NCBI RefSeq assembly: GCF_003334785.1 | Contig: NZ_QOWV01000012.1 | Reading direction: 5' to 3' (one strand) | Length of the DNA: 64,000 nt | Origin: Escherichia coli | GTDB taxonomy: Bacteria; Pseudomonadota; Gammaproteobacteria; Enterobacterales; Enterobacteriaceae | Shown: positions 1 to 64,000 of the stretch, one piece after another | Layout of the letters: each line of letters starts with the position of its first letter | How positions within the stretch are numbered: position 1 is the first letter of the stretch | Notes under the pieces: generated by a model | Databases searched by the model: none | What the model was told of the DNA's origin: nothing | What the model saw: only the letters and a program-made list of their open reading frames with translations | Translations under genes and position numbers: made by a program

Positions 1-1
1 A

Positions 2-1303
2 GCGGCAGAGATCAAACGTAATTACGATATTTATCACAATGCGCTGGCGGAGCTGATCCAACTGTTAGGTGCAGGCAAAATCAACGAGTTCTTTGATCAG
101 CCGACTCAGGGATATCAGGACGGTTTCGAGAAGCAGTATGTGGCTTACATGGAACAAAACGATCGGCTCCATGATATCGCCGTCAGCGATAACAATGCCT
201 CCTACAGCCAGGCGATGTGGATTCTGGTGGGCGTGATGATCGTCGTACTGGCGGTCATCTTCGCCGTCTGGTTCGGTATTAAAGCCTCGCTGGTAGCGCC
301 AATGAATCGCCTGATTGACAGCATTCGTCATATTGCAGGCGGCGATCTGGTGAAACCGATTGAGGTGGATGGCTCTAATGAGATGGGGCAACTGGCAGAG
401 AGTTTGCGCCATATGCAGGGAGAGCTGATGCGTACCGTCGGTGATGTGCGCAACGGGGCCAATGCCATCTATAGCGGTGCCAGCGAAATCGCTACCGGCA
501 ATAACGATCTCTCTTCGCGCACCGAGCAACAGGCTGCTTCGCTGGAAGAGACGGCAGCCAGCATGGAGCAACTGACCGCAACGGTGAAACAGAACGCCGA
601 GAATGCGCGCCAGGCCAGCCACCTGGCGTTAAGTGCTTCTGAAACGGCGCAACGCGGCGGCAAAGTGGTAGATAACGTGGTGCAGACTATGCGTGATATC
701 TCCACCAGTTCGCAGAAAATCGCCGATATTATCAGCGTAATTGACGGCATTGCCTTCCAGACCAATATTCTGGCTTTGAACGCGGCGGTTGAAGCAGCGC
801 GTGCGGGTGAGCAAGGACGTGGTTTTGCGGTGGTTGCGGGAGAAGTGCGTAATCTGGCCCAGCGTAGCGCCCAGGCGGCTCGTGAAATTAAAAGCCTGAT
901 TGAAGACTCGGTGGGGAAAGTGGATGTTGGCTCTACGCTGGTCGAAAGCGCCGGGGAAACAATGGCGGAGATTGTCAGTGCTGTGACCCGCGTGACGGAC
1001 ATTATGGGCGAAATTGCTTCTGCTTCTGATGAGCAGAGCCGTGGTATCGATCAGGTTGGCTTAGCGGTTGCTGAGATGGACCGGGTAACTCAACAGAACG
1101 CCGCGCTGGTGGAAGAATCTGCCGCCGCCGCCGCCGCGCTGGAAGAGCAGGCCAGTCGCCTGACCGAAGCAGTGGCAGTGTTCCGGATTCAGCAACAGCA
1201 GCAACAGCAGCGTGAAACATCGGCTGTGGTAAAAAACGTGACGCCAGCTACGCCGCGTAAAATGGCAGTGGCAGATAGCGGGGAGAACTGGGAAACGTTT
1301 TAA
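2..1303 (+). CDS. tsr: Methyl-accepting chemotaxis protein I (serine chemoreceptor), 5' end cut by window edge; C-terminus ends NWETF
   Basis: In-frame translation from position 2 gives the MCP signalling domain and the C-terminal pentapeptide NWETF; listed ORF 140..1303 is the internal-Met part of the same frame. Confidence 0.9.
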
Positions 1304-1351
1304 TCGCCATAAAAATGCCCGATAAGCAAAATGTTATCGGGCATAGGGAGT

Positions 1352-2713
1352 TTAATCTTTACGCGGGTCGTTGATCGGCTGACGAACCAGGAAGATGTAC
1401 GCCAGTGCTCCCGCTGCGGTGACGCAACCGCAGATGATTAGTGCCAGACGGAATGAGTGGGTGGTATCAACAATAAAACCAGTAATGATCGGCGCAAAAG
1501 AGGCGCAGATGAAGCTGGCAAAGTTCTGGATACTGCCCACCGACGCCGTCATGCGAGAAGCAACTGCGACGTGGATCAAGCCCCAGCAGGATGTTCCGGC
1601 AAAGTGAATACAGAACAGTGCCATGCCAATCAGCAGAACCGCCGTCATGGATGTTGTCGCTTGCGGTACGACCAGCGTAAAGGCGGCAGAACAGAACATC
1701 CCGGCAATAATGCAGATCTTACGGCTTTTAATCGGAGCCATTCCCCCTTTGACCAGCCAGTCAGTAACGTAACCGTTGACCAGCATCCCGGCAGCCCCAA
1801 ACAGGAAAGGGATAGCCGCCATCAACCCTGTGCTTTTTAAATCCAGGTTATAGGCTGTTTGCAGGTAACCAGGAAGCCAGGCCAGATACAGCCACGCAGT
1901 GTAGTTGATGCCACTGAATCCGAGCATCATTCCCCACATTGTGCGGTTACGGAACAGGCTGCGCCATTCGGCAAAACTGAGCGGATCTCGGCGGGCATTG
2001 ACGCTACCTGCATTGAGATAAGCTTGTTCAACGGCAGTCAGTTCTACGTGCTCGCGGTTGCGATAGAGCATATACCAGCCAATGGCGAGAAAAATCCCCA
2101 GCACACCAATGGTAATAAACATCCCACGCCAGCCCATCACCAGCATCATCGCCGCCAGAATCGGTGGGCTTACGGCAACGCCAATGGTAGAAGCTGCGTT
2201 GAAGAAGCCCATCGGGCGTCCGCGCTCTTTGATGTTGAACCAGTCGTTAATGACTTTTACGCCACATGGGTTCATCGGCGCTTCACCAATCCCCATACCG
2301 ATACGCACCAACACGAACTGCGTAAAGCTGTGCACCATGCCAGACATGGCCTGGAACAGTGACCAGAAGAACATCCCCAGTCCCAGCATCAGGCGTGGGC
2401 CTTTACGATCCAATAGTGGGCCGCAAGGAAGTTGCGCAATCCCGTAAGCGAGTGAAAACACGGAGAGCAAAGCGCCGATTTCGGTGGCACTTAATCCCAA
2501 TTCTTCACGAATCGTTAAATTTGCTACCGACAGCGAACTGCGGTCGAGATAATTGATTACCGCCGCAAAAAATAATAACAACATGGCGGTGGTTTGAATG
2601 CGTTTAATTCGGGTACTGCGTTGAACTAATCCATCTGGTGGCACGGGAATATCTGCCGACGAAGATGGAGTAAATGAAGAACGCGGATCGAGGGTGATAT
2701 TTTCTTTTTCCAC
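1352..2713 (-). CDS. lgoT: MFS transporter, L-galactonate:H+ symporter
   Basis: 453-aa ORF with multi-TM MFS character, position next to tsr and the lgoR/lgoD pair as in E. coli. Confidence 0.85.
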   Translation of the reverse strand: MEKENITLDPRSSFTPSSSADIPVPPDGLVQRSTRIKRIQTTAMLLLFFAAVINYLDRSSLSVANLTIREELGLSATEIGALLSVFSLAYGIAQLPCGPLLDRKGPRLMLGLGMFFWSLFQAMSGMVHSFTQFVLVRIGMGIGEAPMNPCGVKVINDWFNIKERGRPMGFFNAASTIGVAVSPPILAAMMLVMGWRGMFITIGVLGIFLAIGWYMLYRNREHVELTAVEQAYLNAGSVNARRDPLSFAEWRSLFRNRTMWGMMLGFSGINYTAWLYLAWLPGYLQTAYNLDLKSTGLMAAIPFLFGAAGMLVNGYVTDWLVKGGMAPIKSRKICIIAGMFCSAAFTLVVPQATTSMTAVLLIGMALFCIHFAGTSCWGLIHVAVASRMTASVGSIQNFASFICASFAPIITGFIVDTTHSFRLALIICGCVTAAGALAYIFLVRQPINDPRKD

Positions 2714-2927
2714 GCCGGACTCCTGTATTTATAATTTTAATTGTTTACGTAATTGTGCATTACGCAAGGTTGACATTAACGGCAGGTTAAAGTTTTAGGA
2801 CTTTACTACCGCTCACAAAAACATTTTTAGTCGACTGATTGTGAGCATAGGTAAGCGGGAATTTCCCGGTATTTATCTTTTGATAAAACCGTGCACCCGC
2901 TAATAGTTTGCTGTTTTTAATCCGTAC

Positions 2928-3842
2928 TTAATGAGCATAACGCGTGTTCTCATTAATGGATCGAATCATTGATTGTTTAGCTGAATTCAAATGGTTACGG
3001 AGCGCAAGGGTGGCATCAAGGTCACTGCGGCAAATCAGAGCGCTGAGAATGGTCATATGCTCATCGACGGCAATGATATTGCGCTGTTTAAGATCGCTTT
3101 CGTCCCATTGATAGTGAAAATGAAAGATGACTGAGATGATCTCAAGAGATTGATCAAAAAAGATATTGTCGGCAGCTGAAAGCAGTAAGGAGTGAAAATC
3201 TCTGTCAAGTTGCGAGAACATGCGAAAGCTATTGCCGATGTTGTCACGCAGTAGCCGATGACGTTCGAGCATGGTTTTCGCCTGCAGCCAGCGGGGATCA
3301 TGATCAGGCAGGTTGAGAAAGTGCTGAAGTGAATGTGTTTCGAGCATTTCGCGTAGTTCAAACAGCTGCTCGGCGTAGGATTGATCGAATTGCTTCATGC
3401 TCCACTGGCCGCGCTTTTCGCTTTGAATAAGATTATAACGGCCGAATTTTAAAAGATATTCTCTTACTACAACCGGGCTGACACCCGCGGCCCGAGCCAG
3501 TTGCAGTTCAGAAAAAGTTTCCCCAGGGCGTAACTGGCGCTGGTTTATCATCGTGAAAAAAGCCTGCTCAAACACTTTGTTTTGTTCACTCATTGAAGCG
3601 GTAGTACAGGCGAAACCGTCATCATGGTCAGGTTTACGCGCAATCACATAGTCGTTTCCAACCTGCGTTAAGACGCCGCATTCGCGTAAGTGGCTGAGAA
3701 TATGACGCACTGTAGTGCGGCTGATGTTGTACATTTCCGCCAGCGCACTTTGCGATGGAAGTGGGGAAGGGATATGACCCCGCGCCATATCATCAATGAC
3801 CTGGTTAATCACATTGTGGCGTAAATTTTGTGAACGACTCAT
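2928..3842 (-). CDS. lgoR: GntR/FadR-family transcriptional regulator of L-galactonate catabolism
   Basis: 304-aa ORF with N-terminal GntR-type HTH (YNISRTTVRHIL), conserved synteny. Confidence 0.85.
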   Translation of the reverse strand: MSRSQNLRHNVINQVIDDMARGHIPSPLPSQSALAEMYNISRTTVRHILSHLRECGVLTQVGNDYVIARKPDHDDGFACTTASMSEQNKVFEQAFFTMINQRQLRPGETFSELQLARAAGVSPVVVREYLLKFGRYNLIQSEKRGQWSMKQFDQSYAEQLFELREMLETHSLQHFLNLPDHDPRWLQAKTMLERHRLLRDNIGNSFRMFSQLDRDFHSLLLSAADNIFFDQSLEIISVIFHFHYQWDESDLKQRNIIAVDEHMTILSALICRSDLDATLALRNHLNSAKQSMIRSINENTRYAH

Positions 3843-3980
3843 ATTTTCCTCCTTGTGAGTCCATTAAAACCCGATTTAAAACATTTTTATGCGTGTGTTT
3901 TCACAAAACAGATTTTCCGTTCCGCTGCCATTTTTCATTTTCATTGATATCTAAGGCAACAAAAAATGGAGAGCCGAATC

Positions 3981-5003
3981 ATGTCTACGATGAATGTTTT
4001 AATTTGCCAGCAGCCGAAAGAATTAGTCTGGAAACAACGCGAGATACCTATTCCGGGTGACAATGAAGCATTAATAAAAATTAAGTCTGTCGGGATTTGC
4101 GGTACCGATATTCATGCCTGGGGTGGAAATCAACCATTTTTTAGTTATCCACGTGTTTTAGGCCATGAAATATGTGGGGAGATTGTTGGGCTGGGTAAAA
4201 ATATTGCTGATCTTAAAAATGGTCAGCAAGTTGCTGTGATCCCTTATGTTGCCTGTCAGCAATGCCCGGCGTGTAAAAGCGGGCGTACCAATTGCTGTGA
4301 AAAAATTTCAGTCATTGGCGTGCATCAGGATGGCGGTTTTAGTGAGTATTTGAGCGTGCCGGTGGCGAACATTTTGCCCGCAGACGGTATTGACCCGCAG
4401 GCGGCCGCATTGATTGAACCTTTCGCTATTAGCGCTCATGCGGTGCGTCGCGCAGCCATTGCTCCCGGCGAGCAGGTGCTGGTGGTCGGGGCGGGGCCAA
4501 TCGGTCTGGGCGCGGCGGCAATCGCTAAAGCTGATGGCGCACAGGTGGTGGTGGCGGATACCAGTCCAGCGCGCCGTGAACATGTGGCAACGCGTCTGGA
4601 GTTGCCCGTGCTGGACCCGTCAGCCGAAGATTTTGACGCGCAGCTGCGGGCGCAGTTTGGTGGTTCGCTGGCGCAGAAAGTGATCGACGCGACAGGTAAT
4701 CAACATGCGATGAATAACACCGTGAATTTGATTCGTCACGGCGGCACGGTGGTATTTGTCGGCCTGTTTAAAGGTGAGTTGCAGTTCTCCGATCCGGAAT
4801 TCCATAAAAAAGAAACGACGATGATGGGTAGCCGCAACGCCACGCCGGAAGATTTTGCTAAAGTCGGTCGACTGATGGCGGAAGGAAAAATCACTGCTGA
4901 CATGATGTTAACCCATCGCTATCCGTTCGCCACGCTGGCAGAAACCTACGAGCGCGATGTGATTAACAATCGTGAGTTGATTAAGGGTGTAATTACTTTC
5001 TGA
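3981..5003 (+). CDS. lgoD: Zn-dependent medium-chain dehydrogenase, L-galactonate 5-dehydrogenase
   Basis: GHE..G zinc-ADH motif and GxGxxG NAD fold (VVGAGPIGLG); start chosen at MSTMNVL giving 340 aa. Confidence 0.85.
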   Translation: MSTMNVLICQQPKELVWKQREIPIPGDNEALIKIKSVGICGTDIHAWGGNQPFFSYPRVLGHEICGEIVGLGKNIADLKNGQQVAVIPYVACQQCPACKSGRTNCCEKISVIGVHQDGGFSEYLSVPVANILPADGIDPQAAALIEPFAISAHAVRRAAIAPGEQVLVVGAGPIGLGAAAIAKADGAQVVVADTSPARREHVATRLELPVLDPSAEDFDAQLRAQFGGSLAQKVIDATGNQHAMNNTVNLIRHGGTVVFVGLFKGELQFSDPEFHKKETTMMGSRNATPEDFAKVGRLMAEGKITADMMLTHRYPFATLAETYERDVINNRELIKGVITF

Positions 5004-5142
5004 TAAGGCGAGATTATTAAAGTTGCCATGCAGCGTCCGGGGAAGTGTTGGGCGCTGTTTTTTTTCTGTTTCTCAATGATGTTTTGTAGGCCGGAGAAGA
5101 TGTGTAGGTCGCACCTTATGCGACCTACACATCAGTCAGAAA

Positions 5143-7434
5143 TTACCCTTCACGTTCCACAACTTTAATTTCCACCATGCCGATCCCGAGCTTACGCGGC
5201 GAGTGTCCGAGGATATTCCCTTCGTTGGTTGAGACAGGTTCCGGCGGCACAATTACCAGTGTGTCGGCATCGGTTGGGTTATCGAAATGCAGTGTGGTGG
5301 TGGTCACTTCATTGCCCAGCACAAGAGTTTGTTCTTCATTGCCTACGCGTACCGGAATAGGACGGCTGGCGTTATTGCCGTATGCTTTGGCGGTAATCAC
5401 CAGGTCAAATTTCTTCGGCAGCGGATGCTTGTACTCGATTTTTACTTCATCGCCCAGCTGCGCGTTGGACCAGCGGCCCCACGACTCTGGACGGGAAATC
5501 CCACTAAACTGTTTCACCTCTTCTGGCGCACCGGCGACGTTGAAGATGAAACTGTCGGCTTTGTAGCGAATATCGTTATCAACAATTTTCAGCGTATCGA
5601 CATTGCCTTTATAACGCGCCATGTCGATGACCGTATCTTTAAATGCCGTTTTGCCCTGCCATGTTGTTTTGTCAACATGCTGAACAATTTGCTGACCGCC
5701 AAGCTGCCCTTGCGAGACACACCAGTCGGTGGAGAGTGCCAGTTCCGGAGCCCAGAGTTGTGCCATCTTATAGCAACGGTCAACCCAGACGAAATTGTCG
5801 CGTGGAGCGAAATCGGCCAGCTGGAAACGCAGCGGTGCTGAGTATTCGCTTTCCGGCAGCGGTTCCACGCGTTTGTCTGAAACCCGCAACAGCAGCGGCA
5901 AACGGAAATGGCTACCCGAGAAGGCAATTATGTTTTTCTGCTGGTCGATGGTGAACTCTTTCATCTCTTTAGGGAATTTCCACAGGCGGATGATATCCGG
6001 CTTCCACGCCAATGTTTTCTCTTTGATATTGAGGAAGATTTCCGACATTGACTGCCCGGATAAACTGCTACGACCAAGTCCGAGATAGTTATCGCCACCG
6101 AGAATGTCCAGCACCGTCGCGCCGTTATCCATCGTGTTACGCTTCACTGCCAGCGTCTCTTGCTGCGGCTTGTCGCCACGAATGACAAAAAACAGGTTAT
6201 TGCGATCCTGCTTATTGAGGTATTTCCACGCCGTGTTGTTCATCGCTAAATGGTCAGAAGAGACGACGATGACGGTATCTTTAAACCACGGTGACGCTTT
6301 GATTTTGTTGATAAACGCCGCGATATTCTCCTGGCTGCAACTTACCGCGCTGAATGACTGGTTCGGCTTACCGTCAAGATCATATTTTTTGCGGTTACAG
6401 GTACGCGAGATAAAACCATCCGGGTGATGGGTATCGACTGTCAGGGTAAACAGTGAGAATCGCTGACCTGAGCGGGAAAGCTCTTCAAACTTTTTCCACG
6501 CTTCATCGAGAACGGTATCGTCGTAGAATCCCCAGTCGTTGCGATAGTGCGGGTCGGCCACCACGCTTTTCAGCTCTTCTGAGCCGTATAAGTGGTCGAA
6601 GCCATGCGACTTCAGGAACACATCTTTACCGGCAAAACGCAGATTCGCGCCCTGCACGAAATAGTTCTGATAACCCGAGTTTTTCAGGATATCGCCCAGA
6701 CAGATGTTCTGCGGGAAGAAGCTGGAGACAGAGGCGGAGGCGTTGCCTTCAAAGGGGGCAAACAGCGGTATGCCGCACTGAGAAGCCACCATGCCCGCAA
6801 TCGTGTAATCCGTTCCTGGCAGCTGCTGCGTGTGGCTGAAATCCAGGCCTTCATTTTTCAACGCGCCCAGTTCAGGCGTGAGATCCGGGAAAGCTTCGTT
6901 ATCAAAATAGGTCCGCTCGAGACTTTCGCCGTAGATATAAACCAGGTTGAGTTTCGGGTCAGGGATAGTTTTCGACGGCTCTTTATAATAAGCCGCAAAG
7001 TCCGGGTCGCCATCGCGTGACTGGGATTTCACCAGTTCCGTTATCTGACGAAATGCCGGGCTGGCGTCCACCGAACCCAGCGCCAGTAAGAGCGCCAGCA
7101 GGCTGTAACCAAAATGGTGCGGATGATGGCGACGACGGCGCAGGATCCAGCCCAGCGCACCGAACACCGCTGTCAGCCCCAGCACAATGCCGATACCCGG
7201 CAGGATGTATTTGCTGACGCCAGCACCGGTCAGGCTGTTGGTTAAGGTATAGAGAACCGCGTCGTTAATACCAGCGCCAGTAAAATAGTCGCTGGCAAAC
7301 AGGGTGATATTTAAAACGACAAATAGCCCCAGCACCGTTAATGTGGCTGCAAACCACCAGGTGTTACGTCCCGCTTTCCATGCGTAAATCAGCACAGAGG
7401 CGAGAAAAAGGGCGAAAGAGAGTAGTTCTGACAA
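5143..7434 (-). CDS. opgB: Phosphoglycerol transferase I (osmoregulated periplasmic glucan biosynthesis)
   Basis: 763-aa ORF, N-terminal TM segments plus sulfatase-like domain, matches OpgB/MdoB. Confidence 0.9.
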
Positions 7435-7687
7435 CGGGCGATCCTCACTAAACCGGGCCGTTTAGCCAACGTTTAAGCTTTTTGAGAAGCACAATGTAAT
7501 GGCGTCGCCATATTGCTGCAATTCTAGTGTCAAAAAAATGCGATGTTGTTAGGAATTAGTTTATAAACAGACTTTTTTGATCGCGGTCGCTTCCCGTGTA
7601 ACAGGGGGAAAACCGTCCAGGAGCAGGGAAAAGGGCAGGAGAGAGCCGCGTCAGCCGGGTAACAGCTAAAACGCGGCGTTTCGCGGT

Positions 7688-8182
7688 TCAGGAAATGAAG
7701 TTCAGCCCCTGCTTTAACACCAGATCGCAGGCTTTGGTTTTCACCTTTTCTGCCAGCGGAGTCGTTCCGATGTTATCCAGATTGAGTTGCTGACCATCTT
7801 TGGTTTTCAGCAAACCCTGAATGCCATCCAGATAGTTGGTGTCTTCTTTTTGTTCTTCACTGTTCAGGCCCAGCTTTTCCAGCACCTGGTTCTTGATGTT
7901 TTCGGCATCGGTTACCGACGCCAGCTTTTGCTTCGCGCAGTATTGCAGAATGCCTGCGGCGTTGTTCATGTTATCTGCGCTTAAGGCCTGGTTCCCGCTG
8001 CTAAGCAAGTTAGTTAATGACGCGAGCGACCAACCGCCTTCCTGTGTCGTGCTGTTTTGGTTGCCAAGTTCGCTGGCGGCGCTGGAGAGCGCATCTTTCC
8101 AGGACGCAGCATGCACCCCAGTGGAAATTAATGCGCTGGCGGCAATGGCACAGCACAGAAGATGTTTAACAGTTTTCATCAT
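7688..8182 (-). CDS. yjjA: DUF2501 periplasmic protein with signal peptide
   Basis: 164-aa ORF with cleavable signal peptide, located upstream of dnaC-dnaT as in E. coli. Confidence 0.8.
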   Translation of the reverse strand: MMKTVKHLLCCAIAASALISTGVHAASWKDALSSAASELGNQNSTTQEGGWSLASLTNLLSSGNQALSADNMNNAAGILQYCAKQKLASVTDAENIKNQVLEKLGLNSEEQKEDTNYLDGIQGLLKTKDGQQLNLDNIGTTPLAEKVKTKACDLVLKQGLNFIS

Positions 8183-8230
8183 CATTACTCAAGGTGGAAT
8201 TGTGTCGCAGTATACCGCCAGAAACGGGGA

Positions 8231-8968
8231 TTAATACTCTTTACCTGTTACCCGGCTACGGTAGCTATCCCAGTTGAAGATCACCCACAAACTGTTACCC
8301 AGGCGCATACGGTCCATCACGCGTTCGCCCAGCAACTTGGTCATCTCTTCCATATTACTGTTGGTCAGCATCCCGGTTGGGCGTTTGGAAGAAGAGCGGC
8401 GATCGACGATCTGGTTGATGATCACTTTTTCGTATTTCGATTCGGTCTGCACGCCGATCTCATCGATCACCAGCAGATCAACGTTGCTCAGATCGTTAAG
8501 CAGTTGTTCTTCGCTGGTACCGCTATTCCTGAAGGTATCTTTCATCGCCGACATAATATCGGCCACGGTGATGATCAATACGGATTTACCGCGTAGCAGC
8601 AGCTCGTTGCAGATTGCCGCCGCCAGATGGTTTTTGCCGGTTCCTGGCTTACCAGAAAAGATGAAGCTGGCGATGTTGCCGTCAAACTCTTCGACATACT
8701 GGCGCGCTTTGCTTAACGCATTCATCTGCCCTTCACACTCAACGCGATAGTTCTCAAAGGAGCAGTTCTGATGCAGTGGACGAATACCGGAGCGGTTAAA
8801 GGTGCGCTGCATTTTCATCGCCCGATTTTCACGTTCGAGAGCGGCGGAGCGGATCGCCCCTTGTTCTTTCTGCCAGGCCAGTAGCTCTTCACCCGTTTTG
8901 AATGCAGGTTTGATATGGGCAGGCATCATTTTTTGCAGGCGTTGCATCAGGTCGCCAACGTTTTTCAT
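8231..8968 (-). CDS. dnaC: DNA replication helicase loader DnaC
   Basis: 245 aa, Walker A GKPGTGKNHL, sequence matches DnaC. Confidence 0.95.
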   Translation of the reverse strand: MKNVGDLMQRLQKMMPAHIKPAFKTGEELLAWQKEQGAIRSAALERENRAMKMQRTFNRSGIRPLHQNCSFENYRVECEGQMNALSKARQYVEEFDGNIASFIFSGKPGTGKNHLAAAICNELLLRGKSVLIITVADIMSAMKDTFRNSGTSEEQLLNDLSNVDLLVIDEIGVQTESKYEKVIINQIVDRRSSSKRPTGMLTNSNMEEMTKLLGERVMDRMRLGNSLWVIFNWDSYRSRVTGKEY

Positions 8969-8970
8969 CG

Positions 8971-9510
8971 TTACCCTCTGAATCCTGGTGGAATTTGGCT
9001 GTCAGGTTCGCTGACCGTATTCACATCTCGTTTCGGCAGTCCGCCGTTGCTGGCACGACCGATTTGCAGGCTGCGCGCCAGTTTTTGTTGCCACTGCACA
9101 TGGTGAAAGACTTTACCTTCCGCCTGCCAGTAGGCAATGAATGAGGCCAGTTCTTCGGTGGTCACCGGCTCTCTTAGCGCCACGCCCCATAGCGCCGCCA
9201 GGCGGATAAAGTCGGCATCGGGTTGCCAGTCCGGATACATGGCGAATTTCCCCATGGGGACAGCAACGGGAGCGGCTTGCGGTTCCTGATAGAGTTGATC
9301 GTCCAGAGCGACATCGCTTCCCGGACGCGCCAGCTTTTCTTCCAGCGCCAGCAGTTCAGCCAGGCGTGCAGGCGTGACGGCATAAAACGCCGGGGCATTG
9401 TTAGCAAATACGGCAACCACACCGCCTTCAGCTTTTGCCAGAACGGTTTGGTGATCGTGTACCAGGGCGTCAATACCAACGACGTCCGGGGTCAAAACTC
9501 TGGAAGACAT
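8971..9510 (-). CDS. dnaT: Primosomal protein DnaT
   Basis: 179 aa starting MSSRVLT, immediately upstream of dnaC with 2-bp gap (operon). Confidence 0.9.
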
Positions 9511-9616
9511 ACTGTTTCTCAAATATGGAACGATGAACGAGAAGGGAGATAACTTTTATAGTAACACACGGAGGAGAGGAGGCTGTCTCTCATCCGTGTG
9601 CTTAAGCGAGGCAATT

Positions 9617-10090
9617 TTATACGCGAGGGCGCTTGCGGTACAACCATAATCCAGGAATGGAAAGACCGATGGATAACGCACCAACAATCGATGAAGCTGT
9701 AAGAAAGTTGGTTAACAGGGTAATCATCAACGGTTCGCTGTAACCTAACTGGCTGATTTTTACCGCCGAAATCATTGCGGTATAAGCCGATATGCCCGGG
9801 AACATAGGGATAACGGCCGCCACGGTAAACACTTTCGGATGCGCCAGATACCAGCGCGACCATTGAATACCAATGGTGCCGACCAGCATAGAAGCCATAA
9901 AAGTTGACCACTCAATATTCAGCCCGCTGGTCATTAAGATCATTCGTGAACCATGGCCAATCGCGCCAAGCAGCGCACACCAGCGTAACGCCCGCACGGG
10001 AACGTTGAACACCATCGCAAAGCCGACCGCTGGAATGGCGGCGAGGATCATATCCTGCGCCAATGCAAACAGAAACTCGATCACACCCAT
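9617..10090 (-). CDS. yjjB: ThrE-family membrane protein, C-terminal-type half (YjjB)
   Basis: 157-aa hydrophobic ORF overlapping yjjP stop by 10 bp. Confidence 0.8.
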
Positions 10091-10851
10091 CCGCGTAGCC
10101 CCCAAATCGTCAGTGCCATCACTACGCCGACGCAGGTAGCCAGCGTCAGCAGACTGGCGATCGCCCAGCGTGCCAGTCCGGTATTGATGTGGCCTTTAAA
10201 CATATCGGCGACGGCATTAATCAACGGAAAGCCCGGCACCAGCAGCAGAACGCTGGCGGCCATCGCAATGGTGGGTGTATCGCTGAAAGTGGGGAGTTGC
10301 AAAAGCAATCCGGAAATGGTGGTGGCGGCGAAAGCGGTAAGGCAAAAGTTGATCTGTGGATGAAGATGACGTTGTGCCAGCAGCTGGCGGATATACATCG
10401 CGGTCGTACTGGCAAAGAAGGTGATGACGGCACCATCCCAGCCACCGTTATTGAGTTTACAGAAACAGGCGCAAGAAAGGCCAACCATTAAGGCTACCAG
10501 CCATCTTGGGTAACGTAATGGCTGAATTTGGCTAAATCGTTTCTCTACGCCTTTGTAATCCAGCAGATGATGCTCCGCAAGAATCACAATGTGCTGGACT
10601 TCAGTCACCACATGCATATTAATGCCGCGATCGTGATTTTTTCGTGTCGATGTCAGGCATTGCCCATCTTTAATAGTTGTCAGCACTATGGCGTTCGAAG
10701 AGATAGAACTTTCGACGCTGTCCATTCCCAACGCCCGACCCAGTCGTGAGGAAAGCTCATCAACCAACGCGCTTTCCGCACCATGTTGCAAAAGAAATAA
10801 TCCACACTGGATACAAAGCCGCGTTACGGCTCGCTGTTGCTCAGTTTGCAT
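10081..10851 (-). CDS. yjjP: ThrE-family inner membrane protein (YjjP)
   Basis: Start chosen at MQTEQQRAV giving 256 aa; multi-TM. Confidence 0.8.
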
Positions 10852-11471
10852 AACTCGCCCTTTGTCATAGACGTGCTGCGTATTGTTCAGATAATGAGAA
10901 TCCATTTGTATCATGAAGCACGGTTGTTTTGCGGTAGGTTAAGATCAAAATTGCGCTGATTAATCCTGGTTATCGGGACAAGCTCGGTGATAAAAAGCGA
11001 ATTATCTCTCGCCGCAAACAAACTATCACATGAATATTATCACTATAATGAATTTATTGTTTTAGCCTTTACGGGTCAGGATAATAGATAGCTGGGCGCG
11101 TTTTTTAGTGTTAACAAGTTAAAATCATCAGATTTTATTGAATAAATATTGATTGTGTGATTCCCGCATTCTGCGGGAAGGGATATCATTTAATTATAAA
11201 TTAAATGAATGTGATTTCTGTTTTTCATTAAGTATTCCTAACAACTTAATGTAGATATTTTAAATGTCTCCAGGCTATTTCACCAGGTTATCATTTGATG
11301 CTAACCTTCTGACACATGCAGTGGAGTTGTTGTGCAGCAGGAGTATGCTGATATGAAAGTGAATGCTAAGGATAATTTATTCGCTTAATCTATTAATTTG
11401 CTGGAAACATTTAAGGAATGAATATCCTGAATAAACCATCATAATTTTTAGACAGTGGATGTGGAGGAAAT

Positions 11472-12197
11472 ATGTTGCCAGGATGCTGCAAAAATGGAAT
11501 TGTTATCAGTAAAATACCTGTTATGCAAGCAGGGTTAAAAGAGGTCATGAGGACTCACTTCCCTGAATATGAAATAATATCCAGCGCCTCTGCGGAGGAC
11601 CTTACCTTATTACAATTACGTCGTTCCGGATTAGTCATTGCTGATTTAGCCGGTGAAAGTGAAGATCCACGTTCTGTTTGTGAACATTATTATTCTTTAA
11701 TCTCACAATATCGGGAAATTCACTGGGTTTTCATGGTGTCACGCTCCTGGTATTCCCAGGCAGTAGAACTGCTCATGTGCCCTACGGCGACGTTATTGTC
11801 TGATGTTGAACCCATTGAGAATCTGGTCAAGACCGTACGTTCCGGCAATACGCACGCAGAGCGTATCAGCGCCATGCTGACCTCTCCGGCAATGACTGAA
11901 ACTCATGATTTTAGCTATCGCTCCGTCATTCTCACTCTTTCAGAGCGCAAGGTACTGCGGCTATTAGGTAAAGGATGGGGCATCAACCAGATAGCTTCAT
12001 TGCTTAAGAAAAGTAATAAAACTATCAGCGCCCAAAAAAACAGTGCGATGCGTCGACTGGCAATTCACAGCAACGCTGAAATGTATGCATGGATAAATAG
12101 CGCGCAGGGTGCAAGAGAACTTAACTTGCCTTCTGTTTATGGAGATGCCGCAGAATGGAACACAGCCGAATTAAGAAGAGAAATGTCGCACTCATAG
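11472..12197 (+). CDS. yjjQ: LuxR/FixJ-family transcriptional regulator
   Basis: 241 aa with C-terminal LuxR-type HTH; preceded by a long AT-rich region. Confidence 0.85.
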
Positions 12198-12832
12198 AAA
12201 AATGCGTCATGAGTAGTATCGGTATTGAGAGTTTATTCAGAAAGTTTGCGGGCAACCCTTATAAGCTCCATACCTATACCAGTCAGGAGTCATTTCAGGA
12301 TGCCATGTCGCGGATCTCGTTTGCGGCGGTCATTTTTTCTTTTTCTGCCATGAGAAGTGAGCGCAGAGAGGGATTATCTTGCCTGACTGAACTGGCGATT
12401 AAGTTTCCGCGTACCCGGCGTTTAGTTATTGCGGATGATGATATTGAAGCTCGGCTGATTGGTTCATTGTCGCCATCACCGCTGGACGGTGTATTAAGTA
12501 AAGCGTCAACGCTGGAGATTTTTCATCAGGAACTCTTTTTGTCATTAAATGGTGTACGTCAGGCGACCGACCGACTGAACAATCAGTGGTACATTAACCA
12601 AAGCCGGACGCTAAGCCCGACGGAGAGAGAAATATTGCGCTTTATGTCGCGTGGCTACTCAATGACACAAATTGCCGAGCAGCTTAAACGCAATATCAAA
12701 ACGATCCGCGCGCATAAATTTAATGTGATGTCGAAACTGGGCGTCAGTTCTGATGCAGGATTGTTGGAGGCCGCAGATATTCTGTTATGTATGCGGCATT
12801 GCGAAGCAAGTAATGTGTTGCATCCCTATTAA
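12155..12832 (+). CDS. bglJ: LuxR-family transcriptional activator BglJ
   Basis: 225 aa, overlaps yjjQ 3' end, C-terminal LuxR HTH. Confidence 0.85.
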
Positions 12833-12869
12833 TCCGCATGATGCCGGGTTTACTTCCCCGGCAGTGCTT

Positions 12870-13658
12870 TCATTTCAGCGTACAATCGCCACATTGCTGC
12901 ACATCCGGTAAGCGATAACGCTGGCAGCAAGTGCGGCGCACCAGCAGGCCGTCGCGCAGTACCACGGTACGCCAGAGTGGATTATCTTCACCGTTCGTGA
13001 GCGTTTTCTCAAAAAAGATGGCATGGCGCAGCGATTCAACCGTCGCCTCGCCGAGCAGTTGCTTCATCTCAGTGAGATACCAGTTGATCAAATAACCGGT
13101 ATTACTCCAGATAAGTTTGCCGTTGATCTCTCCGGTCGCTTCTAGTGCCTGCACAACCGGAACCAGCGCCTGGCTGATTAACGTTTCCATTCGCTGCTGC
13201 GGCGAATGTGGTGTTGCGTTTTTATCGTCACACACATCGACCCAGAAACAGGCGGCACGGCCGGTTTCGTGAAACTCAGCATGGAAATGTTCCGGCGACA
13301 CATCTAATGCTTTTTCCTGCGTCAGTAGCGCCAGCATTAATGGTGGCACCATCAGGCCGATATACCATTGTGCCCATAGTGAGATCAGCGGTTTGTTCTC
13401 GCGGATCATCGTTGGTTGGTTGCGATAGATATGATCGGAATAGACCGCGAGTAGAGAACTTAGCGCATTCGGTGATGACCATTGCGCCAGCGTCATGGCG
13501 TTAAGCGGAGCGGGTTCATCCAGGCGGATAAACTCCAGCAAATGTTCACGATGTTCGGCGATCGTCGCACGTACGGCTTGTGCAAGCCCAGCATCCTGTG
13601 GCTGGAGATGCGTTCGCCAGATGATATCTTCATAGAGCGGTGCGGAACGATAGGCCAT
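12870..13658 (-). CDS. fhuF: Ferric-siderophore reductase FhuF (2Fe-2S)
   Basis: 262 aa, C-terminal C-C-x10-C-x2-C cluster motif (CCQRYRLPDVQQCGDC). Confidence 0.9.
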   Translation of the reverse strand: MAYRSAPLYEDIIWRTHLQPQDAGLAQAVRATIAEHREHLLEFIRLDEPAPLNAMTLAQWSSPNALSSLLAVYSDHIYRNQPTMIRENKPLISLWAQWYIGLMVPPLMLALLTQEKALDVSPEHFHAEFHETGRAACFWVDVCDDKNATPHSPQQRMETLISQALVPVVQALEATGEINGKLIWSNTGYLINWYLTEMKQLLGEATVESLRHAIFFEKTLTNGEDNPLWRTVVLRDGLLVRRTCCQRYRLPDVQQCGDCTLK

Positions 13659-13676
13659 AATCGTGATAGTAATCTA

Positions 13677-13695
13677 AATGATAATGATTGCTAAT
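13677..13695. promoter_or_regulatory. Fur box-like site in fhuF/yjjZ divergent promoter region
   Basis: aatgataatgattgctaat resembles the GATAATGATAATCATTATC Fur consensus. Confidence 0.5.
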
Positions 13696-13740
13696 CCTAG
13701 CGATAGGTTTACCCGATAGCAAGGGATTTCTCTGGCTTGC

Positions 13741-13785
13741 AAATGATAAAAATTATCATATGATATTGGTTATCATTATCAATGA
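13741..13785. promoter_or_regulatory. Cluster of Fur box-like sites upstream of yjjZ
   Basis: tgataaaaattatca palindrome and ttatcattatc (exact reverse complement of gataatgataa). Confidence 0.55.
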
Positions 13786-13798
13786 AAGAGATGAAACC

Positions 13799-14035
13799 AT
13801 GTTGCAACGTACGCTGGGCAGTGGCTGGGGAGTGTTGCTGCCGGGATTGCTGATTGCAGGGCTGATGTATGCGGATTTATCGCCGGATCAGTGGCGGATT
13901 GTCATTCTGATGGGATTAGTATTGACGCCGGTGATGCTGTATCACAAACAGTTACGGCATTACGTTTTGCTACCATCGTGCCTGGCGCTTATTGCTGCCA
14001 TCATGCTGATGATAATGAATTTGAATCAGGGATGA
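13799..14035 (+). CDS. yjjZ: Small inner membrane protein YjjZ (DUF1435)
   Basis: 78-aa ORF starting MLQRTLGSGWG, two predicted TM helices, divergent from fhuF. Confidence 0.75.
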   Translation: MLQRTLGSGWGVLLPGLLIAGLMYADLSPDQWRIVILMGLVLTPVMLYHKQLRHYVLLPSCLALIAAIMLMIMNLNQG

Positions 14036-14073
14036 AAAATCAAGGAAGAAACAAGAAAGGAAGTAAAGATAAT

Positions 14074-14160
14074 TGGTGCGAGGGGGGGGACTTGAACCCC
14101 CACGTCCGTAAGGACACTAACACCTGAAGCTAGCGCGTCTACCAATTCCGCCACCTTCGC
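14074..14160 (-). tRNA. leuV: tRNA-Leu (anticodon CAG)
   Basis: Reverse complement reads GCGAAGGTGGCGGAATTGGTAGACGCGCTAGCTTCAGGTGTTAGTGTCCTTACGGACGTGGGGGTTCAAGTCCCCCCCCTCGCACCA, the E. coli tRNA-Leu1 sequence with encoded CCA. Confidence 0.9.
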
Positions 14161-14201
14161 ATACCATCAATTCTTAAAAAGAATTGCTACCACGGAGGCG
14201 C

Positions 14202-14229
14202 ATTCTAGTGGTTTTCAGCTTTTCGTCAA
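14202..14229 (-). promoter_or_regulatory. Candidate stable-RNA promoter for the tRNA-Leu gene
   Basis: On minus strand TTGACG -35 and TAGAAT -10 separated by 16 bp, followed by GC-rich discriminator, about 40 bp upstream of tRNA 5' end. Confidence 0.5.
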
Positions 14230-14282
14230 TAGTTAATTATCGCCGGAGGTGTAATTGCTGAAAAAATGTCCATCAGGAAACT

Positions 14283-14466
<184 letters not shown>

Positions 14467-14468
14467 AA

Positions 14469-15500
14469 TTAACCTTTCTTCGCCTGGCGGGTCATAATGG
14501 CGCGATACACCTTGAAACGCCCGGTTTGCGCAATCACTTCATGGAAGCCAAATGTCTCATCCAGCACGTCCGGGTAAGGCAGGAAGGCGTTCGCTACAAT
14601 TCGCAGCTCGCCGCCGCTATTAAGATGACGCACCGCGCCGCGAATCAGCGTTTGCGCCGCATCCAGGCTGGTTTGCATCCCATCGTGGAACGGCGGGTTG
14701 GAGATGATCATATCAAAACGACCTTTCACCTCGGAAAAGACGTTGCTGGCAAAGACTTCACCTTCAACACCGTTGGCCGCAAGTGTTGCGCGGCTGGCTT
14801 CTACCGCTGGCGCAGAGACATCGCACAAGGTGAGACGAATTTTCGGCGAATGGCGCGCAAAGGCAACTGAAAGCACACCCGCGCCACAGCCGACATCCAG
14901 CACTTTACCTTTCGTGTGCGGGGTTAACGTCGAGAGCAGCAACTGGCTACCGACATCCAGACCGTCGCGGCTAAACACGCCAGGCAGCGTTTTGACCGTC
15001 AGGCCATCGACGCTGTATTCGCCCCAGAATTTATCGGCATCAAATACCGGCTGTTTTTCCAGACGACCAAAATAGAGGCCACAGCGACGAGCGCTGTCGA
15101 CTTTATTCAACGGCGCATAATCTGCCAGCATCTGCTCGGCGCTGCGCACGCCGCTGCGGTTCTCGCCAACGACAAAAATATCTGTCCCCACTGGCAGCAG
15201 AGAAAGTAAATTCATCAACTGGAACTGGGCTTCCGGTTTGTTCTTCGGCCAGTAGTAAATCAGCGTATCGCAATCTGCGACGTCATCCACCGTGGCGACC
15301 AGACTGAAACGGGCGTTATCCCCCATCTGGCGGCTTAATACCTGCCAGTGGTGGAATTGCTGGGTATGAGCACGGCTGGCCGCGGTATCTAAACGCGCGG
15401 GCAGGTCATCCTGTAAGTCTCCGGCAAACAGAATACGGCTTTGTTCGAAATCATCACTGTGACGCAGCAAGACTTCACTTGCCGGGGTAAATGCAGACAT
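14469..15500 (-). CDS. rsmC: 16S rRNA (guanine1207-N2)-methyltransferase
   Basis: 343 aa, SAM-binding motif [17 protein letters not shown] catalytic motif. Confidence 0.9.
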
Positions 15501-15602
15501 GGAATGCTCCTCAATTGATACTGGCGGCGATTATAGCCATATGTTGGCGCGGTATCGACGAATTTGCTATATTTGCGCCCCTGACAACAGGAGCGATTCG
15601 CT

Positions 15603-16016
15603 ATGACATCCCGACGAGACTGGCAGTTACAGCAACTGGGCATTACCCAGTGGTCGCTGCGTCGCCCTGGCGCGTTGCAGGGGGAGATTGCCATTGCGAT
15701 CCCGGCACACGTCCGTCTGGTGATGGTGGCAAACGATCTTCCCGCCCTGACCGATCCTTTAGTGAGCGATGTTCTGCGCGCATTAACCGTCAGCCCCGAT
15801 CAAGTGCTGCAACTGACGCCAGAAAAAATCGCGATGCTGCCGCAAGGCAGTCGCTGCAACAGCTGGCGGTTGGGTACTGACGAACCGCTATCACTGGAAG
15901 GCGCTCAGGTGGCATCACCGGCGCTCACCGAATTACGGGCAAACCCAACGGCACGCGCCGCGTTATGGCAACAAATTTGCACATATGAACACGATTTCTT
16001 CCCTCGAAACGACTGA
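15603..16016 (+). CDS. holD: DNA polymerase III psi subunit
   Basis: 137 aa starting MTSRRDWQLQQLGITQW. Confidence 0.9.
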   Translation: MTSRRDWQLQQLGITQWSLRRPGALQGEIAIAIPAHVRLVMVANDLPALTDPLVSDVLRALTVSPDQVLQLTPEKIAMLPQGSRCNSWRLGTDEPLSLEGAQVASPALTELRANPTARAALWQQICTYEHDFFPRND

Positions 16017-16431
16017 TTTACCGGCGGCTTACCACATTGAACAACGCGCCCACGCCTTTCCGTGGAGTGAAAAAACCTTTGCCAGCAACCAGGGCGAGCG
16101 TTATCTCAACTTTCAGTTAACGCAAAACGGCAAAATGGCGGCGTTTGCGATTACGCAAGTGGTGCTGGATGAAGCTACATTGTTCAATATTGCGGTCGAT
16201 CCTGACTATCAGCGTCAGGGATTGGGAAGGGTGCTGCTGGAACATCTGATCGACGAACTGGAAAAACGCGGCGTGGCGACACTATGGCTGGAAGTCCGTG
16301 CCTCAAATGCTGCCGCCATTGCCCTGTACGAAAGTTTAGGCTTTAACGAGGCGACGATTCGCCGCAATTACTACCCCACCACGGACGGTCGCGAAGACGC
16401 CATCATCATGGCGTTGCCAATCAGTATGTAA
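15985..16431 (+). CDS. rimI: Ribosomal protein S18 alanine N-acetyltransferase
   Basis: 148 aa GNAT fold ([10 protein letters not shown]), overlaps holD 3' end. Confidence 0.9.
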
Positions 16432-16445
16432 GACAAGGTGGAATA

Positions 16446-17123
16446 ATGAAGTGGGACTGGATTTTCTTTGATGCCGATGAAACGCTGTTTACCTTTGACT
16501 CATTCACCGGCCTGCAGCGGATGTTTCTTGATTACAGCGTCACCTTTACCGCTGAAGATTTTCAGGACTATCAGGCCGTTAACAAGCCACTGTGGGTGGA
16601 TTATCAAAACGGCGCGATCACTTCATTACAGCTTCAGCACGGGCGTTTTGAGAGCTGGGCCGAACGGCTGAAAGTTGAAGCAGGCTTGCTTAACGATGCC
16701 TTTATTAATGCGATGGCGGAAATCTGCACGCCGCTGCCGGGCGCGGTTTCTCTGCTTAACGCCATTCGTGGCAACGCCAAAATCGGCATCATCACCAACG
16801 GCTTTAGCGCCTTGCAGCAAGTGCGTCTGGAACGCACGGGCCTGCGTGATTACTTCGATTTGCTGGTGATTTCCGAAGAAGTTGGCGTTGCCAAACCGAA
16901 TAAGAAAATTTTCGATTATGCGCTGGAACAGGCGGGCAATCCTGACCGTTCACGCGTGCTGATGGTTGGCGACACTGCCGAGTCCGATATTCTCGGTGGC
17001 ATCAACGCCGGGCTTGCGACCTGCTGGCTGAATGCGCACCATCGCGAGCAACCAGAAGGCATCGCGCCCACCTGGACCGTTTCTTCGTTGCACGAACTGG
17101 AGCAGCTCCTGTGTAAACACTGA
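16446..17123 (+). CDS. yjjG: HAD-family pyrimidine 5'-nucleotidase
   Basis: 225 aa, N-terminal DxDET HAD motif (FFDADETLF). Confidence 0.85.
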
Positions 17124-17213
17124 TTGCCTCCCCCCCGTTGATGGGTAAAATAGCCGCAATTTTTCGTTTTCAACAAGCGCGGCGCGATGCCGCTTACTCA
17201 AGAAGAAAGAATT

Positions 17214-18803
17214 ATGACGTTGTCTCCTTATTTGCAAGAGGTGGCGAAGCGCCGCACTTTTGCCATTATTTCTCACCCGGATGCCGGTAAGACTACCATC
17301 ACCGAGAAGGTGCTGCTGTTCGGACAGGCCATTCAGACCGCCGGTACAGTAAAAGGCCGTGGTTCCAACCAGCACGCTAAGTCGGACTGGATGGAGATGG
17401 AAAAGCAGCGTGGGATCTCCATTACTACGTCTGTGATGCAGTTTCCGTATCACGATTGCCTGGTTAACCTGCTCGACACCCCGGGGCACGAAGACTTCTC
17501 GGAAGATACCTATCGTACCCTGACGGCGGTGGACTGCTGCCTGATGGTTATCGACGCTGCAAAAGGTGTTGAAGATCGTACCCGTAAGCTGATGGAAGTT
17601 ACCCGTCTGCGCGACACGCCGATCCTCACCTTTATGAACAAACTTGACCGTGATATCCGCGACCCGATGGAACTGCTCGATGAAGTTGAGAACGAGCTGA
17701 AAATCGGCTGCGCACCGATCACCTGGCCGATCGGCTGCGGCAAGCTGTTTAAAGGCGTTTACCACCTTTATAAAGACGAAACCTATCTCTATCAGAGCGG
17801 TAAAGGCCACACCATTCAGGAAGTCCGCATTGTTAAAGGGCTGAATAACCCGGATCTCGATGCAGCGGTCGGTGAAGATCTGGCACAGCAGCTGCGTGAC
17901 GAACTGGAACTGGTGAAAGGCGCGTCTAATGAGTTCGACAAAGAGCTGTTCCTTGCGGGCGAAATCACTCCGGTATTCTTCGGTACTGCGCTGGGTAACT
18001 TCGGTGTCGATCATATGCTGGATGGCCTGGTGGAGTGGGCTCCTGCGCCGATGCCGCGTCAGACTGATACCCGTACCGTAGAGGCGAGCGAAGACAAATT
18101 TACCGGCTTCGTATTTAAAATTCAGGCCAACATGGACCCGAAACACCGCGACCGCGTGGCGTTTATGCGCGTGGTATCCGGTAAATATGAAAAAGGCATG
18201 AAGCTGCGCCAGGTGCGCACTGCGAAAGATGTGGTGATCTCCGACGCGCTGACCTTTATGGCAGGTGACCGTTCGCACGTTGAAGAAGCATATCCGGGCG
18301 ATATCCTCGGCCTGCACAACCACGGCACCATTCAGATTGGCGACACCTTTACCCAGGGTGAGATGATGAAGTTCACCGGTATTCCGAACTTCGCGCCAGA
18401 ACTGTTCCGTCGCATCCGCCTGAAAGATCCGCTGAAGCAAAAACAGCTGCTCAAAGGGCTGGTACAGCTTTCCGAAGAGGGCGCGGTGCAGGTGTTCCGT
18501 CCAATCTCCAACAACGATCTGATCGTTGGTGCGGTTGGTGTGCTGCAGTTTGATGTGGTGGTATCGCGCCTGAAGAGCGAATACAACGTTGAAGCAGTAT
18601 ATGAATCAGTCAACGTTGCCACCGCCCGCTGGGTAGAATGTGCAGACGCGAAGAAATTCGAAGAGTTCAAGCGTAAGAACGAAAGCCAACTGGCGCTTGA
18701 TGGCGGCGATAACCTCGCTTACATCGCTACCAGCATGGTCAACCTGCGCCTGGCGCAGGAACGTTATCCGGACGTTCAGTTCCACCAGACCCGCGAGCAT
18801 TAA
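17214..18803 (+). CDS. prfC: Peptide chain release factor 3 (GTPase)
   Basis: Start at MTLSPYLQE; G1 motif [15 protein letters not shown]3 motif. Confidence 0.95.
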
Positions 18804-19195
18804 TTCTTGCCTCCAGGGCGCGGTAGCCGCTGCGCCCTGTCAATTTCCCTTCCTTATTAGCCGCTTACGGAATGTTCTTAAAACATTCACTTTTGCTTAT
18901 GTTTTCGATGATATCCCGAGCGGTTTCAAAATTGTGATCTATATTTAACAAAGTAATGACATTTCTGACGGCGTTAAATACCGTTCAATGCGTAGATATC
19001 AGTATCTAAAGCCGTAGATTGTCATTCTACCGATATTAATAACTGATTCAGAGGCTGTAATGGTCGTTATTCATCACCCATCGCTTTTGTGATGGCGACC
19101 ATTGACTTCTGTAGAGGGTGAAGTCTCTCCCTATTCAGCAATGCAACCTCGTGTTGCCAGGCTCAAATTACGAGCAAACTTACAGGAATAAATCG

Positions 19196-19801
19196 ATGAC
19201 TATGACAAGACTGAAGATTTCGAAAACTCTGCTGGCTGTAATGTTGACCTCTGCCGTCGCGACAGGCTCTGCCTACGCGGAAAACAACGCGCAGACTACC
19301 AATGAAAGCGCAGGGCAAAAAGTCGATAGCTCTATGAATAAAGTCGGTAATTTCATGGATGACAGCGCCATCACCGCGAAAGTGAAGGCGGCCCTGGTGG
19401 ATCATGACAACATCAAGAGCACCGATATCTCTGTCAAAACCGATCAAAAAGTCGTGACCCTGAGCGGTTTCGTTGAAAGCCAGGCTCAGGCCGAAGAGGC
19501 AGTGAAAGTGGCGAAAGGCGTTGAAGGGGTGACCTCTGTCAGCGACAAACTGCACGTTCGCGACGCTAAAGAAGGCTCGGTGAAGGGCTACGCGGGTGAC
19601 ACCGCCACCACCAGTGAAATCAAAGCCAAACTGCTGGCGGACGATATCGTCCCTTCCCGTCATGTGAAAGTTGAAACCACCGATGGCGTGGTTCAGCTCT
19701 CCGGTACCGTAGATTCTCAGGCACAAAGTGACCGTGCTGAAAGTATCGCCAAAGCGGTAGATGGTGTGAAAAGCGTTAAAAATGATCTGAAAACTAAGTA
19801 A
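19196..19801 (+). CDS. osmY: Osmotically inducible periplasmic protein OsmY (two BON domains)
   Basis: Start at MTMTRLKIS, signal peptide ending AYA, duplicated BON domains. Confidence 0.9.
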
Positions 19802-19927
19802 TTCGTCGTAATTCGTCCTCCCGAACTTTGTCGGGAGGCGCGATGTGCACCACACTAAAAATATCGCATTGAGTGATTTTCACGCTCATATCAAGCGGTG
19901 ACATTAACTATGGTAAAGGAGACGCTT

Positions 19928-20089
19928 ATGTTTCGTTGGGGCATCATATTTCTGGTTATCGCGTTAATCGCCGCCGCACTTGGGTTTGGTGGTCTGGCCG
20001 GTACCGCTGCAGGCGCAGCTAAAATTGTCTTTGTCGTCGGGATTATTCTGTTCCTGGTGAGTTTGTTCATGGGCCGAAAACGACCCTAG
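19928..20089 (+). CDS. ytjA: Small membrane protein, DUF1328/UPF0391
   Basis: 53-aa hydrophobic [25 protein letters not shown]. Confidence 0.7.
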
Positions 20090-20210
20090 ATTTCAGACCA
20101 TTAAGAAAATTTTATCCAAAGCCAGTCCAGCGGACTGGCTTTTGCGGTTTTAGCGAATAATAAATTGCGTTACTTTGTCATTCTTTCACAACAAAAACAG
20201 GAAGGCAGAG

Positions 20211-21284
20211 GTGGGGCAGCGAATACCTGTAACGCTTGGTAATATTGCGCCGTTGTCGCTAAGGCCGTTCCAGCCTGGACGAATAGCTCTGGTGTGCGAA
20301 GGCGGCGGACAGCGTGGAATTTTCACGGCTGGCGTGCTGGATGAGTTTATGCGCGCGCAGTTTAATCCTTTCGATCTTTATCTCGGCACATCTGCCGGGG
20401 CGCAGAACCTCTCGGCGTTTATCTGTAATCAGCCCGGTTACGCGCGCAAAGTCATCATGCGCTATACCACAAAACGCGAATTTTTCGATCCATTGCGCTT
20501 TGTCCGTGGAGGAAATCTTATCGATCTCGACTGGCTGGTGGAGGCCACCGCAAGCCAGATGCCGTTGCAAATGGATACCGCCGCGCGGTTGTTTGACAGC
20601 GGCAAATCGTTTTATATGTGCGCCTGTCGTCAGGATGACTACGCGCCTAATTACTTTTTACCAACCAAACAAAACTGGCTGGATGTGATTCGCGCCTCCA
20701 GTGCGATACCTGGCTTTTATCGTAGCGGAGTGTCGCTGGAAGGCATTAACTACCTGGATGGCGGGATCAGTGATGCGATTCCGGTTAAAGAGGCGGCAAG
20801 GCAGGGCGCTAAAACGTTGGTCGTCATCCGCACTGTGCCGTCACAAATGTACTACACGCCGCAGTGGTTCAAACGCATGGAACGCTGGCTGGGTGACAGT
20901 AGCCTGCAGCCGCTGGTCAATCTGGTGCAGCATCATGAAACCAGCTATCGTGACATTCAGCAATTTATTGAGAAACCACCGGGCAAGCTGCGGATATTCG
21001 AAATTTATCCACCGAAACCATTACATAGTATCGCGCTTGGCAGTCGGATTCCGGCGCTGCGTGAAGACTATAAACTTGGGCGTTTATGCGGTCGTTATTT
21101 CCTCGCCACGGTTGGCAAGCTATTAACTGAAAAAGCGCCGCTTACCCGCCATCTGGTGCCAGTGGTGACGCCGGAATCGATCGTTATTCCGCCTGCGCCA
21201 GTCGCCAACGATACGCTGGTTGCCGAAGTGAGCGATGCTCCGCAGGCGAACGACCCGACATTTAACAATGAGGATCTGGCTTGA
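20211..21284 (+). CDS. yjjU: Patatin-like phospholipase family protein
   Basis: GTG start preceded by AGGAAGG RBS; GTSAG serine hydrolase motif and DGG catalytic Asp motif. Confidence 0.8.
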   Translation: MGQRIPVTLGNIAPLSLRPFQPGRIALVCEGGGQRGIFTAGVLDEFMRAQFNPFDLYLGTSAGAQNLSAFICNQPGYARKVIMRYTTKREFFDPLRFVRGGNLIDLDWLVEATASQMPLQMDTAARLFDSGKSFYMCACRQDDYAPNYFLPTKQNWLDVIRASSAIPGFYRSGVSLEGINYLDGGISDAIPVKEAARQGAKTLVVIRTVPSQMYYTPQWFKRMERWLGDSSLQPLVNLVQHHETSYRDIQQFIEKPPGKLRIFEIYPPKPLHSIALGSRIPALREDYKLGRLCGRYFLATVGKLLTEKAPLTRHLVPVVTPESIVIPPAPVANDTLVAEVSDAPQANDPTFNNEDLA

Positions 21285-22063
21285 TTTGCCGTTTTATCGA
21301 TACCCACTGCCATTTTGATTTCCCGCCGTTTAGTGGCGATGAAGAGGCCAGCCTGCAACGCGCGGCACAAGCGGGCGTAGGCAAGATCATTGTTCCGGCG
21401 ACAGAGGCGGAAAATTTTGCCCGCGTGCAGGCGTTAGCGGAAAAATATCAACCGCTGTATGCCGCATTGGGGTTGCATCCGGGGATGTTGGAAAAACATA
21501 GCGATGTGTCTCTTGATCAGCTACAGCAGGCGCTGGAAAGGCGTCCGGCGAAGGTGGTGGCGGTGGGGGAGATCGGTCTGGATCTCTTCGGCGACGATCC
21601 GCAATTTGAGAGGCAGCAGTGGTTACTCGACGAACAACTGAAACTGGCGAAACTCTACGATCTGCCGGTGATCCTGCATTCACGGCGCACACACGACAAA
21701 CTGGCGATGCATCTTAAACGCCACGATTTGCCGCGTGCTGGTGTTGTCCACGGATTTTCTGGCAGCCAGCAACAGGCTGAACGGTTTGTACAGCTGGGCT
21801 ACAAAATCGGCGTAGGCGGTACTATCACCTATCCACGCGCCAGTAAAACCCGCGATGTCATCGCAAAATTACCGCTGGCATCGTTGTTGCTGGAAACCGA
21901 CGCGCCGGATATGCCGCTCAACGGCTTTCAGGGGCAGCCTAACCGACCGGAACAGGCTGTGCGGGTGTTTGACGTGCTTTGCGAGTTGCGCCCGGAACCA
22001 GAAGATGAGATTGCCGAAGTGTTGCTTAATAATACGTATGCGTTGTTTAGCGTTAGTGGGTAG
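21281..22063 (+). CDS. yjjV: TatD-family metal-dependent hydrolase/DNase
   Basis: N-terminal DTHCHFDF motif; 4-bp overlap with yjjU. Confidence 0.85.
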   Translation: MICRFIDTHCHFDFPPFSGDEEASLQRAAQAGVGKIIVPATEAENFARVQALAEKYQPLYAALGLHPGMLEKHSDVSLDQLQQALERRPAKVVAVGEIGLDLFGDDPQFERQQWLLDEQLKLAKLYDLPVILHSRRTHDKLAMHLKRHDLPRAGVVHGFSGSQQQAERFVQLGYKIGVGGTITYPRASKTRDVIAKLPLASLLLETDAPDMPLNGFQGQPNRPEQAVRVFDVLCELRPEPEDEIAEVLLNNTYALFSVSG

Positions 22064-22078
22064 TTTACCCTTCGTAGG

Positions 22079-22579
<501 letters not shown>

Positions 22580-22590
<11 letters not shown>

Positions 22591-23443
22591 GCGCCGGAAA
22601 TATCAACCGGCCCACCCCGCGCACCTTTAATGCATCAGCCAACGGCTCAACGTCTTCCGGCGTGGCGCTCGCCCAGCTTTGCGCCTCGCCATACACGCCG
22701 TGGGCATGAAACGCGTTCAGGCGTACCGGAACATCGCCAAGTCCCTTGATAAACGCCGCCAGTTCTTCGATGTGTTGCAAATAATCCACCTGGCCAGGGA
22801 TTACCAGCAAACGCAGTTCCGCCAGCTTGCCGCGCTCTGCCAGCAAACAGATGCTGCGCTTAATCTGCTGATTATCGCGTCCGGTTAATTGTTGATGACA
22901 TTCGCTACCCCATGCTTTGAGATCGAGCATTGCGCCGTCACACACCGGGAGTAATTTTTCCCAGCCGGTTTCGCTCAACATGCCGTTACTGTCCACCAGA
23001 CAGGTGAGATGGCGCAGTTGCGGATCGTTTTTGATAGCAGTAAACAGCGCCACTACAAACGGCAGTTGGGTCGTGGCTTCGCCGCCGCTTACCGTTATCC
23101 CTTCAATAAACAGCACCGCTTTGCGGACATGGCTAAGCACTTCGTCCACGCTCATGGATTGCGCCATCGGCGTGGCATGTTGCGGACACCTCTTCAGGCA
23201 GGTATCACACTGCTCGCAGACCGCAGCGTTCCACACCACTTTGCCGTCAACAATCTGCAACGCCTGATGCGGACACTGTGGCACGCACTCTCCGCAATGA
23301 TTACAGCGCCCCATCGTCCACGGATTGTGACAGTTTTTGCAGCGCAGATTGCAGCCCTGCAAAAACAGAGCCAGACGACTGCCTGGCCCGTCAACGCAGG
23401 AGAAGGGGATAATCTTACTGACTAAAGCGCATCTGCTGTTCAT
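22580..23443 (-). CDS. yjjW: Glycyl-radical enzyme activating protein (radical SAM, with two ferredoxin-type 4Fe-4S motifs)
   Basis: CNLRCKNC radical-SAM motif plus [12 protein letters not shown] and [12 protein letters not shown] cluster motifs. Confidence 0.85.
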
Positions 23444-24965
23444 GGCTTATCACGCGCGGCTGGCGTTCCAGAATACGAGTGTTGCGTGCGGCTTCTTCGC
23501 CCAGCCAGGTGGTGTTGGTGCGTGAACCTTCGGCGCGATATTTTTCTAAATCCGACAAACGCACCATATAACCGGTAACGCGAACCAGATCGTTACCGCT
23601 GACATTGGCGGTAAATTCACGCATTCCGGCTTTAAAGGCACCGAGGCAAAGCTGTACCAGCGCCTGCGGATTACGTTTGATGGTTTCGTCGAGCGTCAGA
23701 ATGTCGCTGATGCCGGAATAATAATAAGCATGATGCGGGGCGACAGTTTGCAGATGGGTGATCGGATCTGGCTCATCGCCATAGGGTAAACGCGCGCCCG
23801 GCGTGGTGCCGATATCGGAACTGATCCCCGACTGTGCGTGTAACATGGCGCGTTTTTGCCAGCCATATTTCACGGGGGTATTGGCGACAAACTCCGCCAG
23901 TTGCGCGCTGATGCGATAACCCACTTCATTTGCGGCGGCTTCTTTACCGTAGCGCGCGGCAATCCCTTCTTTCTCACACAGCAAGTTAACCGCTTCCGCC
24001 AGCCCATACATGCCAAACATTGGCACAAAACGTTCAGGGTTAATCAGCCCTTCTTTCACCAGGAAGCTATTCTCAAAGAAGTGTGATTGTTGATAGAGGA
24101 ATTCACACCGCGCATCGATGATGGCGATCTGCTGCTGGCAGTAGTGCGGTAGAGTGCGCGTAAAGAAGTCATCCAGCGATTCGCTGCGCTCGGCAATGGC
24201 TTTCAGGTTAAGGCGTACCAGCGTGCTGCCACCACCCGCCAGCGGCAGTGAGTTGTAACAGCTCACAATCCCGTAGCCCCCTTTTGTGAAAATTTTATCA
24301 TGCACCGGACCGTTGGCGATGTGCGGTTTGCTACATTCACAGATGTTCTTCGCCACTTCCAGCAGTAGGTCATCAGGGGTGATTTCAGGATCGTAGATAA
24401 AGGTCAGGTTCGGTGAAACCTGCTTCAACTCTGCGTCTGCACGTAAGATTGCACGGGTAATGGGCGAATCAGACGGGCCGATATTGGCGTGCATAAAGGC
24501 GTCTGGCAGGGTTCTGTCGAGGTAACGCCAGAAACGTTTTATTCGAATATCGATCTCGTCTTGTGTTAGAATTCTAACATACGGTTGCAACAACGCATCC
24601 AGTTGCCCCAGGTAGACCGGCATCGATGTGACCGACGGTACGTGGTGGTAAAGAATGGTCAGCAGAGAGAGTGCGTCATCAAGATCTTTCGCGCCTTCCA
24701 GCTCCAGCCATTCGGAACCGTTCGCCAGAAAACGGGCGTAATCGGGTAAGACATAGCGCGGTTTGTACGGCGCATGACCTTCAAACATATCGCAGATTAC
24801 ACCCTCATCCAGCGCACGGCGGGCTTCGGCAGGCAGCTGCGGATAAGGCAGATTGTTTTCTGCTTCAAGTGCCAGAAAATGGCGCTTCTGCTCCGGGCTA
24901 AGCACTGGGCTGGTGACAATTTGCTGGCAACGTTGTTGCAGTGCATTTTCATCAGAAGTGGGCAT
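23415..24965 (-). CDS. yjjI: Glycyl-radical-enzyme-like protein of unknown function (YjjI family)
   Basis: 516 aa; C-terminal RVTGY glycine-radical-like motif; 29-bp overlap with downstream yjjW. Confidence 0.85.
24285..24300. promoter_or_regulatory. Candidate DeoR operator OE (degenerate)
   Basis: tgtgaaaattttatca, imperfect palindrome 279 bp upstream of O1, matching the known OE-O1 spacing. Confidence 0.4.
24564..24579. promoter_or_regulatory. DeoR operator O1 (deo P1), located inside the yjjI coding region
   Basis: Perfect 16-bp palindrome tgttagaattctaaca, 599 bp upstream of O2. Confidence 0.75.
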
Positions 24966-25162
24966 CTTCTTTTCCTTTTATGCCGAAGGTGATGCGCCAT
25001 TGTAAGAAGTTTCGTGATGTTCACTTTGATCCTGATGCGTTTGCCACCACTGACGCATTCATTTGAAAGTGAATTATTTGAACCAGATCGCATTACAGTG
25101 ATGCAAACTTGTAAGTAGATTTCCTTAATTGTGATGTATATCGAAGTGTGTTGCGGAGTAGA

Positions 25163-25178
25163 TGTTAGAATACTAACA
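25163..25178. promoter_or_regulatory. DeoR operator O2 (deo P2)
   Basis: tgttagaatactaaca 45 bp upstream of deoC start. Confidence 0.75.
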
Positions 25179-25222
25179 AACTCGCAAGGTGAATTTTATT
25201 GGCGACAAGCCAGGAGAATGAA

Positions 25223-26002
25223 ATGACTGATCTGAAAGCAAGCAGCCTGCGTGCACTGAAATTGATGGACCTGACCACCCTGAATGACGACGACACCGAC
25301 GAGAAAGTAATTGCTCTGTGTCATCAGGCCAAAACTCCGGTCGGCAATACCGCCGCTATCTGTATCTATCCTCGCTTTATCCCGATTGCTCGCAAAACGC
25401 TGAAAGAGCAGGGCACCCCGGAAATCCGAATCGCTACGGTAACCAACTTCCCACACGGTAACGATGACATCGAAATCGCGCTGGCAGAAACCCGTGCGGC
25501 AATCGCCTACGGTGCAGATGAAGTTGACGTTGTGTTCCCGTACCGCGCGCTGATGGCGGGTAACGAGCAGGTTGGTTTTGACCTGGTGAAAGCCTGTAAA
25601 GAGGCTTGCGCGGCAGCGAATGTACTGCTGAAAGTGATCATCGAAACCGGCGAACTGAAAGACGAAGCGCTGATCCGTAAAGCGTCTGAAATCTCCATCA
25701 AAGCGGGTGCGGACTTCATCAAAACCTCTACCGGTAAAGTGGCTGTGAACGCGACGCCGGAAAGCGCGCGCATCATGATGGAAGTGATCCGTGATATGGG
25801 CGTAGAAAAAACCGTTGGTTTCAAACCGGCGGGCGGCGTGCGTACTGCGGAAGATGCGCAGAAATATCTCGCCATCGCAGATGAACTGTTCGGTGCTGAC
25901 TGGGCTGATGCGCGTCACTACCGCTTTGGTGCTTCCAGCCTGCTGGCAAGCCTGCTGAAAGCGCTGGGCCACGGCGACGGTAAGAGCGCCAGCAGCTACT
26001 AA
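25223..26002 (+). CDS. deoC: Deoxyribose-phosphate aldolase
   Basis: 259 aa starting [20 protein letters not shown]. Confidence 0.95.
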
Positions 26003-26009
26003 GTAAGAT

Positions 26010-26100
26010 GCTTTACGCCTGATGCGCTGCGCTTATCAGGCCTACGAGACGTATCTACCCGTAGGCCGGATAAGGCGTAGACGCATCCGGCAAAAGCCGC
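26010..26100. repeat. REP element between deoC and deoA
   Basis: gcctgatgcgctgcgcttatcaggcctac ... gtaggccggataaggcgtagacgcatccggc. Confidence 0.6.
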
Positions 26101-26128
26101 CTCATACTCTTTTCCTCGGGAGGTTACC

Positions 26129-27451
26129 TTGTTTCTCGCACAAGAAATTATTCGTAAAAAACGTGATGGTCATGCGCTAAGCGATGAAGAAATTCGTTTC
26201 TTTATCAACGGTATTCGCGACAACACTATCTCCGAAGGGCAGATTGCCGCCCTCGCGATGACCATTTTCTTCCACGATATGACAATGCCTGAGCGTGTCT
26301 CGCTGACCATGGCGATGCGAGATTCAGGAACCGTTCTCGACTGGAAAAGCCTGCATCTGAATGGCCCGATTGTTGATAAACATTCCACTGGTGGCGTCGG
26401 CGATGTGACTTCGCTGATGTTGGGGCCGATGGTCGCAGCCTGTGGCGGCTATATTCCGATGATCTCTGGTCGCGGCCTCGGTCATACTGGCGGTACGCTC
26501 GACAAACTGGAATCCATCCCTGGCTTCGACATTTTCCCGGATGACAACCGTTTCCGCGAAATTATTAAAGACGTCGGCGTGGCGATTATCGGTCAGACCA
26601 GCTCACTGGCTCCGGCGGATAAACGTTTCTACGCGACCCGTGATATTACCGCAACCGTGGACTCCATCCCGCTGATCACCGCCTCTATTCTGGCGAAGAA
26701 ACTGGCGGAAGGTCTGGACGCGCTGGTGATGGACGTGAAAGTGGGTAGCGGCGCGTTTATGCCGACCTACGAACTCTCTGAAGCCCTTGCCGAAGCGATT
26801 GTTGGCGTGGCTAACGGCGCTGGCGTGCGCACCACCGCGCTGCTCACCGACATGAATCAGGTACTGGCCTCCAGTGCAGGTAACGCGGTTGAAGTTCGTG
26901 AAGCGGTGCAGTTCCTGACGGGTGAGTATCGTAACCCGCGTCTGTTTGATGTCACGATGGCGCTGTGCGTGGAGATGCTTATCTCCGGCAAACTGGCGAA
27001 AGATGACGCCGAAGCGCGCGCGAAATTGCAAGCAGTGCTGGACAACGGTAAAGCGGCAGAAGTCTTTGGTCGTATGGTAGCGGCACAAAAAGGCCCAACC
27101 GACTTCGTTGAGAACTACGCGAAGTATCTGCCGACAGCGATGCTGACGAAAGCAGTCTATGCTGATACCGAAGGTTTTGTCAGTGAAATGGATACCCGCG
27201 CGCTGGGGATGGCAGTGGTTGCAATGGGCGGCGGTCGTCGTCAGGCATCTGACACCATTGATTACAGCGTCGGCTTTACTGATATGGCGCGTTTGGGCGA
27301 CCAGGTAGACGGTCAGCGTCCGCTGGCGGTTATCCACGCGAAAGACGAAAACAGCTGGCAGGAAGCGGCGAAAGCGGTGAAAGCGGCAATTAAACTTGCC
27401 GATAAAGCACCGGAAAGCACACCAACTGTCTATCGCCGTATCAGCGAATAA
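26129..27451 (+). CDS. deoA: Thymidine phosphorylase
   Basis: 440 aa, TTG start, sequence matches DeoA. Confidence 0.95.
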
Positions 27452-27481
27452 CGGTATACTGATCTGATCATTTAAATTTGA

Positions 27482-28726
<1,245 letters not shown>

Positions 28727-28805
28727 TAATGGGTGCGGCTTGATGCCCTCACCCCGGCCCTCTCCCACAGGGAGAGGGTGAAAACATGTTGATAAGGATA
28801 AAACA

Positions 28806-29525
28806 ATGGCTACCCCACACATTAATGCAGAAATGGGCGATTTCGCTGACGTAGTTTTGATGCCAGGCGACCCGCTGCGTGCGAAGTATATTGCTGAAAC
28901 TTTCCTTGAAGATGCCCGTGAAGTGAACAACGTTCGCGGTATGCTGGGCTTCACCGGTACTTACAAAGGCCGCAAAATTTCCGTAATGGGTCACGGTATG
29001 GGTATCCCGTCCTGCTCCATCTACACCAAAGAACTGATCACCGATTTCGGCGTGAAGAAAATTATCCGCGTGGGTTCCTGTGGCGCAGTTCTGCCGCACG
29101 TAAAACTGCGCGACGTCGTTATCGGTATGGGTGCCTGCACCGATTCCAAAGTTAACCGTATCCGTTTTAAAGACCATGACTTTGCCGCTATCGCTGACTT
29201 TGACATGGTGCGTAACGCGGTAGACGCGGCTAAAGCACTGGGTGTTGATGCTCGCGTTGGTAACCTGTTCTCCGCTGACCTGTTCTACTCTCCGGACGGC
29301 GAAATGTTCGACGTGATGGAAAAATACGGCATCCTCGGCGTGGAAATGGAAGCGGCTGGTATCTACGGCGTCGCTGCAGAATTTGGCGCGAAAGCCCTGA
29401 CCATCTGCACCGTGTCTGACCACATCCGCACTCACGAGCAGACCACTGCCGCTGAGCGTCAGACCACCTTCAACGACATGATCAAAATCGCACTGGAATC
29501 CGTTCTGCTGGGCGATAAAGAGTAA
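28806..29525 (+). CDS. deoD: Purine nucleoside phosphorylase
   Basis: 239 aa starting [30 protein letters not shown]. Confidence 0.95.
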
Positions 29526-29559
29526 TTGTGTTTCGCTGAAAGGCGATTGTCGTGTTAAG

Positions 29560-29587
29560 CCGGAGTGGGAGACTGCTCCGGCTTTTA
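29560..29587 (+). terminator. Rho-independent terminator of the deo operon
   Basis: gccggagtgggagactgctccggc hairpin followed by tttt. Confidence 0.6.
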
Positions 29588-29684
29588 GTATCTATTCATC
29601 AATAGCAACTGATTTATAGATTTACTATTATTTTTCATATAGATAAAAAATAAAATACATTCAAGTATCTATTCACGAATCTAT

Positions 29685-29948
29685 TCATTTATGTTCAGCC
29701 GTCATCCAGGAAGGGCATATCAGCAACTCTGGTGGACAACCATAAATTTCTGCCATTTTGCTTTTGATGTTTGAGCTAAGCCGTTCCGTCTTTTCGATCT
29801 GTTTTAGAGAATTAATCGAGATACCTAACATTTTACTTACTTCAGCAAGCGATAATTTATGCCTGATACGCACGGCGGCTAGCCAGGAAATACGCTGGCT
29901 GAACATTAAATTGATAATCTCCCGTTCCTGGTTTTCCAGATCGATCAT
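29685..29948 (-). CDS. Small XRE/Cro-type helix-turn-helix DNA-binding protein (87 aa), not part of the K-12 map as I recall it
   Basis: ATG with GGAAGGA Shine-Dalgarno 6 bp upstream; HTH segment LSLAEVSKMLGISINSLKQIEK; sits in an AT-rich segment where K-12 carries yjjJ. Confidence 0.5.
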   Translation of the reverse strand: MIDLENQEREIINLMFSQRISWLAAVRIRHKLSLAEVSKMLGISINSLKQIEKTERLSSNIKSKMAEIYGCPPELLICPSWMTAEHK

Positions 29949-29979
29949 ATTTCCTTCCCTGGATATTTTAATCAGCGAG

Positions 29980-30996
29980 TTACCTTACCGCCCCCGCTAT
30001 CCACGTCGACAACTTCCGTAGCTCTTTTTCCTGGTCCGGGAAGTCAACCAACAGCGCTTCGCACTCTTGTTGCAGCATATCCGCGCGGTACAGGCAGCCT
30101 TGCAGTCGCCCGGCGAGGGCTTCCAGCGGCGCGGGGTTGAGGCTGTCGGTAAACACCTGGGCGCGGGTGATATGGCCTTTTTCAACGTCGAAATGCAGTT
30201 CCACGCCGCCCCAGCTAAAGCGTTCATCCAGCAGATGCGAGAATGCCGGAGCCTGACCGAAGTTCCATTCCCAGCTACTCTGACGGGCAAAGGTTTCGGC
30301 GAAGTTTGGCAAGTCTGGCGTTTTGTCCGGGGAGATGATTTCCGCTTCTACACGCTCGCCATAATGGGCGAAAAAGGCCTTGGTTATGGCCTCGCAAACC
30401 TGCTCATGGGTGATCCCCGGCAGCAGCTCGGTGAGGTTGGTCACGCGGGAACGCACTGAGGTAATGCCTTTCGCCGCCAGTTTCTTTTTATCCGGATTGA
30501 GATAGTTTGCCAGGCGGCTAAGGTCGGCATTGAGCAGCAAGGTGCCGTGGTGGAAGCCACGATCTTTGGTTTCGCGATAGGCCGATCCTGAGACTTTGCG
30601 GTCGCCTTCGGCGGTTTTCACCACCAGATCGTTACGCCCGGACGCTTCGGCGCTGACGCCAAGCGCGTTCAGCGCATTGAGCACAATCGACGTGGAGATG
30701 GTTTTATCGTACTCCGGCTTGCCAGCCATAAAGGTAAAGCAGGTATTGCCGAGATCGTGGAACACCGCGCCGCCACCGCTACTGCGCCGTGCCAGGCGGA
30801 CGTTATCTTCTTCCATCCGCCGGGTATTACACTCTTTCCACGGGTTCTGCGCGCGACCAATCACTACCGTGTCGGCATTGCGCCAGAGAAACAGAACGCG
30901 CTGCGTGGCGGGCATCTGGCGAAAAATACACTCCTCCACCGCCAGGTTAAACCACGGGTCGTAAGAGTCAGAGATGAGCAGGCGTAATGTGGACAT
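29980..30996 (-). CDS. lplA: Lipoate-protein ligase A
   Basis: 338 aa starting [22 protein letters not shown]. Confidence 0.95.
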
Positions 30997-31023
30997 AACG
31001 ATTTCCTTTCTTGTAGTAATGGG

Positions 31024-31668
31024 TCACTCTTTTTTCTCGCTTTCTTCCTCTTCCGGCACCGGTTTGCTGGCGGTTAACAGGAAGGGCGATTGCTGCCAGC
31101 GGGTACGTTTACCCTGTAGCAGCGTGCGGGTCAGCACTACGCCGATTGCCAGTGAAAGCAGCAACATCAGGCGTAAAATGTTAGTGGTGTTATCCACCTG
31201 TTGGGCTTCGGTGGCGAGCGTATGGGTGTCGAGCGTCAGGCGCAGATAGCCGAGCGGTCCGTTTTTCCCGGCAATTGGTTCGACAATCTGCTGGTTAAAA
31301 TAGCCGCCCGCTTTTTTACCGTCGAGCGCCAGCCGGTCGCGCACTTCGACGCTTTCGCCAGAACGGGCGATAAGATCGCCTTGTTCGTCATACACGCCCG
31401 CGTCGAGGATACGGCTTTCATCCGTTAACTGATCGAGGATCGCCTGAATGCGTTTTTCATCCGGCGAGTCGGTACGCATCAGCGGTGCAACGTTCAGCGT
31501 TACCTGACGCGCCAGGGTGCGGGCCAGTTCTTCCAGCTGTGGATTACGTTGTCGCTGGTGGTTTTGACTAAACCATGACGCTCCCTGCATCAGCGCCACT
31601 AACAAGGCAAGACAGAACAGGACAATCACTGCCCGATGCAGCCGGAATTTCAGTTTTGTGCGAGCCAT
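31024..31668 (-). CDS. ytjB: Inner membrane protein YtjB (Smp)
   Basis: 214 aa, N-terminal TM anchor, divergent from serB. Confidence 0.85.
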   Translation of the reverse strand: MARTKLKFRLHRAVIVLFCLALLVALMQGASWFSQNHQRQRNPQLEELARTLARQVTLNVAPLMRTDSPDEKRIQAILDQLTDESRILDAGVYDEQGDLIARSGESVEVRDRLALDGKKAGGYFNQQIVEPIAGKNGPLGYLRLTLDTHTLATEAQQVDNTTNILRLMLLLSLAIGVVLTRTLLQGKRTRWQQSPFLLTASKPVPEEEESEKKE

Positions 31669-31773
31669 CTTCCACCCTTTGAAAATTTGAGACTTAATGT
31701 TGCCAGAAGCAATGGATACAAGGTAGCCTCATGCGTTATTTTCCCTGCTTCGAACGATTTTACAGGAGCCTTA

Positions 31774-32742
31774 ATGCCTAACATTACCTGGTGCGACCTG
31801 CCTGAAGATGTCTCTTTATGGCCGGGTCTGCCTCTTTCATTAAGTGGTGATGAAGTGATGCCACTGGATTACCACGCAGGTCGTAGCGGCTGGCTGCTGT
31901 ATGGTCGTGGGCTGGATAAACAGCGTCTGACCCAATACCAGAGCAAACTGGGTGCGGCGATGGTGATTGTTACCGCCTGGTGCGTGGAAGATTATCAGGT
32001 GATTCGTCTGGCAGGTTCACTCACCGCACGGGCTACGCGCCTGGCCCATGAAGCGCAACTGGATGTCGCCCCGCTGGGGAAAATCCCGCACCTGCGCACG
32101 CCGGGTTTGCTGGTGATGGACATGGATTCCACCGCCATCCAGATTGAATGTATTGATGAAATTGCCAAACTGGCCGGAACGGGCGAGATGGTGGCGGAAG
32201 TAACCGAACGGGCGATGCGCGGCGAACTCGATTTTACCGCCAGCCTGCGCAGCCGCGTGGCGACGCTGAAAGGCGCTGACGCCAATATTCTGCAACAGGT
32301 GCGTGAAAATCTGCCGCTGATGCCAGGCTTAACGCAACTGGTGCTCAAGCTGGAAACGCTGGGCTGGAAAGTGGCGATTGCCTCCGGCGGCTTTACTTTC
32401 TTTGCTGAATATCTGCGCGACAAGTTGCGCCTGACCGCCGTGGTAGCCAATGAACTGGAGATCATGGACGGTAAATTTACCGGCAATGTGATCGGCGACA
32501 TCGTAGACGCGCAGTACAAAGCGAAAACTCTGACTCGCCTCGCGCAGGAGTATGAAATCCCGCTGGCGCAGACCGTGGCGATTGGCGATGGAGCCAATGA
32601 CCTGCCGATGATCAAAGCGGCAGGGCTGGGGATTGCCTACCATGCCAAGCCAAAAGTGAATGAAAAGGCGGAAGTCACCATCCGTCACGCTGACCTGATG
32701 GGGGTATTCTGCATCCTCTCAGGCAGCCTGAATCAGAAGTAA
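31774..32742 (+). CDS. serB: Phosphoserine phosphatase
   Basis: 322 aa starting MPNITWCDLPEDV; HAD motif DMDST. Confidence 0.95.
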   Translation: MPNITWCDLPEDVSLWPGLPLSLSGDEVMPLDYHAGRSGWLLYGRGLDKQRLTQYQSKLGAAMVIVTAWCVEDYQVIRLAGSLTARATRLAHEAQLDVAPLGKIPHLRTPGLLVMDMDSTAIQIECIDEIAKLAGTGEMVAEVTERAMRGELDFTASLRSRVATLKGADANILQQVRENLPLMPGLTQLVLKLETLGWKVAIASGGFTFFAEYLRDKLRLTAVVANELEIMDGKFTGNVIGDIVDAQYKAKTLTRLAQEYEIPLAQTVAIGDGANDLPMIKAAGLGIAYHAKPKVNEKAEVTIRHADLMGVFCILSGSLNQK

Positions 32743-32790
32743 TTGCTCGCCCGCCATCCTGCGGGCGGCACAGCATTAACGAGGTACACC

Positions 32791-34173
32791 GTGGCAAAAG
32801 CTCCAAAACGCGCCTTTGTTTGTAATGAATGCGGGGCCGATTATCCGCGCTGGCAGGGGCAGTGCAGTGCCTGTCATGCCTGGAACACCATCACCGAGGT
32901 GCGTCTTGCTGCGTCGCCAACGGTGGCGCGTAACGAGCGTCTCAGCGGCTATGCCGGTAGCGCCGGGGTGGCAAAAGTCCAGAAACTCTCCGATATCAGC
33001 CTTGAAGAGCTGCCGCGTTTTTCCACCGGATTTAAAGAGTTCGACCGCGTACTAGGCGGCGGCGTGGTGCCAGGAAGTGCCATTCTGATTGGCGGTAACC
33101 CTGGTGCGGGGAAATCCACGCTGTTGCTGCAAACGCTGTGCAAACTGGCCCAGCAGATGAAAACGCTGTATGTCACCGGCGAAGAGTCGCTGCAACAGGT
33201 GGCAATGCGCGCTCATCGCCTTGGCCTGCCGACTGACAATCTCAATATGTTGTCGGAAACCAGCATCGAGCAGATCTGCCTGATTGCCGAAGAAGAGCAA
33301 CCGAAGCTGATGGTAATTGACTCGATCCAGGTGATGCATATGGCGGATGTACAGTCATCGCCTGGCAGCGTGGCGCAGGTGCGTGAAACGGCGGCTTATC
33401 TGACGCGCTTCGCCAAAACGCGCGGTGTGGCGATTGTCATGGTTGGGCACGTAACCAAAGATGGCTCGCTGGCTGGCCCTAAAGTGCTGGAACACTGTAT
33501 CGACTGTTCGGTGCTTCTGGATGGTGATGCCGACTCCCGTTTTCGCACCTTGCGCAGCCATAAAAACCGCTTCGGCGCGGTGAATGAGCTGGGCGTCTTC
33601 GCGATGACCGAACAGGGGCTGCGTGAAGTCAGCAACCCTTCGGCAATTTTCTTAAGTCGCGGAGATGAAGTGACCTCCGGCAGCTCCGTGATGGTGGTGT
33701 GGGAAGGAACGCGTCCGTTGCTGGTGGAGATTCAGGCGCTGGTCGATCACTCGATGATGGCGAATCCGCGCCGCGTGGCAGTGGGGCTGGAACAAAACCG
33801 TCTGGCAATCCTGCTGGCTGTCTTGCACCGTCACGGTGGTCTGCAAATGGCCGATCAGGATGTATTTGTGAACGTGGTCGGCGGCGTGAAGGTAACCGAA
33901 ACCAGTGCCGATTTAGCTTTACTGCTGGCGATGGTTTCCAGCCTGCGTGACAGACCGCTGCCACAGGATCTGGTGGTGTTTGGTGAAGTCGGGCTGGCAG
34001 GGGAGATCCGCCCGGTGCCCAGCGGTCAGGAACGAATTTCAGAAGCGGCGAAACACGGTTTTCGCCGGGCGATTGTTCCGGCGGCTAACGTACCGAAAAA
34101 AGCGCCGGAAGGGATGCAGATTTTTGGCGTTAAAAAACTCTCCGACGCGCTTAGCGTGTTCGACGACTTATAA
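32791..34173 (+). CDS. radA: DNA repair protein RadA (Sms)
   Basis: GTG start; zinc finger CNECGADYPRWQGQCSAC, Walker A GNPGAGKST, Lon-like C-terminal domain. Confidence 0.95.
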   Translation: MAKAPKRAFVCNECGADYPRWQGQCSACHAWNTITEVRLAASPTVARNERLSGYAGSAGVAKVQKLSDISLEELPRFSTGFKEFDRVLGGGVVPGSAILIGGNPGAGKSTLLLQTLCKLAQQMKTLYVTGEESLQQVAMRAHRLGLPTDNLNMLSETSIEQICLIAEEEQPKLMVIDSIQVMHMADVQSSPGSVAQVRETAAYLTRFAKTRGVAIVMVGHVTKDGSLAGPKVLEHCIDCSVLLDGDADSRFRTLRSHKNRFGAVNELGVFAMTEQGLREVSNPSAIFLSRGDEVTSGSSVMVVWEGTRPLLVEIQALVDHSMMANPRRVAVGLEQNRLAILLAVLHRHGGLQMADQDVFVNVVGGVKVTETSADLALLLAMVSSLRDRPLPQDLVVFGEVGLAGEIRPVPSGQERISEAAKHGFRRAIVPAANVPKKAPEGMQIFGVKKLSDALSVFDDL

Positions 34174-34193
34174 TGAGAGATACGGAGGGAGAT

Positions 34194-35426
34194 ATGTCGT
34201 CATTTGATTACCTGAAAACTGCCATCAAGCAACAGGGCTGCACGCTACAGCAGGTAGCTGATGCCAGCGGTATGACCAAAGGGTATTTAAGCCAGTTACT
34301 GAATGCCAAAATTAAAAGCCCCAGCGCGCAAAAGCTGGAGGCGTTGCACCGTTTTTTGGGGCTTGAATTTCCCCGACAGAAGAAAACCATTGGTGTCGTA
34401 TTCGGTAAGTTCTACCCGCTGCATACCGGACATATCTACCTTATCCAGCGCGCCTGTAGCCAGGTTGACGAGCTGCATATCATTATGGGTTTTGACGATA
34501 CCCGCGACCGCGCGTTGTTTGAAGACAGCGCCATGTCGCAGCAGCCCACGGTGCCGGATCGTCTGCGCTGGTTATTACAAACTTTTAAATATCAGAAAAA
34601 TATTCGCATTCATGCTTTCAACGAAGAGGGCATGGAGCCGTATCCGCACGGCTGGGATGTGTGGAGCAACGGCATCAAAAAGTTTATGGCTGAAAAGGGG
34701 ATTCAGCCGGACCTGATCTACACCTCGGAAGAAGCCGATGCGCCACAGTATATGGAACATCTGGGGATCGATACGGTGCTGGTCGATCCGAAACGTACCT
34801 TTATGAGTATCAGCGGTGCGCAGATCCGCGAAAACCCGTTCCGCTACTGGGAATATATTCCTACGGAAGTGAAGCCGTTCTTTGTGCGTACCGTGGCGAT
34901 CCTTGGCGGCGAGTCGAGCGGTAAATCCACCCTGGTAAACAAACTTGCCAATATCTTCAATACCACCAGTGCGTGGGAATATGGTCGCGATTATGTCTTT
35001 TCACACCTCGGCGGTGATGAGATCGCATTGCAGTATTCCGACTACGATAAAATCGCGCTGGGCCACGCACAATACATTGATTTTGCAGTGAAATACGCCA
35101 ATAAAGTGGCGTTTATTGACACTGATTTTGTCACTACCCAGGCGTTCTGCAAAAAGTACGAAGGGCGTGAGCATCCGTTCGTGCAGGCGTTGATTGATGA
35201 ATACCGTTTCGATCTGGTGATCCTGCTGGAGAACAACACGCCGTGGGTGGCGGATGGTTTACGCAGCCTCGGCAGTTCGGTGGATCGCAAAGAGTTCCAG
35301 AACTTGCTGGTGGAGATGCTGGAAGAGAACAATATCGAATTCGTGCGGGTTGAAGAGGACGATTATGACAGCCGTTTCCTGCGCTGCGTGGAGCTGGTGC
35401 GGGAGATGATGGGGGAGCAGAGATAA
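34194..35426 (+). CDS. nadR: Trifunctional NAD biosynthesis/regulator protein NadR
   Basis: 410 aa starting MSSFDYLKTAIKQQG; N-terminal HTH, NMN adenylyltransferase motif GKFYPLHTGH, Walker A GGESSGKST. Confidence 0.95.
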   Translation: MSSFDYLKTAIKQQGCTLQQVADASGMTKGYLSQLLNAKIKSPSAQKLEALHRFLGLEFPRQKKTIGVVFGKFYPLHTGHIYLIQRACSQVDELHIIMGFDDTRDRALFEDSAMSQQPTVPDRLRWLLQTFKYQKNIRIHAFNEEGMEPYPHGWDVWSNGIKKFMAEKGIQPDLIYTSEEADAPQYMEHLGIDTVLVDPKRTFMSISGAQIRENPFRYWEYIPTEVKPFFVRTVAILGGESSGKSTLVNKLANIFNTTSAWEYGRDYVFSHLGGDEIALQYSDYDKIALGHAQYIDFAVKYANKVAFIDTDFVTTQAFCKKYEGREHPFVQALIDEYRFDLVILLENNTPWVADGLRSLGSSVDRKEFQNLLVEMLEENNIEFVRVEEDDYDSRFLRCVELVREMMGEQR

Positions 35427-35569
35427 CCGCGATGAAACGGCTCAAAGGCGAGGTATAAAATAAGTTTTTTGATGAGTTGAAAACCTTTCTGGAAGAGGCT
35501 GTCGAGATTAAACAAGGTTTGAAAAAACCTGCACGGGTGACCCGCTACGAAATTGCGGATACTAAGGCT

Positions 35570-35730
35570 GTTGTAGGCCGGAAAAGGCGTTCACGCCGTA
35601 TCCGGCATTCGGTGCTCAATGCCTGATGCGACGCTTACCGCGTCTTATCAGGCCTGGAGATTCACAACGTATTGAAATTTCTTGGTTTGTAGGCCGGATA
35701 AGGCGTTCACGCCGCATCCGGCATTTTACG
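35570..35730. repeat. REP/BIME element between nadR and ettA
   Basis: Repeated gtaggccggataaggcgttcacgccgcatccggca and gcctgatgcgacgcttaccgcgtcttatcaggcc motifs. Confidence 0.6.
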
Positions 35731-35732
35731 CA

Positions 35733-37400
35733 TTACTTCGCAATACGCTTGTACTTGATACGCTTCGGCTCCAGTGCGTCTGCGCCCAGCGTGCGTTTCT
35801 TGTACTCTTCGTACTCAGTAAAGTTACCTTCGAAGAACTCAACTTTACCTTCATCCTGGTAGTCCAGGATGTGCGTGGCGATACGGTCGAGGAACCAACG
35901 GTCGTGCGAGATAACCATCGCACAGCCCGGGAACTCCAGCAGGGCGTTTTCCAGCGCGCGCAGGGTTTCGATATCCAGGTCGTTGGTTGGTTCGTCGAGC
36001 AGCAGCATGTTGCCGCCAACCTGCAGCAGCTTCGCCAGATGCAGACGACCGCGCTCACCACCGGAAAGTTCACCAACGCGTTTACCCTGATCAACCCCTT
36101 TAAAGTTAAAGCGGCCAACGTAGGCGCGGCTTGGCATCTCGGTGTTGCCGATCTTCATAATATCCAGCCCGCCGGAAACTTCTTCCCAAACGGTTTTGCT
36201 GTTATCCATTGAGTCACGGAACTGATCAACCGATGCCAGTTTCACCGTTTCACCTAAAGTGATGGTGCCGCTGTCCGGCTGTTCCTGACCAGAGATCATA
36301 CGGAACAGGGTCGATTTACCCGCGCCGTTCGGACCGATGATCCCGACGATTGCCCCTTTTGGGATCGAGAAGCTCAGGTCATCAATCAGCAGGCGATCAC
36401 CGTAGGATTTACGCAGGTTGCTGACTTCCAGCACTTTATCGCCCAGACGCGGTCCAGGTGGAATAAACAGTTCGTTGGTTTCGTTACGTTTCTGATATTC
36501 GGTGCTGTTCAGCTCTTCAAAGCGTGCCAGACGTGCTTTACCTTTCGACTGGCGGCCTTTAGTTCCCTGACGTACCCACTCCAGCTCTTTCTCGATCGAC
36601 TTACGACGCGCCGCTTCTTGTGAAGCTTCCTGCGCCAGGCGCTGATCTTTCTGCTCCAGCCAGGAGGAGTAGTTGCCTTCCCACGGAATACCTTCACCGC
36701 GGTCAAGTTCGAGGATCCAGCCTGCAACGTTATCGAGGAAGTAACGGTCGTGGGTAATCGCCACCACGGTGCCCTCGAAGTCGTGCAGGAAGCGTTCCAG
36801 CCAGGCCACGGATTCGGCATCCAGGTGGTTGGTCGGTTCGTCGAGCAGCAGCATGTCTGGTTTTTCCAGCAGCAGGCGGCACAACGCTACGCGACGACGC
36901 TCACCACCGGAGAGGTTAGCGATTTTCGCGTCCCAGTCCGGCAGACGTAGCGCATCCGCCGCACGCTCCAGCTGTACGTTCAGGTTATGACCGTCGTGAG
37001 CCTGAATGATCTCTTCCAGACGGCCTTGTTCAGCGGCCAGCTTGTCAAAATCGGCATCCGGATCGGCGTACAGCGCATACACTTCATCCAGGCGTTTCAG
37101 GGCGTTAACCACTTCAGAAACCGCTTCTTCAATGGACTCACGCACGGTGTGTTCCGGGTTCAGCTGCGGTTCCTGCGGCAGGTAACCAATCTTGATGTCT
37201 GGCTGCGGACGCGCTTCACCTTCGATGTCTTTATCAATGCCCGCCATAATGCGCAGCAGGGTAGACTTACCCGCGCCGTTCAGACCCAGGACACCAATTT
37301 TTGCCCCAGGGAAGAAACTCAGAGAGATGTTTTTCAAAATATGACGTTTCGGCGGAACAACTTTGCCGACACGATGCATGGTATAAACGAATTGAGCCAC
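35733..37400 (-). CDS. ettA: Energy-dependent translational throttle protein EttA (ABC-F ATPase)
   Basis: 555 aa with two ABC cassettes (two Walker A and two LSGGE signature motifs). Confidence 0.95.
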   Translation of the reverse strand: MAQFVYTMHRVGKVVPPKRHILKNISLSFFPGAKIGVLGLNGAGKSTLLRIMAGIDKDIEGEARPQPDIKIGYLPQEPQLNPEHTVRESIEEAVSEVVNALKRLDEVYALYADPDADFDKLAAEQGRLEEIIQAHDGHNLNVQLERAADALRLPDWDAKIANLSGGERRRVALCRLLLEKPDMLLLDEPTNHLDAESVAWLERFLHDFEGTVVAITHDRYFLDNVAGWILELDRGEGIPWEGNYSSWLEQKDQRLAQEASQEAARRKSIEKELEWVRQGTKGRQSKGKARLARFEELNSTEYQKRNETNELFIPPGPRLGDKVLEVSNLRKSYGDRLLIDDLSFSIPKGAIVGIIGPNGAGKSTLFRMISGQEQPDSGTITLGETVKLASVDQFRDSMDNSKTVWEEVSGGLDIMKIGNTEMPSRAYVGRFNFKGVDQGKRVGELSGGERGRLHLAKLLQVGGNMLLLDEPTNDLDIETLRALENALLEFPGCAMVISHDRWFLDRIATHILDYQDEGKVEFFEGNFTEYEEYKKRTLGADALEPKRIKYKRIAK

Positions 37401-37610
37401 GTTGGACTTCGCCTCTATGTTTATCGTGATGATGAGTTTTCAAAGGCGAAGTGTAGCCTTTTTCCCCGCCTAATCCCAGTTGGTCGATCACCTTCGCAGT
37501 AAAAGTAAAAAAGTGTCCGTAACGTGGCGTAAACGGCAATGACTGGTTAGCATAAATCTATTACGCGGCATGACGCTGCATTGATGTATTTACACTTAGA
37601 GGATGCGCTT

Positions 37611-39548
37611 GTGGAAAAAGCCAAACAAGTTACCTGGCGGCTGTTGGCTGCCGGTGTCTGTCTGCTGACGGTCAGCAGCGTGGCGCGAGCCGACTCACTG
37701 GATGAGCAGCGTAGCCGTTACGCGCAAATCAAGCAGGCCTGGGATAATCGACAAATGGATGTGGTCGAACAAATGATGCCTGGACTGAAGGATTATCCGC
37801 TTTATCCCTACCTGGAATACCGCCAGATCACCGATGATCTGATGAATCAACCGGCGGTGACGGTCACTAACTTTGTTCGCGCTAACCCCACGCTTCCTCC
37901 CGCTCGCACGCTGCAATCTCGTTTCGTCAATGAACTGGCGCGGCGTGAAGACTGGCGTGGCTTGTTAGCCTTTAGCCCGGAAAAGCCCGGAACTACCGAA
38001 GCGCAATGTAATTACTACTATGCGAAATGGAACACCGGGCAGAGTGAAGAAGCCTGGCAAGGGGCGAAAGAGCTGTGGCTAACCGGCAAGAGCCAGCCTA
38101 ACGCCTGTGACAAGTTATTTAGCGTCTGGCGTGCGTCAGGTAAACAAGATCCGCTGGCTTATTTAGAGCGTATCCGTCTGGCGATGAAAGCGGGTAACAC
38201 TGGCCTGGTAACAGTGCTGGCAGGGCAGATGCCTGCCGATTACCAGACTATCGCCTCGGCAATCATTTCACTGGCGAACAACCCTAATACGGTACTGACC
38301 TTCGCGCGTACAACCGGAGCGACCGATTTTACCCGTCAAATGGCGGCGGTGGCGTTTGCCAGTGTGGCGCGGCAGGATGCTGAAAATGCACGGCTGATGA
38401 TCCCGTCGCTTGCCCAGGCGCAGCAGCTTAATGAAGATCAGATTCAGGAGCTGCGCGATATCGTCGCCTGGCGTTTGATGGGCAACGATGTCACCGACGA
38501 GCAGGCGAAATGGCGCGATGACGCCATTATGCGCTCGCAATCCACGTCGTTGATTGAACGCCGTGTGCGAATGGCACTTGGCACCGGCGATCGTCGCGGC
38601 CTGAATACCTGGCTGGCGCGTCTGCCGATGGAAGCAAAAGAGAAAGATGAATGGCGTTACTGGCAGGCGGATTTATTGCTGGAACGCGGACGTGAAGCTG
38701 AAGCGAAAGAGATTTTGCATCAACTCATGCAACAGCGTGGTTTCTACCCGATGGTTGCAGCACAACGCATCGGAGAAGAGTATGAGCTGAAGATTGATAA
38801 AGCGCCGCAGAATGTTGACAGCGCCCTGACTCAGGGGCCGGAGATGGCGCGCGTGCGCGAGTTGATGTACTGGAATCTCGATAACACCGCGCGTAGCGAG
38901 TGGGCCAATCTGGTGAAGAGCAAGTCAAAAACAGAGCAGGCTCAACTGGCTCGGTATGCTTTCAATAACCAATGGTGGGATCTTAGCGTTCAGGCAACGA
39001 TCGCCGGGAAGCTTTGGGATCATCTGGAAGAGCGATTCCCGCTGGCTTACAACGATCTTTTCAAACGTTACACCAGTGGGAAAGAGATCCCGCAAAGCTA
39101 TGCGATGGCGATTGCCCGTCAGGAGAGCGCCTGGAATCCGAAAGTGAAATCACCGGTAGGGGCCAGCGGCCTGATGCAGATTATGCCTGGTACAGCGACC
39201 CATACGGTGAAGATGTTCTCTATTCCTGGTTATAGCAGCCCTGGGCAATTGCTGGATCCGGAAACGAATATCAACATTGGCACCAGTTACCTGCAATATG
39301 TTTATCAGCAGTTTGGCAATAACCGTATTTTCTCCTCAGCAGCTTATAACGCCGGACCTGGACGGGTGCGAACCTGGCTTGGCAACAGCGCCGGGCGTAT
39401 CGACGCTGTGGCATTTGTCGAGAGTATTCCGTTCTCCGAGACGCGCGGTTATGTGAAGAACGTGCTGGCTTATGACGCTTACTACCGCTATTTCATGGGG
39501 GATAAACCGACGTTGATGAGCGCCACGGAATGGGGACGTCGTTACTGA
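37611..39548 (+). CDS. slt: Soluble lytic murein transglycosylase Slt70
   Basis: GTG start at VEKAKQVTW, signal peptide ending ARA, C-terminal lysozyme-like domain (ESAWNP, GLMQIMP). Confidence 0.9.
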   Translation: MEKAKQVTWRLLAAGVCLLTVSSVARADSLDEQRSRYAQIKQAWDNRQMDVVEQMMPGLKDYPLYPYLEYRQITDDLMNQPAVTVTNFVRANPTLPPARTLQSRFVNELARREDWRGLLAFSPEKPGTTEAQCNYYYAKWNTGQSEEAWQGAKELWLTGKSQPNACDKLFSVWRASGKQDPLAYLERIRLAMKAGNTGLVTVLAGQMPADYQTIASAIISLANNPNTVLTFARTTGATDFTRQMAAVAFASVARQDAENARLMIPSLAQAQQLNEDQIQELRDIVAWRLMGNDVTDEQAKWRDDAIMRSQSTSLIERRVRMALGTGDRRGLNTWLARLPMEAKEKDEWRYWQADLLLERGREAEAKEILHQLMQQRGFYPMVAAQRIGEEYELKIDKAPQNVDSALTQGPEMARVRELMYWNLDNTARSEWANLVKSKSKTEQAQLARYAFNNQWWDLSVQATIAGKLWDHLEERFPLAYNDLFKRYTSGKEIPQSYAMAIARQESAWNPKVKSPVGASGLMQIMPGTATHTVKMFSIPGYSSPGQLLDPETNINIGTSYLQYVYQQFGNNRIFSSAAYNAGPGRVRTWLGNSAGRIDAVAFVESIPFSETRGYVKNVLAYDAYYRYFMGDKPTLMSATEWGRRY

Positions 39549-39572
39549 TCCGCACGTTTATGATATGCTATC

Positions 39573-39590
39573 GTACTCTTTAGCGAGTAC
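39573..39590. promoter_or_regulatory. TrpR operator in the trpR promoter (autoregulation)
   Basis: Palindrome gtactctttagcgagtac matching the Trp repressor operator half-site GTACT. Confidence 0.7.
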
Positions 39591-39622
39591 AACCGGGGGA
39601 GGCATTTTGCTTCCCCCGCTAA

Positions 39623-39964
<342 letters not shown>

Positions 39965-39965
39965 T

Positions 39966-40115
39966 TTTGTAGGCCTGATAAGACGCGGCAGCGTCGCATC
40001 AGGCATCGTGCACCGAATGCCGGATGCGGCGTGAACGCCTTATCCGTCCTACAAATACCCGTAATTTCAATATGTTTGGTAGGCATGATAAGACGCGGCA
40101 GCGTCGCATCAGGCG
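39966..40115. repeat. REP/BIME element between trpR and yjjX
   Basis: Two copies of gtaggc(c/a)tgataagacgcggcagcgtcgcatcaggc. Confidence 0.6.
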
Positions 40116-40116
40116 C

Positions 40117-40641
<525 letters not shown>

Positions 40642-40680
40642 TCAGAAAATTAACGTTACAGCAGTATACGGAAAAAAAGC

Positions 40681-41328
40681 ATGTTACAGGTATACCTAGT
40701 CCGCCACGGTGAAACGCAGTGGAACGCCGAGCGACGTATTCAGGGCCAGTCTGACAGCCCGCTGACCGCCAAAGGTGAGCAACAGGCGATGCAGGTGGCG
40801 ACGCGTGCCAAAGAGCTTGGCATTACGCATATCATCAGCAGCGATTTAGGGCGCACCCGGCGTACGGCGGAAATCATCGCCCAGGCCTGCGGCTGTGACA
40901 TCATCTTTGATTCTCGCCTGCGTGAATTAAACATGGGTGTGCTGGAAAAAAGACATATCGATTCTCTGACCGAAGAAGAAGAGAACTGGCGTCGGCAGCT
41001 GGTCAATGGCACCGTTGACGGGCGTATTCCTGAAGGCGAGTCAATGCAGGAGCTCAGCGATCGCGTCAATGCGGCACTGGAATCTTGCCGGGACTTACCG
41101 CAGGGAAGCCGACCGCTGCTGGTGAGTCATGGTATTGCACTGGGATGCCTGGTGAGTACGATTCTCGGATTACCAGCATGGGCAGAGCGCCGCTTACGTC
41201 TGCGTAACTGTTCTATTTCGCGCGTGGATTATCAGGAAAGCCTGTGGCTGGCGTCTGGCTGGGTCGTTGAAACCGCAGGGGACATCTCGCATCTGGACGC
41301 CCCTGCATTAGATGAGCTGCAGCGTTAA
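40681..41328 (+). CDS. gpmB: Probable phosphoglycerate mutase GpmB (histidine phosphatase family)
   Basis: RHGETQWN catalytic-His motif at N-terminus, 215 aa. Confidence 0.9.
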   Translation: MLQVYLVRHGETQWNAERRIQGQSDSPLTAKGEQQAMQVATRAKELGITHIISSDLGRTRRTAEIIAQACGCDIIFDSRLRELNMGVLEKRHIDSLTEEEENWRRQLVNGTVDGRIPEGESMQELSDRVNAALESCRDLPQGSRPLLVSHGIALGCLVSTILGLPAWAERRLRLRNCSISRVDYQESLWLASGWVVETAGDISHLDAPALDELQR

Positions 41329-42194
41329 CGGCGGATAGGAATCAGCAGTTCACAGCGCAGATTAATTGGGCGATCTCCCGCTTTGGCGTCTTCTGCCGGG
41401 TAGTATCGCTCAATATCCTGACCTTTACGGCGCGTCAGGTTGAGCATTGGCATGCACGTTCCGTATACCGTCAGGATAAACTCCTGCACGCCGGTTCCCA
41501 GACCTTCATAGGTAAACATCACATATTCGCCGCCCTGCAGCATCACCGGATGCCCCGTCAGTACATAGCCATCTGCCTGATCCTGGGCTAACGCGGTGGT
41601 ATAGAATACCTCTTGTTCGTCGTCTTTATCCTGACTCGGACGCGTTTCATTCAGGCCGTAGAGCACTGGCGGAATGGTCGGCGCGTTGCCGAGAAAATCG
41701 TGCCAGAACTGATAACGCATTTCATGGCGGAAATCAGAGATTTGCTCCAGCGAACAGGAGTAGCTCTGGGTAACACCAATCAGCGGCGTATCTTCCAGGG
41801 TGACAAATTTATGCTCTGGCATAGTGAATTCACCCAGACGCAGCGGCGGGCGAATACCAAAGGCGCTCCATTCAGGAGAACGGCGGTAAAGTGCAGGAGT
41901 CTGGGCAAACTGCTTCTTGAATGCGCGGGTAAATGTCTGTTGAGAGTCGAAGCGGTATTGCAGCGCGATGTCCAGAATCGGACGCGCAGTCAGGCGTAGT
42001 GCGACCGCCGATTTCGACAAACGACGAGCACGAATATACGCGCCAATAGCATGGCCAGTGACATCTTTAAACATTCTCTGTAAGTGCCACTTGGAATAAC
42101 CTGCTTTCGCCGCTACATTGTCGAGCGACAGGGGCTGATCCAGATGACCTTCCAGCCAGATTAAAAGGTCGCGAATAATGCCGGCCTGATCCAT
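41325..42194 (-). CDS. rob: AraC/XylS-family transcriptional regulator Rob (right origin-binding protein)
   Basis: 289 aa starting MDQAGIIRDLLIWLEGHLDQPLSLDNVAAKAGYSKWHLQRMFK. Confidence 0.95.
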   Translation of the reverse strand: MDQAGIIRDLLIWLEGHLDQPLSLDNVAAKAGYSKWHLQRMFKDVTGHAIGAYIRARRLSKSAVALRLTARPILDIALQYRFDSQQTFTRAFKKQFAQTPALYRRSPEWSAFGIRPPLRLGEFTMPEHKFVTLEDTPLIGVTQSYSCSLEQISDFRHEMRYQFWHDFLGNAPTIPPVLYGLNETRPSQDKDDEQEVFYTTALAQDQADGYVLTGHPVMLQGGEYVMFTYEGLGTGVQEFILTVYGTCMPMLNLTRRKGQDIERYYPAEDAKAGDRPINLRCELLIPIRR

Positions 42195-42404
42195 AAAATA
42201 TCCTCATCCTTTCAACAACGAGCACCTGACATCAGGTAATTGGATAATAGCATTTTTTGCTGTTTTAGCATTCAGTGTTTTTTTCTTAGTAGAGTATGTT
42301 TTAGGTCTTGACGGAAATAAAAGTATTGAGATTTTGTTCTTAATCAATATGTTATTTACCGTGACGAACTAATTGCTCGTGTAATAGATAAAAATGGTAA
42401 CAAT

Positions 42405-42878
42405 ATGAAATACAAGCATTTGATCCTGTCTTTAAGCCTGATAATGCTGGGGCCATTGGCTCATGCAGAAGAGATTGGTTCGGTCGACACCGTATTTAAA
42501 ATGATCGGCCCGGATCACAAAATTGTTGTGGAAGCCTTTGACGATCCCGATGTGAAAAATGTCACCTGTTATGTGAGCCGGGCGAAAACAGGTGGTATTA
42601 AAGGGGGATTGGGTCTGGCGGAAGATACCTCCGATGCGGCTATTTCTTGTCAGCAAGTCGGGCCGATTGAACTGTCGGATCGTATTAAAAACGGCAAAGC
42701 TCAGGGCGAGGTAGTATTCAAAAAACGCACGTCCCTGGTCTTTAAGTCGTTACAGGTCGTGCGCTTTTATGACGCCAAACGCAACGCGCTCGCTTATCTG
42801 GCTTACTCCGACAAAGTTGTAGAAGGTTCGCCGAAAAACGCGATTAGCGCGGTTCCTGTCATGCCGTGGCGGCAATAA
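42405..42878 (+). CDS. creA: Periplasmic protein CreA
   Basis: 157 aa with signal peptide, immediately upstream of creBC. Confidence 0.85.
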
Positions 42879-42890
42879 CAGAGGCGATTT

Positions 42891-43580
42891 ATGCAACGGG
42901 AAACGGTCTGGTTAGTGGAAGATGAGCAAGGGATAGCCGACACGCTGGTCTACATGTTGCAGCAGGAAGGTTTTGCCGTCGAGGTCTTTGAGCGAGGCTT
43001 GCCGGTGCTGGATAAAGCTCGCCAGCAGGTTCCCGACGTCATGATTCTCGATGTTGGTTTGCCTGATATCAGCGGCTTTGAATTGTGCCGCCAGTTACTG
43101 GCGCTCCATCCGGCGTTACCTGTACTGTTCCTGACGGCCCGAAGTGAAGAGGTCGATCGCCTGCTTGGGCTGGAAATTGGCGCTGACGACTATGTGGCTA
43201 AACCGTTTTCACCCCGCGAAGTGTGCGCCAGGGTGCGCACCTTACTGCGTCGGGTGAAGAAGTTCTCGTCGCCGTCTCCCGTCATCCGTATTGGTCATTT
43301 TGAATTGAATGAACCCGCGGCGCAGATCAGCTGGTTTGACACGCCATTAACGCTGACGCGGTATGAGTTTTTATTGCTGAAGACGTTACTCAAGTCGCCA
43401 GGCCGCGTCTGGTCCCGCCAGCAACTAATGGATAGCGTGTGGGAAGATGCGCAGGACACCTACGATCGCACCGTCGATACCCACATTAAAACGTTGCGTG
43501 CCAAGCTGCGCGCCATCAACCCCGATCTTTCTCCGATTAATACTCATCGCGGCATGGGATATAGCCTGAGGGGCCTGTAA
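42891..43580 (+). CDS. creB: Two-component response regulator CreB (OmpR family)
   Basis: Receiver domain plus winged-helix output domain, 229 aa. Confidence 0.95.
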   Translation: MQRETVWLVEDEQGIADTLVYMLQQEGFAVEVFERGLPVLDKARQQVPDVMILDVGLPDISGFELCRQLLALHPALPVLFLTARSEEVDRLLGLEIGADDYVAKPFSPREVCARVRTLLRRVKKFSSPSPVIRIGHFELNEPAAQISWFDTPLTLTRYEFLLLKTLLKSPGRVWSRQQLMDSVWEDAQDTYDRTVDTHIKTLRAKLRAINPDLSPINTHRGMGYSLRGL

Positions 43581-45004
43581 TGCGTATCGGCATGCGGTTG
43601 CTGCTGGGCTATTTTTTACTGGTGGCGGTGGCGGCCTGGTTCGTACTGGCTATTTTTGTCAAAGAAGTTAAACCGGGCGTGCGAAGAGCAACGGAGGGGA
43701 CGTTAATCGATACCGCAACGTTGCTGGCGGAGCTGGCGCGTCCCGATTTGCTCTCTGGGGACCCAACGCATGGGCAACTGGCGCAGGCGTTTAATCAGCT
43801 ACAACATCGCCCGTTTCGCGCCAATATCGGTGGCATTAACAAAGTGCGCAATGAATATCATGTCTATATAACCGATTCGCAGGGTAAAGTATTGTTCGAT
43901 TCGGCAAATAAAGCCGTTGGGCAGGATTATTCGCGCTGGAATGACGTCTGGCTAACGTTGCGTGGTCAGTATGGTGCGCGCAGCACGTTGCAAAATCCTG
44001 CCGATCCCGAAAGTTCGGTGATGTATGTTGCCGCGCCGATTATGGACGGCTCGCGGCTTATTGGCGTTTTGAGCGTAGGCAAACCGAACGCGGCGATGGC
44101 TCCGGTCATTAAGCGTAGCGAGCGGCGAATTTTATGGGCCAGCGCCATTTTGCTGGGGATTGCACTGGTGATTGGCGCAGGCATGGTTTGGTGGATCAAC
44201 CGCTCCATTGCCCGGCTCACTCGCTATGCCGATTCCGTCACTGACAATAAGCCCGTTCCTCTTCCTGAACTCGGCAGTAGCGAGTTGCGTAAGCTTGCGC
44301 AGGCGCTGGAAAGTATGCGCGTGAAGCTGGAAGGGAAAAACTATATTGAGCAGTATGTTTATGCGTTAACCCATGAGCTAAAAAGCCCACTGGCGGCGAT
44401 TCGTGGCGCGGCGGAAATTTTACGCGAAGGTCCGCCACCGGAAGTGGTGGCTCGTTTTACCGACAACATTCTGACGCAAAATGCGCGTATGCAGGCATTG
44501 GTAGAAACGTTACTACGCCAGGCAAGACTGGAGAATCGTCAGGAAGTCGTTCTGACTGTTGTTGATGTGGCGGCATTATTTCGCCGCGTCAGCGAAGCGC
44601 GCACCGTGCAGTTGGCAGAAAAAAACATCACTCTACATGTTATGCCCACTGAGGTTAATGTTGCTGCTGAACCGGCGTTACTGGAGCAGGCGCTGGGGAA
44701 TTTACTGGATAACGCCATCGATTTTACCCCCGAGAGCGGTCGCATAACGCTAAGCGCCGAAGTGGATCAGGAACACGTCGCCCTTAAGGTGCTGGATACC
44801 GGTAGTGGTATTCCTGACTACGCGCTGTCACGTATTTTTGAACGCTTTTACTCTTTGCCGCGTGCAAATGGGCAAAAAAGCAGCGGTCTGGGGTTGGCGT
44901 TCGTCAGTGAGGTCGCCCGTTTGTTTAACGGCGAAGTCACGCTGCGCAACGTGCAGGAAGGTGGCGTGCTGGCCTCGCTTCGACTTCACCGTCACTTCAC
45001 ATAG
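43580..45004 (+). CDS. creC: Sensor histidine kinase CreC
   Basis: 474 aa, H-box ALTHELKSPLAAIRG, overlapping start with creB stop. Confidence 0.95.
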   Translation: MRIGMRLLLGYFLLVAVAAWFVLAIFVKEVKPGVRRATEGTLIDTATLLAELARPDLLSGDPTHGQLAQAFNQLQHRPFRANIGGINKVRNEYHVYITDSQGKVLFDSANKAVGQDYSRWNDVWLTLRGQYGARSTLQNPADPESSVMYVAAPIMDGSRLIGVLSVGKPNAAMAPVIKRSERRILWASAILLGIALVIGAGMVWWINRSIARLTRYADSVTDNKPVPLPELGSSELRKLAQALESMRVKLEGKNYIEQYVYALTHELKSPLAAIRGAAEILREGPPPEVVARFTDNILTQNARMQALVETLLRQARLENRQEVVLTVVDVAALFRRVSEARTVQLAEKNITLHVMPTEVNVAAEPALLEQALGNLLDNAIDFTPESGRITLSAEVDQEHVALKVLDTGSGIPDYALSRIFERFYSLPRANGQKSSGLGLAFVSEVARLFNGEVTLRNVQEGGVLASLRLHRHFT

Positions 45005-45061
45005 CTTCAAATTCTTCCCACATAGCCTTCGTATCCTGCTGCCATTGCAAAGGAGAAGACT

Positions 45062-46414
45062 ATGTTGAAATCCCCCCTGTTCTGGAAAATGACCACCCTG
45101 TTTGGTGCCGTATTGCTGTTGTTGATTCCGATAATGCTGATTCGGCAGGTGATTGTCGAACGTGCCGATTACCGTAGCGATGTGGAAGATGCGATTCGCC
45201 AAAGTACCAGCGGGCCGCAAAAACTCGTTGGGCCGCTTATCGCTATTCCTGTGACCGAGCTTTATACGGTACAGGAAGAGGATAAAACCGTGGAGCGGAA
45301 ACGAAGTTTTATCCATTTTTGGTTACCTGAGTCATTGATGGTTGATGGCAATCAGAACGTGGAAGAACGCAAGATAGGGATTTATACCGGTCAGGTCTGG
45401 CACAGTGATTTAACGCTAAAAGCCGATTTCGATGTTTCGCGTCTTAGCGAACTCGACGCGCCAAATATCACCTTTGGCAAGCCATTTATTGTGATTAGCG
45501 TCGGGGATGCGCGTGGTATTGGTGTGGTGAAAGCGCCTGAAGTTAACGGAACGGCGCTGACCATTGAACCCGGCACCGGGTTAGAGCAAGGCGGGCAGGG
45601 CGTGCATATCCCTTTACCCGAAGGGGACTGGCGGAAGCAGAACCTGAAGCTGAATATGGCCCTGAATTTAAGCGGTACCGGCGATCTTTCTGTGGTGCCT
45701 GCCGGGCGTAATAGCGAAATGACCTTAACCAGCAACTGGCCGCATCCCAGTTTTTTAGGTGATTTTTTGCCAGCCAAACGGGAAGTTAGCGAGTCAGGTT
45801 TTCAGGCGCAATGGCAAAGCAGCTGGTTTGCTAATAATCTCGGTGAGCGTTTTGCTTCAGGCAATGATACCGGCTGGGAAAACTTCCCCGCGTTTAGCGT
45901 CGCAGTGACGACGCCAGCCGATCAATACCAATTAACGGACCGGGCGACTAAGTACGCCATTCTGCTGATTGCACTGACTTTTATGGCGTTCTTTGTTTTT
46001 GAAACGCTCACCGCGCAACGTTTACACCCAATGCAATATTTGCTGGTGGGGCTTTCATTGGTGATGTTTTATTTGCTCTTGCTGGCGCTTTCTGAACATA
46101 TCGGTTTTACCGTGGCATGGATAATCGCCAGTCTGATTGGGGCGTTAATGAACGGTATTTATTTGCAGGCGGTATTGAAAGGCTGGCGCAACAGCATGTT
46201 GTTTACCCTCGCGCTGTTGTTGCTGGATGGTGTGATGTGGGGACTGCTCAACTCTGCCGATAGCGCGCTGTTGTTGGGAACCAGTGTGCTGGTGGTGGCG
46301 CTGGCCGGCATGATGTTTGTGACTCGTAATATCGACTGGTATGCGTTTTCACTGCCGAAAATGAAAGCCAGTAAAGAAGTTACAATGGACGATCAATTAC
46401 GTATCTGGAAATAA
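45062..46414 (+). CDS. creD: Inner membrane protein CreD
   Basis: 450 aa, multi-TM, downstream of creBC. Confidence 0.9.
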   Translation: MLKSPLFWKMTTLFGAVLLLLIPIMLIRQVIVERADYRSDVEDAIRQSTSGPQKLVGPLIAIPVTELYTVQEEDKTVERKRSFIHFWLPESLMVDGNQNVEERKIGIYTGQVWHSDLTLKADFDVSRLSELDAPNITFGKPFIVISVGDARGIGVVKAPEVNGTALTIEPGTGLEQGGQGVHIPLPEGDWRKQNLKLNMALNLSGTGDLSVVPAGRNSEMTLTSNWPHPSFLGDFLPAKREVSESGFQAQWQSSWFANNLGERFASGNDTGWENFPAFSVAVTTPADQYQLTDRATKYAILLIALTFMAFFVFETLTAQRLHPMQYLLVGLSLVMFYLLLLALSEHIGFTVAWIIASLIGALMNGIYLQAVLKGWRNSMLFTLALLLLDGVMWGLLNSADSALLLGTSVLVVALAGMMFVTRNIDWYAFSLPKMKASKEVTMDDQLRIWK

Positions 46415-46431
46415 GGTTGAAAAATAAAAAC

Positions 46432-46456
46432 GGCGCTAAAAAGCGCCATTTTTTTT
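46432..46456. terminator. Bidirectional Rho-independent terminator between convergent creD and arcA
   Basis: ggcgctaaaaagcgcc hairpin flanked by A-run upstream and T-run downstream. Confidence 0.5.
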
Positions 46457-46473
46457 GACGGTGGTAACGCCGA

Positions 46474-47190
46474 TTAATCTTCCAGATCACCGCAGAAGCG
46501 ATAACCTTCACCGTGGATGGTGGCGATGATTTCCGGCGTATCCGGCGTAGATTCGAAATGTTTACGAATACGGCGGATCGTCACGTCTACAGTACGGTCG
46601 TGTGGTTTCAGCTCACGGCCGGTCATTTTCTTCAGCAGTTCAGCACGGGACTGAATTTTGCCTGGGTTTTCACAGAAGTGAAGCATGGCGCGGAACTCGC
46701 TGCGCGGCAGCTTGTACTGCTCGCCATCAGGGCCGATCAACGAACGGCTGTTGATGTCCAGTTCCCAACCATTGAACTTGTAGCTTTCAACGCTACGACG
46801 TTCTTCGCTGACAGTACCCAGATTCATGGTACGGGACAGCAGGTTGCGTGCACGAATCGTCAGTTCACGCGGGTTGAACGGTTTGGTGATGTAGTCATCT
46901 GCACCGATTTCGAGGCCGAGAATTTTATCGACTTCGTTGTCACGGCCAGTCAGGAACATCAACGCAACATTCGCCTGCTCGCGCAGTTCACGCGCTAACA
47001 GAAGACCGTTCTTACCCGGCAGATTGATATCCATGATCACCAGGTTGATGTCATATTCAGAGAGGATCTGATGCATTTCCGCGCCATCTGTCGCTTCGAA
47101 AACATCATAGCCTTCCGCTTCGAAAATACTTTTCAACGTGTTGCGTGTTACCAACTCGTCTTCAACGATAAGAATGTGCGGGGTCTGCAT
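46474..47190 (-). CDS. arcA: Aerobic respiration control response regulator ArcA
   Basis: 238 aa starting [30 protein letters not shown]. Confidence 0.95.
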
Positions 47191-47285
47191 GTTTGCTACC
47201 TAAATTGCCAACTAAATCGAAACAGGAAGTACAAAAGTCCCTGACCTGCCTGATGCATGCTGCAAATTAACATGATCGGCGTAAC

Positions 47286-47426
47286 ATGACTAAAGTACGT
47301 AATTGCGTTCTTGATGCACTTTCCATCAACGTCAACAACATCATTAGCTTGGTCGTGGGTACTTTCCCTCAGGACCCGACAGTGTCAAAAACGGCTGTCA
47401 TCCTAACCATTTTAACAGCAACATAA
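47286..47426 (+). CDS. yjjY: Small ORF YjjY (46 aa) in the arcA upstream region
   Basis: ATG..TAA ORF translating MTKVRNCVLDALSINVNNIISLVVGTFPQDPTVSKTAVILTILTAT; below the ORF-track threshold, found by manual translation. Confidence 0.55.
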   Translation: MTKVRNCVLDALSINVNNIISLVVGTFPQDPTVSKTAVILTILTAT

Positions 47427-47825
47427 CAGGCTAAGAGGGGCCGGACACCCAATAAAACTACGCTTCGTTGACATATATCAAGTTCAATTGTAGCACGTTA
47501 ACAGTTTGATGAAATCATCGTATCTAAATGCTAGCTTTCGTCACATTATTTTAATAATCCAACTAGTTGCATCATACAACTAATAAACGTGGTGAATCCA
47601 ATTGTCGAGATTTATTTTTTATAAAATTATCCTAAGTAAACAGAAGGATATGTAGCATTTTTTAACAATTCAACCGTTAGTACAGTCAGGAAATAGTTTA
47701 GCCTTTTTTAAGCTAAGTAAAGGGCTTTTTCTGCGACTTACGTTAAGGATTTGTAAATTCGCACCGCGTAATAAGTTGACAGTGATCACCCTGTTCGCGG
47801 TCATTTGGTCAAGAAGAGTGGCAAT

Positions 47826-48512
47826 ATGCGTATAACGATTATTCTGGTCGCACCCGCCAGAGCAGAAAATATTGGGGCAGCGGCGCGGGCAATGAAAACG
47901 ATGGGGTTTAGCGAACTGCGGATTGTCGATAGTCAGGCACATCTGGAGCCAGTCACTCGCTGGGTCGCACATGGATCTGGTGATATTATTGATAATATTA
48001 AAGTTTTCCCGACACTGGTTGAATCGTTACACGATGTCGATTTCACTGTCGCCACCACTGCGCGCAGTCGGGCGAAATATCATTACTACGCCACGCCAGT
48101 TGAACTGGTGCCGCTGTTAGAGGAAAAATCTTCATGGATGAGCCATGCCGCGCTGGTGTTTGGTCGCGAAGATTCCGGGTTGACTAACGAAGAGTTAGCG
48201 TTGGCTGACGTTCTTACTGGTGTGCCGATGGTGGCGGATTATCCTTCGCTCAATCTGGGGCAGGCAGTGATGGTCTATTGCTATCAATTAGCAACATTAA
48301 TACAACAACCGACGAAAAGTGACACAACGGCAGACCAACATCAACTGCAAGCTTTACGCGAACGAGTCATGGCATTGCTGACGACTCTGGCAGTGGCAGA
48401 TGACATAAAACTGGTCGACTGGTTACAGCAACGCCTGGGGCTTTTAGAGCAACGAGACACGGCAATGTTGCACCGTTTGCTGCATGATATTGAAAAAAAT
48501 ATCACCAAATAA
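47826..48512 (+). CDS. lasT: SpoU/TrmH-family RNA methyltransferase (LasT/YjtD)
   Basis: 228 aa starting MRITIILVAPARAENIGAAARAMKTMGF. Confidence 0.85.
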   Translation: MRITIILVAPARAENIGAAARAMKTMGFSELRIVDSQAHLEPVTRWVAHGSGDIIDNIKVFPTLVESLHDVDFTVATTARSRAKYHYYATPVELVPLLEEKSSWMSHAALVFGREDSGLTNEELALADVLTGVPMVADYPSLNLGQAVMVYCYQLATLIQQPTKSDTTADQHQLQALRERVMALLTTLAVADDIKLVDWLQQRLGLLEQRDTAMLHRLLHDIEKNITK

Positions 48513-48639
48513 AAAACGCCTTAGTAAGTATTTTTCAGCTTTTCATTCTGACTGCAATGGGCAATATGTCTCTGTGTGGATTAAAAAAAGAGTCTCTGAC
48601 AGCAGCTTCTGAACTGGTTACCTGCCGTGAGTAAATTAA

Positions 48640-48690
48640 AATTTTATTGACTTAGGTCACTAAATACTTTAACCAATATAGGCATAGCGC
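48640..48690 (+). promoter_or_regulatory. thr operon promoter region
   Basis: TTGACT -35 hexamer at 48647 followed by an AT-rich -10 region, about 60 bp upstream of thrL. Confidence 0.5.
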
Positions 48691-48722
48691 ACAGACAGAT
48701 AAAAATTACAGAGTACACAACA

Positions 48723-48791
<69 letters not shown>

Positions 48792-48810
48792 CGCGTACAG
48801 GAAACACAGA

Positions 48811-48846
48811 AAAAAGCCCGCACCTGACAGTGCGGGCTTTTTTTTT
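48811..48846 (+). terminator. thr attenuator (Rho-independent terminator)
   Basis: aaagcccgcacctgacagtgcgggc hairpin followed by nine T. Confidence 0.85.
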
Positions 48847-48872
48847 CGACCAAAGGTAACGAGGTAACAACC

Positions 48873-51335
48873 ATGCGAGTGTTGAAGTTCGGCGGTACAT
48901 CAGTGGCAAATGCAGAACGTTTTCTGCGGGTTGCCGATATTCTGGAAAGCAATGCCAGGCAGGGGCAGGTGGCCACCGTCCTCTCTGCCCCCGCCAAAAT
49001 CACCAACCACCTGGTGGCGATGATTGAAAAAACCATTAGCGGCCAGGATGCTTTACCCAATATCAGCGATGCCGAACGTATTTTTGCCGAACTTTTGACG
49101 GGACTCGCCGCCGCCCAGCCGGGATTCCCGCTGGCGCAATTGAAAACTTTCGTCGACCAGGAATTTGCCCAAATAAAACATGTCCTGCATGGCATTAGTT
49201 TGTTAGGGCAGTGCCCGGATAGCATTAACGCTGCGCTGATTTGCCGTGGCGAGAAAATGTCGATCGCCATTATGGCCGGCGTGTTAGAAGCGCGTGGTCA
49301 CAACGTTACCGTTATCGATCCGGTCGAAAAACTACTGGCAGTGGGGCATTACCTCGAATCTACCGTCGATATTGCTGAGTCCACCCGCCGTATTGCGGCA
49401 AGTCGTATTCCGGCTGATCACATGGTGCTGATGGCAGGCTTCACCGCCGGTAATGAAAAAGGCGAACTGGTGGTACTTGGACGCAACGGTTCCGACTACT
49501 CCGCGGCGGTGCTGGCTGCCTGTTTACGCGCCGATTGTTGCGAGATTTGGACGGACGTTGACGGGGTCTATACCTGCGACCCGCGTCAGGTGCCCGATGC
49601 GAGGTTGTTGAAGTCGATGTCCTACCAGGAAGCGATGGAGCTTTCCTACTTCGGCGCTAAAGTTCTTCACCCCCGCACCATTACCCCCATCGCCCAGTTC
49701 CAGATCCCTTGCCTGATTAAAAATACCGGAAATCCTCAAGCACCAGGTACGCTCATTGGTGCCAGTCGTGATGAAGACGAATTACCGGTCAAGGGCATTT
49801 CCAATCTGAATAACATGGCAATGTTCAGCGTTTCCGGCCCGGGGATGAAAGGAATGGTCGGCATGGCGGCGCGCGTCTTTGCCGCGATGTCACGCGCCCG
49901 TATTTCCGTGGTGCTGATTACGCAATCATCTTCCGAATACAGTATCAGTTTCTGCGTTCCGCAAAGCGACTGTGTGCGGGCTGAACGGGCAATGCAGGAA
50001 GAGTTCTACCTGGAACTGAAAGAAGGCTTACTGGAGCCGCTGGCGGTGACGGAACGGCTGGCCATTATCTCGGTGGTAGGTGATGGTATGCGTACCTTGC
50101 GTGGGATCTCGGCGAAATTCTTTGCCGCGCTGGCCCGCGCCAATATCAACATTGTCGCTATTGCTCAGGGATCTTCTGAACGCTCAATCTCTGTCGTGGT
50201 AAATAACGATGATGCGACCACTGGCGTGCGCGTTACTCATCAGATGCTGTTCAATACCGATCAGGTTATCGAAGTGTTTGTGATTGGCGTCGGTGGCGTT
50301 GGCGGTGCGCTGCTGGAGCAACTGAAGCGTCAACAAAGCTGGCTGAAGAATAAACATATCGACTTACGTGTCTGCGGTGTTGCCAACTCGAAGGCACTGC
50401 TCACCAATGTGCATGGCCTAAATCTGGAAAACTGGCAGGAAGAACTGGCGCAAGCCAAAGAGCCGTTTAATCTCGGGCGCTTAATTCGCCTCGTGAAAGA
50501 ATATCATCTGCTGAACCCGGTCATTGTTGACTGCACCTCCAGCCAGGCAGTGGCGGATCAATATGCCGACTTCCTGCGCGAAGGTTTCCACGTTGTCACG
50601 CCGAACAAAAAGGCCAACACCTCGTCGATGGATTACTACCATCTGTTGCGTCATGCGGCGGAAAAATCGCGGCGGAAATTCCTCTATGACACCAACGTTG
50701 GGGCTGGATTACCGGTTATTGAAAACCTGCAAAATCTGCTCAATGCTGGTGATGAATTGATGAAGTTCTCCGGCATTCTTTCAGGATCGCTTTCTTATAT
50801 CTTCGGCAAGTTAGACGAAGGCATGAGTTTCTCCGAGGCGACCACGCTGGCACGGGAAATGGGTTATACCGAACCGGATCCGCGAGATGATCTTTCTGGT
50901 ATGGATGTGGCGCGTAAACTATTGATTCTCGCCCGTGAAACGGGACGTGAACTGGAGCTGGCGGATATTGAAATTGAACCTGTGCTGCCCGCAGAGTTTA
51001 ACGCCGAGGGTGATGTTGCCGCTTTTATGGCGAATCTGTCACAGCTCGACGATCGCTTTGCCGCGCGCGTGGCGAAGGCCCGTGATGAAGGAAAAGTTTT
51101 GCGCTATGTTGGCAATATTGATGAAGATGGCGTCTGTCGCGTGAAGATTGCCGAAGTGGATGGTAATGATCCGCTGTTCAAAGTGAAAAATGGCGAAAAC
51201 GCCCTGGCCTTCTATAGCCACTATTATCAGCCGCTGCCGTTGGTGCTGCGCGGATATGGTGCGGGCAATGACGTTACCGCTGCTGGTGTCTTTGCCGATC
51301 TGCTGCGTACCCTCTCATGGAAGTTAGGAGTCTGA
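48873..51335 (+). CDS. thrA: Bifunctional aspartokinase I / homoserine dehydrogenase I
   Basis: 820 aa starting [32 protein letters not shown]. Confidence 0.97.
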
Positions 51336-51336
51336 C

Positions 51337-52269
51337 ATGGTTAAAGTTTATGCCCCGGCTTCCAGTGCCAATATGAGCGTCGGGTTTGATGTGCTCGGGG
51401 CGGCGGTGACACCCGTTGATGGTGCATTGCTCGGAGATGTAGTTACGGTTGAGGCGGCAGAGATATTCAGTCTCAACAACCTCGGGCGCTTTGCCGATAA
51501 GCTGCCGTCAGAACCACGGGAAAATATCGTTTATCAGTGCTGGGAGCGTTTTTGCCAGGAGCTTGGCAAGCAAATTCCAGTGGCGATGACTCTGGAAAAG
51601 AATATGCCGATCGGTTCGGGCTTAGGCTCCAGCGCCTGTTCGGTGGTCGCGGCGCTGATGGCGATGAATGAACACTGCGGCAAGCCGCTTAATGACACTC
51701 GTTTGCTGGCTTTGATGGGCGAGCTGGAAGGACGTATCTCCGGCAGCATTCATTACGACAACGTGGCACCGTGTTTTCTAGGTGGTATGCAGTTGATGAT
51801 CGAAGAAAACGACATCATCAGCCAGCAAGTGCCTGGGTTTGATGAGTGGCTGTGGGTGCTGGCGTATCCGGGGATTAAAGTCTCGACGGCAGAAGCCCGG
51901 GCTATTTTACCGGCGCAGTATCGCCGCCAGGATTGCATTGCGCACGGGCGACATCTGGCAGGCTTCATTCACGCCTGCTATTCCCGTCAGCCTGAGCTTG
52001 CCGCGAAGCTGATGAAAGATGTTATCGCTGAACCCTACCGTGAACGATTACTGCCAGGCTTCCGGCAGGCGCGGCAGGCGGTCGCGGAAATCGGCGCGGT
52101 AGCGAGCGGTATCTCCGGCTCCGGCCCGACCTTGTTCGCTCTGTGTGACAAGCCGGATACCGCCCAGCGCGTTGCCGACTGGTTGGGTAAGAACTACCTG
52201 CAAAATCAGGAAGGTTTTGTTCATATTTGCCGGCTGGATACGGCGGGCGCACGAGTACTGGAAAACTAA
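51337..52269 (+). CDS. thrB: Homoserine kinase
   Basis: 310 aa starting [21 protein letters not shown]; GHMP kinase motif. Confidence 0.97.
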
Positions 52270-53556
52270 ATGAAACTCTACAATCTGAAAGATCACAACG
52301 AGCAGGTCAGCTTTGCGCAAGCCGTAACCCAGGGGTTGGGCAAAAATCAGGGGCTGTTTTTTCCGCATGACCTGCCGGAATTCAGCCTGACTGAAATTGA
52401 TGAGATGCTGAAGCTGGATTTTGTCACCCGCAGTGCGAAGATCCTCTCGGCGTTTATTGGTGATGAAATCCCGCAGGAAATCCTGGAAGAGCGCGTGCGC
52501 GCGGCGTTTGCCTTCCCGGCTCCGGTCGCCAATGTTGAAAGCGATGTCGGTTGTCTGGAATTGTTCCACGGGCCAACGCTGGCATTTAAAGATTTCGGCG
52601 GTCGCTTTATGGCACAAATGCTGACCCATATTGCGGGTGATAAGCCAGTGACCATTCTGACCGCGACCTCCGGTGATACCGGAGCGGCAGTGGCTCATGC
52701 TTTCTACGGTTTGCCGAATGTGAAAGTGGTTATCCTCTATCCACGAGGCAAAATCAGTCCACTGCAAGAAAAACTGTTCTGTACATTGGGCGGCAATATC
52801 GAAACTGTTGCCATCGACGGCGATTTCGATGCCTGTCAGGCGCTGGTGAAGCAGGCGTTTGATGATGAAGAACTGAAAGTGGCGCTGGGGTTAAACTCAG
52901 CTAACTCGATTAACATCAGCCGTTTGCTGGCGCAGATTTGCTACTACTTTGAAGCTGTTGCGCAGCTGCCGCAGGAGGCGCGCAACCAGCTGGTTGTTTC
53001 GGTACCAAGCGGAAACTTCGGCGATTTGACGGCGGGTCTGCTGGCGAAGTCACTCGGTCTGCCGGTGAAACGTTTTATTGCTGCGACCAACGTGAACGAT
53101 ACCGTGCCACGTTTCCTGCACGACGGTCAGTGGTCCCCCAAAGCGACTCAGGCGACGTTATCCAACGCGATGGACGTGAGTCAGCCGAACAACTGGCCGC
53201 GTGTGGAAGAGTTGTTCCGCCGCAAAATCTGGCAACTGAAAGAGCTGGGTTATGCAGCCGTGGATGATGAAACCACGCAACAGACAATGCGTGAGTTAAA
53301 AGAACTGGGCTACACCTCGGAGCCGCACGCTGCCGTAGCGTATCGTGCGCTGCGTGACCAGTTGAATCCAGGCGAATATGGCTTGTTCCTCGGCACCGCG
53401 CATCCGGCGAAATTTAAAGAGAGCGTGGAAGCGATTCTCGGTGAAACGTTGGATCTGCCAAAAGAGCTGGCAGAACGTGCTGATTTACCCTTGCTTTCAC
53501 ATAATCTGCCCGCCGATTTTGCTGCGTTGCGTAAATTGATGATGAATCATCAGTAA
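52270..53556 (+). CDS. thrC: Threonine synthase
   Basis: 428 aa starting MKLYNLKDHNEQVSFAQAVTQG. Confidence 0.97.
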   Translation: MKLYNLKDHNEQVSFAQAVTQGLGKNQGLFFPHDLPEFSLTEIDEMLKLDFVTRSAKILSAFIGDEIPQEILEERVRAAFAFPAPVANVESDVGCLELFHGPTLAFKDFGGRFMAQMLTHIAGDKPVTILTATSGDTGAAVAHAFYGLPNVKVVILYPRGKISPLQEKLFCTLGGNIETVAIDGDFDACQALVKQAFDDEELKVALGLNSANSINISRLLAQICYYFEAVAQLPQEARNQLVVSVPSGNFGDLTAGLLAKSLGLPVKRFIAATNVNDTVPRFLHDGQWSPKATQATLSNAMDVSQPNNWPRVEELFRRKIWQLKELGYAAVDDETTQQTMRELKELGYTSEPHAAVAYRALRDQLNPGEYGLFLGTAHPAKFKESVEAILGETLDLPKELAERADLPLLSHNLPADFAALRKLMMNHQ

Positions 53557-53769
53557 CATCTATTCATTATCTCAATCAGGCCGGGTTTGCTTTTATGCAG
53601 CCCGGCTTTTTTGTGAAGAAAATATGGAGAGAAACGACAGGGAAAAAGGAGAAATTCTCAATAAATGCGGTAACTTAGAGATTAGGATTGCGGAGAATAA
53701 CAACCGCCGTTCTCATCGCGTAATCTCCGGATATCGACCCATAACGGGCAATGATAAAAGGAGTAACCT

Positions 53770-54066
53770 GTGAAAAAGATGCAATCTATCGTACTCGCAC
53801 TTTCCCTGGTTCTGGTCGCTCCCATGGCAGCGCAGGCTGCGGAAATTACGTTAGTCCCGTCAGTAAAATTACAGATAGGCGATCGTGATAATCGCGGTTA
53901 TTACTGGGATGGCGGTCACTGGCGCGACCACGGCTGGTGGAAACAACATTATGAATGGCGAGGCAATCGCTGGCACCCACACGGACCGCCGCCACCGCCG
54001 CGTCACCATAAGAAAGCTCATCATGATCATCACGGCGGTCATGGTCCAGGCAAACATCACCGCTAA
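53770..54066 (+). CDS. yaaX: DUF2502 secreted protein with His/Pro-rich C-terminus
   Basis: GTG start, signal peptide ending AQA, C-terminal [30 protein letters not shown]. Confidence 0.8.
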
Positions 54067-54074
54067 ATGACAAA

Positions 54075-54215
54075 TGCCGGGTAACAATCCGGCATTCAGC
54101 GCCTGATGCGACGCTGGCGCGTCTTATCAGGCCTACGTGAATTCTGCAATATATTGAATCTGCATGCTTTTGTAGGCCGGATAAGGCGTTCACGCCGCAT
54201 CCGGCATTGACTGCA
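54075..54215. repeat. REP/BIME element between yaaX and yaaA
   Basis: gcctgatgcgacgctggcgcgtcttatcaggcctac and gtaggccggataaggcgttcacgccgcatccggca. Confidence 0.6.
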
Positions 54216-54218
54216 AAC

Positions 54219-54995
54219 TTAACGCTGCTCGTAGCGTTTAAACACCAGTTCGCCATTGCTGGAGGAAGCTTCATCAAAGAAGTAACCTTCGCTATTAAAA
54301 CCAGTCAGTTGCTCTGGTTTGGTCAGCCGATTTTCAATAATAAAACGACTCATCAGACCGCGTGCTTTCTTAGCGTAGAAGCTGATTATCTTAAATTTGC
54401 CGTTCTTCTCATCGAGGAACACCGGCTTGATAATCTCGGCATTCAATTTCTTCGGCTTCACCGATTTAAAATACTCATCTGACGCCAGATTAATCACCAC
54501 ATTATCGCCTTGTGCTGCGAGCGCCTCGTTCAGCTTGTTGGTGATGATATCTCCCCAGAATTGATACAGATCTTTCCCTCGGGCATTCTCAAGACGGATC
54601 CCCATTTCCAGACGATAAGGCTGCATTAAATCGAGCGGGCGCAGTACGCCATACAAGCCGGAAAGCATTCGCAAATGCTGTTGGGCAAAATCGAAATCGT
54701 CTTCGCTGAAGGTTTCGGCCTGCAAGCCGGTGTAGACATCACCTTTAAACGCCAGAATCGCCTGGCGGGCATTCTCCGGCGTGAAATCTGGCTGCCAGTC
54801 ATGAAAGCGAGCGGCGTTGATACCCGCCAGTTTGTCGCTGATGCGCATCAGCGTGCTAATCTGCGGAGGCGTCAGTTTCCGCGCTTCATGGATCAACTGC
54901 TGGGAATTGTCTAACAGCTCCGGCAGCGTATAGCGCGTGGTGGTCAACGGGCTTTGGTAATCAAGCGTTTTCGCAGGTGAAATAAGAATCAGCAT
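54219..54995 (-). CDS. yaaA: Peroxide stress resistance protein YaaA (UPF0246)
   Basis: 258 aa starting [17 protein letters not shown]. Confidence 0.9.
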
Positions 54996-55064
54996 ATCCA
55001 GTCCTTGCAGGAAATTTATGCCGACTTTAGCAAAAAAAGAGAATGAGTTGATCGATAGTTGTGA

Positions 55065-56495
55065 TTACTCCTGCGAAACATCATCCCACGCGTCCGGAGA
55101 AAGCTGGCGGCCGATATCCGGATAACGCAACGGATCAAACACCGGGCGCACGCCGAGTTTACGCTGGCGTAGATAATCACTGGCAATGGTATGAACCACA
55201 GGCGAGAGCAGTAAAATGGCGGTCAAATTGGTAATAGCCATGCAGGCCATTATGATATCTGCCAGTTGCCACATCAGCGGAAGACTTAGCAAGGTGCCGC
55301 CGATGACCGTTGCGAAGGTGCAGATCCGCAAACACCAGATCGCTTTAGGGTTGTTCAGGCGTAAAAAGAAGAGATTGTTTTCGGCGTAAATGTAGTTGGC
55401 AACGATGGAGCTGAAGGCAAACAGAATAACCACGAGGGTAACAAACTCAGCACCCCAGGAACCCATTAGCACCCGCATCGCCTTCTGGATAAGCTGAATA
55501 CCTTCCAGCGGCATGTAGGTTGTGCCGTTACCCGCCAGTAATATCAGCATGGCGCTTGCCGTACAGATGACCAGGGTGTCGATAAAAATGCCAATCATCT
55601 GGACAATCCCTTGCGCTGCCGGATGCGGAGGCCAGGACGCCGCTGCCGCTGCCGCGTTTGGCGTCGACCCCATTCCCGCCTCATTGGAAAACATACTGCG
55701 CTGAAAACCGTTAGTAATCGCCTGGCTTAAGGTATATCCCGCCGCGCCGCCTGCCGCTTCCTGCCAGCCAAAAGCACTCTCAAAAATAGACCAAATGACG
55801 TGGGGAAGTTGCCCGATATTCATTACGCAAATCACCAGGCTGGTCAGTACCCAGATTATCGCCATCAACGGGACAAACCCCTGCATGAGCCGGGCGACGC
55901 CATGAAGACCGCGAGTGATCGCCAGCAGAGCAAAGACAGCGAGAATAATACCTGTCACCAGCGGGGGAAAATCAAAAGAAAAACTCAGGGCTCGCGCAAC
56001 GGCGTTCGCCTGAATTCCGCTGAAAATTATGCCGTAGGCGATGAGCAAAAAGACGGCGAACAGAACGCCCATCCAGCGCATCCCCAGCCCGCGCGCCATA
56101 TACCATGCCGGTCCGCCACGAAACTGCCCATTGGCATCACGTTCTTTATAAAGCTGTGCGAGGGAACATTCGGCAAACGAGGTCGCCATGCCGATAAACG
56201 CGGCAACCCACATCCAGAAGACGGCTCCAGGTCCACCGGCGGTAATTGCCAGCGCAACGCCGGCCAGGTTGCCGCTACCCACGCGCGCCGCAAGACTGGT
56301 ACACAATGACTGAAATGAGGTTAAACCGCCTGGCTGTGGATGAATGCTATTTTTAAGACTTTTGCCAAACTGGCGGATGTAGCGAAACTGCACAAATCCG
56401 GTGCGAAAAGTGAACCAACAACCTGCGCCGAAGAGCAGGTAAATCATTACCGATCCCCAAAGGACGCTGTTAATAAAGGAGAAAAAATCTGGCAT
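55065..56495 (-). CDS. yaaJ: Alanine/glycine:cation symporter family transporter
   Basis: 476 aa, multi-TM AGCS-family sequence. Confidence 0.9.
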   Translation of the reverse strand: MPDFFSFINSVLWGSVMIYLLFGAGCWFTFRTGFVQFRYIRQFGKSLKNSIHPQPGGLTSFQSLCTSLAARVGSGNLAGVALAITAGGPGAVFWMWVAAFIGMATSFAECSLAQLYKERDANGQFRGGPAWYMARGLGMRWMGVLFAVFLLIAYGIIFSGIQANAVARALSFSFDFPPLVTGIILAVFALLAITRGLHGVARLMQGFVPLMAIIWVLTSLVICVMNIGQLPHVIWSIFESAFGWQEAAGGAAGYTLSQAITNGFQRSMFSNEAGMGSTPNAAAAAASWPPHPAAQGIVQMIGIFIDTLVICTASAMLILLAGNGTTYMPLEGIQLIQKAMRVLMGSWGAEFVTLVVILFAFSSIVANYIYAENNLFFLRLNNPKAIWCLRICTFATVIGGTLLSLPLMWQLADIIMACMAITNLTAILLLSPVVHTIASDYLRQRKLGVRPVFDPLRYPDIGRQLSPDAWDDVSQE

Positions 56496-56773
56496 GCATA
56501 TCCCTCTTATTGCCGGTCGCGATGACTTTCCTGTGTAAACGTTACCAATTGTTTAAGAAGTATATACGCTACGAGGTACTTGATAACTTCTGCGTAGCAT
56601 ACATGAGGTTTTGTATAAAAATGGCGGGCGATATCAACGCAGTGTCAGAAATCCGAAACAGTCTCGCCTGGCGATAACCGTCTTGTCGGCGGTTGCGCTG
56701 ACGTTGCGTCGTGATATCATCAGGGCAGACCGGTTACATCCCCCTAACAAGCTGTTTAAAGAGAAATACTATC

Positions 56774-57727
56774 ATGACGGACAAATTGACCTCCCTTCGT
56801 CAGTACACCACCGTAGTGGCCGACACTGGGGACATCGCGGCAATGAAGCTGTATCAACCGCAGGATGCCACAACCAACCCTTCTCTCATTCTTAACGCAG
56901 CGCAGATTCCGGAATACCGTAAGTTGATTGATGATGCTGTCGCCTGGGCGAAACAGCAGAGCAACGATCGCGCGCAGCAGATCGTGGACGCGACCGACAA
57001 ACTGGCAGTAAATATTGGTCTGGAAATCCTGAAACTGGTTCCGGGCCGTATCTCAACTGAAGTTGATGCGCGTCTTTCCTATGACACCGAAGCGTCAATT
57101 GCGAAAGCAAAACGCCTGATCAAACTCTACAACGATGCTGGTATTAGCAACGATCGTATTCTGATCAAACTGGCTTCTACCTGGCAGGGTATCCGTGCTG
57201 CAGAACAGCTGGAAAAAGAAGGCATCAACTGTAACCTGACCCTGCTGTTCTCCTTCGCTCAGGCTCGTGCTTGTGCGGAAGCGGGCGTGTTCCTGATCTC
57301 GCCGTTTGTTGGCCGTATTCTTGACTGGTACAAAGCGAATACCGATAAGAAAGAGTACGCTCCGGCAGAAGATCCGGGCGTGGTTTCTGTATCTGAAATC
57401 TACCAGTACTACAAAGAGCACGGTTATGAAACCGTGGTTATGGGCGCAAGCTTCCGTAACATCGGCGAAATTCTGGAACTGGCAGGCTGCGACCGTCTTA
57501 CCATCGCACCTACACTGCTGAAAGAGCTGGCTGAGAGCGAAGGGGCTATCGAACGTAAACTGTCTTACACCGGCGAAGTGAAAGCGCGTCCGGCGCGTAT
57601 CACTGAGTCCGAGTTCCTGTGGCAGCACAACCAGGATCCAATGGCAGTAGATAAACTGGCGGAAGGTATCCGTAAGTTTGCTATTGACCAGGAAAAACTG
57701 GAAAAAATGATCGGCGATCTGCTGTAA
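56774..57727 (+). CDS. talB: Transaldolase B
   Basis: 317 aa starting [21 protein letters not shown]. Confidence 0.95.
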
Positions 57728-57841
57728 TCATTCTTAGCGTGACCGGGAAGTCGGTCACGCTACCTCTTCTGAAGCCTGTCTGTCACTCCCTTCGCAGTGT
57801 ATCATTCTGTTTAACGAGACTGTTTAAACGGAAAAATCTTG

Positions 57842-58429
57842 ATGAATACTTTACGTATTGGCTTAGTTTCCATCTCTGATCGCGCATCCAGCGGCGTTTA
57901 TCAGGATAAAGGCATCCCTGCGCTGGAAGAATGGCTGACATCGGCGCTAACCACGCCGTTTGAACTGGAAACCCGCTTAATCCCCGATGAGCAGGCGATC
58001 ATCGAGCAAACGTTGTGTGAGCTAGTGGATGAAATGAGTTGCCATCTGGTGCTCACCACGGGCGGAACTGGCCCGGCGCGTCGTGACGTAACGCCCGATG
58101 CGACGCTGGCAGTAGCGGACCGCGAGATGCCTGGCTTTGGTGAACAGATGCGCCAGATAAGCCTGCATTTTGTACCAACTGCGATCCTTTCGCGTCAGGT
58201 TGGTGTGATTCGCAAACAGGCGCTGATCCTTAACTTACCCGGTCAGCCGAAGTCTATTAAAGAGACGCTGGAAGGTGTGAAGGACGCTGCGGGTAACGTT
58301 GTGGTACACGGTATTTTTGCCAGCGTACCGTACTGCATTCAGTTGCTGGAAGGGCCATACGTTGAAACGGCACCAGAAGTGGTTGCTGCATTCAGACCGA
58401 AGAGTGCAAGACGCGACGTTAGCGAATAA
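57842..58429 (+). CDS. mog: Molybdopterin adenylyltransferase Mog
   Basis: 195 aa starting MNTLRIGLVSISDRAS; GGTG motif. Confidence 0.9.
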   Translation: MNTLRIGLVSISDRASSGVYQDKGIPALEEWLTSALTTPFELETRLIPDEQAIIEQTLCELVDEMSCHLVLTTGGTGPARRDVTPDATLAVADREMPGFGEQMRQISLHFVPTAILSRQVGVIRKQALILNLPGQPKSIKETLEGVKDAAGNVVVHGIFASVPYCIQLLEGPYVETAPEVVAAFRPKSARRDVSE

Positions 58430-58463
58430 AAAAATCCCCCCGAGCGGGGGGATCTCAAAACAA

Positions 58464-59030
58464 TTAGTGGGATTCACCAATCGGCAGAACGGTGCGACCA
58501 AACTGCTCGTTCAGTACTTCACCCATCGCCAGATAGATTGCACTGGCACCACAGATCAGACCAATCCAGCCGGCAAAGTGGATGATTGCGGCGTTACCGG
58601 CAATGTTACCGATCGCCAGCAGGGCAAACAGCACAGTCAGGCTAAAGAAAACGAATTGCAGAACGCGTGCGCCTTTCAGCGTGCCGAAGAACATAAACAG
58701 CGTAAATACGCCCCACAGACCCAGGTAGACACCAAGGAACTGTGCATTTGGCGCATCGGTCAGACCCAGTTTCGGCATCAGCAGAATCGCAACCAACGTC
58801 AGCCAGAAAGAACCGTAAGAGGTGAATGCGGTTAAACCGAAAGTGTTGCCTTTTTTGTACTCCAGCAGACCGGCAAAAATTTGCGCGATGCCGCCGTAGA
58901 AAATGCCCATGGCAAGAATAATACCGTCCAGAGCGAAATAACCCACGTTGTGCAGGTTAAGCAGAATGGTGGTCATGCCGAAGCCCATCAGGCCCAGCGG
59001 TGCCGGATTAGCCAACTTAGTGTTGCCCAT
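58464..59030 (-). CDS. satP: Succinate-acetate/proton symporter SatP (YaaH)
   Basis: 188 aa, six TM segments, starts MGNTKLANPAPLGLMGFGMTT. Confidence 0.9.
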   Translation of the reverse strand: MGNTKLANPAPLGLMGFGMTTILLNLHNVGYFALDGIILAMGIFYGGIAQIFAGLLEYKKGNTFGLTAFTSYGSFWLTLVAILLMPKLGLTDAPNAQFLGVYLGLWGVFTLFMFFGTLKGARVLQFVFFSLTVLFALLAIGNIAGNAAIIHFAGWIGLICGASAIYLAMGEVLNEQFGRTVLPIGESH

Positions 59031-59178
59031 AATTCCTCAAAAATCATCATCGAATGAATGGTGAAATAATTTCCCTGAATAACAGTAGTGTTTTCAGGGC
59101 GCGGCATAATAATCAGCCAGTGGGGCAGTGTCTACGATCTTTTGAGGGGAAAATGAAAATTTTCCCCGGTTTACGGTG

Positions 59179-59892
59179 TCAGACCTGAGTGGCGCTAACC
59201 ATCCGGCGCAGGCAGGCGATTTGCAGTACGGCTGGAATTGTCACGCGATAGGCACTGCCGCTGACCGCTTTAACCCCATTTAATGCTGCGCCCACAGGGC
59301 CTCCCAGACCCGCGCCGCGCAGCAAACCATGCCCAAGCACGCTCATTGCTGCGTGGGTGCGTAAAATGCGGGTCAATTGGCTGGAAAGCAAATGCGACAC
59401 GCCTTTTGCCAATAATTTGTCTTTCATCAGCAGCGGCAGCAGCTCTTCCAGCTCATTCACCCTGGCATCGACCGCGTGCAGAAACTCCTGCTTATGTTCC
59501 TCGTCCATATTCTTCCAGGTGTTACGCAGAAATTGTTCCAGTAACTGTTGCTCAATCTCAAACGTAGACATCTCTTTGTCGGCTTTCAGCTTCAATCGTT
59601 TTGAAACATCGAGCAAAATGGCCCGATACAATTTACCGTGTCCGCGCAGTTTGTTGGCGATACTATCGCCACCAAAATGCTGTAATTCTCCAGCAATCAG
59701 CTGCCAGTTGCGGCGATGTTGCTCGGGATGCCCTTCCATCGATTTAAACAGTTCGTTGCGCATCAGTACGCTGGAGAGGCGAGTTTTGCCTTTTTCATTA
59801 TGGGTGAGCAATCGGGCGAAATTTGCCAACTGTTCCTCACTACAATGCTGAAGAAAATCCAGATCTGAATCATTCAGGTAATTAACATTCAT
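59179..59892 (-). CDS. yaaW: UPF0174 protein YaaW
   Basis: 237 aa starting MNVNYLNDSDLDFLQHCSEEQL. Confidence 0.8.
   Translation of the reverse strand: MNVNYLNDSDLDFLQHCSEEQLANFARLLTHNEKGKTRLSSVLMRNELFKSMEGHPEQHRRNWQLIAGELQHFGGDSIANKLRGHGKLYRAILLDVSKRLKLKADKEMSTFEIEQQLLEQFLRNTWKNMDEEHKQEFLHAVDARVNELEELLPLLMKDKLLAKGVSHLLSSQLTRILRTHAAMSVLGHGLLRGAGLGGPVGAALNGVKAVSGSAYRVTIPAVLQIACLRRMVSATQV
59366..59851 (+). CDS. htgA: Antisense-overlapping ORF inside yaaW, at the position annotated in K-12 as htgA/mbiA; coding status doubtful
   Basis: Open frame of 161 codons from an internal ATG, entirely embedded antisense in yaaW; low-complexity Ser/Cys-rich translation. Confidence 0.3.
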   Translation: MRVNWLESKCDTPFANNLSFISSGSSSSSSFTLASTACRNSCLCSSSIFFQVLRRNCSSNCCSISNVDISLSAFSFNRFETSSKMARYNLPCPRSLLAILSPPKCCNSPAISCQLRRCCSGCPSIDLNSSLRISTLERRVLPFSLWVSNRAKFANCSSLQC

Positions 59893-59917
59893 TTTTTGTG
59901 GTTTCTATATTCTGGCG

Positions 59918-60322
59918 TTAGTCGTCGCCGATAATTTTCAGCGTGGCCATATCCGATGAGTTCACCGTATGACCGGAAAAGGTGATTTTTGAGACGCAGC
60001 GTTTATTGTCGTTATCACTGTTAATGTTGATCCAGTCAGTGGTTTGCCCTTCTTTTATTACTGAAGGAATATTCAGACTCTGACTGGCGCTACGGGCGGC
60101 TTTGAAATAAACCGATGCACCGCTTAACTGTAAATCGCCATGGTCGGCAGAGAGTTGTATGCGTTTCACAATGCGACAAACAGGAAGTTTCAGCGCCAGA
60201 TCGTTGGTTTCGTTACGCGGCATTGCAATGACGCCGAGGAGTTTATGGTCGTTTGCCTGCGCCGTGCAGCACAGCATCAGGCTAATCGCCAGGCTGGCGG
60301 AAATCGTAAAAACGGATTTCAT
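59918..60322 (-). CDS. yaaI: DUF2541 periplasmic protein YaaI
   Basis: 134 aa with signal peptide. Confidence 0.8.
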
Positions 60323-60548
60323 AAGGATTCTCTTAGTGGGAAGAGGTAGAGGGATGAATACCCACTAGTTTACTGCTGATAAAGAGAAGGTTCAGGTACG
60401 TAATCTTTTCTTTTTATTACAATTTTTTGATGAATGCCTTGGCTGCGATTCATTCTTTATCTGAATAAAATTGCTGTCAATTTTACGTCTTGTCCTGCCA
60501 TATCGCGAAATTTCTGCGCAAAAGCACAAAAAATTTTTGCATCTCCCC

Positions 60549-60578
60549 CTTGATGACGTGGGTTACGACCCCATTTAG
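60549..60578 (+). promoter_or_regulatory. dnaK heat-shock promoter P1 (sigma-32)
   Basis: CTTGAT -35 and CCCCATTTA -10 with the extended C-run typical of sigma-32 promoters. Confidence 0.7.
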
Positions 60579-60624
60579 TAGTCAACCGCAGTGAGTGAGT
60601 CTGCAAAAAAATGAAATTGGGCAG

Positions 60625-60651
60625 TTGAAACCAGACGTTTCGCCCCTATTA
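60625..60651 (+). promoter_or_regulatory. dnaK heat-shock promoter P2 (sigma-32)
   Basis: TTGAAA -35 and CCCCTATTA -10. Confidence 0.7.
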
Positions 60652-60698
60652 CAGACTCACAACCACATGATGACCGAATATATAGTGGAGACGTTTAG

Positions 60699-62615
60699 AT
60701 GGGTAAAATAATTGGTATCGACCTGGGTACTACCAACTCTTGTGTAGCGATTATGGATGGCACCACTCCTCGTGTGCTGGAGAACGCCGAAGGCGATCGC
60801 ACCACGCCTTCTATCATTGCCTATACCCAGGATGGTGAAACTCTGGTTGGTCAGCCGGCTAAACGTCAGGCAGTGACGAACCCGCAAAACACCCTGTTTG
60901 CGATTAAACGCCTGATTGGCCGCCGCTTCCAGGACGAAGAAGTACAGCGTGATGTTTCCATCATGCCGTTCAAAATTATTGCTGCTGATAACGGCGACGC
61001 ATGGGTCGAAGTTAAAGGCCAGAAAATGGCACCGCCGCAGATCTCTGCTGAAGTGCTGAAAAAAATGAAGAAAACCGCTGAAGATTACCTGGGTGAACCG
61101 GTAACTGAAGCTGTTATCACCGTACCGGCATACTTTAACGATGCTCAGCGTCAGGCAACCAAAGACGCAGGCCGTATCGCTGGTCTGGAAGTAAAACGTA
61201 TCATCAACGAACCGACCGCAGCTGCGCTGGCTTACGGTCTGGACAAAGGTACTGGCAACCGTACTATCGCGGTTTATGACCTGGGTGGTGGTACTTTCGA
61301 TATTTCTATTATCGAAATCGACGAAGTTGACGGCGAAAAAACCTTCGAAGTTCTGGCAACCAACGGTGATACCCACCTGGGTGGTGAAGACTTCGACAGC
61401 CGTCTGATCAACTACCTGGTTGAAGAATTCAAGAAAGATCAGGGCATTGACCTGCGCAACGATCCGCTGGCAATGCAGCGCCTGAAAGAAGCGGCAGAAA
61501 AAGCGAAAATCGAACTGTCTTCCGCTCAGCAGACCGACGTTAACCTGCCGTACATCACTGCAGATGCGACCGGTCCGAAACACATGAACATCAAAGTGAC
61601 TCGTGCGAAACTGGAAAGCCTGGTTGAAGATCTGGTAAACCGTTCCATTGAGCCGCTGAAAGTTGCACTGCAGGACGCTGGCCTGTCCGTATCTGATATC
61701 GACGACGTTATCCTCGTTGGTGGTCAGACTCGTATGCCAATGGTTCAGAAGAAAGTTGCTGAGTTCTTTGGTAAAGAGCCGCGTAAAGACGTTAACCCGG
61801 ACGAAGCTGTAGCAATCGGTGCTGCTGTTCAGGGTGGTGTTCTGACTGGTGACGTGAAAGACGTACTGCTGCTGGACGTTACCCCGCTGTCTCTGGGTAT
61901 CGAAACCATGGGCGGTGTGATGACGACGCTGATCGCGAAAAACACCACTATCCCGACCAAGCACAGCCAGGTGTTCTCTACCGCTGAAGACAACCAGTCT
62001 GCGGTAACCATCCATGTGCTGCAGGGTGAACGTAAACGTGCGGCTGATAACAAATCTCTGGGTCAGTTCAACCTGGATGGTATCAACCCGGCACCGCGCG
62101 GCATGCCGCAGATCGAAGTTACCTTCGATATCGATGCTGACGGTATCCTGCACGTTTCCGCGAAAGATAAAAACAGCGGTAAAGAGCAGAAGATCACCAT
62201 CAAGGCTTCTTCTGGTCTGAACGAAGATGAAATCCAGAAAATGGTACGCGACGCAGAAGCTAACGCCGAAGCTGACCGTAAGTTTGAAGAGCTGGTACAG
62301 ACTCGCAACCAGGGCGACCATCTGCTGCACAGCACCCGTAAGCAGGTTGAAGAAGCAGGCGACAAACTGCCGGCTGACGACAAAACTGCTATCGAGTCTG
62401 CACTGACTGCACTGGAAACTGCTCTGAAAGGTGAAGACAAAGCCGCTATCGAAGCGAAAATGCAGGAACTGGCACAGGTTTCCCAGAAACTGATGGAAAT
62501 CGCCCAGCAGCAACATGCCCAGCAGCAGACTGCCGGTGCTGATGCTTCTGCAAACAACGCGAAAGATGACGATGTTGTCGACGCTGAATTTGAAGAAGTC
62601 AAAGACAAAAAATAA
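60699..62615 (+). CDS. dnaK: Chaperone DnaK (Hsp70)
   Basis: 638 aa starting [21 protein letters not shown]. Confidence 0.98.
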
Positions 62616-62703
62616 TCGCCCTATAAACGGGTAATTATACTGACACGGGCGAAGGGGAATTTCCTCTCCGCCCGTGCATTCATCTAGGGGCAATTTAAAA
62701 AAG

Positions 62704-63834
62704 ATGGCTAAGCAAGATTATTACGAGATTTTAGGCGTTTCCAAAACAGCGGAAGAGCGTGAAATCAAAAAGGCCTACAAACGCCTGGCCATGAAATACC
62801 ACCCGGACCGTAACCAGGGTGACAAAGAGGCCGAGGCGAAATTTAAAGAGATCAAGGAAGCTTATGAAGTTCTGACCGACTCGCAAAAACGTGCGGCATA
62901 CGATCAGTATGGTCATGCTGCGTTTGAGCAAGGTGGTATGGGCGGCGGCGGTTTTGGCGGCGGCGCAGACTTCAGCGATATTTTTGGTGACGTTTTCGGC
63001 GATATTTTTGGCGGCGGACGTGGTCGTCAACGTGCGGCGCGCGGTGCTGATTTACGCTATAACATGGAGCTCACCCTCGAAGAAGCTGTACGTGGCGTGA
63101 CCAAAGAGATCCGCATTCCGACTCTGGAAGAGTGTGACGTTTGCCACGGTAGCGGTGCAAAACCAGGTACACAGCCGCAGACCTGTCCGACCTGTCATGG
63201 TTCTGGTCAGGTGCAGATGCGTCAGGGATTCTTCGCTGTACAGCAGACCTGTCCACACTGTCAGGGCCGCGGTACGCTGATCAAAGATCCGTGCAACAAA
63301 TGTCATGGTCATGGTCGTGTTGAGCGCAGCAAAACGCTGTCCGTTAAAATCCCGGCAGGAGTGGACACTGGAGACCGCATCCGTCTTGCGGGCGAAGGTG
63401 AAGCGGGCGAGCATGGCGCACCGGCAGGCGATCTGTACGTTCAGGTTCAGGTTAAACAGCACCCGATTTTCGAGCGTGAAGGCAACAACCTGTATTGCGA
63501 AGTCCCGATCAACTTCGCTATGGCGGCGCTGGGTGGCGAAATCGAAGTACCGACCCTTGATGGTCGCGTCAAACTGAAAGTGCCTGGCGAAACCCAGACC
63601 GGTAAGCTTTTCCGTATGCGCGGTAAAGGCGTCAAGTCTGTCCGCGGTGGCGCACAGGGTGATTTGCTGTGCCGCGTTGTCGTCGAAACACCGGTAGGCC
63701 TGAACGAGAAGCAGAAACAGCTGCTGCAAGAGCTGCAAGAAAGCTTCGGTGGCCCAACCGGCGAGCACAACAGCCCGCGCTCAAAGAGCTTCTTTGATGG
63801 TGTGAAGAAGTTTTTTGACGACCTGACCCGCTAA
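62704..63834 (+). CDS. dnaJ: Co-chaperone DnaJ (Hsp40)
   Basis: J domain with HPD motif (KYHPDRN), Gly/Phe-rich region, four CxxCxGxG zinc-finger repeats. Confidence 0.98.
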
Positions 63835-64000
63835 CCTCCCCAAAAGCCTGCCCGTGGGCAGGCCTGGGTAAAACCAGGGTGCGTTGAAGATATGCGAGCA
63901 CCTGAAAAGTGGCGGGGATCACTCCCATAAGCGCTAACTTAAGGGTTGAACCATCTGAAGAATGCGACGCCTCGGTGCCTCGTTAAGACGATGCCTCGCG

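What the first reader, a model, noticed from the sequence alone, without database searches (positions are those of the whole stretch)
29526..29979. yjjJ (hipA-like kinase) locus replaced by an AT-rich islet with a lone XRE-type HTH gene
In the K-12 map as I recall it, deoD and lplA are separated by yjjJ, a roughly 1.3-kb HipA-family kinase gene. Here the two are only 454 bp apart and the interval is strongly AT-rich, unlike the flanking core DNA. It holds a single 87-aa minus-strand ORF (29685..29948) with a good Shine-Dalgarno and a Cro/C1-type HTH, co-oriented with and 31 bp downstream of lplA. The motif tatctattca recurs three times (29589, 29666, 29677) near the ORF 3' end. The locus may be a strain-variable toxin-antitoxin hotspot, with the small HTH protein an orphan antitoxin-like regulator or a remnant of a different module.
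Basis: partly seen in the sequence, partly recalled or inferred. Interest (0 to 1): 0.5.

Follow-up and report, generated by a model that had tools for sequence, protein, structure and literature searches.

The report
Orphan antitoxin-type gene replacing hipH
Between deoD and lplA this strain carries the common E. coli alternative to the K-12 toxin-kinase gene yjjJ/hipH: a small, weakly constrained DNA-binding gene descended from a toxin-antitoxin module, sitting next to the leftover control region of the lost kinase gene.

Summary
deoD and lplA are 454 bp apart. The interval is 38% G+C, against 52% for the window. It holds an 87-aa XRE-type HTH ORF on the minus strand and three exact ATCTATTCA copies.

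It is not strain-specific. The cassette is in 4,074 of 5,426 complete E. coli genomes and yjjJ/hipH is in 1,348, which together make 5,422. K-12 is therefore the minority state.

The ORF (here HTH87) is not a yjjJ fragment. Its nearest relatives are 118-124-aa HTH proteins encoded directly after RelE/ParE toxin genes on plasmids and phages. HTH87 matches only their C-terminal DNA-binding half, and no toxin gene is present. Constraint is weak (omega about 0.2-0.3), and 1,686 E. coli genomes carry a Q50* nonsense allele.

The repeated motif is a "HipH box". The same 9-mer array (one distal box plus a 12-bp tandem array) lies just upstream of hipH in Enterobacteriaceae, Serratia and Pantoea. It also precedes hipH homologues of 34-48% identity in metagenomes.

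The islet is therefore an orphaned hipH promoter/operator plus a solo antitoxin-derived HTH gene. Other genera show the same dimorphism. Interest is moderate, and the HipH box is the most useful by-product.

The parts
28806..29525 (+). deoD (purine-nucleoside phosphorylase), left border of the islet
   Evidence: ORF; annotated as deoD in the identical ATCC 8739 record.
29557..29584 (+). deoD terminator hairpin (AAGCCGGAG / CTCCGGCTT, then TTTTAG). It is shared by both E. coli alleles.
   Evidence: Inverted repeat I5. The segment is conserved between the window and K-12. The simple terminator scan did not call it because the T run is short.
29590..29598 (+). Distal HipH box (ATCTATTCA), box R1
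   Evidence: Exact copy. The same box follows the deoD terminator upstream of hipH in K-12, E. albertii, Citrobacter, Pseudocitrobacter, Leclercia, Silvania and Salmonella. A distal box lies 65-130 nt upstream of distant hipH homologues.
29599..29654 (+). AT-rich spacer corresponding to the hipH core-promoter region. The TTTTCA block is kept, but the -35-like TTTACA/TATACA of hipH alleles is changed to TATTAT here.
   Evidence: Alignment of 13 left arms. An RpoD holoenzyme site (TTTTCA-18-TCTATT) and H-NS binding are reported for the K-12 deoD-yjjJ spacer (PMC3946193). The consensus scan finds no strong promoter here.
29655..29687 (+). Proximal tandem HipH boxes with a 12-bp period: R2 degenerate (ATACATTCA, 29655-29663), R3 (29667-29675) and R4 (29679-29687). 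R4 contains the stop codon of the HTH ORF.
   Evidence: family D1. The array is identical to the one that ends 3 nt before the yjjJ ATG in K-12. Most other E. coli HTH alleles have ATCCATTCA or a perfect box at R2, and some have lost one 12-bp unit.
29685..29948 (-). HTH87: an 87-aa XRE/Cro-C1-type helix-turn-helix protein (RefSeq WP_000566150.1). It is a solo homologue of the C-terminal DNA-binding domain of RelE/ParE-associated antitoxins.
   Evidence: Pfam HTH_3 E=1.2e-6. phrog_7241 E=3.4e-10, matching profile positions 54-121 of 122. AF2 model with pLDDT 87 and an XRE fold. Alignment A1. Orthologues lie at the same site in Superficieibacter, Enterobacteriaceae UBA3516 and an unnamed relative. 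Omega is 0.15-0.31.
29949..29979 (-). 31-bp lplA-HTH87 spacer with the SD-like GGGAAGGAA and no terminator. HTH87 is probably transcribed by read-through from lplA (inferred).
   Evidence: Sequence; no terminator-like site.
29980..30996 (-). lplA (lipoate-protein ligase), right border. Homology with K-12 resumes at its stop codon. Its last 100 nt are only 91% identical to K-12, against 95-99% further in.

Best explanation
The interval is the common E. coli haplotype of a dimorphic deoD-lplA islet. It has two parts of different origin.

(a) Positions 29587-29690 are the orphaned control region of the toxin-kinase gene hipH (yjjJ). It consists of one distal and three tandem ATCTATTCA boxes around a now weakened sigma-70-type promoter. 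In hipH-bearing genomes this array ends 0-18 nt before the hipH start codon. It is most likely the operator bound by HipH's own N-terminal winged HTH for autorepression; that binding is inferred, not shown.

(b) Positions 29685-29979 are a cassette that replaced the hipH coding sequence in an ancestor. It carries HTH87, a stand-alone XRE DNA-binding domain descended from the HTH antitoxin of a RelE/ParE-type module. The toxin gene and the N-terminal half of the antitoxin are missing.

HTH87 is probably made from lplA read-through transcripts. It probably acts, at most, as a small dimeric DNA-binding repressor with a dispensable role. It is under weak purifying selection and is being lost repeatedly.

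Shown here:
- the allele frequencies and breakpoints;
- the lack of homology to yjjJ;
- the homology to the antitoxin HTH domain;
- the absence of a toxin gene;
- the erosion of the gene;
- the linkage of the boxes to hipH across taxa.

Inferred: the direction of the replacement, co-transcription with lplA, what the boxes bind, and any residual function of HTH87.
For: Allele counts:
- The cassette-only query hits 4,074 of 5,426 genomes and yjjJ hits 1,348, together 5,422.
- The window is 100% identical to ATCC 8739.

Breakpoints lie at the yjjJ ATG and the lplA stop codon. BLASTP and tBLASTN find no similarity between HTH87 and YjjJ. hhalign finds only a generic 22-column HTH match at 30% probability.

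Antitoxin ancestry:
- HTH87 relatives on Leclercia and Serratia plasmids and in Pasteurella and enterobacterial phages are 118-124 aa. Each lies directly after an 86-93-aa RelE/ParE toxin gene.
- The toxins match phrog_1213 (E about 1e-18 to 1e-20) and Pfam ParE_toxin (E=7e-10).
- The antitoxins match phrog_7241 over their full length, whereas HTH87 matches only positions 54-121.
- tBLASTN finds no toxin remnant in the window.

HTH87 is a real gene:
- Orthologues of 86-87 aa lie at the same position and orientation in three other lineages, with the stop codon inside the last box.
- Cross-genus dN/dS is 0.15-0.31.
- Within E. coli there are 17 synonymous and 19 non-synonymous unique substitutions, giving omega about 0.29.

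Erosion:
- The Q50* allele is an exact match in 1,686 genomes.
- Other alleles carry a frameshift, an IS1 insertion, an in-frame deletion or an insertion.

The boxes belong to hipH:
- The same array precedes hipH in six genera at this site.
- It also precedes hipH in Salmonella and Serratia, in Pantoea at a different locus, and in a GC-rich metagenome contig.
- It precedes 17 metagenomic hipH homologues, 16 of them 34-48% identical and from contigs of 43-67% G+C.
- The HipH recognition helix SQ(A/P)T(F/L/V)SR is conserved throughout, and the wing GKARATRY is invariant in Enterobacteriaceae.

Literature:
- hipH is regulated at its promoter by c-di-GMP, and its HTH is needed for toxicity (PMC11452175).
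- Reg-Seq found two repressor sites in the yjjJ promoter (PMC7567609).
Against: - The boxes are about as well kept in the HTH alleles of E. coli, Superficieibacter and UBA3516 as in hipH alleles, although HTH87 has diverged to about 50% identity. A pure relic should have decayed more. Some erosion is visible: R2 mismatches, 12-bp unit losses in L012 and L101, and loss of every exact box in L006, which keeps only a degenerate last box.
- ChIP-exo found no DNA binding by tagged YjjJ (PMC8464067), so autoregulation through the boxes is unproven.
- Reg-Seq attributed one yjjJ repressor site to MarA.
- Omega of about 0.2-0.3 and conservation of length across genera show that HTH87 is not simply junk, so it may have a specific function that I could not identify.
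- No expression data were available.
Confidence: 0.72

Rival explanations
1. HTH87 and the HipH boxes form a working unit. HTH87 binds the boxes and silences the retained promoter, which would otherwise fire antisense into HTH87 and lplA. Alternatively it acts as immunity against re-acquired hipH, so that the two alleles are kept as a long-term balanced polymorphism.
For: The boxes and HTH87 co-occur with an identical junction in three genera, and the boxes are well conserved there. The alleles are mutually exclusive. Divergence is raised next to the cargo. yjjJ-lplA is a documented convergent excludon in E. coli (PMC12288877). HipB, another XRE protein of 88 aa, rescues YjjJ toxicity (PMC9948734).
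Against: - The HTH87 recognition-helix positions vary between genera (ISINSLKQ, ITPDALKR, ITAEALKR) while the boxes stay constant.
- L006 keeps an intact HTH87 homologue but has lost every exact box, with only a degenerate last box left.
- 1,686 E. coli genomes keep the boxes with a truncated HTH87.
- XRE dimers normally bind palindromes. The relatives' operators are CTTATA/TATAAG-type palindromes, not this direct repeat.
- The boxes lie downstream of the gene, not in its promoter.
Confidence: 0.12
2. HTH87 is still a trans-acting antitoxin or repressor for a RelE/ParE-type module carried elsewhere, for example on prophages or plasmids (an anti-addiction role).
For: HTH87 is homologous to the DNA-binding domain of phrog_7241-type antitoxins, which occur in enterobacterial phages and plasmids. 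Purifying selection is moderate.
Against: It lacks the N-terminal half that these antitoxins have in addition to the HTH domain, so toxin neutralisation is unlikely. The nonsense allele is common. The recognition helix has lost the conserved Q of the relatives. No such module was found in the 64-kb window.
Confidence: 0.1
3. The HTH allele is ancestral and hipH was inserted later, in K-12-like lineages.
For: The HTH allele is the majority in E. coli. HTH87 orthologues exist in other genera with synonymous divergence similar to that of the flanking genes.
Against: The box array travels with hipH to unrelated loci and into distant taxa. Its presence beside HTH87 is therefore a footprint of an earlier hipH. 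hipH also follows deoD in Salmonella and in Serratia, which is outside the Enterobacteriaceae. 50 of 73 species have only a 50-112-bp gap with neither gene.
Confidence: 0.05
4. The interval is a simple internal deletion of yjjJ, or the 87-aa ORF is a chance ORF.
For: Deletion remnants of hipH do exist elsewhere: E. coli WB61, Phytobacter L033 and Kosakonia L050.
Against: There is no DNA or protein similarity between 29694-29979 and yjjJ. The ORF has an HTH_3 match, a confident XRE-fold model, orthologues in other genera and omega below 1.
Confidence: 0.01

Closest known systems
HTH antitoxins of toxin-first RelE/ParE (HigBA-like) modules: the PHROG family phrog_7241, partnered with phrog_1213 / Pfam ParE_toxin
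   Same: HTH87 has a homologous XRE HTH domain. It is 32-38% identical over about 70 residues, with shared motifs such as VS(L/W)LAAxR and (L/M)AE(I/V)YxC. HTH87 hits phrog_7241 at E=3.4e-10.
   Different: HTH87 lacks the N-terminal 50 or so residues and has no adjacent toxin gene. It carries a 10-residue C-terminal tail (CPSWMTAEHK) and has lost the conserved Q at the start of the recognition helix. It is chromosomal and fixed at one site downstream of lplA.
hipH / yjjJ locus of E. coli K-12 (a monocistronic HipA-family kinase toxin with an N-terminal HTH)
   Same: The chromosomal site is the same. The upstream region is the same, including all ATCTATTCA boxes and the deoD terminator. The alleles are mutually exclusive.
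   Different: There is no kinase gene. The coding sequence is replaced by an unrelated cassette on the opposite strand, and the -35-like element of the promoter is degraded.
HipB, the XRE-type antitoxin of HipA (88 aa)
   Same: It has similar size and the XRE fold, and it belongs to the same functional class of TA-associated HTH repressors. HipB is reported to rescue YjjJ toxicity (PMC9948734).
   Different: There is no specific sequence relationship. HipB is not among the 19 PDB sequences hit by the family profile at E<=0.01, and HTH87 does not hit the NCBIfam HipB model. HTH87 is not paired with a kinase gene.
Orphan (solo) antitoxin genes and decayed chromosomal TA loci (a general concept, cited from my own knowledge)
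   Same: HTH87 is a lone antitoxin-derived gene. It shows weak constraint, recurrent pseudogenisation, AT-rich DNA and a variable chromosomal site.
   Different: It sits on the footprint of a different toxin gene (hipH) whose operator array is retained. It is also conserved at an identical junction in several genera.

Membership tests
XRE / Cro-C1 helix-turn-helix proteins (Pfam HTH_3) | Sequence match to the HTH_3 profile over the whole domain | tested here: met
   HTH_3 E=1.2e-6, residues 23-76 against model positions 1-55 of 55. HTH_19, HTH_31 and HTH_25 also match.
XRE / Cro-C1 helix-turn-helix proteins (Pfam HTH_3) | Five-helix lambda-repressor-like fold | tested here: met
   The AF2 model has pLDDT 87.2 and helices at 22-29, 34-41, 45-54, 59-69 and 73-76, plus an extra N-terminal helix. 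The best Foldseek matches are CylR2, SinR, C.BclI and P22 c2, with TM-scores (normalised to the target) of 0.6-0.78 and rmsd 1.4-2 A.
Type II toxin-antitoxin antitoxin (HigA-like, phrog_7241 type) | Homology to the antitoxin family | tested here: met
   phrog_7241 E=3.4e-10. Alignment A1 shows 27-41% identity to family members.
Type II toxin-antitoxin antitoxin (HigA-like, phrog_7241 type) | Adjacent cognate toxin gene in the same operon | tested here: not met
   lplA lies 31 bp upstream and the deoD terminator lies downstream. tBLASTN with four RelE/ParE toxins finds nothing in the islet or in the whole window.
Type II toxin-antitoxin antitoxin (HigA-like, phrog_7241 type) | Full-length architecture, including the N-terminal domain presumed to neutralise the toxin | tested here: not met
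   HTH87 aligns only to profile positions 54-121 of 122. The first 50 or so residues of the relatives have no counterpart.
Type II toxin-antitoxin antitoxin (HigA-like, phrog_7241 type) | Autoregulation through palindromic operators in its own promoter | tested here: inconclusive
   The relatives have CTTATA/TATAAG palindromes upstream of the toxin gene. No comparable palindrome or own promoter is seen upstream of HTH87. Binding cannot be tested in silico.
hipH / HipA-family kinase locus | HipA_C kinase domain gene | tested here: not met
   K-12 YjjJ has HipA_C at E=1.1e-20. tBLASTN with YjjJ finds nothing in 29500-30000.
hipH / HipA-family kinase locus | Upstream ATCTATTCA box array. This feature is defined here, not in the literature. 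| tested here: met
   Boxes at 29590, 29655 (degenerate), 29667 and 29679 have the same layout as upstream of hipH in more than 25 loci.
HipB antitoxins | Specific sequence similarity to HipB | tested here: not met
   HTH87 has no HipB hit in NCBIfam at E<=1. HipB structures are absent from the PDB profile hits at E<=0.01.

The most novel reading that the evidence does not exclude
The deoD-lplA site holds an old polymorphism shared by several genera, between a toxin-kinase allele (hipH) and an anti-hipH allele. In the second allele a domesticated antitoxin HTH domain (HTH87) has taken over HipH's own operator boxes. It would bind them to silence the retained promoter, or to protect the cell against incoming hipH. 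The box conservation in HTH alleles would then be functional, and the two alleles would be kept by balancing selection.

A weaker and more likely version concerns only the boxes. The ATCTATTCA array would be the first defined operator of the HipH family, and the point at which c-di-GMP control of hipH acts.
Probability: 0.12. Interest if true: 0.65.

Novelty: new member of a known kind. Interest (0 to 1): 0.36.

Why it matters
1. HipH (YjjJ) has been studied in K-12 and a UPEC isolate as a persistence and genome-stability toxin controlled by c-di-GMP. Three quarters of complete E. coli genomes lack the gene, including O157:H7 and ATCC 8739. They carry this cassette in its place, so that pathway is not a general property of the species.

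2. It accompanies hipH from Enterobacteriaceae to GC-rich bacteria whose HipH is only about 35% identical. This gives a concrete, testable operator for a toxin whose regulation the literature calls unknown (PMC8262856).

3. The locus is a clean natural example of one toxin gene being replaced by the remnant of another TA module. The remnant then decays slowly.

Tried and rejected
- **yjjJ-fragment or internal-deletion idea.** BLASTN with word size 7, BLASTP and tBLASTN found nothing. hhalign of the HTH87 family against the HipH N-terminus gave only a generic 22-column HTH match at 30% probability.
- **Known RNA element.** Rfam has no match at E<=1 in 29300-30200. The strong fold of the HTH87 3' region (z = -5.9) is mostly the deoD terminator plus AT hairpins.
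- **Consensus promoter and terminator scan.** It found nothing useful.
- **A plus-strand 27-aa ORF starting at the retained ATG (29691).** Its length and start are not conserved in the other genera, and it reads like an antisense artefact. Rejected.
- **Apparent extension of antitoxin homology into the lplA-HTH87 spacer (ISREGN against VSREDDNE).** It rests on three residues only and is absent in the other genera. Not used.
- **Operators of the relatives compared with the HipH box.** They are different, being palindromic CTTATA/TATAAG sites.
- **PDB searches by sequence profile and by Foldseek.** Only generic XRE proteins came up; HipB did not appear in the sequence-profile hits or in the 50 best Foldseek matches shown, and no HigA structure appeared in either.
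- **NCBIfam.** There are no above-cut-off models for HTH87 or for the related toxin and antitoxin.
- **Protein search with the HipH N-terminal profile.** It returned only truncated HipH fragments and no paralogous box-binding candidate.
- **Literature.** Searches for O157 and ATCC 8739 locus tags and for the RefSeq accession found nothing relevant. A full-text search for the motif returned only primers.
- **Resemblance of the box to the TorR tor box (CTGTTCATAT), ARG-box half-sites or marboxes.** This is recalled from memory and was not tested. The strict linkage of the boxes to hipH makes a general host-regulon explanation less likely.

Full report
**Observation**

The coordinates are right. 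deoD ends at 29525. lplA (minus strand) has its stop codon at 29980-29982. The 454-bp interval holds one credible ORF, 29685..29948 on the minus strand (87 aa). It lies 31 bp after lplA, behind a purine-rich SD-like stretch.

G+C is 38.3% for the interval and 32.7% for its left part, against 52.0% for the window.

The 9-mer ATCTATTCA is exact at 29590, 29667 and 29679. The window holds four copies where 0.32 are expected, and none of 100 shuffles reaches four. A degenerate fourth copy (ATACATTCA, 29655) sits in 12-bp register with the last two. The ORF's stop codon is the TCA of the last copy.

**How common it is**

The window is 100% identical to E. coli ATCC 8739. The cassette-only query (29694-29979) is found in 4,074 of 5,426 complete E. 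coli genomes. K-12 yjjJ is found in 1,348, always once and on the chromosome. The sum is 5,422, so these are alternative alleles of one site and K-12 carries the minority one.

RefSeq already annotates the ORF as a helix-turn-helix domain-containing protein (WP_000566150.1). I found no paper that mentions it.

**Breakpoints**

Against K-12, homology runs from deoD through the terminator and the whole yjjJ upstream region. It stops within a few bases of the yjjJ ATG (window about 29693). It resumes exactly at the lplA stop codon (29980).

The 1,332-bp yjjJ coding sequence is thus swapped for 286 unrelated bases. There is no DNA similarity on either strand, and HTH87 has no protein similarity to YjjJ. 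The internal-deletion alternative is refuted for this allele. A real yjjJ deletion remnant does exist in strain WB61.

**What HTH87 is**

HTH87 matches Pfam HTH_3 (E=1.2e-6). It gives a confident AlphaFold model (pLDDT 87) with the five-helix XRE fold plus an N-terminal helix. The best structural matches are CylR2, SinR, C-proteins and P22 c2.

The family is very small. An exhaustive HMMER search of 1.84 billion representative proteins found only Escherichia proteins, one 87-aa homologue at 44% identity, and a few longer proteins.

The longer relatives are informative. On Leclercia and Serratia plasmids, in Pasteurella phage Pmp14 and in an enterobacterial phage, 118-124-aa HTH proteins are 32-38% identical to HTH87. 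Each is encoded directly downstream of an 86-93-aa RelE/ParE toxin gene. The phage toxins match phrog_1213 (E about 1e-18 to 1e-20), one of them also matches Pfam ParE_toxin (E=7e-10), and the plasmid toxins are annotated RelE/ParE in their records.

These antitoxins match phrog_7241 end to end. HTH87 matches only profile positions 54-121. The window has no toxin remnant.

HTH87 is therefore a solo copy of the DNA-binding half of a HigA-like antitoxin.

**Selection on HTH87**

Orthologues of 86-87 aa occupy the same position and orientation in three other lineages:
- Superficieibacter (L026);
- an Enterobacteriaceae MAG, UBA3516 (L031);
- an unnamed relative whose LplA is 89% identical (L006).

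Cross-genus dN/dS is 0.15-0.31, against 0.03-0.07 for lplA and deoD. Within E. coli, 17 synonymous and 19 non-synonymous unique substitutions give omega of about 0.29.

Erosion is obvious:
- A 61-mer carrying a Q50* nonsense codon is matched exactly in 1,686 genomes, 41% of HTH alleles.
- Other alleles have a frameshift (L101), an IS1 insertion (H12), an in-frame deletion (L005) or an insertion (L004).

The window's copy is intact.

**What the repeated motif is**

The boxes are the upstream array of hipH.

At this site, six genera carry hipH orthologues of 60-95% identity (E. albertii, Citrobacter, Kosakonia, Pseudocitrobacter, Leclercia, Silvania). In all of them the otherwise unalignable deoD-hipH spacer keeps the same layout. 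One box follows the deoD terminator, a promoter-like stretch comes next, and three tandem boxes follow at a 12-bp period. The last box ends 3 nt before the ATG.

The same array precedes hipH in other settings:
- Salmonella Gallinarum;
- Serratia;
- Pantoea, at a different locus;
- a GC-rich metagenome contig.

A metagenome scan for two boxes spaced by 3 nt returned 80 loci. In 17 of them the array lies 0-98 nt (mostly 0-18 nt) upstream of a HipH-type ORF, in the right orientation. One of these (L139) is an E. coli-like yjjJ at 95% identity. The others are 34-48% identical to YjjJ where tBLASTN detected them, and one further ORF, cut short by the contig end, was recognised by its N-terminal winged-HTH motif. 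They come from contigs of 43-67% G+C. Three more loci were E. coli HTH alleles, and the rest look like chance or satellite matches.

The only DNA-binding domain that travels with the boxes is HipH's own N-terminal winged HTH. Its recognition helix SQ(A/P)T(F/L/V)SR is conserved throughout, and its wing GKARATRY is invariant in Enterobacteriaceae.

I therefore infer that the boxes are the HipH operator. This fits three published results:
- Reg-Seq found two repressor sites in the yjjJ promoter (PMC7567609).
- c-di-GMP acts on hipH at its promoter and also binds HipH (PMC11452175).
- An RpoD site and H-NS binding were mapped in this spacer (PMC3946193).

It does not fit the negative ChIP-exo result for YjjJ (PMC8464067).

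**History**

Because the boxes follow hipH wherever it goes, their presence beside HTH87 marks a former hipH. The HTH allele is thus the derived state. It is old, because E. coli, Superficieibacter and UBA3516 share the same junction (stop codon inside the last box). The HTH-type spacers also share a degraded -35-like element (TTTACA or TATACA changed to TATTAT, TTTATT or CATATT).

Across the 73 species in which both flanking genes were found:

| State of the deoD-lplA gap | Species |
|---|---|
| 50-112 bp, mostly REP-type palindromes | 50 |
| Full-length hipH | 6 |
| hipH remnants | 2 |
| HTH87 | 3 |
| Unrelated cargo | 7 |
| Short REP-rich or other fillers | 5 |

The site is a real turnover hotspot. 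E. whittamii's "empty" site still holds a piece of the distal box, so it is a secondary deletion.

**Open point**

The boxes in HTH alleles are better preserved than a neutral relic should be after HTH87 diverged to about 50% identity. Either something still binds them, or the arms are refreshed by recombination with hipH alleles.

Four observations argue against HTH87 as the binder:
- Its recognition-helix residues vary while the boxes do not.
- L006 keeps the protein but has lost every exact box, with only a degenerate last box left.
- The Q50* alleles keep perfect boxes.
- The related antitoxins use palindromic operators of a different sequence.

I rate the functional-unit reading at about 0.12.

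**Verdict**

The feature is the ordinary majority allele of E. coli and a decaying TA remnant, not a new kind of system. The most useful result is the HipH box array, which turns the open question of hipH regulation into a direct experiment.

Noticed in passing
L096-L099, L110-L185 (17 metagenome loci), L013/L017/L025/L032/L055/L074; window 29590-29687: ATCTATTCA boxes (one distal box plus 2-5 tandem boxes at a 12-bp period) lie immediately upstream of hipH-family genes, from Enterobacteriaceae to GC-rich bacteria with only 34-48% HipH identity. The start codon follows the last box by 0-18 nt in most cases, which suggests a very short leader or none. I did not find this described in the papers searched.
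   Followed up: yes
L104:673-733 (E. coli FORC_042), equivalent to window 29799-29801: A Q50* nonsense allele of the HTH gene, together with L57F, is matched exactly by 1,686 of 5,426 complete E. coli genomes. RefSeq flags it as 'internal stop'.
   Followed up: yes
L011 (Escherichia whittamii), deoD-lplA gap of 83 bp: The 'empty' site retains TTTTTAATTCATCAAT, a fragment of the distal box with its HTH-allele-type flank. The emptiness is therefore a secondary deletion of an occupied site.
   Followed up: partly
L095 (E. coli WB61) 2501-2692: A rare third E. coli state: an internal deletion of yjjJ leaves only its first 140-190 nt. The remnant is annotated as a partial 'transcriptional regulator' and overlaps the lplA 3' end.
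   Followed up: partly
L003 (E. coli PK8241) 4332-4790: An IS200C element is inserted between the deoD terminator and the proximal HipH boxes of a yjjJ allele. It separates the distal box from the promoter.
   Followed up: no
L036, L037, L066, L041, L088, L062, L078, L070, L076: Other cargo at the same deoD-lplA site in other genera:
- a fimbrial-like secreted protein (Enterobacter cloacae);
- REP-associated tyrosine transposase-like ORFs with REP arrays (Pseudocitrobacter, Kluyvera georgiana);
- a small lipoprotein;
- a 209-aa membrane protein;
- a 406-aa secreted protein;
- long REP or BIME-type arrays.
   Followed up: partly
L098 (Salmonella Gallinarum) 2501-3822; L096 (Serratia nematodiphila) 2501-3721: hipH follows deoD in Salmonella enterica subsp. 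enterica and in Serratia, but it is split into two or three ORFs (pseudogenised). In Serratia lplA is absent from the site. Salmonella subsp. arizonae and diarizonae have an empty gap (L063, L045).
   Followed up: partly
window 29980-30079: The last 100 nt of lplA are only 91% identical between the window and K-12, against 95-99% further into the gene. lplA as a whole is unusually polymorphic among E. coli, at 89-98% per 100 nt against strain PK8241.
   Followed up: partly
window 53558-53566: A fourth exact ATCTATTCA lies right after the stop codon of a 428-aa ORF (52270..53556; probably thrC, judged from its C-terminal sequence from memory) and before a terminator hairpin. It is a single copy with a degenerate neighbour and is probably chance.
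   Followed up: partly
NZ_AP021894.1 (hit H12): An IS1 insertion splits the HTH gene into two 'XRE family transcriptional regulator' fragments in E. coli strain 2018-10-1CC.
   Followed up: no

Follow-up and report, generated by a model that had tools for sequence, protein, structure and literature searches.

The analysis of a 64,000-nucleotide stretch of Escherichia coli DNA (the window) showed that the yaaX product ends in a His-rich tail, and that its His density is kept in relatives from 80 species. We speculate, with a probability of about 0.4, that this tail serves as an imidazole array that captures divalent metals and/or protons in the stressed periplasm. The result is a correct description of a catalogued protein together with a plausible hypothesis, and it neither opens nor settles a major question.

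The yaaX gene and its product

The yaaX coding sequence (53770..54066, plus strand) is 297 nt long, starts with GTG, stops with TAA and encodes 98 aa. It was supported by the list of open reading frames (ORFs), by Pfam PF10697 and by the RefSeq annotation. The Shine-Dalgarno sequence AAGGAG (53758..53763, plus strand) is located 6 nt 5′ of the GTG and was invariant in a 27-species alignment. The upstream neighbour is thrC (52270-53556, plus strand), and the downstream neighbour yaaA (54219-54995, minus strand) is convergent with yaaX. The gene was identified as yaaX (b0005), encoding a DUF2502 protein, and it occupies the thrC-yaaA position that characterises the YaaX orthologous group. A 661-nt stretch around the gene showed 100% identity to that of E. 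coli E2865, and the annotation there, "yaaX: DUF2502 domain-containing protein", bears out the name used in the initial annotation. At a coverage of at least 80%, 5415 of the 5426 complete E. coli genomes contain the yaaX region. The gene is among the first on the E. coli chromosome map and belongs to the core genome; both the gene and the DUF2502 family are already catalogued, and they are still uncharacterised.

The spacer between yaaX and yaaA contains REP/BIME-type repeats (54075..54240, no strand assigned), which are not part of the gene. The Rfam matches were naRNA4 at 47.2 and 44.7 bits, below the gathering score, and ES036 at 38.8 bits against a gathering score of 37.6. These repeats have hundreds of thousands of dispersed matches across E. 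coli genomes and probably form the 3′ end of yaaX. A strain with an alternative tail allele was missing the repeats, and its yaaA is located approximately 40 nt past the yaaX stop codon.

YaaX comprises three parts: a signal peptide, a mini-domain of approximately 48 aa rich in Trp, Arg and Asp, and a tail predicted to be disordered. The composition count of the whole protein gave 14 His, 6 Trp and 0 Cys. The predicted signal peptide (aa 1-23; 53770..53838, plus strand) has a KK n-region, a hydrophobic h-region and an A-Q-A cleavage motif, with the cut expected between AQA and AE, and it has no lipobox Cys. It was assigned as a Sec signal peptide by rule from the sequence, not by a dedicated predictor, and its pLDDT in the structural model was low. 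The initial annotation had described YaaX as secreted, which agrees with this prediction and with the n/h/c architecture common to all YaaX homologs.

The mini-domain (aa 24-72; 53839..53985, plus strand) is conserved and rich in Trp, Arg, Asp and Gly. The Pfam match to PF10697 (DUF2502; E=1.6e-13) covered aa 25-96 and model positions 1-89 of 90, which places YaaX in this family. Pfam returned no other family for YaaX, and NCBIfam returned no model, with only sub-threshold matches to the signal peptide. The core motif P-x-V-x-L-x-I-G-D-R-D-x-x-G-x-Y-W-D-G-x-x-W-R-D-x-x-W-W was located after the signal peptide at aa 30-57, and G37, G43, W46, G48, W51 and W57 were invariant in 80 species. Asp and Arg were likewise among the residues found invariant in the domain alignments. 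The mini-domain was modelled with high confidence in the predicted structure, and no structural relative was found outside the DUF2502 family.

A word-indexed search returned 158 close relatives, all from Enterobacteriaceae. An exhaustive profile search with the 48-residue domain against 1.84 billion cluster representatives returned 104 relatives only, indicating a small family, and none of the 104 has a characterised function. The distant members come from Yersiniaceae (Nissabacter, Rouxiella and Chimaeribacter), Jeongeupia, a Rhodocyclaceae genome and a gammaproteobacterial metagenome-assembled genome. In these proteins, the unit PGvSlxIGDRDxRGxYWDGxxWRDxxWW occurs once or twice and precedes low-complexity tails of various kinds. 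Many of these tails are His-rich, some with poly-Pro in addition (e.g., ...RPPPPPPRWHHGPPRGHGWGHDHGHDHGRGHGHH), and others are Gly/Gln-rich. All 24 distant relatives tested in Pfam matched DUF2502 only. The neighbourhoods examined for distant members had no partner in common, and the neighbouring genes were unrelated. In some distant DUF2502 proteins (P0138, P0144, P0177, P0185, P0200, P0205, P0208, P0211 and P0213), a two-Cys C-terminus, (H/F)CPPGQAKKGxC, replaces the His-rich end. This motif lies outside the Pfam coverage and may be a disulfide loop or a metal site.

Composition and turnover of the tail

The C-terminal 30 residues (53974..54063, plus strand) contain 11 His, the number that the initial annotation had given, and are predicted to be disordered. 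At the His frequency of the 49 long ORFs in the window (0.023), 30 residues would hold at least 11 His with a probability of 3.5e-11, and at most 6 His were counted in any 30-aa stretch of these ORFs. The pLDDT of aa 81-98 was about 51, a low model confidence compared with the high confidence for the domain.

Species-representative genomes were scanned for relatives, and 80 of the 229 loci obtained were kept, representing 80 species. The His fraction of the tail was 0.12-0.48 (median 0.27) in all 80, while the tail length was 17-48 aa. High His density was therefore conserved across the orthologs, as in a His-rich disordered region. At least 2 His were found among the last 4 residues in 59 of the 80 tails. 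The other five frames of the tail DNA had a median His fraction of 0 in four cases and of 0.125 in one. Pooled over 42 diverse members, the tails contained H 27%, D 21%, R 15%, G 11%, P 9% and hardly any hydrophobic residues, with Asp as the usual partner residue of His. This His/Asp composition is that of known Zn/Ni-binding loops. The tails of YaaX relatives could not be aligned, and it is their composition, not their sequence, that is conserved. Since the sequence turns over while the His content stays, the His density itself appears to be under selection. The fast evolution of the sequence also means that no defined metal site is conserved.

Two tail alleles occur within E. coli. The window type was found in 4029 and the PPPSPRHNKHNDHRGDHRPGPDKHHR type in 1393 of the 5426 complete genomes. 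The DNA of the two alleles is approximately 99% identical over the first 233 nt of yaaX and then abruptly only about half identical. The mosaic boundary is located just after the Pro run, and the divergent segments compared are window 54002-54063 and L020 743-804. Both tails are His-rich despite having little sequence in common, and the second allele carries PPP in place of PPPPP.

This divergence bears on a reading in which the DUF2502 mini-domain performs all of the function, for example with its Trp/Arg/Asp surface as the binding site for a glycan or protein of the envelope. The tail would then be a fast-evolving, ligand-free appendix or spacer. The mean column identity of the mini-domain is 84% (40 distinct sequences), whereas the tails are unalignable, and the length variation, the two unrelated E. 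coli alleles and the Gly/Gln-rich or Cys-motif tails of some distant members would all suit a dispensable tail. Yet a share of about 27% for one residue is not expected from neutral low-complexity drift. His is enriched in all 80 species and also in the ypeC paralog line, the His-encoding frame is never lost, and most tails have a terminal HH. We consider it unlikely that the mini-domain acts alone.

The initial annotation had also reported a PPPPP run in the C-terminal region. It was located at aa 73-77 (53986..54000, plus strand) with the codons CCG CCG CCA CCG CCG (CCGCCGCCACCGCCG). A Pro run of at least 5 residues was present in 2 of 80 species, and one of at least 3 in 9 of 80. The Pro run is essentially Escherichia-specific and not a feature of the family, and it is therefore no part of any general mechanism. 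Frameshifts at or close to the Pro codons give many YaaX database entries a hydrophobic tail (e.g., P0009 with 141 member sequences, P0016 and P0021). These entries may reflect sequencing errors or genuine pseudogenes.

Both peptidyl-tRNA profiling and ribosome profiling are reported to show a proline-related pause in yaaX (review, PMC13410324). The Pro run and the repetitive His codons might thus cause an EF-P-dependent stall that tunes YaaX output or couples it to translation status, and E. coli carries PPPPP, or PPP in the second allele. However, the scarcity of Pro runs among the 80 species argues that such a stall is not the mechanism of the family, and it would leave the His content unexplained. 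We regard a mainly translational role of the Pro run as highly improbable.

Upstream region and expression

A promoter-like block (53675..53726, plus strand) was conserved across 27 species, and this footprint suggests a putative yaaX promoter with a weak -35. It begins with TTAGAGATTAGGATTGCGGAGAATAACAAC (53675-53704, plus strand), which contains TTAGGA (53682-53687) and the -35-like ATAACA (53697-53702). The -10-like TAATCT (53721-53726, plus strand) follows after a variable spacer. A small putative stem-loop, GACCCATAACGGGC (53736..53749, plus strand), lies between the putative -10 and the Shine-Dalgarno sequence, and its CCC...GGG arms were conserved in the 27-species alignment. No useful site came out of a simple scan for promoters and terminators, and the conserved region upstream of yaaX had no match in Rfam.

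The thrC-yaaX intergenic region (53615-53769, approximately 155 nt) is almost invariant in approximately 20 enterobacterial genera and is more strongly conserved than the tail-coding part of yaaX. Its conserved blocks are GAAGAAAnTAnGGAGAAA, CAGGGAAAAAGnAGAAATTCCCAATAAATGCGG, TTAGAGATTAGGATTGCnGAGAATAACAAC, TAAnCT, the CCC...GGG stem-loop and AAGGAG. A sigma-54-like GG-N10-GC seen in some genera was rejected by eye, as the GG and GC are missing in E. coli and others. An upstream ORF (53624-53773, 49 codons), whose TGA overlaps the GTG start codon (GTGA), was also rejected as a coding region. It is probably non-coding, because its frame and overlap vary between genera and indels break the frame. 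In some genomes, an N-terminally extended YaaX is annotated through this ORF (P0036 and P0084). No convincing Fur, Zur, CusR, CueR or NikR operator was apparent in the conserved upstream block.

The published regulation of yaaX points to envelope stress. The gene belongs to the RcsB regulon with a 1.9-fold change (PMC2731931), and colicin M induced it with a log2 ratio of 4.12 (PMC3599342). A LolCDE inhibitor induced it 8- to 12-fold in a study that called it RpoS stress induced (PMC5105897). In Serratia, the promoter of a DUF2502 gene was raised by several log10 in an Rcs-hyperactive mutant, and rcsB was required (PMC8470065); this yaaX homolog is used in practice as an Rcs reporter. According to the literature, yaaX, ypeC and the Serratia homolog belong to the Rcs envelope-stress response, with RpoS named for yaaX in addition, and the Rcs control may be direct or indirect. 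The RcsB homodimer box is TN(G/A)GAN4TC(T/C)NA (PMC7913699). No such box with at most 1 mismatch was found in 53557-53770, where upstream of yaaX only direct TNRGA half-sites were present, namely TTAGA and TAGGA (the latter at 53683-53687). No metal-sensor control of yaaX, ypeC or the Serratia homolog was found in the published regulation. Two other papers mention yaaX without informative content (PMC2559885 and PMC5638813), and a search for b0005 returned unrelated papers only.

YpeC, the E. coli DUF2502 paralog, resembles YaaX in its organisation. It has a signal peptide and an EITLLPS(V/I)... domain, and its low-complexity tail terminates in the His cluster GHGHGHRH. It is also Rcs-dependent, and ypeC was 23.7-fold lower in an O157 strain with a disrupted rcsB (PMC5343319). 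Both genes have a similar element (TTAGGA in yaaX and TTAGGA/TTAAGA in ypeC) approximately 33-35 nt 5′ of a TAAT-type -10. Unlike yaaX, ypeC has a marbox to which MarA and SoxS bind (PMC5684230), its tail is rich in Gly, Arg and Trp with fewer His, and it is found at another locus, adjoining mntH/Nramp. A conserved marbox-like GCACTTTTAGCAAAAAGTGC was observed approximately 100 nt upstream of ypeC-type genes (L092, L093 and L096-L098), with TTAGGA/TTAAGA 33 nt 5′ of TAATAT.

The genomic context was also compared. A yaaX-type gene stands alone between thrC and the convergent yaaA in 75 of the 80 species loci, and also in Enterobacter, Salmonella, Kosakonia and Citrobacter. The remaining 5 loci, together with Nissabacter and Rouxiella, carry ypeC-type genes adjoining an Nramp/mntH gene. 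This adjacency was observed from Enterobacteriaceae to Yersiniaceae. The pair is convergent where the genes were called (Nissabacter and Rouxiella; L005 and L009), so it is not an operon. In the contexts examined, yaaX had no operon partner and was linked to no metal transporter, metal sensor or metallochaperone.

In one locus (L007 702-6375) of the gammaproteobacterial metagenome-assembled genome, three small lipoprotein genes precede a DUF2502 gene on its strand, and the first of the three has a weak OsmE-like match. This four-gene arrangement recurs on a second contig (L008). An ECF sigma/anti-sigma pair, accompanied by a BufA1-MbnB-HvfC-DoxX operon, is located approximately 2 kb from the DUF2502 gene of L007. 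We take this operon to be a bufferin-type copper-peptide system. It was rejected as evidence for a metal role, being too isolated (one metagenome-assembled genome).

Possible metal binding or proton uptake, and comparison with known proteins

The initial annotation had proposed that the tail pattern is compatible with periplasmic metal binding or buffering. The predicted export and the His density in all 80 species agree with this proposal, but no tie to metal homeostasis was found. YaaX matched no metal-protein family in Pfam or NCBIfam, and it was related neither in sequence nor in fold to periplasmic metal-homeostasis proteins (ZinT, CusF, RcnB and similar). The 29 papers found to mention yaaX report no metal induction or metal phenotype, and a search for literature on His-rich disordered periplasmic proteins found nothing relevant. 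Since Ni or Zn binding in vitro is common to all His-rich peptides, it would by itself be no proof of a role. The metal interpretation is reasonable but unproven, and neither the regulatory nor the genomic context favours it.

The His/Asp-rich loops and tails of metal-handling proteins, such as the ZnuA loop, the ZinT N-terminus and those of SlyD, HypB and Hpn, are known. Like the YaaX tail, these segments combine H runs with D or G, lack hydrophobic residues and are predicted to be disordered. They are found on proteins proven to handle metals or in metal-regulated operons, whereas neither applies to YaaX.

ZraP is a periplasmic Zn-binding stress chaperone of the Spy/CpxP family; it is small, exported and associated with envelope stress, and it has His-rich metal-binding ends. 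YaaX is likewise small, exported, stress-associated and His-rich, but it has no sequence or family relation to ZraP. Against the Spy/CpxP/ZraP profiles, the NCBIfam Spy model scored 12.8 bits with a cut-off of 174, and only over aa 1-28, the signal peptide. ZraP is controlled by the Zn-responsive ZraSR, whereas yaaX is reported under Rcs. Both genes appear on the same differential-expression lists of silver-adapted cusS mutants in LB, in which yaaX was differentially expressed together with zraP and cus genes (PMC10920338). The neighbouring thr genes are on the same lists (PMC10920338). This co-listing is the only metal-linked item for yaaX itself, and we consider it a weak hint. A further weak hint is a DUF2502 gene that rose together with zraP in soil (PMC10667640).

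The charge of the tail suggests another comparison. Asr, the acid shock protein, is small, Sec-exported, disordered, basic and rich in His and Lys, and it is made under stress. The E. coli YaaX tail is also rich in His, Lys, Gly and Pro; unlike Asr, YaaX contains a folded conserved domain, and the two proteins have no homology. The tail could act as an Asr-like, pH-switchable polycation that is near neutral at neutral pH and whose His are protonated below about pH 6.5. In this form it would bind anionic envelope polymers (LPS, phospholipid, peptidoglycan and colanic acid) or unfolded proteins, and it would protect against acid or envelope stress, not metal. The calculated tail charge (median of 80 species) changes from -1.3 at pH 7.5 to +5.2 at pH 5.5, the tail is predicted to be disordered, and the inducers are envelope and general stress systems rather than metal systems. 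The paralog ypeC is listed as responding when cells were rapidly acid-treated (ratio 1.3; PMC2270276), but acid induction of yaaX was not found in the literature searched. The window allele is basic at both pH values, which is unusual (+4.8 at pH 7.5 and +12.2 at pH 5.5), and its tail has one acidic residue only, in contrast to the His/Asp tails of other genera. Since it is already cationic at pH 7.5, no charge reversal takes place in this allele. A pH switch in place of metal binding seems doubtful to us, though the two are not mutually exclusive.

The resemblance of YaaX to ZraP, Asr and the ZnuA/ZinT loops appears to be compositional and functional only. By the tests applied, YaaX lies outside the Spy/CpxP/ZraP, Asr, ZinT, CusF and RcnB families.

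For the imidazole array, which we prefer, the following sequence of events can be proposed. Envelope stress, acting through the Rcs phosphorelay and RpoS, would lead to the synthesis of the small, Sec-exported YaaX. The folded DUF2502 mini-domain may direct YaaX to a defined envelope partner or location, and the flexible C-terminal tail could then serve as a multivalent, low-specificity ligand array. On entering the periplasm, Zn, Cu, Ni and Co would be bound by the tail imidazoles, with help from Asp in most genera, and the His would take up protons below about pH 6.5. YaaX might thereby buffer free metal and/or shift charge in a damaged or acidified periplasm. The retained His and Asp content, the predictions of disorder and export, and the regulation by stress agree with such an array. 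If the tail captures metals or protons, a small effector would be added to the Rcs envelope-stress response, and DUF2502 would gain a function.

A broader and more speculative scheme, to which we give only a small chance, would unite YaaX, YpeC and their relatives as an Rcs-controlled class of periplasmic "sponges". In such a class, a unique Trp-rich mini-domain would tether each protein to some component of the envelope. Once the outer-membrane barrier gives way, incoming transition metals and/or protons would be absorbed by the fast-evolving, His-rich, disordered tail. The tail dimorphism within E. coli would then reflect diversifying selection on an exposed tail.

One DUF2502 protein already carries a metal-related label in a database. 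In AFDB, the DUF2502 entry A0A0B1RBG7 from Pantoea rodasii (112 aa) bears the name "Zinc ABC transporter substrate-binding protein", and we suspect that this label was given because of its His-rich, low-complexity tail.

Follow-up and report, generated by a model that had tools for sequence, protein, structure and literature searches.

The closest described system is the K-12 MG1655 gene mbiA (also htgA or htpY; b0012, YP_009518733.1), which lies antisense to yaaW at the same position, flanked by satP and yaaI and upstream of dnaK. Delaye et al. (2008; PMC2268670) proposed that htgA was born by overprinting within yaaW in the E. coli/Shigella lineage; the same paper states that the existence of the gene "remains controversial", that sigma-32 does not induce it, that its start was relocated and that one copy carries a nonsense mutation. 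As far as it is summarized there, the original work on htgA from 1993 comprised cloning, Northern blots, protein labelling and promoter mapping (PMC2268670). An intragenic promoter in htgA/yaaW has been reported to be active in vitro (PMC2731890), and the name mbiA comes from Fellner et al. (2014; cited in PMC4683798). If mbiA works as a gene, it would be among the very few documented bacterial proteins born by overprinting within an older gene, and it has long been cited as a textbook example because such births are rarely documented in bacteria. In 2014, Fellner and coworkers reportedly obtained active promoter-gfp fusions and mapped a transcription start site, and their strand-specific stop mutants are said to have altered biofilm and metabolite profiles; the HtgA protein itself, by the same account, could not be expressed. 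No report of ribosome footprints or peptides for mbiA was found in the literature searched.

The EHEC candidates nog1/citC, ano/ECs2385, laoB, asa and pop/ompA are likewise described as young, taxonomically restricted and antisense within conserved genes, and they are proposed to have arisen by overprinting, as for mbiA (PMC4683798, PMC5960689). These candidates are reported to be backed by RNA-seq and mostly also by ribosome profiling, whereas the literature searched offered no ribosome-profiling evidence for mbiA and the sequence tests reported below are neutral. A second point of comparison is the "shadow" ORF, of which the frame opposite dnaK is an example: a stretch that is stop-free on the antisense strand as a result of the amino acids and codon usage of the sense gene, as mbiA also appears to be.

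Here, we evaluated the mbiA locus in a 64,000-nucleotide stretch of E. coli DNA (contig NZ_QOWV01000012.1; hereafter, the window). The plus-strand ORF inside yaaW is the known, annotated and published mbiA/htgA/htpY (b0012) candidate, and since the locus has already been annotated and published, it offers nothing new in kind. The added value is cautionary: with YaaW given, chance and the genetic code roughly account for the open frame, for which no separate constraint was seen, whose ends vary and which is broken in Nissle 1917 and CFT073. A chance-level frame with no constraint and variable ends weakens the evolutionary case for a selected protein, and the older experimental reports remain as its support. 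We consider it probable that mbiA is an incidental, evolutionarily young, Escherichia-specific open frame whose product, if made, is under no detectable selection; it is most likely a "shadow ORF", a proto-gene at most, and not an established second gene. Against this reading of an incidental frame stand the published experiments that claim a function for mbiA and the K-12 RefSeq record, which still annotates MbiA.

Coordinates and phase of the embedded frame

The features of the locus, in window coordinates, are as follows.

58464-59030, minus strand: satP, neighbour of yaaW
59179-59892, minus strand: yaaW, the "mother" gene, 237 aa
59252-59848, plus strand: open stretch of the mbiA frame from stop to stop, 199 codons
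59261, plus strand: CTG, the historical htgA start of the original 591-nt annotation (numbering of PMC2268670), within 59252-59848
59357-59359, plus strand: alternative GTG start of the mbiA frame, giving 164 aa here (ORF list)
59366-59851, plus strand: mbiA/htgA ORF from the K-12-style ATG to TGA, 161 codons (161 aa)
59675-59677, plus strand: frame-opening codon AAA (Lys), opposite YaaW Phe73 in Escherichia
59681-59683, plus strand: natural premature-stop site, TGT in the window and TGA in CFT073
59801-59803, plus strand: TGG in the window and TGA in E. albertii, a yaaW-synonymous stop-creating substitution
59849-59851, plus strand: polymorphic mbiA stop codon, TGA in the window and in K-12
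59879-59881, plus strand: downstream TAA used by the read-through allele, product 171 aa
59918-60322, minus strand: yaaI, neighbour of yaaW

The gene dnaK lies downstream of yaaW and yaaI on the plus strand (about 60699-62615). The host gene yaaW was found in 5,425 of 5,426 complete E. coli genomes, and its product carries two Pfam domains (DUF3944, residues 5-39; Ubiq_cyt_C_chap, residues 58-220). The GTG at 59357 is also the start of a 174-aa annotation of the mbiA frame in O55:H7. A sequence-only reading of the window had described a 161-codon plus-strand ORF lying wholly within minus-strand yaaW at the K-12 htgA offset, and this was confirmed both by coordinates and by comparison of the products, in which 160 of 161 residues were identical between the window and K-12 (the difference being N4S). 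The span given in that reading for the ORF, 59179-59892, is that of yaaW; the embedded ORF itself runs from 59366 to 59851. In the K-12 record, yaaW (b0011) occupies 10643-11356 on the minus strand and mbiA (b0012, "uncharacterized protein MbiA") 10830-11315 on the plus strand, and the offset of mbiA from the low end of yaaW is 187 nt in K-12 and window alike. Offset, phase and TGA stop allele are shared, and 7 nucleotides differ; otherwise the window carries the same gene candidate in another strain. From the coordinates, the two frames stand in the 123/213 phase: their wobble positions fall together, and the first codon position in either frame is paired with the second position in the opposite one. 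Delaye et al. (2008; PMC2268670) gave the same phase for htgA/yaaW.

Opening of the frame and its chance expectation

The lineage distribution of the frame was examined in a sample to which a scan of genome contigs contributed 17 loci (E. fergusonii, S. enterica subsp. enterica, S. bongori and Shigella were absent from this sample). YaaW residues 1-233 align without indels across all sampled Enterobacteriaceae, and the antisense frame is therefore comparable codon by codon. No internal stop interrupted the mbiA frame in the window, in three Escherichia of the cryptic clades or in 11 further E. coli chosen to span the range of identities among 5,425 genomes. CFT073, with a premature stop in the mbiA frame, was the exception among the 13 sampled E. 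coli, and in E. albertii the frame is truncated by a TGA at 59801. Two to five internal stops were present in the 11 complete non-Escherichia sequences (Citrobacter, Salmonella diarizonae, Kluyvera, Pseudescherichia and two further enterobacteria). The mbiA ATG was conserved in every Escherichia sampled and missing from several outgroup sequences. In this sample the open frame is confined to Escherichia, and yaaW itself is widespread in Enterobacteriaceae. The conserved ATG and a frame that is intact in the sampled E. coli, bar the CFT073 allele, and in the cryptic clades favor the alternative that mbiA is a genuine overlapping protein gene, which would have arisen de novo in Escherichia and would be translated from the ATG at 59366. 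Its product would be a basic, Cys/Ser-rich protein of ∼17.7 kDa modulating biofilm or, as first claimed, heat-shock gene expression. The published experimental claims and the K-12 annotation also speak for this alternative, which we nonetheless regard as unlikely both for the gene itself and for such a role of its product.

Outgroup YaaW proteins cannot accommodate the open frame: on resampling of their codons, the probability of zero antisense stops was 0 whatever codons were used. The residue pair His72-Tyr73 of Citrobacter, Salmonella and others forces an antisense TAA or TAG, whereas Escherichia has Phe73. Because the outgroup proteins cannot be open and Escherichia has Phe73, we attribute the opening of the frame to an amino acid change in YaaW combined with favorable codons, which fits the overprinting scenario of Delaye et al. 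(PMC2268670). In the sequence of events we propose, replacement of Tyr73 by Phe in the Escherichia lineage would have removed the obligatory antisense stop, and the codons in use would by chance contain none of the other possible stops (a mean of 1.8 expected).

The length of the frame was compared with a null model in which the YaaW protein was held fixed and synonymous codons were resampled from the window's own codon usage. Under this model, the 161-codon stretch contained a mean of 1.76 stops and was stop-free in 13% of trials; open runs of at least 161 codons arose in 27% of trials and runs of at least 199 codons in 7.9%. In the 123/213 phase, an antisense stop depends on a sense Tyr codon whose predecessor has a pyrimidine in third position, or on a sense His/Gln codon whose predecessor has T there, and E. 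coli YaaW contains 26 such stop-capable dicodons. As background, we used 59 annotated neighborhood CDS of strain JNE23-001, the yaaW of which is identical to that of the window. Antisense runs of at least 161 codons were found in 16 of these 59 CDS, 4 of them in the mbiA-type phase (serB, 213 codons; yaaW, 199; dnaK, 183; a phage sheath gene, 167) and 12 in the exact reverse-complement phase (including dnaK, 639; prfC, 463; deoB, 283; deoA, 282). Shadow ORFs of this neighborhood, among which deoA-D reach 240-283 open antisense codons, mostly lie in the exact reverse-complement phase, whereas mbiA lies in the wobble-coincident phase, where open runs are rarer. The sole mildly unusual feature of yaaW was the share of the host gene covered by the open run (84%, rank 2 of 59). 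With the YaaW protein taken as given, the length of the mbiA ORF is roughly no more than chance gives.

Selection and allelic variation along the frame

Selection on the mbiA frame was evaluated by sorting yaaW-synonymous mutations by their effect on MbiA, stratified by transition/transversion. MbiA-changing mutations accounted for 3 of 21 within E. coli (13 sequences; expected 4.6, ratio 0.66) and for 25 of 96 across Escherichia (16 sequences; expected 22.9, ratio 1.09). The corresponding values for groups with a closed frame were 53 of 184 in the Citrobacter/Salmonella group (expected 49.9, ratio 1.06) and 33 of 110 in Kluyvera (expected 31.7, ratio 1.04). The slight shortfall within E. coli is a point in favor of a genuine gene, and with limited power it neither demonstrates nor rules out weak constraint; Escherichia-wide, by our estimate, the counts argue against strong constraint alone (ratio below about 0.6) and are compatible with weak constraint. 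Changes that create a stop in the mbiA frame make up 6 of the 312 yaaW-synonymous single-base opportunities, and the E. albertii site at 59803 is among these six. Because wobble positions are common to both frames, the antisense sequence is maintained as an automatic by-product of selection on YaaW. Two stop-creating events were seen in Escherichia (E. albertii, 59803; CFT073, 59683) against a calculated expectation of about 2.0, which leaves no need to invoke selection for the survival of the frame.

The sequence-only reading had proposed a check for unusually conserved synonymous sites in yaaW. No such excess was observed: dS of the overlap between Escherichia species (0.56-1.02) exceeded that of satP (0.21-0.36) and equalled or exceeded that of yaaI (0.24-0.79). 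Synonymous differences were somewhat rarer in the overlap than in the rest of yaaW (Escherichia: OR 0.49-0.64, p 0.02-0.16, the pairs not being independent), and overlap-versus-rest ratios for closed-frame pairs were similar (0.56-0.71); because lineages with a closed frame show it too, this deficit is a property of yaaW. The power of the synonymous-constraint test is low, since third positions coincide and most yaaW-synonymous sites are also mbiA-synonymous (210 of 312 opportunities). A fourth test looked at amino acid variation, since in the 123/213 phase any constraint on MbiA would be expected to depress dN where yaaW is overlapped. Variable residues numbered 13/160 within the overlap and 8/77 outside it in Escherichia, compared with 50/160 and 24/77 in the outgroups, and their distribution did not differ between Escherichia and the outgroups (OR 0.78, p = 0.61).

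The argument of Delaye et al. from a slower-evolving yaaW was also considered and did not hold up: dN/dS of yaaW does fall 2-3-fold in Escherichia, but to the same degree in the non-overlapped part. As satP shows a similar dN/dS trend in Escherichia, the lower values cannot be attributed to mbiA. A general point made elsewhere is that selection on the main frame can produce conservation of this kind, which "might be solely an artefact" (PMC4182739). Across the four tests, whose power is low in this phase, no purifying selection on the mbiA frame beyond that on the host gene was detectable, and excess constraint in none of four tests counts against a genuine gene.

Allele counts were obtained by searching 5,426 complete E. 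coli genomes with 30-nt allele-specific megablast queries, designed so that each possible 28-nt seed word included the variant base. The premature TGA at 59681-59683 was found in 154 of the 5,426 genomes, including CFT073, Nissle 1917, ATCC 25922 and clone D i14; this CFT073-type stop arises from the YaaW substitution L70F and cuts MbiA to 105 aa. At 59849, the K-12-type TGA was present in 1,500 genomes and TGG in 3,854, the latter allowing read-through to 59879 and a product of 171 aa. The swap between TGA and TGG at 59849-59851 is synonymous in yaaW (Leu14, CTT/CTC). Since alleles of 105, 161 and 171 aa coexist, MbiA length is not conserved within the species. In strain 203740, the yaaW of which is otherwise 100% identical to that of the window, an IS1 at ∼59664 (positions 702-1399 of the extracted locus sequence of that strain) breaks both yaaW and mbiA, and strain PS2Canimalfeces12 carries a similar insertion of IS1X2 in yaaW. 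Because IS1 splits yaaW and mbiA, both frames are dispensable in natural isolates. The integrity and the boundaries of the ORF, by which a functional overlapping gene would be judged, are not maintained across E. coli. Natural null alleles of mbiA persist in successful lineages such as Nissle 1917 and CFT073. For a genuine gene, this variation is unfavorable on two counts: the C-terminus lies 10 residues apart between 28% and 71% of genomes, and a nonsense allele is carried by successful ST73-type lineages.

Expression signals, the putative product and neighboring annotation

A scan of the plus strand for the sigma-70 consensus returned no site upstream of the ORF or inside its 5′ part, and a sigma-32 consensus scan likewise returned no consensus site upstream of the mbiA ATG. 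The strongest sigma-32-like match (59381; 11 of 14 positions, compared with 12 of 14 for the dnaK P1 control) falls within the ORF, past the ATG, and about 0.16 such matches were expected by chance in the stretch scanned. Shine-Dalgarno-like pairing before the ATG at 59366 was −3.9 kcal/mol, a modest value that speaks for a genuine gene and is equalled by 20% of random positions; upstream of the GTG at 59357, pairing was +1.3 kcal/mol, with nothing Shine-Dalgarno-like. That so many random positions pair as strongly, that no consensus promoter lies upstream and that sigma-32 induction was not reproduced (PMC2268670) are points against mbiA as a genuine gene. For expression itself, the pairing energy does not discriminate and the promoter scans speak neither way.

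Transcription of the plus strand might instead matter through RNA. In a further alternative, a functional cis-antisense RNA originating within yaaW would regulate yaaW by transcriptional interference or by formation of an RNA duplex, the ORF being incidental. Such an RNA would reconcile the reported phenotypes with the lack of protein-level constraint, and it draws support from the intragenic antisense promoter in htgA/yaaW reported to be active in vitro (PMC2731890) and from the Northern signals of 1993, as far as these are recounted in PMC2268670. We consider it unlikely, as an Rfam scan of 58300-60800 (E ≤ 1) matched no RNA family, no plus-strand sigma-70 consensus was found upstream of or in the 5′ part of the ORF, the best sigma-32-like match sits inside the ORF and no Escherichia-specific region of extra nucleotide conservation was seen. 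The phenotype reportedly shown by the point-stop mutants of 2014 would also be harder to explain by RNA alone. If the plus strand is transcribed, antisense RNA or noise is a likelier account of the transcript than a messenger encoding a folded protein. A sigma-70-like site was recorded on the plus strand at 59882-59911, at the yaaW 5′ end (TTAACA, 18-nt spacer, TATATT; 10 of 12 matches); it is directed into the yaaW-yaaI spacer, antisense to yaaI.

The translation of the frame is rich in Ser (23.0%) and Cys (9.9%), with a combined fraction of 0.33 versus a maximum of 0.13 among the genes of the window. This richness is a mechanical mirror of the Leu, Glu, Gln and His codons of YaaW, which contains 16.5% Leu, 7.2% Glu and 9.7% Gln + His: in this phase, Leu CTN faces AGN (Ser/Arg), Glu GAR faces TCN (Ser) and Gln/His CAN faces TGN (Cys, Trp or stop). 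Translating every gene of the window antisense in this phase already gives 16% Ser. No family in Pfam or NCBIfam was matched by MbiA, and a homologue search of 5.8 billion proteins turned up only its own cluster. Two candidate homologues, of 201 aa (52% identity; P0002) and 116 aa (P0003), were rejected as chimeras because part of each follows the mbiA frame and part the neighboring plus-strand frame of the same locus; such frame-switching chimeras probably stem from frameshift errors in assemblies. AlphaFold2, run on the single sequence as a weak test of foldability, gave a mean pLDDT of 28.3 without secondary structure. The view of the sequence-only reading that a Ser/Cys-rich translation argues against a folded protein is thus supported by the lack of a Pfam or NCBIfam match and by the mean pLDDT of 28; its remark that overlapping genes have been proposed at this site is likewise borne out (PMC2268670). 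The lack of homologues, of a domain and of a confident fold in these searches and predictions also counts against a genuine gene.

If MbiA is nevertheless a genuine protein, born de novo and still a proto-gene, it would be Escherichia-specific, intrinsically unstructured and ∼10% cysteine, translated at a low level, length-polymorphic (105/161/171 aa) and of small, conditional effect on biofilm, a picture we hold to be doubtful. The incidental open frame described above remains our preferred reading.

Several observations concern annotation around the locus. Opposite dnaK, a minus-strand ORF of 678 aa (60657-62693) outsizes dnaK itself, the reverse-complement frame of which is open throughout, and osmY, prfC, deoA-D, dnaJ and tal carry antisense open runs of 200-460 codons. 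Naive gene calling by longest ORF chose the wrong strand for dnaK and osmY. Upstream of prfC, strain JNE23-001 carries genes for a phage tail and baseplate, and the gene coordinates of the window agree with it from prfC onward, with small offsets; judged from gene coordinates, the first ∼17 kb of the window may differ from JNE23-001 in content. E. coli RefSeq/PGAP annotations label yaaW as "msyB: acidic protein MsyB", and the NCBIfam equivalog NF007593 (PRK10236, 237 positions), which bears the MsyB name, matches YaaW end to end. YaaW is basic (pI 9.25) despite the "acidic protein" label, and the real MsyB (b1051, 124 aa) is not similar to it (BLASTP E = 2.6) and hits another model, NF008544. 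The MsyB label on yaaW therefore looks like a mislabelled family name that has spread to thousands of genomes.
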